From Haliotis rufescens (taxonomy: Eukaryota): a DNA stretch of 64,000 nt. Where the stretch lies: positions 7,874,001 through 7,938,000 of the forward strand of contig NW_025963780.1 of the NCBI RefSeq assembly GCF_023055435.1, written 5' to 3'. Shown here in pieces: positions 1 through 64,000 of this stretch (position 1 is the first letter of the stretch; the number at the start of each line of letters is the position of its first letter). The notes under the pieces are model-generated. The model saw only the letters and a program-made list of their open reading frames with translations. It was not told where the DNA came from and did not search any database. A program made the translations under genes and the position numbers.

Positions 1-3000
1 ATGAATATCAAAAATAATAAGCAAGTCGATGGTCATAATTCCCTCTGTTTGTCCCACGTGAAATGTTCTTCATGAATACTGTAAATCATGAAATTAACGC
101 AATAATATGCGAGTATAGAACCCTGGCCTAATATGCGTCATGACATTTATGAGAGTAGCCTGATAGACGTTCGACTGTTCATCTAATTTCCATTAATGTA
201 TGTTACATAGTTAATAGGTTCATGGGCTTCTTCACTTAATGTATAGTGTGGAGGACTACTTCACTTGAGGATAAGTAACATAAATACTGATGATATTATT
301 ATGATAGTATTGCCATTATTATTCCTTCAGATTATTAAAAAAGGTACTATGTTTTCATACACTCTCTCAAAAAAGAAACGCAACCCCTATATTTTCAAGA
401 TGTTTATCTCAATATTCAAGTTATTATAACACATTTATTATTGAAGACAACAATATGAAATTTGGCATGGTGGCAGTACAGTTATGCAAGTTTAAGTCCA
501 GACTTCGACAGTTCTCTCACTAAGATTGACTTGACGCAAGGGGGCGTCTTCCTCAGTACCTCGTATGAGCGCCACGAGCTGCGATCACAGCATTACACCT
601 CCTAGGAACAGAACGGATTAGACGCCGGATTCTTTCCTGAAGGATTGCTCTCCACTCCTCCTGCAGTGCAACGGCTAGTGCATCCAACGTCTGCGGTGTA
701 CGTGCACGTACTCGTCGGTCCAGATAAACCCAAAGATGTTCGTTGGGTTGATGTCTGGTGATCGGGAGGGCCATGGTAACACGTTGACGTTAGAATTCTG
801 GAGAAAAATCACTGTTGCATGAGCAGTGTGCGGCCGGGCGTTGTCGTGTTGATAGAGCTCCCTCTGATCTTTGGTTGTAAGACATGGCTCCCCACACCAT
901 GACGCTCCCTTCTCCAATTCTGTCGACCTGCTGAACACAGTTCGGAGCAAAACGTTCGTTTCCACTTCTATAGACACGCTGTTTTCCGTCACGGCGTTGT
1001 AAGAGAAAACGTGAATCGTCACTAAGCCAGACGCGCCTCCAGTTTCTGAGGGTCCATATGCAAACGTTGGTGCACCGACTGAGTTGTTGGCGTCAATGTT
1101 CGTGGCGTTAAACAGGTCCAATAAGTGGTCTTCTTTCACGTAGACCGGCCTCTCCTAGACAGTTCCTAATTGTTTGTGCGGACACTCTTCTCAAACCTGG
1201 CACCTGTGTTGCAGTGACGGTAAGTGTGGCTAGCCGATTACGTAGGTTACTCTTGGCCTACCACTTCTGGGGCATGAAACTGGGTGTATCGGCTCCAAAG
1301 TGGGGAAGTCGATGTTTTATGAACATTGAGGTGCCGGGCAACGTTTCCAACACAGCAAAAAAAGTGTAGGTTTCCGTCTTCCGGAAACCTTCCGGATACC
1401 TACCCATTTTGGATCCGGCCCGGATACCTTCCGGAAACCTTCCGGAAACCGTCCAAAAAAAATGTCAAAATTTGGGGGGTGCATTTTGTTCACTTAAGTG
1501 TGAAACACATAAAAAAATTAACTTGAAAATACCAAGCAATTTGAAGGTTGTTGAAGGCATCTGGAAGGTTTCCGGAAGGTTTCCGGAAGGTATCCGGATG
1601 CAAATTTTCTTCATGACTTGCTTCTGGTAAAAAATGTTAGCCTGTGCATTACAGGTAGCTGTTGTAATATTCTGGGTTACTTTAATGGTAAATATCCTCC
1701 TAAAACATTTTTGGAGAAGACAATTGTTCAATTTCATATATTGTCCTTTTCAGATGTTAATGGTATTTAATGAACAAACATCAGTTCTCGTTTAATGATA
1801 TCCTTAAATTTCATGTCCAGACTTCCAGTTTGTACTGAGAAAAAGAAAAAGTCATTGACAATGTGCTCACATGGGCCTTTGGTTCTAGTGAGATGATAAT
1901 AAGACTATTTGTAACGGCACATGTACTTGTTATATCCAAAATACTAACTTCATTGAAATTTGCCTCACCCTAGTTTTATGGTACTACAGTAAGCTCCTCC
2001 TCAGTTACTGTGAATTCTTTTATTAAAAGGGATTAAGAGTTAATTTGACACTGGAGTTGTAACCACTGCACATATATGTGTATTCAAATAATATAACAAC
2101 TATGTGCTTAATACTTCACAAATATCTCCAGAAATAGGCATTTTAGTTATAATTGCAGAAATACTTAATGAATGACCCCTTCACTATTGCCTTGATCTTA
2201 CACTTCAACCCTTCAAGAGTTATCACTTTTGAGTGTGAATTTGACCTTCAATATCAGTGATAAATATTTCAAAAACATTTCAAAGAGCTATCCAGCACAT
2301 AAACCAAATATGCAGTCCTTTGGTAGAATTCAACATATCATTGACCAAAATATGGAAGTAATGTAACCAGAATATGTATAAGAGTTACTAAGACTTCTGC
2401 AGAAAAGGCAATTTAGGGGAAAATGTAGTATATATAGATCACACACGACCTTTTTCCAACTTCGACCCCTGTCCAAAGGAAGAGTTAGACCACAAACAAA
2501 CTTTTTGTCTGGTTGTGACTTTGACCTTTGACATAACAGATCAATGTGTCATCAGACGTTTTCAGAGCAAAGGAAACGTGTTATTTATCTTGAGATGCCC
2601 AAGCAATGCATGGTTTCATAAGATAAGTGTGGCTATTAAACTGAGGCAAAATCATGAAACATCCCCATTTACACAGCTGGCAAATGAAACATAAGCAACA
2701 ATCAAATTATCAATTTCTTTTATTCATATGCCTATAGTATATCGCACATTGAATAGTGTTCACATGATGGTTCCTGATGCAGTATGCAATTTCATCCTAT
2801 TCTTCAATACTCATAACAGAGTGTGATAACTGTTCACTTGACAGTACCTACGGATTATGTTCACCAGTTCAGAGAACTTACTTTCCCTCAATCCTCCTTT
2901 TCTTTCTATATTGCCATGGATGAACAGGAACCAGGATGAGGGGATACCAGTTAGACTCTATCTCTGCTGCATTGTGTTAGTAGAATTGTGAACTTTCCAT

Positions 3001-3769
3001 TTGGTGTTTGGGTCCACATTTAAAGACAATAAGTCCCATTTATCATTCCTTTCAAGTGTTTACCATATGGCTCAAGACAAGAATTTCCTGAAAGTCCTGG
3101 AAGAATTCCACTCCAGCTTGGCATTGGTTGGTCTTGTCACATTAGCCAGACCAGCCTTTGTGTGTCCCTGTACCATTTGGCATACAACTTCTCGGTCGGC
3201 CTCCATTGAAATAACAGGACCCTCGTCATCGCTGTCTGCAAATCACCTCTGATATCTGAAGGGGTGCAGTCTCTGTTTAGGACTCCCTTGTCTGGTCTTC
3301 CAGACTGTCAACCTGGAGTACTCATCCAGGGATCTCAAGCAGGACTTCAGTTTCTGCAGCATTATGTAAAAAGATTTTAGCAATCAAAAAGAATTGTTGC
3401 CACATGTACTTACAGATAGAAGGCAGCAAAATCACTTAAGTTGTCATATGTGAGTCTTGTTATATGCGTAACATTTAAGATAATCACATCTCAAATCTCA
3501 ACCAGACAAACTAGTGACTAATGTTATGAACTCGGTCCAGACAAACTGATGATAACTATTATGGACAATATCCCACATCACTGTGGTATGATTACATGCG
3601 ATCAATGAGCCCACTCAATCACTACCTTATCTATTAATTAGGCTTGGAATGCTGGGAATCTTTTTAAGAGATGTCATTTAGTGATTGTTTCAACTCATCA
3701 ACATGGAAAAATATATATATACAATCCTTGTCATATAGCCAAACTATTGCTGGATGCAGTGTTAAATAA

Positions 3770-4030
3770 ATGAGTTGGCTTTAACACTGCTTTGAACAGT
3801 ATTCCAGATATATCAGCTCATGTTAGCTTGATGTGGGAAGAAAGCCCTAAGTGATGCAGGTCTTTGATGAATCCCACGAGCATGTGTATAATGCTGACAA
3901 ACCTAGCAACATAATCGGGGAGAACCAGGATTTGAACCCATGACTATAGGCTTCTGCTAAGCCCAAGAGATGCAACTCTGCACAGAAAATTGTAGTGCCT
4001 TAGATAATAGGACATCTGTGCCCACAGCGA
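3770..4030 (-). mobile_element. tRNA-derived SINE, degraded (same family as 24218-24503)
   Basis: Clear similarity to the reverse complement of 24218-24503, e.g. GTGATGCAGGTC, TGCTGACAAACCTAG, GCAACTCTGCACAG. Confidence 0.75.
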
Positions 4031-4710
4031 TAATGAACAAACTGAAGACATATTTGCAAAATAACCATATGAACATGTGAACCAAACAGAATAATTTCAA
4101 AATATTTACCACTCACTGTTGCTCTTCTATTGTCTTTCTTTGCATTGATGCTGCACAGATGACTGTCTCTTTTATTCATCCGGACATTCTACAAACATAA
4201 GTAGCATTCACATCACAGAAAAATTTCCAAACTGTACATGTTGTACATTTGATTCAAATGAAAAGACCCCGGTTGTGATTCCGACTTAGAACTACCCCAA
4301 TCATATTAATTCATGTCAAACATTCAGAGATGACATTTATCCCCATATTTAACAAATGTCAAAACAATATTTTGACAACAAAGTCAGGGTCATTCAACAC
4401 ATACATTGCATAGGAAATAACTTGTTCGACAATGCAGAGAGATCCTCACCGAGGTGAATATCATTCCATGAATTATTGCCAAATTTTCTTGAAATGCAGA
4501 TTAATGCAATGCAGTATTTACTTTTATTTCTAGGCTATTTGTTTGGCTTTTCCATGGCACTGTTTTGACAGAGATCTAACCTTGATATGACACTTTGTTC
4601 AGAAATGATATAAATAAGAGTATACTTTATTATTCCCGAGAAAATTTGGGTTACATTGTAAAAGCACAGAGAAACAAGTATAAGATTCATGATTTAAGTT
4701 AAATACACTC

Positions 4711-4973
4711 GACCCATGAAGATTCCGGGGTAGAATAGGTCTTCAGCAACCCATGCTTGCCGTAATAGGCCATTATGCTTGTCGTAAATGGCAACTAACG
4801 GGATCGGGTGGTCAGGCTCGCTGACTTGGTTGATGCATGCCATTGATCCCAATTGCGTGGCTCGATGCTCGTGATATCAATCACTGGGTTGTCTGGTCCA
4901 GACTCGATTATTTACAGACCGCCGTCATATAGCTGGAATATTGCTGAGTGCGGCGTTAAACAACAAACCAACC
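4711..4973 (+). mobile_element. Non-tRNA bipartite SINE (LINE-like 5' head plus LINE 3' tail)
   Basis: Begins GACCCATGAAGATTCCGGGGTAGAATAGG and ends GGAATATTGCTGAGTGCGGCGTTAAAC plus an AAC/AACC tail. 11-bp TSD TAAATACACTC at 4700-4710 and 4974-4984. Confidence 0.88.
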
Positions 4974-5869
4974 TAAATACACTCATACATACACACAGAA
5001 ACACAACATCCAAACAACAGGGTTAGAAATTGGCACTAGTCATTTTGACATTTTAAAGGTTTTGCTATATGCTATCATTTTAGGACTAGTGGACTGAAAG
5101 TGTTAGTTCCTACCGCTGCAAACACTAATCAACTAATGAATTGGGTGGTCAGACTAGGTCGTCATCATACTCTGGGGGCATGGAACTTTGCTGATAATAA
5201 CAATCACTAGATTGCCTGGTCCATGTTCAATTATTTACAGGCTGCCATCACAGAGCTGGACTATTGTGAGTGTGATGTTTCACATTGCATTGAAATATAC
5301 CATGATGAATACATGTAGTTTGTATTTATCACAAACAAAAATACTCACTCAATACTTGGTATCCTCCCTGAGGATGTCTGTGAACCTCCCCACAAACCCT
5401 GAACATGCTGAAACAGAAAACAACTAACTTGTCTTTATCCTTTCAATGTTTCAGTGTGAATTTGTTAAAGATTGATAAGCTGTCATTATTCATTGTGATC
5501 CATATCTCACTTTCAGGCGGTTCAGGTGGCAACACATGATTGGAATTGAATGCCACATTTTGTTTGACATGCACTTTGCCAGATTTATACCCTTGGTAAC
5601 TAACCCTCATCATCAAATCCCAGCGTTATGAGAATAAGGACACGACCCTTAAAAGTCCTGCACCTGTAGCTCTTATGCAAGCCCAAATAGAAATACCATG
5701 TCACAACAAACACTTGATCATAATAATAACAAAGGGTTTCCGAAAACAACAAAACTAAAAGGCCCTAGTCGTTTACAGTAGTAACATGGAGATCAGGAAA
5801 ATATCTAAATCAATCCATTCCATAAGATCTCTGTATAAAAATCATGGAACATTATGTCTCGAAGCCCTG

Positions 5870-6420
5870 CTACGTACCTGGCATCTGCAAGCTGCTCTTC
5901 CTTCCTTCGGCTGCCAATCGAGTTTTCGAAATACTTGACGTCCTCGTTGTGGATGGCTCAGGTGGATTTCGACCGGGATTTCCGTGTTAGAGGTGATTGA
6001 GAACAATGTTTCGATACACGAGGTAAGCATATCGCAATCAAGCATCACGGTGTGCATCGATTACACGAGGTTTAAGTGTTTGTTTACATTTGTGTTCCAA
6101 AATGGCGCCCTCGGTCATACAGGGAAAATTATGGGTAGACTTGCTTGTCCCGGAATAACACGAGTTGGTCACGAATGACGAGCGGTCATTTCTGCAGCAG
6201 TTACGGAAAGAGACGAGGTTGGCCGATTACAGTTCATACAGGCCATATTGGGAGCCGCGGGGATTTCGACAGTGTGTATTAGGAAGTATATCTATGTGGT
6301 GTATGGAATATGCGTTTGCCTACCATGCCAGGCAGTGTGACGGGATATCCCAGCGGATGTAATATTCCTACAGCAGAAATGTTTCACAACCTCGATTGCA
6401 GGGAGCTGAAGACGTGACAT
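5870..6420. promoter_or_regulatory. CpG-rich putative bidirectional promoter/first-exon region with a YY1-type CAAAATGGCG motif
   Basis: Locally CpG-rich in a CpG-poor context. CAAAATGGCG at 6098-6107. Divergent exon chains start here. Confidence 0.4.
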
Positions 6421-6874
6421 ATTCAGACAGAGACCATAATACATAGACTGTTATATGGTCTCTGATTCAGGTAAGGAATATGTTAATAATATTGATCACG
6501 TATTAAAGTTATTTATCTTCTGTAAGCCACTTATTCAGTTTTATATATGTTAGTAAATGTGTGATTTAATTTTTGTAGGATAAGCAATCTACCTAACTTA
6601 TGTTAATCCTTGCTAATGTATATGATGTAGAAATATGTTTGCTTACTTATATTTCTTTATCTAGATACTCTAAAGTGACTCATTTTTTTAGTTCATACTG
6701 TACCGACTAAACTTACTTTTGCAGGTGTGAAGAATCAAGAACAAATTAAATGACAGGAGTTTTGCAACAGTGAACCTTGTGAAGTGGAAGATAAGACATT
6801 TGAAAGGTATGGATATTTTCACTTGAACTTGTTGAAGAATACCGTGATGACAACTTTATCATGTTGGGAATTTT

Positions 6875-6999
6875 GGCGGTGGGGTAGCCTAGTGGTTGAA
6901 GTGCTGAAGACCAAGGTTCGATTCTTGTCATGGGTACAATGTGTGAAGTCTATGTCAGGTGTCCCTTGCTGTGGTATTGCTAAAAACAGCGTAAAACCC
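6875..6999 (+). mobile_element. Short tRNA-derived SINE (further copies ~11557-11680 + and ~12935-13027 -)
   Basis: A box TAGCCTAGTGG, B box GGTTCGATTC, shared body CATGGGTACAATGTGTGAAG and a LINE-type tail. Confidence 0.7.
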
Positions 7000-7064
7000 T
7001 CCCCATTCATGTGGGGATTCCGGGTTGGAATTGGTCCCCATCAACCTATGCTAGTTGTAAGAGA

Positions 7065-7763
7065 GGGTTATACTATAAAGGGAAATAGCACCTCGCCTAC
7101 TATTGCCTGGTGAAAACAGCACCTTGTTATTTTTTTTACCTCGGGTCTGAATATGCCCGAATACATGAAATTAAACTTGCATGGTCACTTGTAAACACAA
7201 ATAACTGAGAAATGTTCAAAAAGGTTTTTCATTAAAAACTAGCATCTACTCGCCGACTCTGATTTGGAGATGCAACTAAACTTATTGTGAAAATATAATA
7301 TGCTTTGATTTCTTTGAAGTAAAATAAATGCAATTAAACTTGCAAACACAAATAATTGTTAGATGTTAATCACCTAAAAATAGTTTACATTAGAAATTAG
7401 CCTCTGCTCAAATTTACTCATGATTCTGATTGGGAGGTGCAACTAAACTTATCATTGAAAGATCACATGCTTTGAAGTCTTAAGTAGCTTTACTCAGATT
7501 AGCTCAATGTCAAGCTGAAACTGAGTCTGGCGAAAATTACAAGAAACTGGACAACAGGTATACTATATATGTCATATTTATTTTAGTAAGTAGGAAATAA
7601 ATAGTAATTTTATAGAAATTTCATTGATATATCTTTCGGCCAGGAATCAACATGTCTCTCCAGATAACAGACAACAATTAGTAGCCCATTTTGCCAAAAC
7701 AAGGTGCTGTTTTCGTCCGAGAAATCAGTGACATTTTGCTGAGGTGCTGTTTTAGCCTCACCC
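7065..7763. mobile_element. MITE with GGG...CCC ends inserted into a bipartite SINE
   Basis: Imperfect TIRs (GGG...AAA(T/C)AGCACCTC) and an imperfect 8-bp TSD GTAAGAGA/ATAAGAGA. The SINE head (~7005-7064) resumes at 7764-7880. Internal repeats recur at ~8690-9110. Confidence 0.55.
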
Positions 7764-9654
7764 ATAAGAGATAACCTAATAGATCAGGTGATCAGGCTCG
7801 GTGACCTGGTTCATGGCATCTTACAGTGACCATCTAACAGTGTGGATTGATGTTCACAATATCAATCACTGGATTGTCTAGAATTTTGGGCCTACCTTTA
7901 GAATACAGTACCTAACTTTTCAAACAGGTCACAGTACCCTGTGGTGTAATTCGTAGTATTCTGTTGCCTGACACACTGGCAAAACAATGCCTTGTGATGT
8001 CAGGGGTCATTGGATGTGCATATATATGCTCTTTTCAGTGGTCTATCGTCTCCACACGCTATGTTGTTGCATAAGTTTTAATTATTTGGTTACTAAATAT
8101 TGTTTTAAACATTTTTATTTCACAACTTGTGAACTGGATGGGTAAACAAGCAAAAACTTATTTGAATACCGCTCCAGAATTAGAATACAATATATGACAA
8201 AAGTACAGTCAATGAATACAATTATATACATGTTCTTATTATAGAAACTACGTTGTCGGCGCTGTCAGGTCGCATTTTTAGTAGTAATAGTGTACTGCAA
8301 TATACGGCAAGGAATAGTATTATAAATTTAAGATGCTATGTAAAATCACAATACCTATTGGATAGCTGAATGTAGTCTTGTACTGATTTAAGAATTTCTA
8401 AGTTTATTTTTGACGTCCTTTCAGGATTACCTAATAGAATTGAATTTAGATCATATCCCTTAACATAATAGTACATATTCTGTCTTAAATCATTGTAATT
8501 TGGGCATATGAGAAAGAAGTGAAGTGCATCTTCAGTGTGATGGCCACAGCTACATGCAGGATTATGTTATAAATATTTTATAACAAGTGCTTGTTTATTT
8601 TCTATATGCTTTTATTTCATTTTTTACTTATTACAGTGGTTAAAATGATTATAAATATAAATTGAAACTTATAATGTGCAATAAGCGGGTTATAGCTGAA
8701 ACGACACCTTAGCAAAACGGCACTGACTGGCGAAATATTATTACTTGACGAAAATGATACCTTATTTTTTTTTTACCTTGGTAAAATAAATGAAATTAAA
8801 CTTGGATTGATAAATTGCAAAGACCAATAATTGTGAAATGTTAAAACAAGTTTACATTAGAAATTAGCCTCTACTCCAACTTATCCTATACCCGACTCAA
8901 TTTATTGTGATAACATGCTTTGAAGTAAAATATATGGAATTAAACAAACACAAATACATGTAGTTGTTAAACGTTGAAACAAGTTTACCTTCGAAATTAG
9001 TCCCCTACTCCAATTTACTCACCGACTCTGATTGGCAGACACAGCTCACTTGTTGTGAATGTATTTTTCACTTTAAAGTTTAAAGTACTTAATGTCAAGC
9101 TGAAACTGTATTTAAGAATCCTAACATGGTGCTGTCAGATTACAATTTTTCACAATGGCCTTTCGATGTGTCATTTGAACATGTTGAAAGGTTTTACAAG
9201 GGATATTTGTCAGTAATAACTGATGCTATTTCTGCCCTTACATTACAACAAATAAATCAGCCAATATGGAACTATTTTATTGATATGTGGCAACAAACAT
9301 ACTTCAGGCTGTACAGTTTACAAATTGTTTAATATCTATGTCATCTTGTTCCTCCTTATGTCTGGGCAGTTGCTCGCTACAATTTCGGAACTTCTTTACA
9401 GTTACAGACAGAAAATACCAGAACCGTTAACTACTACAAATCAAATACTGTATGGGTTTCATTGAAAGTGTCGCCACAACTGAAAATCTTCAAATACCTG
9501 TATTTGGCTATAACTTTGACTATTTTTTTTCTGTTCCTGCCTATTATCTATTCCTGCCTCAGGTAAGGATGCAGTGACTTATTTAAGTGCACACATATAT
9601 CACAGATAAACTCCTGAAGTCTATGAAAGTTATTTACAAGTTATACACATAAGG

Positions 9655-9745
9655 ACTTAAAGGTGGAGAATGTATTGATGTCAACTTCTTTATTATGATG
9701 ATCACAACATTTCGGAGTATGTACTTACTCCTTCATTAGGTGAAT
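9655..9745 (-). mobile_element. Penelope-like pseudo-LTR fragment with a degenerate minimal hammerhead
   Basis: The minus strand reads CCTAATGAAGGAGTAAGTACATACTCCGAAATGTTG...AATAAAG. This is a CUGANGA-like box (mutated to CUAAUGA), stem II GGAGTA/TACTCC, GAAA, (C>T)GTTG, then a polyA signal. Confidence 0.6.
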
Positions 9746-9889
9746 ATTCACAATTCTGCTCCAAATGCTTAGATCAATGCTCATATTGTCAACCATATTT
9801 GCCATTTTTATATCATATTCATGTGTATAATACATTTTATTTCTAATAATGGCGTAATTGAGACACACAAATATAAAGTAACCCAATAC

Positions 9890-10103
9890 TTTCCGTAACG
9901 GGCGACAATGCTTGTCTAAAGAGTTGACTTACACCATCAGGTGGCGATCAGGCTCGGTGACTTGGTTGATGCATGTCATTGATCCCAATTGTGTCGGTCG
10001 ATGCTCATGATGTCAATCACTGACTGTCTGGTCCAGACTCGATTATTTACATATTATGATATAGCCGGAATATTGCTTGAGTGCGGCATAAAACAACAAA
10101 CCA
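9890..10103 (+). mobile_element. Bipartite SINE, 5'-truncated/diverged
   Basis: Similar to 4770-4973. Confidence 0.8.
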
Positions 10104-13100
10104 AATCATAAGTGCGGGATGAGTGATTTGAAATTAGCAAGTTTTATGTGACCTTCAATCACTACAACCTGATCTGAGTCTTGAAAAGATATGTTTTTGA
10201 TTCAGTGAAAATTTGCATCATGAGAGTTTCAACTGTAGATACAGTTAATCTGTTTTTTGTACAGTTTCTGTTTATTCAATGTATATGTTGTTCAAATAAG
10301 CTTTGCCTCTTCACCAACCCTATTCCTCTTTTGGAATAAATAGTGTCTAATAATTCAAACACCATCACAACTAATCATCCTAGTAAACACAACAAAGAAA
10401 TGCACATCAAAAACGTCATTATTATTATTTCTTATCTCTGATAAATTAGAAAAAACTGTTATCCAGCAAGATACATTTCCTTGGTCCCAAGAAGCATGTT
10501 ACATAGTAAACTGACTCGATAAGTTTAATAGCAGTCAGCGTGGTTGTAAAGGCAAACTAAGCCGTCACTACTCAATTAATTAATTAACAGACAATTGCAA
10601 GTACTAATACCCACCCGACACTAATTGCCCTGTTAATCCCTAGTCCACAATGAGTTGACATTGAGTTCATTTTGCTAATTAGCTGTTTTTAGAGTAGCAA
10701 GGTAATAAACATCAAAGGTGGGGCAGGCTTTGATCATGTGTTCTGTAGAAGAGACGATGTCACTTGTTTTATGTTTATTTAGGATTAGCTACATCCCTTG
10801 ATGCTACCAAGGCAGCCCTTGAGATTATCAGACAGTTTGGCTAGACACAAACTGATGTCTCCCTTGTAGCACACTATGTGTCAGACACAGACTTTGACCA
10901 CTCTGTGCAGATGCATATCAATGCATAAAGAACATTGGGTAGGTGATTCAACAATGCGACACAAGTCAAAGTTGGGTTTCACTGTATTTAGAAACAGATG
11001 ATTGATCCAAAACTTTATAACAGTAATTATGATTAATTTAAACTTTGCCAGGCCAATATTTTGGCAGATTTGCATGTTATTGTTAATCTTCATTTAGTAA
11101 ATTTTCATAAAAGATATGATAAAATATGATAATGAGTCATGAATATTTGAATTCAGATCAGAACAAACAGGGAGGGTCACCCAAAAATGTGAGAGTCTCT
11201 AGGGGAGGCTTTTGACAAAATGGACTTTGCATTTTCTTTCAGGGAGGGTTGTGTCAAAAATGAATGAGAACATACCGGTAATACATGACCGGCCCCTTTA
11301 ATGTAATATACATAGTTTTTAGTTGATGGTTCAGGTTGTACTTTTCAGTTGAATTTCTTACCACTGTCTATGATGGATTACCAATTAACGGTAGATATTA
11401 AATATCCATAATAACTTAGATAAATGCTTCTACAGTCTCATCCTAATTTGTCAAAATTTGAGTTTCAATATAGCTTCCATTAATGAATTAATGAATTTGG
11501 TGAGAATATCTATTGTCTGAATTCCTAATATACTTTCTTTTGTATTTGGTGTGCAAGGGTAGCCTAGTGGGTGAAACAGTCTCTGAAACCCGGGTTCAAT
11601 TCACCACATGGGTACAATGTGTGAAGCCCATAGCTGGAATATTGCTAACAAGCTGCATGAAACTATACCAACTCACTCGTTCATTATGTTGTATTTTGAG
11701 ATCACTTACATGACATGTGTTTTGATAATTATGAATAGTTGCATTTATGTATAAGAACCTATGTAACTTAGTATTGCATAGTCTTGTTTACCCTTCCTTA
11801 CATTTTGATGTAATGCAAACATTCAAGCAAAATTTAGGTGAACCTTGTGGTATTGTTTTAGAAGACCGGATACATTTTTGTATTTTCTGAACACTTTTCT
11901 GTTTGCAATGGCTTATTTACATGTTCAAAGATTGGTTAAATATCAGTTGCAAGATAAATTGTCAATACCTCACTGTTCGAGAAAACAACTTTAAACATTT
12001 GTAAATATGTGTGTGTTTCATAACTTTTGACTAACAAGTTTCTAAAGATGTTGTGAAATGTTTCAGGTACCTGGATTTCACAATCTGACACCAGCTACAT
12101 TTAAGAAGATCTTGCTCACACAATTCAGACAAGGGACTCGCCGGATGATGAACAGTACTCCTGATAACAACCAACAGATTCACCTCAGAAAGTGATGATT
12201 CTGAATGAATAATGCCACATCAGTGTTACTGTAGGTGGTTTTATTATGACACTAATGAAGTCTGAATGAATTTATGCCAAAGCACTGTGACTATGTCCAG
12301 TTTGTGTACACCGATGCTGACTATACAAATCTGAATGACTTTTGTGGTTTACTGCAGAAACATAATTGACTTTAGATTTTCTTCTTCAATAAAATTCTTC
12401 TGAGATTTGACTAATTTGTTTATTTAGAAAATGGCATTGAAGCATCTGTTCTGTAAGGCCTTGCAAACACCACTGGAGTTCCTCTTCTTGCTTGATCAAT
12501 TTTCAATTTGTGATATGTACCAATGAAATGCCATATAATCAATAAATAAGATTTTTTTCCAAAAACATGATTTGTTTTGCTTCATTAGCATAAAGACATA
12601 TAATACTGATCAGCCATAACATAGGTGCTGAACAAATATAAAATGTACTAATGCCCTGAATGTTTTCCTACTATAAATACAGCTCACTTAACAAAAGTTG
12701 TAGTTCCACCTTAGTAGACAAATGACATTGATATTTTTTCTGTATTTTATTTAGGTGTTTTCTATGTATGCCATTAGTCTTATGCACCAATTTGGGACAA
12801 TTGTATTCTGTTTTATATTCCCATGAAACTACACTGTCCCGATATAACAAGTACTGATACCGTTCCAAACTAATCTGTTAATCTCACCAGGGCCAAATGC
12901 CAAAGCACATAGCCAATGACTTTCCATTTTTTTCTGAGTGAGAATGCTGTTTTGCCACTTTTAGCAATATTGCAACAATATCATGGTGGGGGACACCAGC
13001 AATAAGCTTCACACATTGGACCCATGTCGCGAAACAACTTGTGAACAATGCATGCCCACATATCTCAGTTTGAGGAGGATATTTACAACTAAAATAACAC

Positions 13101-16100
13101 AGAATATTACAACAGGTACCTGTAATGCACAGGCTAACATTATTTACCAGAAGCAAGTCATGAAGAAAATTTGCATCCGGATACCTTCCGGAAACCTTCC
13201 GGAAACCTTCCAGATGCCTTCAACAACCTTCAAATTGCTTGGTATTTTCAAGTTAATTTTTTTATGTGTTTCACACTTAAGTGAACAAAATGCACCCCCC
13301 AAATTTTGACATTTTTTTTGGAAGGTTTCCGGAAGGTATCCGGGCCGGATCCAAAATGGGTAGGTATCCGGAAGGTTTCCGGAAGACGGAAACCTACACT
13401 TTTTTTGCTGTGCAAAGCTTTGTCCGGCCTCAATACGACCAATGGCGATATTTCGATCTGCAGCACTCAACCGTGGCATATTCGACCTTGTCTTTGGGTG
13501 AAAATGATAGAGTAAATCGCTAATCAACACCTGCTTTTATAAACCCATACTTCTACTGCTCTTTCCATGAATTGCACGTGCATGAGGCTTTTGGCATGGG
13601 CCACGTGAAGATTTTGCTCACTATGATAAAAGTAACAAAAAAATGCCCTTGTGCACGAAAATTGGTGTGTTTGGGCACTTACGTTAATAAACAGTGTACA
13701 TGGTATAAGTGCATATCAGAAAAATTGTATTTACAATCAATATTTTTCTTCTGAGGGTTTTCTCACATTTTCAGACTGGGGTTGCGTTTCTTTTTCGAGA
13801 GAGTGTATTAAACATAGAGAAAGAGGTATGGAGATTGTGGACATTATTTTTTAGCATAGGAATTGTTAACATAGTTCTTAAAGATATTATGTTTTGTTTG
13901 TTTGTTGTTTAATGCCGCACTCAGCAACTTAAGGATATTACAACATACATACATTTAGGTTCATTTGTTTTTTTAAATTTGTATTATTTTGCAAATGTTA
14001 CAGAAACCTGATAAGTGATATAATAATGTATATTCGCTATTCTTAAAAGTAAGAATATGTTAGATTTATCAACCAGAAATATTGCGCACCAAAGGATAAT
14101 CATATTTCATGACACTATTCTACGTCGCAGTCAACGATATTTGTGTATGCCATTGCTACATGATTGGTTATGACACGGATACGTCATGATAAAGCAATGA
14201 AAAATTGACATTTGATGATATAAGATAGCTAAAGATAAATTGCAAAGAACAAAGAAGGAAGTGATATTTATTTCATGATAAAACATTGTTCTATCATGAC
14301 GTCATTTGTGGAGATTCGAGCATGCACTCGCAACTTGAAAACGTTGTAAATTTGACCTTCTTTTTTAGAGTTATGTGTCTAGTATGTTGTTCCCAATAGA
14401 TGTAGCTGGGGAAGGTAGATAAACGCAGTGCCCGAACAATCGCATCCGAAAGTGAGAGCGAAATGACAATCGGTATTGGGAGAAAAGGTACAGATAATCG
14501 ACGAGACAATTGTGAGAATATGCGGGAGAGACCAAATTCAAACCTGCCTATTCATGAAATGGATTTATCTGGCATGGCCGCGGTCGGATTCTATTCAAGG
14601 AGTCATCATTATTTAAGTCAGGTAAATATTTTAAAGCGAGTACTTTTTCCTAATATAACACCCTTAAAGAGGCTGTATATAATGTTGATATCTCATATAG
14701 AAATAAACGAGTCGTGGTCGTTGTTTATCGTACAATTGCATGACCATATACACTAACATTATATCTTTTCATGTTTATCAGTCAAAAAAAGCGGCATAAG
14801 CATTTTCATTACCATAAGAAACCCTTGCCAAAAGTAGCGCCAACTGCACGATTACGACAACAGCAGGAGCTTCATGGTTCGCCATAAAACATGATGACAC
14901 TGGGTGCTCGCAAAAACGCGAGCTCCTTCCGACCCACTAGTAGCACCCGCAAAGGCAAGCCAATTGTTCAGGCCAGAGAATTCGTCAGACATCATTTTGG
15001 TCATTGATACGTCAAACCTGGAAATGTCGTCTACACGTCCAACACAAAGACCAAGCCAGGACCTAAATCCTTTAAAGCCACCCAAAGTTCTGTCAATTAC
15101 ATAGATTTTCCCCTAACCTTAAGTAATGAATACTAGTTCTGAATTTGCAATTACCCGTATGAATCGTCTTATGTCATTTATTGTCGATAAACAGAATATG
15201 CACATTTTCTGAAAGTAATGTGTGAAAAACGCACCAAACCTATACATGCTGCGCTTGCTTAAAAACACCATTGGGTTAACAAGATACGTATATTAAAGTG
15301 CCATGCTTTCCTGATGTGCTATCATTGAAATAATGACATAAATAGTTACCACTCATCTTTCAATATTTTTCAAGGTTGGGTTCATCACAAACATATTTGA
15401 ATATTTGAATACAACACCTATACTTACTTATCTTTATACTTAAAGCTTCAGGTGTGTCTGTCATACAGACCCTGGAACAAATCTGTTCAATACAGCCCAA
15501 TATTTGGCAAAATGAAGAAAGTCTCTTGGCTCCTTTTTATTATATTTTATAGCTATTGTTTAACAACTGTTTTTTTCTGTGAAATATGTTCATTTCAGAG
15601 ATTAGATGTTATTCTAGCATCAGGTCTGTGGTACGTCCACTGTATCAGCGTTGACATTAAAACGATATTTACATATATAAATACATACAGGGGAAATGTT
15701 TAGCATATACCTTTTGAGGAAGAGTGCAGGACGTCTTGCTTTATACATATATATGTGGACATATATGTATAGATATTTGGATGAATAAAGATAAAGCTCC
15801 TTATAGATAGTGATCGTAGATGACTGTAGAACGTGCATGAAGAAAATGGAATAATTATGTGAATAATCATCGGGTTAATACCACGTTTAGCAATATTCAG
15901 CCATATTGCGAAATTGGTTTCCAACACACAAGACGGACCATGAAATTATGACTTGAATTTGGACCTTGGCATATTTGGAATTTGGACCCCATAATCTCCT
16001 GTAGAAAAAGAGCTTAAAGACGAATAAAGGTCACGAGATGATACTGATGTATACATCTGGACATATGTTTGCGTATTATTAGTATTAATTCATCAGTATA

Positions 16101-16329
16101 TATGTATTTTGCGCAAAAGGATATTGCAGGATCGACGCTGACATGCGCATATAACTTATTCACCAGTGCTGTAATATTCAATTCATTTGTCTTTTGACAC
16201 ATGTCGATAGGAACATGGAGTGTCTGTCTGAAGATATATAGACATGGATGGGATCTTTTGGATAGTTGTACTTCACGGCCAGACTAACGCTTAGTCTCTG
16301 AAAATATACTATTTTAATTAAAACGAGAA

Positions 16330-18275
16330 AAAATATTTAAATTTGAAAGGAGCCCCAGTGGGATGGAAATTCTGCATGAACCTGTTGAACATCTAGTTAA
16401 ATTCCATCTTGATGATGGAGAAAAATCAGATGGTGTAACAGATTGTAAAATGGTAGGAAAATGGTCACTTCCACTGAGGTCATCGTGGACTGACCATTCA
16501 AATTCATTAAGTGAATTTGACTCTTCAACTTACAAGTCCAGACAAGAGTAAGTGCCAGTTGTAGGGTCTAAATACGTGGAAGAACCATCATTATTTGGTG
16601 AAAAAATCCTCAAGTAATTTTCCTTTAGAATTGGTGTCACTACTACCCCAAATTGGGTTATGACCACTCAGATCTCCCATGATGAAACAGTGCTTAGAGA
16701 GTTCATCATATAGTGCCTGAAGATTAGACTGTCGGAGAGAGTACGATGGTGGTACATCCAAAGAACACAAACAATATCTAATGTTACACGTACTGCAAAA
16801 GCCTGAAGAGGGGTATTGAGAGGAACAGTTCTGTGAAGGACGCCCTGCCTCACCATAATAGAGGATCCTCCAGTTGCTTTATCACGCGGAGGGGAAAAGC
16901 AATGGTAAGAATTGACTATCTTAAATCAATGTTTTCAGTAGTTTTGAGGAAGGTTTCTTTAAAACAAAATGCTGATAGTTTAAAATCTTAAAAAAGAGCT
17001 GAATGTCATTTTAAATTGATCCAAAGTCCTCTACAATTTCATTGTATTTAATTGGGAGAGCATTTCACGGGGGCTAAATTGGAGATCGTTAGCGTGGAGA
17101 AGGTCCTCTACTCTGTAATGGCTGCAATTGAATGACCTCGGTATCATGAGGGCCACAGGGGTAGTAACAACTTTGACAGACGAGGTAACTTCAGAAAAGG
17201 TGGTAGTGGTTGGTTTACTTTTAAACAGTGTCTTAGCTTCTGAAAATGAGATGATTTGTATATTTGATTTTCAGGATTAATGTCTGTGTATAACAAAAGA
17301 GGGACATGTGGTCAACGCTGGAGTTTGCACATTTGATTTTACCTGTGCAGTCAGTGCCATCATGCTGCTTACTGCAGAGGGAACAAATTGTTCAGTTACC
17401 ACAGGACTTAGCCCCATGTCCGAAATGCTGACATTTAATACAAGGAGTGGATTTGGTATGTACACATCCACTCCCATGTAGAAATATCCAGCTTTGATTG
17501 ATGAAGGGTCTTTTGTTAAAGCAAATGTAAAAAGATAAGTTTGGGTTTTAATAAGGTGGTCACCATCTCTTCTCATAAATCGCTTCACAGATGTTACACT
17601 TTGAGGCTTCAGCTATGCTGCAATTTCCTCCTCTGACATGTTTGAAAGGTACTTGCCTCAACATAAATTTATGAGTTTTGTGCACTGAGACAACAATGTC
17701 AGTATTTGCGAAATGATGTGCTTGGAAAAGATTTAGATAGTGTTGTCTCTTTGCACACACCACAAGCAGTGAACCAGACCGGAGATGATTCTTGACAGTA
17801 CCACGTATTCCCTGAATAGATTTGGAATCGGGGGTTGATTTTGAGGGTTCTCAATCAACGCCTTAAACAGCTAGAAATCGTGGCCAAGAGTCAACACCTC
17901 TCCCGATCGCTCATCAGAAGACACAACACTGCCATAATCCTATAAAAACACAGAATTCAACTGTCCGTATCACCAAATTGGCCCATAAGCCGCCATCTTC
18001 TGGTATAGGACATTTGACATCCTCAAGGTCATCATATATGCTGAACCAAACCGGTATGATATGTCCACACGTCCATGTGAAGTAAGGGTCGAAGTGGTGT
18101 GGTGGGCAAATGGAACACCTGTTCCTGGCTCCAGTGCCCTCTCAACAACCAGAATCCCGTCCTCCACCGAAACAGGGGCGCAACCCACAGCAAACATGTT
18201 GCCTAATTCGGTTGCCTTTTACAACAAGCAATGGGCTGCAATGGGAAACATTCTTATCTACCCCGGGTTACCCTG
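16330..18275 (-). mobile_element. Degraded I-group (Nimb-like) LINE: 5'UTR, ORF1 and endonuclease region
   Basis: The 5'UTR is homologous to 41460-41810. ORF1 remnant IKAGYFYMGVDVYIPNPL; EN remnants LNTPLQAFAVRVTL and an SDHFP-like motif; many disruptions. Confidence 0.82.
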
Positions 18276-19413
18276 CTAGTAACAAATGAACTTATTTTCA
18301 AATTACTACTCGCGGTTAAGGCTACCTACTTTTCAGCGGGAACGTTCTCCTGCTTCTCAATGGGAACCTGATCTTTCCCGATTTTTTCAACCAATTTCCA
18401 CGTATATATGCCTGGCGGTGGTCGTGTCATGTCAGTGGTAATTGACATTTGGAACGGCATTGGTATCTGCAATGGTTTCACTAAATGACCTCGGCAGCAG
18501 TAGTTGTTTTTGACCAGCAACTGTAGTTGCCAATTATGCAGTCTGCGGCTTGGCAGCTGCTTTTATCAGCGTGTTAGTTGCCAAACAACGGTAGCGTTTC
18601 TTACAATAAAGTATGCTTACAGGGCCACGCAGTGGTCGCTGCCCTAGGCAAGCAGCAGTAGCTGCTAATCGCCATTGCAACGGAAGCTTTTTGTGTTATT
18701 AACTAGAAGCTTAGTACCCTATTATAGCACCTGCACACCCTCGACCATTTTATCCACTCTCATGTCGTGCTGTTTTAGGCTCATGCCTCAACTCAATTTG
18801 TATCTCTTCAAAATAATCGAAAAAATATCGGCAAACCTCAGAGTTTTAAACTTTTAACAACTCGTTTTCATCTATTTGATGTAAAAAATCACTCAGTTGG
18901 AGTCACTTAATCTCCTTGGAAGTCACATGTATTCACTGTCCAAGAAATCCTACATATTGCAACAATTGAATAACATACCTCAGTCTTGTCTTGTTGCAAT
19001 ATGGCGAATCCAACAAAGAATGCATCAATGAATGCAATGATGAATCAATCATGTCCTGAGTTGGTCTTTCGCAATTCTCACCAGAGGCCGACTAACTCTG
19101 GGAGAATCTGAAACCTGGAAACTTGCACATAACCAGTTTTGCATAGTTTTAACTTAAAACATAATACTCACGAGAAACTCAATACATGCACCTCTGCTCA
19201 TGCCAGAGCCTACACCGACAGAAGGAATGTTTATACCTGACGAAAATGAAGATCGGACATTTACAGTGTTTTCAAAAGCACAGTTGAAGTTAAAATCAAA
19301 TAATTTTAGATACTCTAAAATGTAAAAACGATGCGCTAAGTAAAGGAAATAGTATATGTTTTGAAGATAACATGAACCGTCCATTGACATTGTAAATTTA
19401 TTTCATATATATA

Positions 19414-20586
19414 TACTCACACGCAAAAGAAACGCAAGTCGAGTATGCAGTATACATGTTATTTATTTTCAACAGTAAAGACAAGAAATACTAATAGGGC
19501 AAGATTGACAAAAATTTGACTGAAGACAGTTTAATGGATTAAAAGGCAGGTGACATAATTGTTTTTTTCAAATGTGAAGGGCTTACACAGTTTCGGGTCA
19601 ATACCCAAAATGTCAGTCAATACCTGGTGTGACCACCATCAGCATTGTACATTGAGTGGATCAGACGATTTTGAAGGCCCTAGGGATCCTCCTGCACACA
19701 TCCAGAGCAGCTGTGCGTAGTTCACTGGCAGTTGTAGGGACTGGGCGCACATTGTGCAGAAGCCTTTGAACCTCATCCCACAAGTGTTCGATGGGGTTCA
19801 GATCAGGGCTGAGGGCTGGCCACGGTAGAACACGGATGTTGTGTTGTTGCAGAGGCCATGGTAGCTCTGGCAACGTGGGGACGAGCGTTGTCTTGCTAGA
19901 AAATGTGTTGTTGATGTTGTGCAAAAAATGGAACAACTTGGGGTCTGATCACTTGGTCGATATACCGCTGAGCAGTGACGCCGTGTCCCCGACCTTGACC
20001 AACATTCAGAAAGCACATGGGTCCAAGTCTCGCAATAATTAAGTCCAATCCCTGACCATATCATGACGCTAGGTCCACCCCATGGATCCCTTTCCACAAC
20101 GTTTCTTTCAGCGAAACGATCACCTCGACGCCGTCAAATTCTGACTCTACCGTCTGCATGGGAGACACAAAAGCGACTTTCATCAGAGAAGATGACACGC
20201 CTTCACTCACGATGACGCCAATTGCGATGACCCTGTGCCCACTAAAGTCGTGCTTGTCGATGCCGTGGTTGGCCTGGAGAACAGGACGACGTGCTGGTTG
20301 GCGACATCTGAGGTTGTTGGAACGGAGACGTCGGATCACAGTGTCCCGAGGTGTGGTGACCCTAGGACGACCGCTCCGAGGAAGGCCATCTGTGGTCTGT
20401 GTAGCATTGTGTCGATGCAGGAGACGGTACATTGTGGTTATGTTAACGTTGAAATGACGGGCAACATCTTGGACAGACTCTCCAGCTTCCAAACGACCGA
20501 TAGCCTGGTTTCTCTGAATCAATTTATGGTTCCGTGTTTGTTACCTATTTGCTTAAAACCACTTGCGTTTCTTTTGCGTGTGAGTA
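19414..20586 (-). mobile_element. Tc1/mariner element, decayed
   Basis: Perfect 26-bp TIRs TACTCACACGCAAAAGAAACGCAAGT (19414-19439 and 20561-20586) with TA flanks. Transposase motifs AIGRLEAG, RSGRPRVT and WPALSPDLNPIEHLW. Confidence 0.93.
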
Positions 20587-21392
20587 TACTTTTTTACAAA
20601 GTTTCGTATTAGATCCCAATGTACATATTTTGATATATTTTGTATTTGTCATAGTGTACATTTAACGTGAAAAACCTGCATCGCTTCAGGCTTTCCTGCC
20701 TTATTCAGATGCCATGCCATGATATAACTGAAACGCTCAGAAATGTGTATTTGGCACAAAACACTTGCAAAAATTTCACTGCAAATGTGAACAACAAAAC
20801 AGGTAGACACAATATCTTTCACTTTAATCAAGCCAAGATAACTCACTTTTAATAATTCAGTGTAGTAATGTCTCTAACAATAAACACAAGATATCTGTGA
20901 TCCAGAGGTTCAACATGGTGCAAAGAAATGTTTCAGCATACCTACATATTGATGCATGTACATCAAACGGTCATGAAAGGCACATGTGTAACCCAGAAGA
21001 TAAAACAATTTGCCTGTTGTACCTTCAGAATCAGGAATGTGATCATGGCACATTCCACTTTGAATATTTATATTTAGAAAACAAACATATTATGAAAACA
21101 AAACTAGTAGTGTTTTCACAATGACTTCCTGAAACATTTGTTATTGTTTTCACAGTACTATGCATGATGCTGTTGACATTGATATATCTACAGTGGTAGA
21201 TTATTAATATTTTTGCATTACTTAACTTTTCCAAAGTAATAGCTACAATGTTGTAATATTATTTGATAATGAAGTAGATCTGCACTTGGAGACATGCATT
21301 TTATGTTAAAATTGAAACCTACAACGTCGCGCGTGCATTTACTAATTTTAACCATAAATCATACATAATTCTCTATAAGAGTTACCCCCTAA

Positions 21393-22065
21393 TGTTACGT
21401 AGTTTACTCTTGTAACCTGACACGTCAATAAATCACACTGTCCAAAAGTGTTAATATCTTGCTACACGGAAAGTGGTCAACGTTTCCCAGATAGCGATAT
21501 GCTGTAGGACCGTCTCCGTCCCTCGACAGACGGATCCGCTTTACGGAAATGGGTCAACGTTTCCCAGATAGCGATATGCTGTAGGACCGTCTCCGTCCCT
21601 CGACAGACGGATCCGCTTTACGGAAATGGGTCAACGTTTCCCAGATAGCGATATGCTGTAGGACCGTCTCCGTCCCTCGACAGACGGATCCGCTTTACGG
21701 AAATGGGTCAACGTTTCACTGCAGCGAAATTCTGTACTGTGCGGAAATAGGACGGATCGAGCTAGACTTGCACCCTTCCCTCGCCTCCTAGCGGCTTCAG
21801 GCGAGGAGCGCAAGCGCTCTAGGGCAGGTCAACCAGTCTAGGACAGGGCGAGGCTCCCTGTTATAAGTGTGGCCGAATTACATAAACATGTTAAGTGTAA
21901 CAAATGTGGAAGCCTCGGTTGCTGAGAGGGTTTGGTCGCTGAATTTGTGTGTTGGCGATTAGGTGCCTCACTCGGGCAGTGTGGGTTGGAATCCCGAATG
22001 GGACTCAACCCTAATAAGTACAAGAATCTGTACTTTACTAAGAAAGTGTTATCCCCAATATAACA
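21393..22065. mobile_element. Unclassified LTR-like repeat (TGTTA...TAACA) containing the 77-bp repeat and a tRNA-like segment
   Basis: Short terminal inverted repeat and GC-rich interior. tRNA-like segment at 21911-22005 with a B-box-like GGTTGGAATCCC. No TSD found. Confidence 0.35.
21475..21717. repeat. 77-bp tandem repeat, 3 identical copies plus a partial copy
   Basis: GGTCAACGTTTCCCAGATAGCG...TTACGGAAATG starts at 21475, 21552, 21629 and 21706. Confidence 0.95.
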
Positions 22066-22772
22066 TTTGTTACATTTGACCAGTTTCTAAATAGCATTGT
22101 CTATTCATGTTTAGTGTAATCATTTACAGTAGGCAATGTTTAAAAAAATATTTCAAAATTATTTATGTATTTTGTATTTACGCATATCGTTATACAAATG
22201 TGAGACATATAAAGCCTGGTTACATCTTTCCAACTATTACTCATACAAACTTCATGAAATAGTCACTTTATAAATTTTAGTTACTTTACAACAAGTCAAT
22301 GACTCTTTACTTGTCTGAACAGGAGGAACATATACAAATTTTCCCGATTTCCAAATCGGAGATTTCAATGATTCATGATTAAGTTACATAAAACTAATTC
22401 ATTGAAATATCTCTTTTCTTATCCGAAGCCTTTAGGCGTCCCTCTCTGTGTTGCGATTCCTCCTCTCCAGCCAGGCCGTAAATGCTGAGGTTTTAGATAA
22501 AGGTGTAAGCCGCAAAAGAAAATTGATTTAGAAAGGTGAACATTGATCTGAGACGTCAGAGAAATAAAATTCAATACAGTTTCAAAAAAAAAAATATGCA
22601 TTGATAGCACACCTGTTCTAATGCTCAATATTTACGTTCTTTATAATATTTAGGTTATTCTTGTTGTGGCTTGTTACTGTTTGGATCTGTTGTGTGATTG
22701 CTCTCGGGCAAGAGCTAAAACAATTTGATAATTATGTGGGGTTTATTGGAGTGATTGCTAAAAGAATGAGGT

Positions 22773-23290
22773 GGTGAGTTAAACATTTAACATCACATCT
22801 GCAATATTTCAGCCATATCGTGACGAGAGCAAGTTATACATTAATAATAAGTATATCTAGACTTGATAAAAATACCTGTTGTCGAAGGAAAGTACAAACA
22901 CTAAGTTTTCACAGATTATATTTAAAACTATTTTGTGCGCATTTAAAAGAATAAAGAATCATTTAACAACAAAATTATAAAAAAAACGGGCAATAGACAA
23001 CCAGCAAAGAAAGCTGGACCACCATACTAGAGCCCATGGGGACTTACGATACATCTGCTTTACACCATCCCTTCAAGTGCTTGCGATGGAACACAATTTA
23101 TCCATTATTTAAACTTCACAAATTACTACGATCAAAACCATGGTAAGCATTTTTTCTTTGAATGATGTGGTCTTGCATACCTTCTCATGGGGATAACCGT
23201 TTTAATTGTGAGTCACGTTACTCAATCAAGTAACTTTGTATTGTTGTGAGTCTCAACTCTCTGAAGGTCAAGTATCTGTATTTTCGGGAA
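22773..23290 (-). mobile_element. Nimb-like LINE 3'UTR fragment (related fragments ~25075-25440 - and ~46770-46852 +)
   Basis: Matches the 3' end of the LINE at 36461-36950 (ATATTTCAGCCATATCGTGACGAG, CCATGGGGACTTAC). Confidence 0.75.
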
Positions 23291-23441
23291 GTCTAGAATT
23301 TCCTTGTTCACTTCAAGCGACTTTAGTCTATAAGACAAAGCTTAAATATGGGTGTTCGTCTAATCTCAACTGTCCAAGAGACATATGTTAGGGATAGGCC
23401 CACAGTGCTCATTCTCCCTATCTAACCAAGTCAAGGTTATT

Positions 23442-23880
23442 GAACAGAACGGAACAGAACAGAACAGAACAGAGTTTATTCTCAAAAACACACAATAGTG
23501 GTATAGAGAACATACGTTACGAGGTATAATACGATTGTACAACGAATGTAGCACAATACAAGCAATTTTGAATTAAAATATAATATGCATTATATATACA
23601 TACATTATACAATATATACATACATATTTGCATACAATATATACATCATATTTGCTTGCATACCTGCGTAAATAATTATACATTAAGGTACTATATTGTT
23701 ATGTAGTGGCATGTAGATCACTCATTGTAGCAGTGCGAGTCCATTCTTTATATATTTACATAACATTGTAAGAAGAGGTTTAAAATCACAATTCATTAAG
23801 TAGTTTAAGTATTTATGCACAGTAGGATACTAACAAAAGTAGTCTGGTAATAGGGTTGTTCTAAGGTTGAGTTATTCCCT
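23442..23880 (-). mobile_element. 3' end of a CR1/L2-type LINE with a (TTCTG)n tail
   Basis: On the minus strand, AATAAA is directly followed by a (TTCTG)n microsatellite (23442-23472), with a decayed ORF2 C-terminus-like sequence upstream. Confidence 0.45.
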
Positions 23881-24217
23881 CGTTAGATTGTTGAGTTAAT
23901 TAACATCCAGGTGATAATTGGTCACAGCCTGCTTAATTGGCTGTCTATACGTCTTGTCGATGGTCTTGTGTGTTGATTTAGCTGTCTTCTGTCATAGCTG
24001 TTTTACAGTTGCTTAGCGAATCAGTTCATGGTTTATTAATCAGTGTTCATTGTCAGTGTCAATTGGGGTCTTGATCCTTTAGATGACCTCTCTTTAGTTA
24101 CATTTATCCGATAATGACATACAGGTCAAAGGAGCACATTGACAAGCATAACAAATACAGTAGGAGTTGAAACAGGACAAGGGCAATATCATATATGAAT
24201 TACTCTTAATTTTACGG

Positions 24218-24503
24218 GGGGCACGGGGGGCCCAGTCGGCTAAGACGCCGCGATTCGCTGTGCAGAATTGCGTCCCTTTGGCACGCCAGAAACCTCTGAT
24301 TGTGGGTTCGAATCCCGGTTCGCCCCAATTATGTTTCTAGGTTTGTCAGCACCATGCCCGCGCTCGTGGGTTTCACCGAAGTGGTAAACGTCTTAGACCT
24401 GCATCACTTCGGGCTTTCCTCCCACATTAAGCTGACACGCCACGATATAACTGGAATACTGTTAAAAGCGGCGTTAAACCCAACTCACTTTCTCACTCAC
24501 TCA
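24218..24503 (+). mobile_element. Full-length tRNA-derived SINE with a Nimb-like tail
   Basis: A box GGCCCAGTCGG, B box GGTTCGAATCC, tail GGAATACTG...GCGGCGTTAAA-(ACTC)n. TSD CTTAATTTTACGG at 24205-24217 and 24504-24516. Confidence 0.88.
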
Positions 24504-25935
24504 CTTAATTTTACGGGTGCAAAATATGTTATCAATGTCACTGGACGGATCATGTACTTTTAAAACTTTTTCTCAATATCTACGAGTCCTTCATTGTAAC
24601 TTCAATTGTGACTTTGTAAACATTGTACATCAGTAAATAAGTGAATCTGAACATATGAGTTAACAATGTTATTTCTGTATCATGTTAATCTGCTACTGAG
24701 AATGTGACACCAGACAAACCAGTGACCGCTCCATATCGTACGGGTTAGATGTCACAAAGTCACTAAGGATACAAATGGTGGACATCCGTGTCTCATTTTA
24801 GTCAGACATAACCAGTGCGTCCTTCAGTGTGGAATGTGGCATGATTGTGGAGAGGTACATATCGAGTTGCGTGTGAGTATGTGACTTAAAACTGCACACA
24901 ACTGGTTGTGTGCAGGTTTCCAGATATGCAATCCAACAGGAAACCTGATGTACACGTAAACAAAAGTAAATTAACCAAAAGATGTGATTCGTCATCGAAA
25001 CCTACCAGAAACAAAAGCTAGAGTTGTAGGAAATCTATGTTTGTAGGTTTACTGATACATCGAATCCAACATGCGAGTGAGTTACCATTTTACGTCGCAT
25101 CGGCATTATTTCAGCTATATAACGACAAGAACAGGTCGATATATTCACAAGTTATATTTAAAAAAAAAAATTATCAAACGTATTTGGGCATAACAACATA
25201 ATGTATACAGTTTAAAACACAGGCTATATGCCATCAGCCACGTAAGCTGAGCCTACTCGCTTGGGATCATGGGGACTTCCTGCCGCAGGATTTACGTCAT
25301 CACTTTAGCTACTGGTGGTTGTGCTCATTACTAACCAATATAAAAAAATACTCAGCAATGAGTTGGCTTAACACACTGGTTGATGATAGTTACATCGATT
25401 ATTATAGGAATTACGTGTCACACAGAGGGACACTTATTTTACGGTACGTTAGCCTCCTGGACAGAGCCTCCGATAATCGTTGGTGATAAAAGCATTACAC
25501 CATTATGTAATCCAATGAAAACAAAAGAATAAACAACCAGAGAGGCCGCAGTTTTTAATTAAGACCGGAACCAAAAGGATCATTAATATTTGTTGGTGAT
25601 GAAAAGTTTGGATGTATTGATGGGTAAAAGCTGTTGGAATGTGGGGGTATGATGTGAAAAGTTGCCGATTCGTTAAGATTGAGCTGATTGAGCTTGTGAA
25701 GGTTGGTGCAAAATCAGCATCGTTGTATAGGTATGAAGGTGTGAATCGTTGTCATGTATGAGCAACAATGAAAGTGAAGTAGATCACAGCTTCGATTTCT
25801 CATATACTTTGTGGACAGAAGCTACACGATTACGCATTTTTTGACATCCTATATGTACTGTTCTGTAGATAAATGTTCCCGATCCTACCAAAAGTTATCC
25901 ACTTGATATTTACCCTCTTTGTGAGCGATAACATA

Positions 25936-27706
25936 TACTCAACAACAAAAGTTCCTGTGACACCAAAATTTTAGTGTATTTTTTTTTTTAAACAAGTAAA
26001 GTTTGGTTTTCAATATTGTAGTACATGTATGGAATCAAGTCACAAAAACGCAACTGCTACAGAAAAGCATACATTCCATGCAAAAGTTGACTTTTAATTA
26101 TGCAAGCCCAATGCATTTCACTACCCAAGAATGGCTATAAAAAACATGTGCGTTAACGGAATTCCATATGCCTTGTTTAGCATCGTGCTGACAACAACCA
26201 CTCAGAAAAACCACAAAATTACGCAATTATTCAACATAACGAAATGCCACGCCTGTCCGAAAATGAGCGTCTACGAGCCACTGGTATGCTTGAAGCAGGA
26301 TCGAGTCAACGTGATGTTGCAACACAATTTAACGTCGACAGAAACACCATTTGGTGTTTATGGCAACGTTGGCAACAGACGAATGCAGTCAGAGACCATC
26401 CTCGGAGTGACAGGCCACGCGTAACCAATAATCGACAAGACAACTGGATTCGAACAACACACCTACGAAATCGATTCCAACCAGCAACAGTGACGTCAAG
26501 AAGCATCCCTGGCCTTCGACGAATGACTTCCCAAACCATACGTCGCCGCCTCAGATGTGCTGGGATTGTCGCCAGAAGACCCGCCAGACATCCCATTTTG
26601 ACAGGAAACCGCCGTCAAGCACGTCTACAGTGGCGCAGACAGCGTCTGGACGGCCATGCAGTGGGGACAAATTCTATTCACTGACGAGTCTCGTTTTCAC
26701 CTCAGCCACAGCGATGGACGGATTCAAGTGTACGACGTCGAGGTGAACGTTACGTCAATCATTGTGTCATTGCAGAAGATCGGTTCGGGGGCGGCAGCGT
26801 TATGGCATGGGGTGGGATTACAGCAAGACAGAGGACCCGTTTGTTAGTGGTAGAGGGAAATCTCAATGGACAGACCCGTGAAGATTCCGGGGTAGAATAG
26901 GTCTTCAGCAACCCATACTTGCCGTAAAAGGCGACTATGCTTGTCGTAAAAGGCGACTAACGGGATCGCTGACTTGGTGGACACATGTCATAGATCCCAA
27001 TTGCGTGCATCGATGTTCGTGATATTAATCACTGGATTGTCTGGTCCAGACTCGATTATTTACAGACCGCAGTCATATAGCTGGAATATTGCTGAGTGTG
27101 GCGTTAAACAACAAACCAACCAACCAACCAACTCAATGGACAGCGCTACCGCGACGAGATCATCGGCCCTGTTGTTCTTCCGTTTTTGCGTCGACATGGG
27201 CCAGGTATTACCTTTCAACATGACAACGCCCGGTCTCATATTGCTCGACTTGTTCAGGATTCTCTTCAACAAAACAACGTGATTGTCATTCCCTGGCCGG
27301 CTCGCTCCCCTGATCTCTCACCAATCGAGCACATGTGGGATGAGATGGATCGTCGCCTTCGACATCAACCACGTGTTCCACAGACACTCCAGGAGCTTCG
27401 AAACATGCTCCCACATGACTTTGTGCGACGCCTAGTCCATTCCATGAGACGAAAATGTGTTGCTTGCATCGCAACCAGAAGTGGACACACACGTTATTGA
27501 TTTGTAAATTGACATTTTGGCATGTTCATGTTTTTTTTATGAAATCATGCATTTTCTGATGTCAGTATGGCAAATTAAACCATTGGAACTCTTACATGAG
27601 TCTTTTATCTGTTGCAAACCGAAATTGTTTCAAATTTGGTAAAAAAAAAACCCATAACTTTGCATTAAATCTTATTCAATGTCACAGGAACTTTTGTTGT
27701 TCAGTA
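25936..27706 (+). mobile_element. Tc1/mariner element, near full length, with frameshifts and a SINE insertion
   Basis: TIRs TACT(C/G)AACAACAAAAGTTCCTGTGACA with TA flanks. Transposase MPRLSENERLRATGMLEAG...FTDESRF...QHDNAR...SPDLSPIEHMW...GHTRY at 26244-27500. Confidence 0.94.
26873..27131 (+). mobile_element. Bipartite SINE inserted in a Tc1 transposase
   Basis: Same family as 4711-4973. 11-bp TSD CTCAATGGACA at 26862-26872 and 27132-27142. Removing it restores GNLNGQRYRDEI. Confidence 0.92.
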
Positions 27707-27916
27707 TACTTGACAGTATTCTGTTCATCCTCAGTGATTAAAGGCTTAGTTTGACGATGACAAAATTATCCAATACCAGAAGGTCATTGATGCTTTGACT
27801 GTGTTTGAACAATGAAAAACCCACTTTATTGTCATACAGGGGTAGTTGACAATGTTGGACAAATTGTAGGATACTCAGTTATCCTTAAACATATTTAATA
27901 CATTTTTTCTACACAG

Positions 27917-28192
27917 ATATAGACAACTGCACCAACCGCAGCTATACAGTGTGTGAAAATGGAACACAAACCCTTAGATGTTCGGTTAGTTTTCTGCCAT
28001 CCCTGAGAAATGTGACATGGAGAAAGAACGGGGTTGTACTGGATGTATCCAATCCCCGGTATAGCGGTGGGACTGTATCATCACCTGATCTCACAATTTC
28101 CCATGTTATGCGAACTGATGGCGATGTCTACACCTGTGAAGTAGAGAACGTCGTTGGTGTAGCAGGCTGCCAGATTACATTGGACGTCTTCT
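27917..28192 (+). CDS. Ig-like (I-set) domain exon of an Ig/SRCR membrane protein
   Basis: ACAG acceptor and GTGAGT donor, phase 1-1. Translation LRC...VTWRKNG...LTISHVMRTDGDVYTCEVEN. Confidence 0.88.
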
Positions 28193-30448
28193 GTGAGTAG
28201 ACGTTCATTTCTGTGAGTAGTTATAAATCATAATTCGAAGATGTCCAGAAATTTACAACATACGTGGTATAATATTAAATATTTGTTTTAATCGAGGACA
28301 TTTCATGATATGAATGGAAAGTTCTTTTTTTAATAACAAATTTTATCAAACATATTTAGGCGTAACAACATTATTCATACAGTTTAAAAAACAGGGTATA
28401 GGTCATCAGTAACCAAATGCCAAAATAAATGTAATGCATGTACGATTGGTACACTCCATTTGTCAGATACCTTAAAATCACAGATGCCACGTTTGACTTC
28501 TACTTTCTAAGGCTTGTTACCCATGTGGTAAAATGGCTTAGTCCCGATCATACCCCGTGCTATCTTCTTCTTTTCATGAAAAGAATTTTCACTTCTGTGT
28601 TTCAAAACAATCAATAAGATAAATAAATTATAGAATCACATTTTTATATGTTGATTCTGCTTTTCATTTTTGATGTTATTAGTTCAAGGTTCATTTTGCT
28701 TTAAACTTATTTGTATGTTTATATATACATATATTTTTTATAAAACAAAACACTTTAGAAATTTGTACATTGGATGTTGATTTCTTTTGTTCTTTACGTT
28801 TGATATAAATTAAACGATTGCTGCTGAGTATGTTTGATAGACGTTAAGCAACATAGGTTTCATATGTCAAAACAAATACATTTATTTACTCAATCTATGA
28901 AAAAAGGATGTGTCAATATTGCCACTTTTGGTAGCATCACCTTCACTTAGCTGTAGAGGTGATTTTGAAAATGAACCTCTCTACGATGTAAGTTAGTTTT
29001 CTGCCCACCTTCCATGTTTATGGTCAATTCAGATATCTCTGACGAATATATGCTCAATTTAGTACAATCATGTAAATTGAGAAAACCTTCAATATTCTCA
29101 TAGGAAGCTGGGGTGGGAACCTACAAATCTAAGTTGTTTTTATGGTCAAATGGTTCATCAGTTTAATCTATTTTGAGAGTAAGGGAAGACTACACAATCC
29201 TATTGTACCTTAAGAATCTTTTAAAGTTATTTCTATCCGGACAGCTAGCCACTGGCTTGAAACGCTTTTTGGGTCATTTAAAATACATAGGACAGACCAC
29301 AGTAATTAAGTATTTGCCTCACGTTTTTTATCCAGGCATTTTGTTCATTATTAGATAAAAATTGCAAATGAGCAAATTATAGATAAGTTGCGATAGTTTT
29401 ATTGCAGGTCCGGTTTTACAAAGTTTATGCCAAAAAATACCGTTAGCTCCATAAATCGATAAAGGTAGTCTGCCTTGTTCTCCATAAACCATAAAACTTT
29501 GGGTCGCATTTCTAAGACCACAGGCTAGCTTAACGAATTATAAATTTCTTTTCAATTATGTTCATATTTTCGTATGCCCAAATGTCACAGCCATATAATA
29601 ATATTGGAAATATCATTTCATCAAAAGCCTAAAGTAAACAATCCAAAGGAATATTATAATTTCTAGATTTTTTAGAATACATGTCTTTAGATGTACTGTC
29701 CGCTAAACATTTTATTTCTGGCTTGAAAATTCCGTTTCTACTAAATAGAACACCTATGTACGTATATTTGTTTCACGATATCAATTTCCGTATTCTCCAA
29801 ATAGAAAAAACAACCTTCTGTTTTTGGACGGCCCGCTTCCAAAGATCAAAACTTTAGTCTTTTGCAGGTTTACGTCTAATTTCCAGATAATGCAATAACT
29901 TTTAAAAGTATCTTATGTATTGTGGAGTTTAGTTGCAGAATCTGCAAAGAGGACAGTGTCATCAACATGCACAAGGGTTCAGAAAAAAGATACATAAATG
30001 TACATGTAAATTCACATCACCAATGTCCATACCGATGTAGTACCCACTGTATAAGAACTGGGGTGTCTGACAACGGGGGTATCTGACAAATGGGTTACGA
30101 CCGTACGATTCATTTGGTTAGTTCCAGGGTACATAAACTGTTAGCATCATTGGGTGGATGTGTTTATTTGAGGGATAAACCATTCGTGGAAAAGGGGCGG
30201 GGATACAAATTTAAGGGCGGGGATACAAACAAGAAATAAATTGTTAAATCTGCATAGTAGATAGGGAGCAGTGACCAAAAGGCCACATAATAGGAGCGGG
30301 TTGTATTGAACAAAGATCAAAAGGTTTTTGGTGGGAGGGAAAAAATTGAAGAGGAAGGAGACCGATTAAATTAACGGAAACAGGTTTTCATTCTATGAAT
30401 TTACTTACTATCATATTCAAAAATGGTGAACCCTTGATTGAATTTCAG

Positions 30449-30739
30449 CTCGACCAGACGTCCACGTGCCACGCAGGAACATAATGTTGGTAGAAGGACA
30501 AACATCATCTATAGGTTGCTCCGTGGATATGCGCGTTAAACCCAGTCCCGCCATTGTCCACTGGTTTAAAGATGGCGTCAATCTCGACACTCACTTTGGT
30601 CGGTATAGTAACGGGGATATATACAATCCCAGCTTGACTATTACCGATATAAGGCGCGAGGACACCGGTAGATATACGTGTGGCGCAGTCAACGGTGTTG
30701 GCGACAGTCAGTCTGACGCCATCAATGTTACAGTGGAAT
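30449..30739 (+). CDS. Second Ig-like domain exon
   Basis: TTTCAG/GTAAGT, phase 1-1. Translation IGC...VHWFKDG...LTITDIRREDTGRYTCGAVN. Confidence 0.9.
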
Positions 30740-31439
30740 GTAAGTAACTACATTTTTGTGCAGCCCTTATAGAAGACCAGGCACTGAGATTGGGTGTCTA
30801 ACCATGAGAATGTTACTCAAACTCTAATGTGAATATTCTTTCGTCCTTCGTGTCATCAACGTCAATGATCATATTAAATTTTGTACAGTTCAGTTTTGGC
30901 GTGTTCGTGATTGATGAGATAGATTTAAAATCAGGCGCAGGATATTACCAGTTGACTAGTATCTTTTTTGTGTAACGAAATGATCATCACTGTTCACCAT
31001 ATATGGCGGTTGCCTGTAAACAACAGTCTTGGCACAAACAAACACAAACCAGTGATTGATGTTATGAGCGCCGTCGGAATACGATGATAAACTTTCAACC
31101 AATTCACCAAAGCTGTGCTCCCGATCAATTTTACGACAAACATAGGTTTCTATAGACCTGTTCTAACACCCGGACTGCACACGTTGGGGGGAAAGAACCG
31201 GCTTCATCAACGTTTTCTCGAATCGAGGCATGAAAATCCAGACAGATCAAGTCACAGTAATAAATAGTTATACACAAGAAATTAAAAGCCCAACACGTTT
31301 ATACATTGACAAATTGAAATGTATTTCGCCTGCAATAATTATTAACAATTACATGTACCTTATTAGGCATAGCAGAAATCATAATCTGGTCTGTCCACTT
31401 GATAGAAACAACAAAATGCGATACACGCCTCAAGCTTGT

Positions 31440-32160
31440 TATTTCATGGCTTGGATATAGCGTCACGCGGTCTGATCCCTTAATCCGACTTTGATAAGCA
31501 CTCTTTGATGTAACCAGGAAGTGCCGCCTTATTTTACTCATTTCTACTCACGATGTTTTATTTGTCAGGGAGGAGTGGTTTAGACATAGCTCAGTTCGGC
31601 TAACGTAGCGGGTTGCCTTTGACATTGGCACCAGCATGTTGTCCGGTAGTACTGTCCAGTGACCCCGTCCAAGAACAATATGGAGTGGTGTTCTGGCAGT
31701 AATTGTGATGCCACTCAATATCTTCACAAATCCACCCCACCTCCCACACCCAATATGTCATGTTGTCTTATGTTCGTCAGGACGCCTCAAAACACGTCCC
31801 TGCCTATCCAGAAAGTCAAAAGTGAACCCGAACTCATCTGAAAGCATAATAATGGCATCTGTCTAGAATGTGTCGATTTGTTAACGGTGGTACAAACTGT
31901 GGTCGCCTTTTATGCAGACGATTTCTATTGGTTTGGTCAGTAACTTGAACTCGGGTGGCATAACGCTAATGAAGACTTGTGTTGTTGCTACAGGTCACCC
32001 TGTGCGGGGCGAATATTAAACATTTTGCGTCTGCAGAAACCTTTCCAAAGTCTGCAAATCATAGACTTGGACACATTGAAGATATTGGTTACCTCTCACT
32101 GAGTTCTACCAGTTTGAAGCATGCCAATAGCCATTAGGCTTTCATAAAGTTTCAATCTGA
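31440..32160 (-). mobile_element. Tc1 transposase relic (other relics ~32850-33130 -, ~54700-55010 +, ~55880-56140 -)
   Basis: Decayed motifs: AIGMLQTG-like, SDE-like, DLVIVNGHLTGQRYVNEIFRPVVVPF and VWGGIT. Confidence 0.65.
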
Positions 32161-32474
32161 TCACACATACTGCATTAATGCAAGAGTAGAGAGCTTACGT
32201 GTTACTGTGGATAATGAACATTAACAACACTAATTGCTCAGAGCGCTTTAACGACCGAAGTCCTCCCCTCCCACGCGTAACGCATTTATATGGTTACCTT
32301 CGATAACAGTATATTCCAAAAAATATAATTATATTTCAGACAACAGAATATTCTAACGAAACTGAAACGCATTTTGGCCATACTGTCTTCTGTGGATCAT
32401 CAACTGTACCAATACGAACGCCCCTTTTCCATTTCATTTATATAATCAATGTGTACAGGAACTTTCATTTTCAG

Positions 32475-32753
32475 ATGCGCCAACAGTCTTGGTCAAGTAC
32501 AATAACTATGGTTTCTACCTGGGATCTGCCACAACCTTGTGGTGCTATGTGGACTCGTATCCCCTCGTTTCTCCAGGAGACATCACGTGGGTGCGTGATG
32601 GGAAATTTGTAATACCCAGCACTTCCTGTAGTGACGTCAGACCCAACTTGCGGATGTGCAAAGTGGACACAAGTACCGCTGGCACATACATGTGCCGAGC
32701 TCACCATCGATTGGCATCTGTTAATAGCGCGGACATAAGTGTAAATGTAAGAG
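32475..32753 (+). CDS. Third Ig-like domain exon
   Basis: TTTCAG/GTAAGA, phase 1-1. Translation YAPTV...LWCYVDSYP...ITWVRDG...TAGTYMCRAHH. Confidence 0.88.
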
Positions 32754-33484
32754 GTAAGAACCCGGCACAAACGTGATAATACGACCAACAAAAAATAAGA
32801 AAACTAATGCAATGATAGTGAAGGTATAATGACGATAAATGTCTGTAAAATTAATTTGGGGCATCTGGTGTGTCTACCATGTTGGACAATACATGCACGA
32901 CTATTTGATGGCATACTGTTGGCCCGCCGTTCCACCGTTCACGCTGGGCACGATGTGACCTGGCACTGGTATTTTGCACTTCAAACTTTCTGCCGATAAT
33001 TCTGGCGAATGGAACAACGACTGGACGAAAAATTTCGTTAACATATCGCTGGCCAGTCAAATGTCCATTCACAATAACCAAATCAGTTCGCCTGTCATGT
33101 ATGTACCGCCCCACGCAACTGCCGCATATTTCACTTTCTGGAATACAAATTCGATTTTGTGATTCTTTTATCTGACACTTTAGTTTGAATAATGCCAATG
33201 ATTACTTTTTCACTGTATGCATAGTTTATGATATATTGTGCCGTCGAAAGATGGAATTTAGATAGGTTACATTTCCCATACTCTTTCTATCAAAGATTCA
33301 CAGTATGAATGTATGTGTTTTCAATCTGTAAATAATAGAAAATTCATATTTCCTAAGTGACTCACTGATGTGACACATTCAGGAGATCATATGATGCTAC
33401 AATTGAAATTTAATATTTCAATGATAGAAAAAAGGTAAGATTCTGAAATGAGCTAACATTTTTACACGAAAACTTGTTTTGCAG

Positions 33485-33551
33485 ATATGTGTCCTACAAT
33501 TGTTGACAAAATCGACATTGGTTCTACAGATGACGACATAAAAGAATCGGG
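33485..33551 (+). CDS. Short exon, linker/start of the SRCR domain
   Basis: TTTGCAG/GTATGT, phase 1-2. Encodes DMCPTIVDKIDIGSTDDDIKESG and bridges the phases of exons 32753 and 50345. Confidence 0.72.
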
Positions 33552-34336
33552 GTATGTCAAACGTTTCAGTAATAGAAGATATAGCCAGGTAAACAAAATA
33601 TTGAATAAAAGGTCAATACAACGTTTCTACTGTTATTGACATTCCTGCTTTCCTTGATAAGTGGGCTTATCCTTTTCGTGAGAGTGATTAAGGTGCATAA
33701 TATATTTGCACTTTGTGGTTGTGTTTTATTTATTTGGGTTTGATTTTGTATCTTTAAAATACCCCAAAGTCATACTGTTTTTACCTTACATTGTGTATAT
33801 GTCGCCAAAGAAAAGAGCAACTCCATCAGAATCATTGTTATCAAAAAGATTGAGCAGAACTGTCAACAATTCTGCTTCTACATGACACTGCCGCAGTGTA
33901 AAAGTAGCATTGAAACGTGGATAAAGTAGGGCGCGAAAGCAATGCGCGATACGTGAGGTTGTGCTTGTCCAATGATAACCAGCCATTAAGAGTAGAAGTA
34001 TATATAGAAGTATATTATAGAAGAATAATGTAGATACATATGCCTTAGAACAGATTGTGCGTTCCAAAGCGTATTGAAGAAGCAGAGTTAATCATACATT
34101 TAATCAGTTCAATCTGCTAAGTTTACAGAAATGTCACTAAACATGACATTATACATAAATAGATGATGTGGGGATGGGAAACATTGAAAAAACCATACAG
34201 AATAAATGTTATTCAGGTAACAACACACTAAAAGAGCTTTCCAATCAAAATGTATTTCAGGAGGAGAGTGATTTTGTACACCATCATCCATACATGCCAT
34301 ATCAGACAATTTCACATGAGGGTAATTTACATACAT

Positions 34337-34607
34337 GTGAGTAGGGTTTAACGCCGCTTTTAACATTATTCAAGTTATATCAAGGCGTGTCAGCTTAGTG
34401 TGGGAGGTAAGCCCAAAGTGATGCAAGTCTCAGACGTTTACCACTCCGGTGAACCCACGAGCACGGGTATGGTGCTGACAAACCTAGAAACATAATAGGG
34501 GCGAACCGGGTTTCGAACCCACAATCATAGGTTTCTGGCGTGCCCAGGGGACGCAACTCTGCACAGCGAATCGCGGCGCCTTAAACGACTGGGCCACCCG
34601 TGCCCCC
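34337..34607 (-). mobile_element. tRNA-derived SINE (family of 24218-24503)
   Basis: Full-length reverse-complement match to 24218-24503. Confidence 0.88.
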
Positions 34608-34659
34608 TTATAAACACATTTAAAACTTTGGCTTTGAAGAATGTATAATACTGTCTCCA

Positions 34660-35967
34660 ATATCACGATCTTCTGCTGTGACTACCTGTGCTGGGGAAAT
34701 GATGTGATGACTGTGTCGCCCTGTGCATGAAAAACAGGCCCATACAACCGCGGTTGCTCGCTCTTCACATGTGAAACATCTACAATGGCGTTAATAAATA
34801 AAGGAGCATCACAACCCATTGCGTGGGCAAAGGCATTTCAACTTTAATGTCCAGTGACAGCATGCGGAATTCTTACACACCCTACGAACTTCTTTAGGTG
34901 GTACTTTGCGGTCCTTCAGGCCTCCATAATTTGTCTTGGACACATCCTCTTTGTACAAAAGATAACGTCTACCTTTCTCATCCACGTGCGGGGCTGTTAT
35001 TTGTGGCTGGGAAAATAGTCTCATTTAAACCAAAATTGTGTGGTCCTGAACATAGGGAAATGCATATTTTAAAATTGAAACCATATGGATACACATGAAA
35101 AAATATGTACCTGTGAGATACAATATTGTTTCACGCAGCTGTCTTGGATTGTCTTCACCCAATGATCCATTTTCCAGAGTAATTCCTCTTTATCACATGA
35201 TATGGTTTCGGTCATTTTCCTACTGGAACTTCCTAAACCCTTCTGCGAGAGATTGGGCAATGCAGCATCTTAACACATGCGAGCTTCAATAAATTCATCA
35301 TCTTCAAATAAGTTTATGACTGTACCATTCTCTCTCAGTGCTGACTGAATCGCTGCGAAGAGTGCATACACACTGTTGGCGGGATATTCTGAGCCATTTT
35401 GTTTTCTTGTTTCAAAGAGAAAGTATTTCAAAGCAATATTCAAAGATTCTTTATCCATTTGCAATATTGGAGTGTACAAGCATGCTGCTGGCAATTCAAG
35501 GTTGTCTTTCATGGGCCGCAACCGTCTCTCTTCTTGCCACCTTGAAAATACGGACACCCCCAACTTGAACACACACCTCTAATTTCTCTTCAATTTCTTT
35601 ACCACATAAGGGCTCTCCAAACCTGTATTGAAAATCATCACTTTCGGATTCCTCCTTTCTAAATGTGGATTTCATCTACGCTGTCCATCGCGTCTTCTCT
35701 GAGTGCAGGACAGAATACAACTGAGAGAGCACATGGTTAACCCCAGTAACTAGCACGTGCAAGTTGTTTTCTCGCGATGCGTTTTGCGACATGGCTTACC
35801 CTGTGGGTTGAAATTAGTTTGGGGATAATTTTAAGGTTCAAAATCGGTTTATAAGTAAGATAAAACACTTCCCCTCGGGTCGTTATGATATTTAAAACCC
35901 TTTCCCTCAGACAATCCCTCGGGATGCGGGTTTTAAATATCATAACAACCCTCGGACGTGTTTTATC
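34660..35967 (-). mobile_element. Crypton-like (DUF3504 / tyrosine-recombinase-related) relic with a terminal hairpin
   Basis: Fragments LNIALKYFLFETRKQNGSEYPANSVYALFAAIQ and EDVSKTNYGGLKDRKVPPKEV resemble DUF3504 (ZMYM/QRICH1/KIAA1958-type). Frameshifted. Long inverted repeat at 35859-35967. Confidence 0.75.
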
Positions 35968-36460
35968 CTATACTTAGAGCCCAGAAGGAGGTTAGAGCCC
36001 TAAGCCCAGAAGGAGGTGGTTCATGGGGCCATCTGAGGTTGCTGACCTCCTAATTCTGTAAGTCTCCAATAAATTTCGTGTCAAATGTGTTGGAGTATAA
36101 CACCCATTTATCCCCGGTCTTTGCAGCTTGGAGATCCGCTGCAGCATAAGATTGTTCTTGTTGACACTTGATTGTAGCTGGGGGGAAAGAGGTACTGAAT
36201 CCCATACCATATCAATAGGCTGAATTTGAACGAAATCGGACAATTTCTTTGGTAACACAATGGTAATGGAAATAAGTCAGTGTCCGTACCTATGTACTAA
36301 TGTAGTAGTTAAGAAGTTGTCCAGACAAATTGAAATGAAGAAGTAATATAGGGCAATAAAACTGAGCAAAATAATTGCTATGTGCCCAACTTAATTGAAG
36401 TTGTCACGCGAACAAAGTTTAATTGCAATCAGTTAATTAGTTTAGAAGGAATTGTCTGGA

Positions 36461-39400
36461 GTGAGTGAGTGAGTTAAGATTTAACGTCACATCGGCAGTA
36501 TTTCAGCCATATCGTGACGAGAAGTTCATTAATAATGCATATATTTATACACTAGAAAAAGCTGTCAACGATGGACATTACAATAACTAGAATATCACAG
36601 AGTCTATTTAAAACTAGTTGAGAATATATAAAAGTATTGGTGAACAACACAATATAAAAATGGGCTAGAGATCGTCAGTAACTAAAGGGAGACACCATAC
36701 TAGGGACCATGGGGACTTACTGTGCCTTTGCTTCCTGCATGGACCCCGGCAGGATTTATATCACTTCAGTCACTGGCGACAGTGTACCATTTAAGCCAAA
36801 GATTAAAATGACGAATATTCTACGATTAAAAGCATGGCATGCAGAAAAATACTTCAAATGATGTGGGACTTACATACCCTCTTAGGGGGACAATAATTTT
36901 ACGCTACTCCAACCCCCCTCGAGGGTACATCCACTTATAATCAAGTTATTAATTAGCACTATCAATTTTTAAAACAATACAGAAACCACATCAAAATTTA
37001 TGAATAAGTTCTGTTTCATTTAAAAAACATAGTATTAAATGAGAATGAACTTTACTAAAAAGGTACTTCACTGTTTTTACACTTAAATATTTATCCCTTG
37101 TGATGAAAAAATCAATACAGTCAAGCAGGACATGCTTGACCGTGATTCTTTCATCACAAGGGACACAAAACGGAGGATCCTCACCTTTTAATATATACTC
37201 ATGTGTATATCTCGAGTGGCCAATACGACATCGTCACGTAATGACCTCTTCAAATCTGGACTGACAGCCCAAGTGGGTGTAACCAATATTTGGTTTAATT
37301 TCATGTGATTTATTAATACCCACTTGGGTGTCCCACTTCTTTTGCATCAGATCACGCATGTAAGATCTAATTATAGGTTTATAATCACTGTATGGTAAAA
37401 GTGTTGTCAAAGATTTGTTGAGTGCTGCTTTTGCAGCAGCATTAGCCATTGTGTTACCAATGATACCAACATGACTTGGTAACCAACAAAAGACGATGTC
37501 ATATTGGCCAGTAGCAAGATCATTAATTAATTCGAGAATTTGGATTAAAAGTGGATGGTTCGATGACATATTTTTAATCACTTGAAGGCACGAAGGTGAA
37601 TCAGAAAAAATAATGAATTGTTAATGTTTAGATTGATTACTGATATAGTTTAGTGCTGTAAAAATGGCGTATGCTTCTGCTGTGAATATGGAACTGTTAT
37701 CGGGTAATCGTGAAGATACTGTTCTGGATCCAATGACAGTGGCACTAGCAACTGCGCCACCATCCTTGGATCCATCTGTTAATATAGATGTATAAGTGTA
37801 GTAAGTGTTTCTTTATTGATGCTATTCTTGTTGGCAAATTAATAGTTTTAAATAGACTCAAGTTGAGTAGGGGCTATATAGAGGATGGAGCCATAATCAA
37901 GTTTTGTACGGATCAGTGATCTATACAAATGTAAGTGGGTTGTTAGAAACTACTTTCAATAAATCGAGTGCCTTCAGACATTTGGCTTTTAGGTATTTAG
38001 TATGTGGGAGGAAAGTTAAATGGTTATAAAAAAAGTCCCAAGAACTTGGCCTCCTTCACATCTTTGATAGGGGTGCTATTTAGAAAAAGTTCAGGGTCCT
38101 TGTGCGGTTATATATATTTTCTGCAGAAATGTATACAGTTAGTTTTTGATTTGGAACATTTAAACCCGTTCTCTAGACACCACTTGTGAATTTTATTGAG
38201 ACATAATTGTAATTGCCTTTCTATTGTGTGCATATTTTTACAACGACAAGATATATTAAAATTATCCACAAAAAGTGATCCATCAACTGAATCATTTAAA
38301 ACTTTCGATAAACTATTGATATTAATGCTGAATAATGTGACAGACAAAATACTGCCCTGTTGGACGCCCTGATCCTGATTATAATAATCAGACAGGGTAG
38401 TACCCACGCGGACTTGAAATTGTCTGTCTGTTAAAAAGTTGGATATAAACTGAGGCAAACGACTTGGCAATCCAAAGTTATGTAAATCTTTTAAAATACC
38501 ATTTTACCATGTAGTGTCATATGCTTTTTCGAGATCGAAAAAGATAGACACTGCATGTTGTTTGTTTATTATGGCATTTTTTACAAATGATTCTAAACGT
38601 ACTAAATGATCGATCGTACTTCTGTTTTTACGGAAACCACATTGTATATTTGTAATGAGATTATCGGTACCAAACAAGTCGATTATTTATCATGCGTTCC
38701 ATGGTTTTGCAAACGCAGCTAGTCAATGAAATTGGTCGATAATTTGATGGATCTGTGTGATCACGTCCTTGTTTAGGTATTGGAACAACAATGGCATCAC
38801 GCCAAGACGGTGGAAATAGTCCTGACGTCCAAATTTCATGAAAAATATTTAACAGTGATTGTATACATGATTCTGGTAAGTGCTTCAGGAGTTGATAATG
38901 TATGTTATCATTTCCAAGAGCGTATTGTGAGATTGTCCGAGGGCAGTATGTAGTTCATGAATAGAAAATATTTCATTGTAATCTTCCCCATTATCTGAAT
39001 TAAAACTAATAGGTTTCTTTTCCTGCTGTTTTTGGTATTTTTGAAATTGAGGCACATAATTGGAGGAGGAAGAATGTTTGGCCAAAGTATCACCCAGTTT
39101 ATTTGCAATATCAGATTTATCAATTAACAACTCATTCCCATTCTTAAGATGGTGAATGCCAGATTTAGGTCCCTTACCTTTGATTTTCTTGACCATGTTC
39201 CATACCTTGGACATGGGCGTAGGTGAATTGATTTTTGAAACGTAAGCTTGCCAAGACTTGCGTTTATTTTGTTTAAACGTACACCGTGCTTTAGCATTTG
39301 CGATTTTGAATTTATTTTTATGTACCATAGGATGGCGACGGAAAAAATGTTTAGCTTTCTTCCGTGCCTTGCTAGCTTGTTTGCAAGTATCATTAAACCA

Positions 39401-41870
39401 TGGTTTACGGATGTGTGGATTTGCAGAGGACTTGGGAATGCATTCATCAGCTTTTTTGTTAAGTTCATCAGAAAACAGTTTTATTGAATCAGGAACATCA
39501 ACAAAACGATCAGGATTTAATTAGCTCATACAAAGTAACTCGAACAAAGACCAGTTAGCTTTAGTGAAATTCCATCTTGATGATGGGGGAACATCGGATG
39601 GAGTTATTGTTTGAAGAAAAGTCGGAAAATGGTCACCTCCACACAGGTTGTCGTTGACTGACCATTCGAATTCATTTAGAAGCTGAGAGTTGGTAAGTGA
39701 TAGATCTAGAGATGAATAGGTGCCTGTGCCTGGATGTAATAGGTTTTAGAGTTATCATTAAAAATGCATAGAGCGTTGTCAGAAATGAAATCTTCCAATG
39801 TCTTCCCTTTACGGTTTGAATCAGCACTAACCCAAAGTGGATTATGTCCATTTAAATCGCCCATAATGACACAGGGCTTGGGAAGATGGTCATAGAGCGC
39901 CTTAAGATCTGTCTGTTGAAGAGTAGAAGATGGCGTAACATAAAATGAACATAATGTCAATACAATGTTTAGAGTTAATTCGTACAGCAACAGCTTGAAG
40001 TGGCGTATCTAGTAGAACAGGGCTATGTATAACATCCTGCCTCACCAATACTGAAGATCCCCCAGGGGCTCTGAGTCCTGGAGGGGAGAAGTGGTTATAT
40101 GCATTATATTGTTTTATCTGGATTTGGTCAGTATCTTTATGATAAGTTTCCTGTAAACAAAAAGCCGATGGTTTAAAATCCTGGATTAATAATTGCAAAT
40201 CATTGAAATTGTTCCTTAGTCCTCTGCAATTTCATTGGATAATAGCAGAAGAACAACTCATGGTGGCTCAACTGGAGATCGAGAGCGGGAAGGAGGTCCA
40301 TTCGCTTGATCTGGGAGCGAGGGACTTACCTCCATTTCCAGAGGTCCAAAAGTAATATGTACGTCTACAGGGGTTGTAGTAGGAGAAGGCATCTCCAAGA
40401 TCCCTGGCCCTTCTCCTCTGCCTTTTTTTGTTTGTTAGACAAGTTGGCTTCACCTTGTAAATCTCCAATGCCCTTGATAGATTCTGATTCAAATGGTTGA
40501 GTTGCTGTAGGTTCAGATAAAGGATTCTCTGTTTGGGAAGCAGATGTTACCAGCTAGGGGCTATTTTGAGATATCTGGGTAGAGTCGTCAAGTGCAATCT
40601 GAGTATCCTTAACCCAAGAGATAGCAGTTTGAGTGCAGGCTGTGGATACTTTGACAGCTGGAGTTGGGGCTGACACAGCAGCTGAAAATGTTTTGGTGAA
40701 AGTTGCTTGTGATGGAAGAAATATTTTTTGGCTTCTGTATATGAAATATTGTTGGTACATTTGATTTTTAGTATTTTTGATTCACGATCAAAGGCAGTGT
40801 TGACAATACTGTCAGCTTGTGTTATTCTTATGAAGCGCTTAACTGAGGTAACACCTTGGTTGGACAATTCATGCGCTATTTCATATTTCATCCTCTGTCT
40901 GCGAGACAGCGAGCACGATCTCGGACAATTCCTTTACAGGAATTAAGCGATTTGCGTGCAGAAACAACAACCTTTGTGTTAACAAATTACTGGATACTCA
41001 GCAGATTAACAGATTGTTGCTTCCGATCACACTCAACAAGGATTGAACCAGAACGAAGACGTGTCATGTTCTTTACTTCCCCACACATACTTTGTATTCC
41101 CTTTGAGATTGCAAAAGGGTTCAGTTTTAGGGGATCGCTACAGCGGCTGACATGACAATGAACCTTGGCCATGAGTCAGGGACATCTTCATCTGTGAAGG
41201 GACATCTTCATCAGATGAAAGAGAATCTAAATGCCTGCGTTTGTTTGTTTTAGATGAACCAGAGTGAGGATTGAAAGCCATGTTGTAAGAAAATATTTCA
41301 GCACCCCTGCCATCGAGTGTCAACAAGGACAGTGCCAGAGTGGAAACCAGTCTGGAACACCAGGGTTACAGGGGTGTTATACTCCAGAAATAAAGACACG
41401 AAAAGCTGTTGTTAATAAAAGGACAAATGTCAGGCTTGTTCGACCCATGGCCTTTTCCTATAAAAACACAGAATTCAGCAGTCCGTATCACCAGATTGGC
41501 CCATGAGCCACCGCCTTCTGGCAAAAGACTCATTAATAACATTATCATATTTCATGATAAACCATTTATTTCCTTTGATATTTCTAAATATAAGTTTTCC
41601 ATGCACAGGGCATGGCGTGACAAGCCGATTGGTAGATTCGGGCCAATTCTACCACTAGGCTAGGTGAAGTAAGTGTCGAAGTGGTGTGTTGGGCAAAAGG
41701 AACACCTGTTCCGGGATCCAGTGCCCTCAAGCACCAGAATCCCGTCCTCCACCGACACAGGGGTCGGTCGCCTTTTACGACCAGCAATGGGGTGCTGAGG
41801 ACACATTCTACTAAGAACTATTAGCGTTACCCAGCACTCACCACGTGGAGGCTGCTCTTCACGAGTGCCA
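36461..41870 (-). mobile_element. End-to-end I-group (Nimb-like) LINE with RNase H, inactivated
   Basis: 11-bp TSD AATTGTCTGGA at 36450-36460 and 41871-41881; (ACTC)n tail. ORF1 runs from ~41281 (LNPFAISKGIQ...RLRSGSILVEC). ORF2 spans ~40261-36991 with APE endonuclease (FCLQET, MGDLNGHNPLW), RT (QGSILS, LFVDNF) and RNase H (TDGSK, FCWLPSHVGIIGN). Contains stops, frameshifts and internal deletions. Confidence 0.95.
41813..41869 (-). ncRNA. HDV-like self-cleaving ribozyme (predicted) at the LINE 5' end
   Basis: Minus strand: GGCACTC GTG AAGAGCA GCC TCCACGT GGT GAGTGCT GG GTAAC G C TAA TAGTTCTT = P1, J1/2, P2, P3, L3, P3', P1', P1.1, minimal P4, J4/2, P2'. Confidence 0.85.
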
Positions 41871-42859
41871 AATTGTCTGGAAAGAATGTTCTACTGACAG
41901 ACCGCTGATTCAATTATACCTTCTACCTTCGTTGCTGGGGAACAATGAACTAATAATCAAATGAAATGACATTCACAAGGGTTTTCAAAAGGACTTCATA
42001 AATATATATTAACTGATTTAGATGTTTGAGACCTGTATATTACAAACTTCCGACTGTGAGACCATCTTGGATTTCTGAATGAGGTTATATTACTGGACCT
42101 TGTGCTCATCATCCACACCTAGTTTCATCAGGAGCACTTATTAGTATGGGAAAATAGTCTAAAATAAGGTATATTATCTAAATTTCGACCAAGCAGAGGA
42201 CTCCACTCCGTTGCTATTGTAATAAAATGTGCTTTATGTTAAAAAAATATATCTAAGTATCTCTTATCGAAATGGAACAGCTAAATGTCGACCAATCAGA
42301 TGTCTCGATTCGTTGCCATGATGGTAAGTAAACCTGTTCGGTCGAGTCCTAAAATACATTGTACCTAAACACCAAATTTGAACGAAATGTCTGAATATCG
42401 ATCAATCAGCTCTGCACATGCCCCTCTCCGTTGTCATGGAAGCAAGACAGTAACGTAAATAAAGGCATATTATGCATATTGTATAATATCCCCAGATACC
42501 CCTTTGTAACAAGATTGAACAAATTCCGCTAAATGACATGTCAGTAATGACCACTTAAAGAAAGCCTGTAAATAACGACCAGGTGCAGTGCACTTACACA
42601 AATTCCATTGCTCTACTATATGGTGTTCCTGAGAAAACGCGATAAATTTAAGGAAGAATACTTTCTATTACGAATAATTATAAGAAAGCGAGCAAAAACA
42701 ACGAAAAACGTGAAAAAAGCAAAAAGTTCCCTTTATTTCCAATCAAACTTGGTTTATAAGAATCTTTTACAATAAGGGTCGATATGTATACGATATCAAC
42801 CCTTAATGTAAACTATTTTTTTTACATAAAGGTTTGCGGGTTGTTATTCTTAATTTAAA

Positions 42860-43380
42860 AAATAGACATTAAGAGTTAACACGTAACCTTTAAAATGCAA
42901 TTTCTTTTGAGAGTATTTTTTTCATTAAGCTAGAAAAAATAGAAAGAAAGCTGAGAAATGTTTCCGCCGATATCCTACTGTGCAAAACTTCAATAACGGT
43001 TAAATCATAAGCACCAAGGCAAGACATCAACTCTGGAGGAACCATGAATCCAAAATCAAGTCCTGCACACCCATGTCCAAGGTGTGGAACATGAAGGTTC
43101 AAAATCTAGAGGTCACCATCTCAAAGATTGCAACAAACTATTAACAACTTACTCTGAAATCTTGCAAACAACATTGGTGAAACTTTGGCAAACCTTTCCT
43201 CATCAATCTAACTATAACCAGTTTGATAGATGCCAATTAACAACAGAAAAGAAAAAGGTCAAATATAACTCTGAAAATGGCCAGGACTACAACGAAACAG
43301 TTTTACTCCATGAATTTCATACTGCCCTAGGGCCAGCTTACGACACTGTAGCCGAAGCCGACATCATTCATTCATTCTTG
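42860..43380 (+). mobile_element. Old LINE ORF2 fragment
   Basis: KYNSENGQDYNETVLLHEFHTALG parallels SFNSDNGEDYNEIFSIHELHTALG of the 36-41 kb LINE. Confidence 0.7.
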
Positions 43381-44714
43381 GCTCCTGACACACTTGCCCG
43401 ATTCAAAACGCTTCTTTAAGGATTCTTAAAATGGTTACTACACATGCTTTATATTCGCTATCAATGGATACTTAGGTATATATTTTATACACTCAAGACA
43501 GTTACGAACAGTAACACTCCATGATACAGTTAGAATAAACAATCTAGAACGGTCGTCCCATGAAAGCATTTATCGATTACGTAAGATAATGAGGTAGCTA
43601 GTCACGTGATCAAGTGACGTCATACCGGACAGTTGTCGCATTAAAACACACAACTTAGAAACGGTGCCACGTCGAATCGCTTATCGAAAAATCTGACTAA
43701 TAACTCGAACGACAGGAATACTGACGACGATTCCAGCATTTCACAAAAAAACTGACGATCCCGATCTCTACGATGTTTTGAATAGGCCTCATACACAACT
43801 GTATTCTAGTCATTTACGTACCATATTTTCAGCTGTCACGGTAAAAGTTGTAGTCATTATTACCGCAATGATAGACGAACATGCTAAGCCACGTCTACGT
43901 GGGACAGTAAATGCTATAATCTCAAATCTCAAAGTTACAAATAAATGATTTTAAGATAATATTTAAGACCTTTCACCTTCATAATTTGATGTTATAACAC
44001 ATTTTATGACGAAATGTACCCAAGGGAAGGATCGAATATGGGGATAAACATTTCTGTGAAATACATTTACGTCATTCAATGCAAGAACTGGTACTAGGGT
44101 ACTAGTACAGTACCCTAAATTCGTTCGCGTATCAAATCAATGTTGCCAGAGGAGAAGCAATGTAATAGTGCATCGAAGTTCAATTTTATTAATTTATCAG
44201 TTTCCATAGACTGGTAAGCTGTTGTGGGACTTATCGTGAAATATATATTTACAACAAATTATATAGGGATACATAAAATGTAAAAATATTATGTGCTTTT
44301 AATGTGATTTTCAAAAAAAATACGAAATATGTGAAATAAAATTAAGTTTTGCTGTTATTTTTAGGGAACTGTACCATGAAGAAATTTATAGTTTGCGTAT
44401 TATAAGCTATATCAGAATTTTGTTGATAGGTGTAATGCATCAAATATTCTCCTTAACTGCCAGCGAGTGAAACAGAAATATTCTTCATTGCCTCATAATA
44501 ATGTGACATGAATAAAGTGATCAGTTCAAAAGCAAGACCTGCAATCAAATTTAGGATTAACGAGCACAAAACTGAAGGTGTAAATAATTTATTTGCATAC
44601 CATTTTTAAACATATAGTGCTCGCTATGTTGCATACTGCCGACGTACCACATGGACCCATTGAAAGCTAGGAAAACATGATTGTCCCATGCCATCATATG
44701 AGGCGAGGTGTAAT

Positions 44715-44978
44715 GGGGTTTAACGTATGTGCGTGCGTGCGTGCGTGTACCAGTCCGCTGAGATACCATGCTGCAGTTAAACATGAATACCCAACTCAGA
44801 CACAGGATACTGACGCCGAGCCGATCAGTGATTGTTTACTTGTTTTAGCCCCTTGACGCTGAGCACCAGGCAGGGTAACAACTAGCACCATCTTTTAACG
44901 TCTTTTGGTATGACGCGGCCAGGTTTGGAACCCTCGACCTTCCTTTCCGGACACTTCCCCTAGGCCACGGATGCGGTC
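44715..44978 (-). mobile_element. tRNA-derived SINE of another family (related degraded copy ~53463-53610 +)
   Basis: The minus strand has an A-box-like GTGGCCTAG, a B-box-like GGGTTCCAAACC and the body GTCATACCAAAAGACGTTAAAAGATGGT. (GCAC)n tail at ~44729-44746. Confidence 0.6.
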
Positions 44979-45074
44979 TATACCATCATGTGTGGTGACT
45001 GCAATTTGGGAAAACGTTCCATCTGAAGAAGCGGCTGGATTGAAGTACTAGGGACCTTCTAAATACATCAGATT

Positions 45075-45742
45075 CAGTCACTTATGATTTAAGTTCATAC
45101 ATCCGACACTTAATGATGTCAGTTTATGCACCAGTGTCTAATGACTTCAGTTTATACATCAACCACTTACGATTTCAGTGACACTTATGACTTTAGTTCA
45201 CACATCAGCCACTTACGATTTCAGTTCACACATTAGACACTTAGAATGTATAATTTCAGTTCATACATCAGGCACTTATGACTTCAGTTCATACATTTGA
45301 CACTTATGACTACGGTTAATACATCAGGCACTTATGACTTCAGTTCACACATTAGACACTTATGACTTCAGTTCATACATCAGGCACTTATGACTTCAGT
45401 TCATACATTAAACACATGACTTCAGTTCATACATGACACACTTACAATGTATGACTTCAGTTCATACATCAGGCACTTATGACTTCAGTTCATACATCAG
45501 GCACTTATGACTTCAGTTCATACATTAGACACTTATGACTTCAGTTCATACATTAGACACTTATGACTTCAGTTCATACATTATACACTCACAATGTATG
45601 ACTTCAGTTCATACATCAGGCACTTATGACTTCAGTTCATACATTAGACACTTATAACTTCAGTTCATACATCAGGCACTTATGACTTCAGTTCACACAT
45701 TAGACACTTATCTATTCAGTTCATACATCAGGCGCTTATGAT
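45075..45742. repeat. 28-bp minisatellite, roughly 23-24 copies
   Basis: Unit ACTTATGACTTCAGTTCATACAT(CAGGC/TAGAC). Confidence 0.95.
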
Positions 45743-48479
45743 TTTGAGTTTAAGTCGAGATGTCAGTTCCTGTTTACTTGTTTCTACAACACCGTCTGTA
45801 GCAAATTCGTGATTTCACAGTCTTTCATAGTCACTTCCTGCCAGCTTGTAGATCACAATGATAGCTAAAAATAGTTATTATTTCGGAATTAATTAATAAA
45901 GTTTGATTCTGACCAGAACAAATATATGGAATTTTAGAATAAAACACTTCCAGGACACATGACACTCGAAATGGTGTTTTCCACTGGCGGGTGCAACAAC
46001 TCAACACGTCTGAACAGGCTGAAATGTTGACGTGTGCTGCTGAATATCTGTACTGGACTGTGTTGCTTTGAAAATAATGAATTTAGACACAGTGATTAAG
46101 CGTAAACAATTATTATTATAGTAATCGATAACAATTATGGCAATTCTTATTTTCCTAAACCAAGTGGCCTTGTGACTAGTGCATGTAGAACGAATGCCCA
46201 ATCTCTAATGAATGACAAGACTACGGCCAAAACCTTCGACATGCGCAAAAACTATGACAGAAAATCAAAGTACAGTAAAATCGATCTACACAAACAATTC
46301 GAGAAAATGAAAGCTGTGAGAGGTACAAGCGAGCATGTAATATTGTACAACTTAATATTGTCAATCAAGTTCAAACCTTCTTCACTCACTCACACTCCTA
46401 TTTGTTCTAACCGTCGTCGCTTCTGAAATGGCCCCCTCTCGGCGAACCATGCACCTTTCGTGATCGTATTCTTGCTCATGCCGTCGATAGCCAGGGGGAT
46501 GTCCGGTGCAGTGGCAAGGCACCTTGAATGACATCACCAGATTGATCTCAAGGCATCAACACACAGGCGGTGTCCAAGACCGGCCGAGGGTCAGGCAGGA
46601 CCGTTGCACCCGAGTGACGCATCTGCATGACTTTGTTTAACTTAGTTTGAGGGATATTGTTAGAGCATGGACAAAGTAGCCATGGTTTAAACAGTTGTAA
46701 ATAATATTGCTATGATAAAATATGTTTGAGAAATTTGTTATTAAAAATAACTTTGTATTCATAACTCAATTGCAGATATTTCGAATTGTTCTCGTCGCTA
46801 TACTGCTGAAATAATGCCGATGCGGCGTTAAATCTTAACTCACTCACTCACTCTTGTATAATATAGCTGAATAAGAATGTGTACAGTTGCTACAGAAGAC
46901 TCATCAGTGGTTAATATGAAAGGATTATCCCATTGGTGCAGAGATGAGAGCATTATTTTAGGAATCAAAGGAATCCAAGTTGATCATTGACATGTTGTGT
47001 CCTTTTGCAATAAAATATTTAATGGAACAGCATTTTAGCAAGTTTGTAGACAAATCTGTGATAGTAACCTGCAAGGCCACAAAAACTGAACAATATGTTG
47101 CTGTGTTTTCAATGTTATGTGTTTCAAATTTCAATGGATCAACGTCAATGCCTTCCCTTTAAAAATGTGTCTAAGGTAGGTTACATTCTTTGTCGTGTCC
47201 TACCTTCTTGACTGCAAATCTGCATTTACTACGTGATTTTCAGAAAGAAACGGAAATGATCTGCCATTGTTTTGCTGATTGTGCACATATAGCTGCAGGT
47301 CCTCTCCCGATGCCCTGTCCTTCAGGCAACTCTACAGGAACTCGGCAATGTTCTTTCTGAAAAGTGGAACAATCTTCCCTTGGCAACCACCCAGACACTT
47401 ATCGCATCACGTGGATCACATTCGTTCTATTGGGAGTTTTTTCGGACAATGAAGTTGTTTTCGTGACTTTTTGACGTTTCAGTTTTGGACAAATACTCTC
47501 ACTTTGACGGGTGAACAGACTTATTATCGGTCACATGACTTTTGTTAGAATAGATTTGCACATGACAATGGACTTTTGTTCTTTAAACATGTCTCAACGC
47601 AATAATGTCTCAACAGAAACACACTTTGAAATACGACCCTCTAAATGGACCCTAAATGGACCCTAAACAAACTATGAGTAATATAGTTTTAAGGAAATCT
47701 ATTCATAAGATTAGTTAGTTGTGCAGGTGTGAAACAATCCAAGAAAGTTGTGCTCAAATGTGAGGTAGGATACTTTGATAGGCATTGTTATAGAGCCTAG
47801 CAGCACTGGATGTGTCACCATCAAGACCTACAATATTGTTTTGTGAACGGAAGGTTTCAACTTGTTCATAGAATAGCCTGCGTTTTGGAGGATGTTTTGA
47901 GTAACCCCATATATCAGCCCTCCTACCAATCAAATCAGGTGTATGGGTTTTATTGATATTAATCTGAATACTATTTTTATCAAGGGAAGCATCTGGAGAA
48001 CTTTTGAGGTGTCTGAATTAAACAGGTTTAACTGGTGTTGGATCTCTCACAATAGTATGCAAACAATTATTCTTGACGAGGTCAAAATGCGAAAACAAGG
48101 ACCCTAGGACCCGATCCCTTCCACCCCAAGTGTTTTGTTATACCGAAATCCACTTTAAAATTTATGAAGTATTTTAACCGTCCTCTGTTTTGTTACAGTA
48201 ACGTAGCTAGTAACTGTAAAATGTTCTTACCAGACGCCATCTTATTTTCTAGCAGACTAGTCAACGTGACATGTCAATACTGAGAGTCAATATTCGAGGT
48301 CAGTGTCAGTCACATTATGTCGGGGTCTACACTGAAATGTATAGTTTCATCATGTGTTATGTATTAATCAATGAAATTGCAGGATTCGTTATCGAGGTAT
48401 AACAATATATATATTATTTAGTGCTAATAAGAAGAATAATTACCATACCTCTTATGAAGAATCCGTAGCCTCGTCCAAA

Positions 48480-49330
48480 ATATTTTGGCATTTTTAACAG
48501 TGCAGATCAGTTCTACATGACTGCGCCTTCTACAGCACCTGCAGATAAGTTGCCAGTAAGGACAATGTGCTCTATACGGACACCCAGACGGACATTCGCA
48601 AATTGGACGCTATTTTCGGTGATGTGGCCGCGGATGTCTTGATGGTGACTGCCATAATGACGAGGGTTGATTTGTCCTCGGCTGGTGGTCTCTGCGGTTT
48701 TCCTGTGATTGACCGGGTGCATACTGCTGTTGATGATAAATGTTAGTTCTCATCAAGCCTGTGGTTTAGCTGTTGGTACTGTTTCTGGTGGGGATGAAGA
48801 CGACTTACGAGGGTAGCCACAAGCATACTGTCCATCTCTTCGTTTCCAAAGCTGTTGACTTGGGGTGTTAACTGAAGTTATGTCTCTGTCTTTGTCATAG
48901 GAACTCACCCATCGGTGTAATGATAATGGTTAAACATGAATCAAGGATCTCGATTATTTTCATTTGAAAATTTTCATTAAAGCAATCAACACTCTTTGTG
49001 GGACCTTGCTGCACCTGGAGTTTTGTTGTATCAAATAATATAATCTAGGTTGCGTGAAATATCCTGAGACCTTATCTTTTGGCACATGTATGTGCGTGAC
49101 TTGGATAGAAGAGGTCCTGTATGGTGGGTAGACAGAAGCGGGGCTGGTTGGTGTAGACTTTGGAGGTAGACAAGTAGTGTTGGGATGACTACTTTTCTTG
49201 GCATTGAGAAGTTCAAGATCGTCCTATTTTCACCAATTGGGATTGCGATTATCTCAAGCTCTTTGGCCCTTAAACTAGAAGTATGTAAAATGTAGATTCC
49301 GACGACAGAGCAACTTATGCGTTCCAACAA
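48480..49330 (-). mobile_element. LTR-retrotransposon gag remnant
   Basis: The minus strand at ~48502-48545 reads CRCCRRRSHVELIC (CX2CX4HX4C knuckle), preceded by HCPYWQLI. The rest is highly decayed. Confidence 0.45.
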
Positions 49331-50344
49331 TTATTACAGAAGCAGTGTCATGCATAATTAGTTCAAAACATCTGAACAAATGTTATATTAATAAGGCCTT
49401 ATTTTAGAATGACTACGGTCTTGAATGCCGCGCTTATCACAATATGTCTTATACATGGCTTTTAAAATACTGCTCACGACAGGAGTGCCCTTTAACATTT
49501 ACATGTACATTTACTCACTAGTTATGAGAAAGACTAAAAATACTGCTGACGTTGAACAAGCAATACAAGACAATTCACATATTCATATAATAAACATTCT
49601 ATATACACACAAAGTTAAAAAGTGATTTAGGAAAGAACAAATACAAATGACTTACATTAAAGTTAAAGTAAGAATAATGTAGAAAGTTTATAGAAAGTCC
49701 AAAGTTTATTACAGAGACACAGCGGGATTCGGAAAGCTCTGCCCCGCTCATATATTTCCAAAATGCTCTGATTGGTCGAACGGTATCTTTATTGTTAGAT
49801 TCAAAGCTACTTTAAGAAAGAAGTTAAGATATAATTTCTTTTTATGTGTTGTTCTCGGATTGAACAATGTTCACATACTCAACCTAATAAATATACATTG
49901 GAAGGGGACTTAACCTTAACCTTGATAAAAACAAGGAGTACATCGACATTGCAAGTTTAGGCACCCATTTGCTTGAGGGCTTGACTGTGAGACGTAGTGT
50001 CCACTCTAGTTGTACCTTTTCCCCCTGACACATGGTTATTTCAACAGTGACCCTGAATGTTGTCCAAAGCAAAGTAGTGTCACATTTTCAATATTTGAAA
50101 ACGCATCATTCAAATGTACATAATTGCGTTTGATGTCCAAATTTCCAGACAAAAAGAAAACTGAACTATGACATTTGTGTCAGCGCAAGTGACGTTGATT
50201 GAATTTATTCAGCCTTAGATTAAAAATATATTTTGCATTCATGAAATATGGAGTGTGCAGACGAAAAATTCCGAATATGCATAAGCCATGCACAATAATT
50301 GATATATACTTCCAAATGCAACTCAAATACGCTTCTTCATACAG

Positions 50345-50461
50345 GTGTGTCAGCGGTCGCCTAACAGTCCAGTTGAAAGGAACGTCATCTAGCGGTACTG
50401 TTTGTGGGAGGACATGGACCTCGGCAGAAACGGAAGTTGTCTGTGGCATGAAGGGATATCA
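50345..50461 (+). CDS. SRCR domain exon (N-terminal half)
   Basis: TACAG/GTATGT, phase 2-2. CVSGRLTVQL...GTVCGRTW...EVVCGMKGY matches the SRCR pattern GRLEV..GTVC..W...VVC..LGY. Confidence 0.85.
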
Positions 50462-51413
50462 GTATGTATTCAGATCCCTTAAACCAGGTGCATACACAGT
50501 CTAGTTATTCACCACTGATAATTTTACATTACACCACAGGTCGCACTATATATCTGCTAATATTTTATAATGGAACATTGGCACAACTACGCCGCTAGAT
50601 TCAATGGCGGCTGTTGAGAGATCTTGAAAATTGCAAACCACAAATCGCCAGAGAGAAATATTGCATTTGTTCTACATAATTTCTACACTACAACCACTGC
50701 TAGGTGAAAAGGGTTACATGACTGCCCCAATACTTTCCAGCATTCAGTTTCTCCGTGAAGAATCATCACTGAAAGGGGGACAAGACTGACCCTGTGGTCA
50801 AAGAAGCCGAACTTCTGTGTCCAGAGTAACGTCCCGAGTGTGTCAGTCAGTTACTTAGAGATGTATTCATGTATCTGACGTTATTTCGAGAGGTTCAAAT
50901 GTGGTCGATCTACATGTTGAAATACAATGTCTTATAAAACCCTTCAGCTGAATATAACACCGAATCATGTCTTCTTACACTACATGTACAGCATCAGAAG
51001 CCAATATAGGTTGCGTCAGATATGTTGGCATCATTACTTGAAAATAAACATATGTGTGTATGTGCTGAATTTTCGAAACGCGAGTCATAACATTTGAACA
51101 TCCAGTGTAAGTTTCCAAAAGCAGTGTGATTCACTGTAATAATCGCATTATTATCTATGACAGATGAAGAAAGGAAGCAGTGCCTTCTGTAAAGAGAAAC
51201 CCTGTGGAGAAACTGACATTATGCATATGACGTCAACAATGATGTCTGCGTTACCTCAACAACGCTTCGTATTGGCTTTTTATTTATACCAAAGCGATAT
51301 TTAAAATGGATACTATATCATGAGGTACAAATAATAAATAAGCTTACAACTAATAACTGAAATATGTATTTTCAAGTGTATATACTAACAACAACTGTGT
51401 CCAATGTATACAG

Positions 51414-51562
51414 ATATGGCGACTATTCGATGAGGGGCGGAGGATTAGGACCCATACATCTCGGTGACGTAACTTGTTTAACAGGGGCGAGGACTCTGAA
51501 TGAATGTCGACTGTCATCCATTGCAAATTGTTCTCATGACCACGACCTCTGGCTGACATGTT
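51414..51562 (+). CDS. SRCR domain exon (C-terminal half)
   Basis: TACAG/GTAAGA, phase 2-1. Translation GGGLGPIHLGDVTC.TGARTLNECR...NCSHDHDLWLTC. Confidence 0.87.
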
Positions 51563-51902
51563 GTAAGAGTAGAGTCACGTCTCCAGGTACGATGTACATG
51601 TGGATATGAACAGATTCTAAACAAATTACATATAGGTGTATGAGCTGTTTGTTCAAGATGTTGATATAAATAAGGTTAGCTCAGCATGATGATTGGTTTG
51701 AAGATCGATACAGACTTTGTTAAAGAGGCGAGGTGCATGCCAGTTAATAGTTCCAGGATTTTAATCGTTCAAAGCCTACTCAAATTGTTTAATGTCATTC
51801 AAATTGGCAGGTAATTAGTATATTAATTACACAGTGACAGTGCCAGTACATGAATTGCAGCTGATATACTGACACTGATATAGTTCCTGGTATTAGTTGT
51901 AG

Positions 51903-51947
51903 TTGAGACGGTGCCAACGACCACAACGACAAGCTCACCAACAGCAG
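51903..51947 (+). CDS. Thr/Ser-rich stalk exon
   Basis: TTGTAG/GTAACA, phase 1-1. Encodes FETVPTTTTTSSPTA. Confidence 0.75.
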
Positions 51948-52313
51948 GTAACAGTGTTATTAATATGGCAGAAGAATATATCTTACACACTGTAATTATT
52001 ATGTCATCACCATAACGAAAATTGAGAAAGTTAGTTCGTGAATATCTTGGATATGAGGCATCGTTGTATTACAACATTTACAGACGCCTGTAGGTAGGGG
52101 AAAGGGGTAAAGGTGAATTTATATGTTGGAACATTAAATGAAGAATCTAACGAATGTGTGAACATCTTTAAACGTGAGATGTTGGTGTGTTCTTTTTCAT
52201 ACTAATAATTATTATTTACATAAAAACACAGTTGATTCTTCTCCTAAGTGAAGTAAACATAAGTTTAGTACTGCAAATACACAAAAAAACCTCAGTTTCC
52301 TGCTCCTCAACAG

Positions 52314-52400
52314 CAGAACCGAATGACCAGTGCAAGAACACAGTGATCCCTGTCGCCGCGGTTGGCGGCGCCCTCCTCCTCACTACCACCGGCCTGGCAA
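52314..52400 (+). CDS. Transmembrane exon (first part)
   Basis: CAACAG acceptor (NAGNAG) and GTTAGT donor, phase 1-1. Encodes AEPNDQCKNTVIPVAAVGGALLLTTTGLA. Confidence 0.78.
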
Positions 52401-52776
52401 GTTAGTACTTCTTTCGCGTCCGACAATCGTATTCTCGCGGGACATCCCGATCATGCTACAGCTATTCATTAACGTCCCTTCGGAAAATTCGCTGAGATTT
52501 CTGTTTGGTTCTGTGGAGTTTCGAGAGTCGTGATCCTCATTCAGTCAATACTATCACTTATTAGGGGTGAAAATCACATTCACTACGGTTAATAAGTCTT
52601 GTTAATGGGTTGGTTACAAGTAAACAAGTAAGACTTTAATATTTAATCTTACACAGAGCATAATTACTGTCATACAACTAAAACAGTGGCGTTGAAACCC
52701 CGATAGGTATTTACGTTAAATGAACAGTGGTTAAATATTTCCTACTGTTGAATTTAAATGCAGTCTCATGTTTCAG

Positions 52777-52830
52777 GCATCTTGCTCCGTGAAAAATGCA
52801 GTGCATGCAGTTCGTGCGGTTCCTGTGAAG
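52777..52830 (+). CDS. TM end plus Cys-rich juxtamembrane exon
   Basis: TTTCAG/GTATTT, phase 1-1. SILLREKCSACSSCGSCE completes the hydrophobic helix. Confidence 0.7.
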
Positions 52831-52870
52831 GTATTTACGTATTACGTTTGGGTTGTAGCACAGATGACAC

Positions 52871-53396
52871 CATCTTCCCAGGCAAGGCAGTTAACTGACT
52901 ATAAAAGTCCAGTTTCCAACCTCGCCGAACTCGGCTGGAAATTCGTGTCTCGATCGTAGAGGCACCAGTGGCAGTTACGAGTTATGTTCTTCTTCTATGT
53001 CCCTCCTATTGACCAATCAGATTCCACCTCTCCTTTCACGTGCATTTTCTTCAAACAAAATGGCGGCGCCTAGTCCAGACGATCCGATCGATAATCAAGA
53101 TCTTTATTGCAATAAAATGGGTCTTACCTAGCGAAAGACATTAAATCACTTGAGCACCTTGATTAAACACATGAAAACATCTGTCGGTCCCCCAGTTGAC
53201 AGTACACATGCTCTTTAAATCATGCAATCGATCAAAATCTGCACGGCAGTCGCCATATTGTTTATCCGCGATTTTGATTGGATTATACATAAAATCGTTA
53301 GTCCAGCCAAAATGTAACTCCATAATTCCCGCCTAGTTCGGCAAGGGTGTAAACTGGACTTTTACAATCAGTTAACTCCTTTGCCTCGGGAAGATG
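52871..53396. mobile_element. MITE with ~75-bp imperfect TIRs
   Basis: CATCTTCCC..GGCAA..AGTTAACTGA.T.TAAAAGTCCAGTTT...GCCGAACT occurs at both ends in inverted orientation. Confidence 0.75.
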
Positions 53397-56261
53397 AGAT
53401 GACACAACCTAGACCAACTAGCTAACTAACACGTCCCCTTCGTCGCGATTCTCATGCAAACAGACTGCCTCCATAGTCTGGTGGATAAGAGCGTCCGTCA
53501 GGAGAGCGGAAGATCGGTGGTTCGATTTCAGTCCGAGGTAAAAGATGGTACTTGTTGTTGCCCTCCCTGGGACTCGGTATTGGTCGACCGGATACGATGG
53601 GTTGGCTATCACTTATCACAACTTGAAGGCACCCCTTGTCAACTAGATCTCGTCCGATTGAAACGTTATTCCCCTGGTAATACATATGGTAATAGGTATA
53701 TTCATATATAGTTACAATATACATATGTGATTTTTAAATGCATTATTCTATTCTATCGACTTAATCGATTCACGTCAATGTCACGGTATATGTAAAAAAA
53801 GACAGGTAAACGGGAATTCGAGAAGCACTGTGATATGAAAATAGTAATGCCAGATTCATCGATTGAAAAGAGATGATACTAAACGATAACTGCATATATT
53901 GCAAATGCCTGCTGGACAAAAACATATAGAGATGTGGTTTTCTAGTCATTCCTTTGACTTTGGACAACACGTTTAAGTCCAGACGCTAAAAACCTAGGCC
54001 ACAATGGCCACAGTAATCACTTTTTGAAAAGGCGAAATTTGGCTTTCCGTTCTTCCTTGATCTACCTCTTTAGGTCACCGTTACGGCGTTACTTGACACT
54101 GGCGTTTGTACTGACGAATGTATTGCAGAACTCACGTAAGTGAGGTTTCTTCAAGTTACCGTAGTGTAAGACTACTTCTGCTGTGCCAGAGAGAATCAAA
54201 TACAGTTCTCCATGGTTATAATGACACATTTCGTCCAGTGGAACATATGGCATTATAACCAGGATAGCTCACCATAATTTTCAACAGTAATATTAATGAT
54301 GATAATTATAATGACAAGAAAAGTCTTACAGTATAAGGATGTTCACATGCCAAATTTGCATTCTCCAAAATGCGGTATTTTCAGGCATGGAATTTAGGCA
54401 TATAAATCCGCTATTTTTCAATGTTTACCAGTAATCACTCCTCGTGAACATGCAACGAAAGCTAATCAGAGGCGCAAAGATGGCAAATAGTCGGGGTTAT
54501 CCTTCAAAACTATGGGCCTCAACTGGGCTATCATTACACTGTAATCAGCCAGCCGACTGGTGTTTCGATTAGTACGACATCCATTTACAACGAGTCACGT
54601 ATTTGCAACGAATCCTGAATGGCTACTCTATCGACATCGTCACCAAACGTCCCTGTCAGCAGATTATCACCAGAGGTTCCGTTTCACATGATGTTTAGCA
54701 CAAGGAGCATGGAATCTGAGAACCTGGCGGAAAATCCATTTTGTAAGAAGAAAGCAGATTCCTGCATGATGTCACAGATGGAGGACTGAGGGCGGCTTGG
54801 AGGCACAGAGATATGGTATATACACCTAGGAACATCAGACCCTTATGAGGGTGTCTCGGTAATGGTGTGGGGATGTATCTCACACAATTGCAAGATGGCC
54901 CTGGTCACCAAACAAGACAACCTGACAGGTAACCAGTACATCCGAGATGTCTTGGAAACAGTTGTTATCCCCCAAATCCGCAACCACTCGCTCGCCTCAA
55001 GACATCGGTTTAAGGATAGGTTTAAGACCCCATAGTTCGTTGGCAGTGACAACCTACCTCCAAAATAATTCCTTGGTGATTTAGATCCACCATGCGGGCA
55101 ACACTTGTAAAAAAACAAATACGCCCCAGGGCGCATTCATTTATAATCAAAGATCATGTTTTGAAAAAAATAACAGTAACTAATAAAAGCGCGACAAAGC
55201 GACAGCGCAACATTTTGATGAAATGCTAAATATTGAAAATATGCAGAAATAAATATAAGCGGGACAAGGCGACATTTGGTGAAGTTTAGTTGGCTGAATT
55301 TGAACTGGCTCTTCATCCTGAGGAAACAAACTGAATTGGACCACATTTGGCTATTGTGTTTTAAGTATGTCAGTGTCTTAGTATTTGCATAAGCATTCGT
55401 AATAATAAGGTCAGCTGTCTTTCATTTTCATTTGAAATGGCTTTCACCCCGGAAATAGACTGAATTGACCTGAGGGTTTAAAAGTTTAATATATGTATGT
55501 ATACCTGTCCGTATTGATTTCGAATACTTTGAATTCTCAATGTGTGTATATATATCAGCGGTCCCGTTCGAGCACAGTAGGCCAGTTTGCACAGTATGTC
55601 ATCCACAAGTATTATAGAAATCGTTTGTCAGTGCATGCATCTGAGCCACAGGCCTATATACAGCAAATGACAGAATACGGAATACGAAAGTAATATACTA
55701 CAGTGCATGTAAAAAGTTTGTAACACACATTGCACGATACAATACTGTAGACTTAATGGGTTTGTTTGTAAGTATAAAATAAATCATCTAAATGTAAGCT
55801 GAAACGGAAAAAGTAACTGTGCTTGATGAAACGTGATGTCAATGTTATGTTATTGAAAATAACAACATAATACTTGGACATTCTTCTGATCAACGTTCTA
55901 CCATAACACAATCATTGACGTTTCTTTGCATAGGGTAGAACATGGCCTCGTCCCGGTAGCATACACAATTAAAGAGATGCGTTCTCACGGGAGTTGTGAT
56001 GCCACCCCATACATTACATTTCCACCCACAAACTGACGTTGAGTAACGCAAGCGTCGCCAAAACGTTCTCAAAAGCGCCTGTAAAACCTTGCATCAGAGC
56101 TGACCATCAGAGCTGTCCAGATGAACCCTGGACTAATCTGTCTCTCCGTCCCTGTAACATATTACTTTCCTATTCGCCGAGCCCTTTCGGTAATGCAAAG
56201 CCCTAAGTGAAGCAAGTATGTATTTTCCTCAGGTTCAGGGTGTGTAATCATCTTCAACTTG

Positions 56262-56520
56262 CCCTGAAGGGACCCGGGGTAGAATGGTTTCCAGCACCCC
56301 ATTGCTTGTCGTAAAAGGCGAGCGAAGGGGGCAACATGTTGGCCGTGGGTTGCGCCCCTGTGTCGGTGAAGGACGGGGGTCTGGTGGATGAGGAAACTCT
56401 TCCTTTGCCAAATACACCACTTCGATCCTTACTTGACCTAGACGAGTGGTAGGATGAGCCCGGTCCTGTTAATGGACTGGTCATACCAGGCCCTGGGCAC
56501 TTGATATTGTATTTGTACAG
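56262..56520 (+). mobile_element. LINE 5'UTR fragment (Nimb-like)
   Basis: GGGGTAGAAT...CACCCCATTGCTTGTCGTAAAAGGCGA...CCCCTGTGTCGGTGAAGGACGGG is homologous to 41740-41812 and 18150-18270. Confidence 0.8.
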
Positions 56521-57639
56521 TTCTGACTTTTGATTTTACTTTTCTATTTTAGGTCAAAACATTTATGTAACAAGTCTTAAATTTTAATTGTAAAATATGT
56601 CAATTGCGTAGAGTCGTATGCTCATGAGCCAATCTAGTGGATTGATATATTTTTAGTTAATCTGCATGAGTAAACCATTCCAGTATCCTTGGTGCTGCCA
56701 GCTGGAGATTCACTGGCTTACAACATTGTCCCTGTGATACACAATGGCGGGTGGGAAGCTGGGATAGTGAACTATTTACATCTACACAATGGCACAACCA
56801 CCCCCCCACCCCCCACCCCCCAAAAAAAAAACATCCCCTGTTGTAAAAAATGCCAAAAAATAGTTGATTACTCAAAAACTTCATATCATGTACCAAAGGG
56901 TCACTATGACCCTGTACAGATATTTAAAATAAATATATTTAAACTTTTTAGGACTTGAATTGCTCACCTCATCCTCATGGGCGCAACAGGAATAAGTCAC
57001 CGCGAAATGGGAGAAATAAATCTCCTGTTCATCCACCAGTGACATGTAATTGAACATTTCAAATCCACTGGTTCGGTGGAATGGTAGAGGTCTCAGGACC
57101 AATTTTAATGAGCAACTTTTATTAATACAAATTATACGCCGTCAACAATCTGTCTCCAGCAGACATGTATGTCAAACAGACGGACAACCTTGATTTGTGA
57201 CAGTACAGTTCCTTCTATTCATCTTCTCCATGGGTTTTAAAGCTACTGTTTTGTTGAGGCAGGTAGTGATCCACGGCCCCGTTTCACTTCATACCAATCT
57301 GCCAGCTGTCCCAGTACGACTGATTTGGCACATTACAGTTACACTGTGCTCTCTATATATTTCTCATTCTGTAATTCAGTGATCGGATCTTCAATCTCTA
57401 AATGACCAGCACCCTGAGCCCTGCGTGATCATGATTTAAACCTGCCACACCTCCGATTCATGTTTGGAGACGCTTGGAGACATATTTGAATAGATCTGAA
57501 AATCAGGGAATTTTGCTCCTTTGTGGCGTAATGCAATATTCAATCTCATCAGTCACATTCAATGTGGTTTCTGTAAGCATTGAAGTACCAGTGACCGTCT
57601 GGTACATTTAGAATCTTTGTAAAAAATGCAATTGTAAAT

Positions 57640-60009
57640 AAACAACATGCTGTGTCAATCTTTTTCGATTTAGAGCATTATAATGTCTGACCATTATAAT
57701 CAGAAAGTATGATCATAATGATCATGATCAAGGTGTCCCGCAAGGCATTTTGTCTGTCATAGTAAACAACTCGATAGACTTTACAAGGTTTAAAATGATT
57801 CAATTGATGGTCTCTTGAAATGTATTTAAGTTTGCAAAAGCCAAGACCAAGTATATTCATTTTTGCAGGACATACAAGCACCATAAATATTCTGAACTCT
57901 TCTTGGAAGGCACTCCTATCAGGGTTGTTGAGGGTGCCAAATTCCTTCGACTCATCTTCGATCATCATTGACTTTGCGTACACACATTATCTATCTTAAA
58001 ACTAAATGCCTGAAGGCTCTAGATATCTTGATTGACGTTGCGAATACAAAGTTGGAAGGTGACAGACAACCCTCCTCCACTCTAAATTAGGATGTGTCTC
58101 AATTATATGGTGGAGCCTGTAAGAGCATTTAACCAAAAATAGATTAAGATCACCATTAGGGACTAAGATTATGTGTACAGTCCATTCACCTGTGCACTCA
58201 CAAAGAACCCACTCATCTGATGGTAGTTGACAAGATGGTGGAAACAAAAGTGTCAAAACCTGTGGTGTCACACCGGGCATGTGCCTCTGTTCACCCAGCA
58301 TGGAATGGGTACCCCATATGTGAGATAGATGTAAAAACCCTCCAGCACCCGTAGCCAACTTGGATTGTTTACTTACCCAGGGAGTTAGGCATGGTAACTG
58401 GAATGCAAACAAATCCCATGGTCGGGGAACAAATAAATCACATTTGTGCAGATACTGGTACCTGGATAAGTGTGGTACATTAATGTGTAAAATAATAAAA
58501 TAATATAGTCGATGTCTTGGCGCATTTCAAACATCTCCTGTTTATCGCCTGTATGTTTAAGGTGGTGAACTTTCTTTGAAGCAACGCCGTATCAATACAT
58601 TACTAAATTGCATTCTAACCAATTAAACCCTACATACAACTGTGTCTTTAAACCCCCTTATGAACAACTGTTTCACAGTAAGCCTAAGCTTGGCCCACCA
58701 CTAGGCATTCGGATTAAACCCCACATTACAGATGCCAATATTGATTTAGGTATTATTTCTCCTTTCAGGCTTATGTATTCTCCTCCTTTGCAATTATCAG
58801 ACCTGACGTTGGCTTCACTCTAGACACAAATCAATATATCAACAAGAATATATACAGGTTAGAAATATATATTAATCCCTGTGGATATACACTGATGGAT
58901 CCACGAATCCTATCACCAACGCTGCTGGTTACTTGATCCATATCCACAGCTCTAAACCCCAAGATGATCAGTCAGTATTCACTGCTGAATTTGAGGCAAT
59001 TCATCATGCACCCAAACTCATACTGGAACTTCCAGAAGCAAAGGCAGTCGTCCTATGAAACTCGCTAAGTGCACTTCAAGCCATCAGCGGCAGCAACTCA
59101 AACTCAAGGCCCAACACAGTCAATAATATTCTATACGAATATACAAACCTATCGGACCAAGGGTAACAGGTGTATCTGTGTTGGATCCCCTCTCACATAA
59201 ATATTCCTGTTGACCTACTGGATATAAGGGGGGGGGGGGGGGGGGGGGGATTCTGTTTGGATGTCTGGTGACCTACTGGATATAAGGTGTGAGTGTATTC
59301 TGTATGGATGTCTGTTGACCTACTGGACATAAGGTGTGAGTGTTTTCTGTATGATGTCCGGTGACCTACTGGATATAAGGTGTGAAGGTTTTCTGTATGG
59401 ATGTCCGGTGAATAGACAAAGCGGAGATACAGCCTATTCCCTTTAGTAAACTAGAGATAAAAAGCAAAATCAAAGCCTCTATAGCTCAAAGATGGCTGTA
59501 CAAAATTCAACCCAAGATCCAACAAAAGCCAAACTCATACTCAAATGAAAGGAAAGTTGAATCTGCCATTTCACGCCTCATACTCGGTCACACAAAGCGC
59601 TAGGACAAGGTTTGTTTATCTTGCAATCAGGCTGAATCCATTGCTCACTTGTTATTAGAATGTCAAGACCACTCCCTATCCAAGCTCGGTTTAAACAAGA
59701 ATTGCAGTTTGATCCGCTATCGCCTAAAGCCAATAGGTGCAAAAGCGAAGGCCAAACTAACTCTATTTCTGAGAGATGGACAGCTTCTCGAACGTATATA
59801 AACATAGCAGCCAAATATAGAAATGAAATTATATCAATATACGAAAATAGAAATCATATAATTAAGAAACCCAGAAATTATGTGAATACCAAACTCGCAA
59901 TAGATATGTGTACCCTACTCTCACACGTGAGTCCGAAAGGGGGACAGGTCAGTCGAAATTGCTAAGGCAGAAGGCGACCTCTTAAACACTTAAAGCAACA
60001 ACAACAACA
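57640..60009 (+). mobile_element. Decayed LINE ORF2 / RNase H fragments and a 3' end with a (CAA)n tail
   Basis: Remnants KFLRLIFD, YTDGS, SVFTAEFEAI and LCWIPSH, and a (CAA)n tail at ~59996-60009. Probably a mosaic of more than one insertion. Confidence 0.65.
59206..59411. repeat. 47-bp minisatellite (4 copies), one with a poly-G expansion
   Basis: GACCTACTGGATATAAGG recurs at 59212, 59270, 59317 and 59363. Confidence 0.88.
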
Positions 60010-62206
60010 GTTAAACAACCTCCAAGAAAAGACCGATCAGGCTGGGCGCCGGCCCGAAAATTGAAATAGCGCAGCGTAACAACACCGGGAGCACGTTTTG
60101 GGGGACAATTTTGCTTGCCGATTTTTATCATCTGTTTTACGCTATTTCCGTTTTTTCAAGTTTAAGTTTAGTCAAACATTGGTAATTAAATATGTCATAA
60201 AGTATTAAAAAAAGTTGTTGTGTTGACATTATTTGCCCTTTAAGTTTCAAAATATGTCTGTTAGAAAATAGTATAAGAAAATGGGAGGCCTGGACTGGGC
60301 CACATTTGGTGGCAGCATCACTCTGGTTAGTCTCCCATTAGTTACACGACCCATTTGTCACACACCTCTATATTCCCAGTTGTTACACAACCTGGGAGGA
60401 GGCCAGGAGGGATTTAATTAAGACAACACCTTCTGAGTAATGGACCAGTCCTAACTGGAGTATATACGATTACCACAGAGACCAAGGTATACATACTGAT
60501 TGCAAAGCTTGAGTTTTAGCAAAAAGGTTATTGTGAAATGTTATGATACTAAGACTTTTTAAAAGGCTACTAATCTGTATTAAATGTATGGTTAATCTGT
60601 CCATATATGAAACAGTAAGATATTCTTTGGTAAATTATTTGTTAACGTATTTATTTTATTTTACTAGAGTCAGGTCTGTAATCTAATTATTCAATTAAGT
60701 TATCCTGGGTATATAGGGGTTGGGGGTGTTCACACTGTGCCGAAAGCTATTGTTTAGGGTAATTTAGCTGATCTACCGTGCTAATCCCTTCAACAATAGA
60801 ATGATTAAAATGGGGATTATCGTGACGGCTGGTTCTGGTTCATTGGAGAAAGAGCACTGAACGAAATTATACTATAATTGACAAGATTCTTCATGTTTGT
60901 CAGGAATTCGTCAACAACGATCTTGGTGTTAGCAGGCATGTGGTTGTGAATATCTCTGTATGATGTTATCATTCCTTCAGAGTTGTTGATGGTTGCAGGT
61001 CATCCGGCCTTGCAACATCTCCAGTGTACCTTGGCAACTCTTCTACTCTTAACCGTAAATGTTTCACCCTGGTAACAAAGGTTCTGACCACCTTGGGAAT
61101 TTGTAATAAACTGAACATTCACTTGTACATTCGCCAATTAATGTGAAATAATCTGCCGGCACAGTGTGAACAAACCAGGGCTTGGTTTCATTAGCTTGTG
61201 TCATAACCATGGCGGGTTTAAGGTTAGTAGAGTATTAACATCGCAGCGAGGCAAACTTAAGGTTACTTGTACAACCACTCGACAGATTTGTCAACATTGG
61301 AGATGCATCCATAAAGCTCGACAATGCGACCATGCGGCAACTCAACTGACGGTCAAATGTCACACTGTGGCATTTATTTTTTGACACACTTTGCTTTTGT
61401 TTTTGTAAGGGCGACAATACGTCAATGTGCCTTCTAGGGTTCCATACATAAATTATTACCCGCATCCGATAAACAAGAACGATGGCAGGTTTGTTTGTAA
61501 ACACTGAAAATGGTACCTCCCTGGCATTATTTATTTGCATATATCCGTAAATGACCCCAACGCATACCGTTTTTGTCCGTTGGTATTATTCTCCCGAGAA
61601 ACTACTTAATACATGATAAAGAAATACATCTTCTACAAATCATTGTGATTTGCAACATTTCTTTTTGTGCATTGTTACAGCAAACAATGCACGGAATATC
61701 TATCATGCATTCTATCTTTTCCAGGGTGCAATTTGGGGAGTTTGACGTGCAACAACGAAGGTACGCACAAATAAGAGCACCTGTAACGTGAATCAGTATA
61801 TAAATGCTTTTCTGATGATGAGCATAATTGTATTGCCTGCTTATGTACGAAACAAAGGGAAGAAAATCTCTTTCGTCGGTAAAAGTGGCTTTAACTTTGT
61901 TTATTGCGCCAGGCGCGATTTACTGTGATGTCGGGTCCTGACAGAACTCCTATTACCCTATATAAATCAAAGGCAAAGTAAATTGATAATGGTCGATATA
62001 GAACGGTTTCCGAAAGTTACCTAAATGAGGTTATTATTTAACGTTCACACTGCACATACATGTACATCTCGTCACGTTTATGCGACCGAGCCATTAGTTG
62101 GTCATTATGAAGGTTATATCAGATGGCCTGTATCTGTCCTCAGGATATGAAGATATAATTACTGAACATCCCAGTTACTATTGTGCCGCCATGCTTTCTG
62201 TTTCAG

Positions 62207-62261
62207 GGGAAAACTCTTTGTGCGCTTGTCGTAGTAACAGAGTTGGTGATAGCAATAGCGG
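62207..62261 (+). CDS. Probable signal-peptide exon of a second gene
   Basis: TTTCAG/GTATGT, phase 0-1. GKTLCALVVVTELVIAIA is hydrophobic. Confidence 0.55.
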
Positions 62262-63238
62262 GTATGTGCATCATGTATTGCTGGACAGACGTGCAGATAC
62301 AGTGTGTTTCAGAGCTCGATATCTTACGGGGACCGCGACCTGCACTTTTTTCTGACAATGGCCTAAAATGTCCACTGAATCACTCAATACTAATCTGTTC
62401 ACTGCCTTAAAAACGGTTCTAGTAATTTCTTATGCAATAATGCTACAAAAGCCCCGTCCATTCTATTAACAGCTAATCAGGACACTGTAGTCCATTAGTG
62501 GGCGTTGGACTAACGTTTTTCTGTTTACGGGCCCCATAAAAGCGAAAACGTTTGCTTGGTTAATCAAAAGCAACGTAATAACTTTATTATTATTTTAATT
62601 AATGTATTTATATTTTAGTGATGAAGAGGACATCCTCGTTGTGATTAGAACAAATGGAGGTGGGTCATCACATTACACATCGACGATTGACCGACACTGA
62701 CCTACGGATTGTAGCCAAGTCACTCCAGATATTATTTATAACTTAACTTGCGTTAAATTAACACTGGACGTCTTTTATCGGTATCTGAATACAGTGCTAT
62801 AAATTTCCATGCTACACTTTTCAAGGTGGGTTGCATCAAACAAGATATATTAGTGAAATATATAATCATTCTAACAGTGTATAAACAGTGAAATATTGTT
62901 GGTCAGGACCTCACTAATGCGGAAAGTCCGCTGAGCGATAACTGTTGGGAACGTCGTCTTGTTTACAAAGCACATAACTGTATGACTACAATTCTGTAAT
63001 AAGTTTTTAAGACTCTAATTGGAACGGCGTCCTCCAGATTATGTGAGTTTCAATGCACATGTTCAACATTTTCTGAAAGTTAAATCTAACAGACATTTTG
63101 ACTGTGAAAGGATGTCGGTGATTTTGAGGGTTGCTAAATATCGTATCTTCAGTTTGGCGACCTTTTACCTTGCGCATAATACACATGGTAAAGTATTTAT
63201 GACCAGTTATTGAGCTGTTTGCATATTTTGTTTTGCAG

Positions 63239-63289
63239 GAACATTAGAGTTTTTTGACAAGGACAACAGGCAACTGAATGGTGTTACGT
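63239..63289 (+). CDS. Probable next exon of the second gene
   Basis: TTTTGCAG/GTAAGT, phase 1-1. Encodes GTLEFFDKDNRQLNGVT. Confidence 0.55.
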
Positions 63290-63384
63290 GTAAGTAATTC
63301 ATCATATGTTCCTTGCTATACGTTTGTCGTGCATTAACCATTCATGTGCCACTGGTATAATGTATTTCATTGTATGATAACCAA

Positions 63385-63615
63385 CTCCGGGTAAGAATAG
63401 GACCCGAGTAACCCATGCCGATGGTACGGGGCGACTAAACGGATCGGGTGGTCAGGCTGAATGACTTGGCTGATTGTGTGTCTTCGTGTGCCGACAGCGT
63501 GGATCATACTATCGATCATACTATCGATCACTGGACTGTCCGGGCCTCACTCCATTGTTTACAGGTCGCCGTCATATAACCGTTAAAGTGTTGTGTGCAA
63601 ACAAAGAAACACAAA
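63385..63615 (+). mobile_element. Diverged bipartite SINE
   Basis: CCGGGTAAGAATAGG...ACCCATGC...GGCGACTAAACGGATCGGGTGGTCAGGCT; similar to 4725-4973. Confidence 0.78.
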
Positions 63616-64000
63616 CATGAATAATAATCATAATTGAATTGTTTAACGTGCAATGTATAAAGAATTACATACATTATGTTTAAGCATAATTATAGTTATG
63701 AGGTGATTACCAAGTTGCAACGCCAGATTAATCCAGAAATAGGTACGTACAGAACTGAATGGTGAAATCAGTAAATAACAACGCAAGATCAATGAATAAT
63801 CAACAAATGATATTAGACGTACAGGATTATATATATGTGCAATCGGCCAAATATATTGCCACAGCAATACATAATAGGCCTCATTTCATAAGTCAGTGAA
63901 CTCACGAATGTCTAGAATTCGTCACAGTTTAATGTCGTGAGTGAGGCACGTGCTGCGCTCTTGAATCCAGGAAACAATGGTGGAAGCAGGCAGAAAAGTC

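Follow-up and report, generated by a model that had tools for sequence, protein, structure and literature searches.

The first 58 nt of a LINE family of Haliotis rufescens very probably constitute a theta-type, P4-less HDV-like self-cleaving ribozyme (we assign this reading a probability of about 85%), which would free an RNA starting at G1, the first base of the element. One copy lies on the minus strand of the window, by which we mean the whole stretch of 64,000 nucleotides that was analysed.

Fold of the candidate ribozyme

The minus-strand RNA of positions 41869-41812 reads GGCACUC-GU-GAAGAGC-A-GCC-UCCACGU-GGU-GAGUGCU-GG-GUAAC-GCUAAUA-GUUCUU-A, and its segments are the following.

41812-41869, minus strand: putative minimal P4-less HDV-like ribozyme, 58 nt (sequence, RF02682, model R1 and our own descriptor)
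41863-41869, minus strand: 5' strand of P1, GGCACUC, opening with the G1·U wobble (7/7 pairs with 41833-41839; class-wide P1 covariation)
41854-41860, minus strand: 5' strand of P2, GAAGAGC (G41860 unpaired in the window copy)
41840-41852, minus strand: P3, GCC/GGU, around L3, UCCACGU (motif identical in theta ribozymes)
41833-41839, minus strand: 3' strand of P1, GAGUGCU (pairing with 41863-41869; class-wide P1 covariation)
41819-41832, minus strand: GG of P1.1, P4 remnant GUAAC and J4/2 GCUAAUA (GGGUAAYGCUAA common to 52 phage and MAG contigs)
41813-41818, minus strand: 3' strand of P2, GUUCUU (pairing in the sequence and our own descriptor)

Judged by pairing and spacing, all HDV elements are present and rightly placed in the window copy. 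They make up a nested double pseudoknot in canonical order (P1, 7 bp; P2, 6 bp; P3, 3 bp; P1.1, 2 bp), and the HDV-like fold that an earlier note had claimed for this strand is borne out by the pairing of these segments. P3 joins GCC (41852-41850) to GGU (41842-41840), and P1.1 is made by C41848 and C41847 of L3 with G41832 and G41831. J1/2 is GU, the candidate catalytic cytosine, C41824, lies in J4/2, and the cut is predicted directly 5' of G41869, which is G1. In P2, AAGAGC (41859-41854) pairs with GUUCUU (41818-41813) over 6 bp, one of them a G·U, and G41860/A41812 is a mismatch; the majority form in the family is a perfect 7-bp GAAGAGC/GCUCUUC helix. The bulge that had been claimed for P2 is unnecessary once J4/2 is read as GCUAAUA. 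The plain MFE z-score of the window ribozyme was +0.78 and not significant, which is no surprise, as pseudoknots lie outside the ViennaRNA model.

Three Rfam HDV models match the same place, namely RF02682 (27.8 and 28.5 bits), RF00094 and RF01787. RF02682 (HDV-F-prausnitzii) aligns end to end at 41811-41869 of the minus strand with 27.8 bits and an E-value of 0.13, its gathering score being 44, and RF00094 reaches 23.9 against a gathering threshold of 50; every Rfam score falls below the gathering threshold. Most of this deficit is due to the absent P4, and the model does not include P2. Rfam aligns GCUAA to the HDV J4/2, and both L3 and J4/2 match the HDV consensus. A descriptor that we wrote for the HDV topology was run on both strands of the 64-kb window and on shuffled controls: the window ribozyme was its sole match, and the controls gave 0-1. 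Model R1, built from LINE copies only, scores the window ribozyme at 85.7 bits. A second R1 match in the window (32597-32677, 19 bits) is without P3 and L3 and was rejected as a false positive. The R1 search of the species' own genome was filled up by near-identical copies.

The LINE insertion and the 5' ends of its family

The ribozyme heads a LINE insertion with the following parts.

41871-41881, minus strand: 5' TSD TCCAGACAATT, 11 bp (sequence)
41870, minus strand: one extra T between TSD and G1 (sequence; 0 extra nt in three other full-length copies)
36461-41869, minus strand: degraded full-length LINE copy, ~5.4 kb (ORF fragments; 5' part homologous to young copies)
39706-40198, minus strand: APE endonuclease remnants (Pfam PF14529, 3.2e-13, and PF03372)
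38108-38677, minus strand: reverse transcriptase remnants (Pfam PF00078, 3.2e-10 and 1.8e-5)
36461-36474, minus strand: (ACTC)n 3' tail of the LINE (same tail in other copies)
36450-36460, minus strand: 3' TSD TCCAGACAATT, 11 bp (sequence)

The reading frames of this copy are broken by many stops and frameshifts; it is an old, coding-dead insertion with its ribozyme still nearly intact. The 11-bp TSD reported in the earlier note, with G1 one nucleotide away, was confirmed as TCCAGACAATT at 41881-41871 and again at 36460-36450, and the extra T at 41870 is probably untemplated.

Intact copies reveal the type of element. One of them, L043, carries the ribozyme, a 480-nt 5' UTR and two open frames, ORF1 (471 aa) and ORF2 (1229 aa). 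A Pfam search gave no match for this ORF1, and it placed APE (PF03372/PF14529), RVT_1 (PF00078) and RNase H (PF00075) domains in ORF2. An ORF1 followed by an APE/RT/RNase H ORF2 fits I-group LINE architecture, so that the I-group identity given to the LINE beforehand is upheld by the intact copies. The database names of the LINE proteins are automatic labels only (e.g., 'jockey', 'X-element'), and comparison with the ESM Atlas yielded no clade for the LINE. Among the best 150 RT matches, many lie inside open frames of ORF2 length (1229-1235 aa). The family is abundant and apparently still active.

We then consider where its copies begin. When 41950-41500 of the minus strand was compared with the genome by BLAST, most matches started at query position 81-82, which is G1. 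Genome-wide there are 913 matches to the family core CCTCCNCGTGGTGAGTGCTGGGTANNGCTAAT, whereas its reversed control has none. Among 75 distinct sampled insertions, 72 start at G1, with the complete P1 strand at the junction and unrelated DNA upstream; mean pairwise identity is 0.27 for the 40 nt that precede the ribozyme and 0.83 for the sequence that follows it. Adjacency to the TSD was read in the window copy and in three other copies with both ends (L043, L044 and L045), all three full-length: no base separates the TSD from G1 in these three, and a single one does so in the window copy. The base at -1 of G1 is A in 33/72 and G in 16/72, and G is not enriched.

Copies do not, in other words, routinely extend upstream of G1. 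The pile-up of 5' junctions that would be expected at G1 is seen across the genome-wide sample, and the claim of the earlier note that G1 is the exact 5' end of the family holds on both the insertions and the TSD adjacency. Given that 72/75 insertions start at G1 and that the TSD adjoins it, the template RNA of the family starts at G1. Full-length copies thus begin exactly at the predicted cut site of the ribozyme.

The subfamilies diverge by 20-35% over the first 1 kb, and the ribozyme is their best-conserved segment, with an identity of 0.93 compared to 0.64-0.69 beyond nt 320 of the LINE, in a profile whose loci were partly selected by ribozyme score. Variants shared by many copies affect the N of L3, the P4 loop (as AC, GC or AU) or the final base of J4/2, or replace G-C by G·U; all are compatible with the fold. 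Directly 3' of the ribozyme, most copies have a CCCCGUGUGGAACCGGGG hairpin, which the window copy has lost. When the species' own genome was screened for ribozymes with a different P1, by a pattern that bars the P1' of the family, the 10 matches were all mutated members of the family itself.

Relatives in phages and in other LINEs

P4-less HDV-like ribozymes have been described as minimal drz or theta ribozymes, of the drz-Mtgn type (PMC10879173, citing Riccitelli et al. 2014). Theta ribozymes undergo Mg2+-dependent self-scission in vitro, which a C-to-U mutation abolishes (Kienbeck et al. 2024, PMC10879173), and Caudoviricetes account for nearly 99% of the theta and minimal drz ribozymes reported (PMC10879173). 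A pattern that leaves P1 free, ACCTCCNCGTGGTNNNNNNTGGGTANNGCTAA, with a chance expectation of ~0.02 matches in genome_contigs by our own rough estimate, matches 46 IMG/VR phage contigs and 6 bacterial MAG contigs. The core (ACC-UCCNCGU-GGU, P1' and GG-GUAAY-GCUAA) and its spacing are identical in all of these.

The phage and MAG matches comprise 42 distinct sequences with a total length of 52-61 nt. P1 is paired 7/7 in 40/42, and P2, of 5-8 bp and in register, is paired in 41/42. The LINE-only model R1 detects the phage ribozymes at 20-61 bits. Because G1 abuts the 3' end of a tRNA in 9/10 loci checked, these matches are theta (minimal HDV-like) ribozymes. Suppressor-type tRNAs were observed near the phage and MAG loci.

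In a joint alignment of LINE and phage sequences, P1 and P3 are 99.4% paired compared to 31-50% with slid partners, and 164 cells are changed on both sides; this alignment (A3) had been fitted to the model and owes its covariation to the phage members. P3 takes A-U, G-C and G·U forms across the class. The earlier note had named P1/P2 covariation as a check. It is found in the joint LINE/phage set, for P1, P2 and P3, and not within the LINE family: the genome holds a single P1/P2 sequence and therefore offers no covariation of its own.

The LINE ribozyme shares with theta ribozymes the identical core, a 7-nt P1' ending in U, a 7-bp P1 starting from G·U and the lack of P4. They differ in context: in phages G1 abuts the 3' end of a tRNA, and cleavage sets free this tRNA upstream of the cut, whereas the LINE ribozyme takes up nt 1-58 of an animal LINE and would release the downstream RNA. 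G1 of the LINE is preceded by random target DNA, not by a tRNA 3' end. Since the core matches and no tRNA stands at G1, the LINE ribozyme falls in the minimal drz class, outside its tRNA-associated subgroup. It had been suggested that a nearly P4-less ribozyme of this kind may be undescribed. As regards the P4-less type this did not stand, for it is known, with the exact core, as minimal drz/theta (PMC10879173); as regards its place the suggestion survives, since no description of one on an animal LINE was found in the literature searched.

HDV-like ribozymes are known at the 5' ends of R2, R4/Dong, RTE, Baggins and L1Tc/ingi LINEs (PMC3774820, PMC3185411, PMC4035085), and L1TcRz covers the first 77 nt of its element (PMC3185411). 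The likeness to the present family is close: the ribozyme lies at the extreme 5' end, its cut site is the first nucleotide, and release from a co-transcript has been proposed. LINE-borne HDV-like ribozymes of the R2/R4/RTE/Baggins/L1Tc type have a P4 helix. The LINE considered here differs from the R2/RTE/L1Tc type in that its ribozyme is P4-less and 58 nt long, on an element that encodes APE, RT and RNase H domains, ends in (ACTC)n and is dispersed in ~900 copies.

The ribozyme was also sought in 80 metagenome loci that encode an ORF2 of 37-75% identity. Neither model R1 nor two versions of the descriptor found it there, and Rfam, run on 21 of the loci, gave no HDV match. The equivalent region of the 5' UTR is present in at least 7 of the metagenome loci, and as it is there without the ribozyme, the head is not universal among ORF2 relatives. 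The ribozyme head is a lineage-specific or exchangeable module.

A conserved 5' head of 68-70 bp is common to Nimb-17_LMi, I-3_DR, RTE-9_CPB and the LP-SINEs of gastropods and bivalves, and was read as a LINE promoter, not as a ribozyme (Matetovici et al. 2016, PMC4758252). Like the ribozyme described here, this LP head is a short conserved module at the 5' extreme of I-group/Nimb LINEs, occurs in molluscs, and is followed by a ~400-nt 5' UTR that is otherwise not conserved; the likeness, which is drawn from published descriptions, makes the link a lead. An exchangeable or lineage-specific head would agree with the finding that these elements have no more than their first 68-70 bp in common (PMC4758252). 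We tentatively raise the possibility, which we consider doubtful at present, that the theta-type ribozyme is the LP head of the locust and zebrafish Nimb LINEs, the turtle RTE and the mollusc LP-SINEs. It would then be a portable self-cleaving cassette of 58 nt that LINE clades and SINEs exchange across animal phyla, and it might also share ancestry with the tRNA-processing ribozymes of phages instead of being a product of convergence. If true, such a cassette would make sense of elements that are unrelated but for their conserved first ~70 nt.

Formation of the 5' end and its implications

We propose that the LINE is transcribed, including within longer read-through transcripts, and that its RNA would fold co-transcriptionally into the nested double pseudoknot. 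Catalysis by the cytosine in J4/2 (C41824 in the window) would cut directly 5' of G1, which would free a LINE RNA with G1 as its first base from any upstream transcript, and full-length reverse-transcribed copies would thus begin at G1, adjoining the TSD. Processing of 5' ends by a ribozyme has precedents in R2, R4/Dong, RTE and L1Tc (PMC3774820, PMC3185411). We infer both that the LINE sequence itself cleaves and that cleavage, not transcription initiation, sets the 5' end in vivo.

The same junctions would arise if the 58-nt head were an internal promoter or initiator and a transcription start at G1 alone set the 5' ends, the fold being unused or non-cleaving. The 68-70 bp Nimb/LP-SINE head has been read as a LINE promoter (PMC4758252), and in L1Tc one 5' segment, Pr77, is both promoter and ribozyme (PMC3383444), so that a start at G1 might also act together with the ribozyme. 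A promoter, however, has no need for a core identical to that of catalytically validated theta ribozymes, nor for a 7-bp P1 and a P2 in register; the subfamily changes, moreover, preserve pairing, and the base at -1 shows no enrichment of G such as reverse transcription of a cap might give. We therefore regard a promoter without cleavage as improbable. A ribozyme that is active and yet does not define the 5' end, trimming a minority of read-through RNA or aiding uncapped translation while most templates initiate at G1, seems to us slightly more improbable still. Ruminski is said to have reported in 2011 that R2 HDV-like ribozymes promote translation initiation, and the genomic data are compatible with either route to G1. 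Against it stands the position of the predicted cut at the first base of the element, for which 5' processing, as in R2, RTE, R4 and L1Tc, is the simplest account (PMC3774820).

Chance resemblance, or contamination of the assembly by phage or bacterial DNA, might be suspected from the non-significant z-score and from Rfam scores below the gathering thresholds. It is difficult to reconcile with the 913 copies of the core, absent from the control, or with the rarity of descriptor matches in shuffled sequence. The sampled copies, moreover, all run into the LINE 5' UTR, ORF1 and ORF2 and lie in animal-type DNA, bounded by TSDs. This explanation is effectively refuted by the copy number, the pairing in the phage set and the 5' junctions. 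Self-cleavage by a theta-type ribozyme at the head of the LINE is thus the reading that we retain.

LINEs headed by HDV-like ribozymes were known already, as were minimal drz ribozymes that lack P4. What is new, within the literature searched, is a theta-type core on a high-copy animal LINE (~900 copies), and our search found no report of HDV-like ribozymes in molluscs or in Nimb elements. At 58 nt, it is to our knowledge the smallest natural LINE-borne HDV-like ribozyme. In annotation, the core pattern or model R1 can be used to mark the full-length 5' ends of this LINE group. The finding could account for the ~70-nt head common to Nimb and RTE LINEs and mollusc LP-SINEs, a question that dates from 2016 (PMC4758252). 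It extends to eukaryotic retrotransposons a minimal P4-less class reported as near-exclusively phage-borne (PMC10879173), and it would give this class a second proposed role, the formation of LINE 5' ends, as opposed to the processing of tRNA 3' ends.

Stem-loop in the 5' UTR of the LINE

Downstream of the ribozyme, at about nt 125-200 of the LINE 5' UTR, a conserved stem-loop was observed, which is given here as it stands in L043, an intact copy of the LINE from the same genome.

L043, 8166-8260, minus strand: stem-loop GCAACCU-GUUUGCCGU-GGGUUGC

It is followed on its 3' side by GUGUCGGCGGAGG...UCUGGUA.UUGAG. Compensatory changes were found in 4 of the 7 stem pairs, while the loop is nearly invariant. 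Nucleotide-level similarity in this region extends to metagenome LINE relatives whose ORF2 is only ~50% identical. In the window's LINE copy, the stem-loop is partly deleted, near 41715-41775 on the minus strand.

Other ribozyme-like structures

An HDV-like arrangement including a full P4 was recognized by eye on a related LINE, carried by the metagenome contig Ga0209364_1001446 (L103).

L103, 1009-1090, plus strand: P2 CAGCCUGUU/AACAGGCUG, P3 ACC/GGU, L3 UCCACGAA and J4/2 GCUGA, assigned by eye

This arrangement was detected neither by Rfam nor by our HDV descriptor. By eye, the 5' strand of P1 is absent upstream of it, and the L103 element may therefore be a 5'-truncated copy.

Two phage or MAG contigs (L167 and L180, with 4 sites each) bear multiple theta-type ribozymes that differ in P1 and P2, some of which possess the compensatory P3 form GCC/GGC.

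Within the window, R1, the model built only from LINE copies of the ribozyme, gave a weak match at 32597-32677 on the minus strand (19.1 bits, E 0.003). P1-like pairing and GGGUA are present; the site has neither P3 nor L3, and was judged to be a chance match. Separately, at 4711-4810 on the window's plus strand, a SINE-like head (ATGAAGA-TTCCGGGGTAGAATAGG...) looks like the 5' end of the LINE minus its ribozyme core.

ORF2 homologues and head-to-tail insertions

Six homologues of the LINE ORF2 (P0004, P0046, P0071, P0077, P0112 and P0115) are database entries for bacterial MAG proteins, the source MAGs including Candidatus Thiodiazotropha, a Lucinoma symbiont, Desulfocapsa and Chloroflexota. 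These proteins carry APE and RT, as well as RNase H in most cases, and most likely come from host-animal contigs mis-binned into the MAGs.

New LINE insertions often lie inside another copy's (ACTC)n tail, or a few bases past it, thus forming head-to-tail pairs.

L043, 7700-7790, minus strand: head-to-tail LINE pair
L060, L081, L028 and L070: head-to-tail LINE pairs

Given that insertions fall at the tails of other copies, these observations suggest that the (ACTC)n tail repeat serves target priming.
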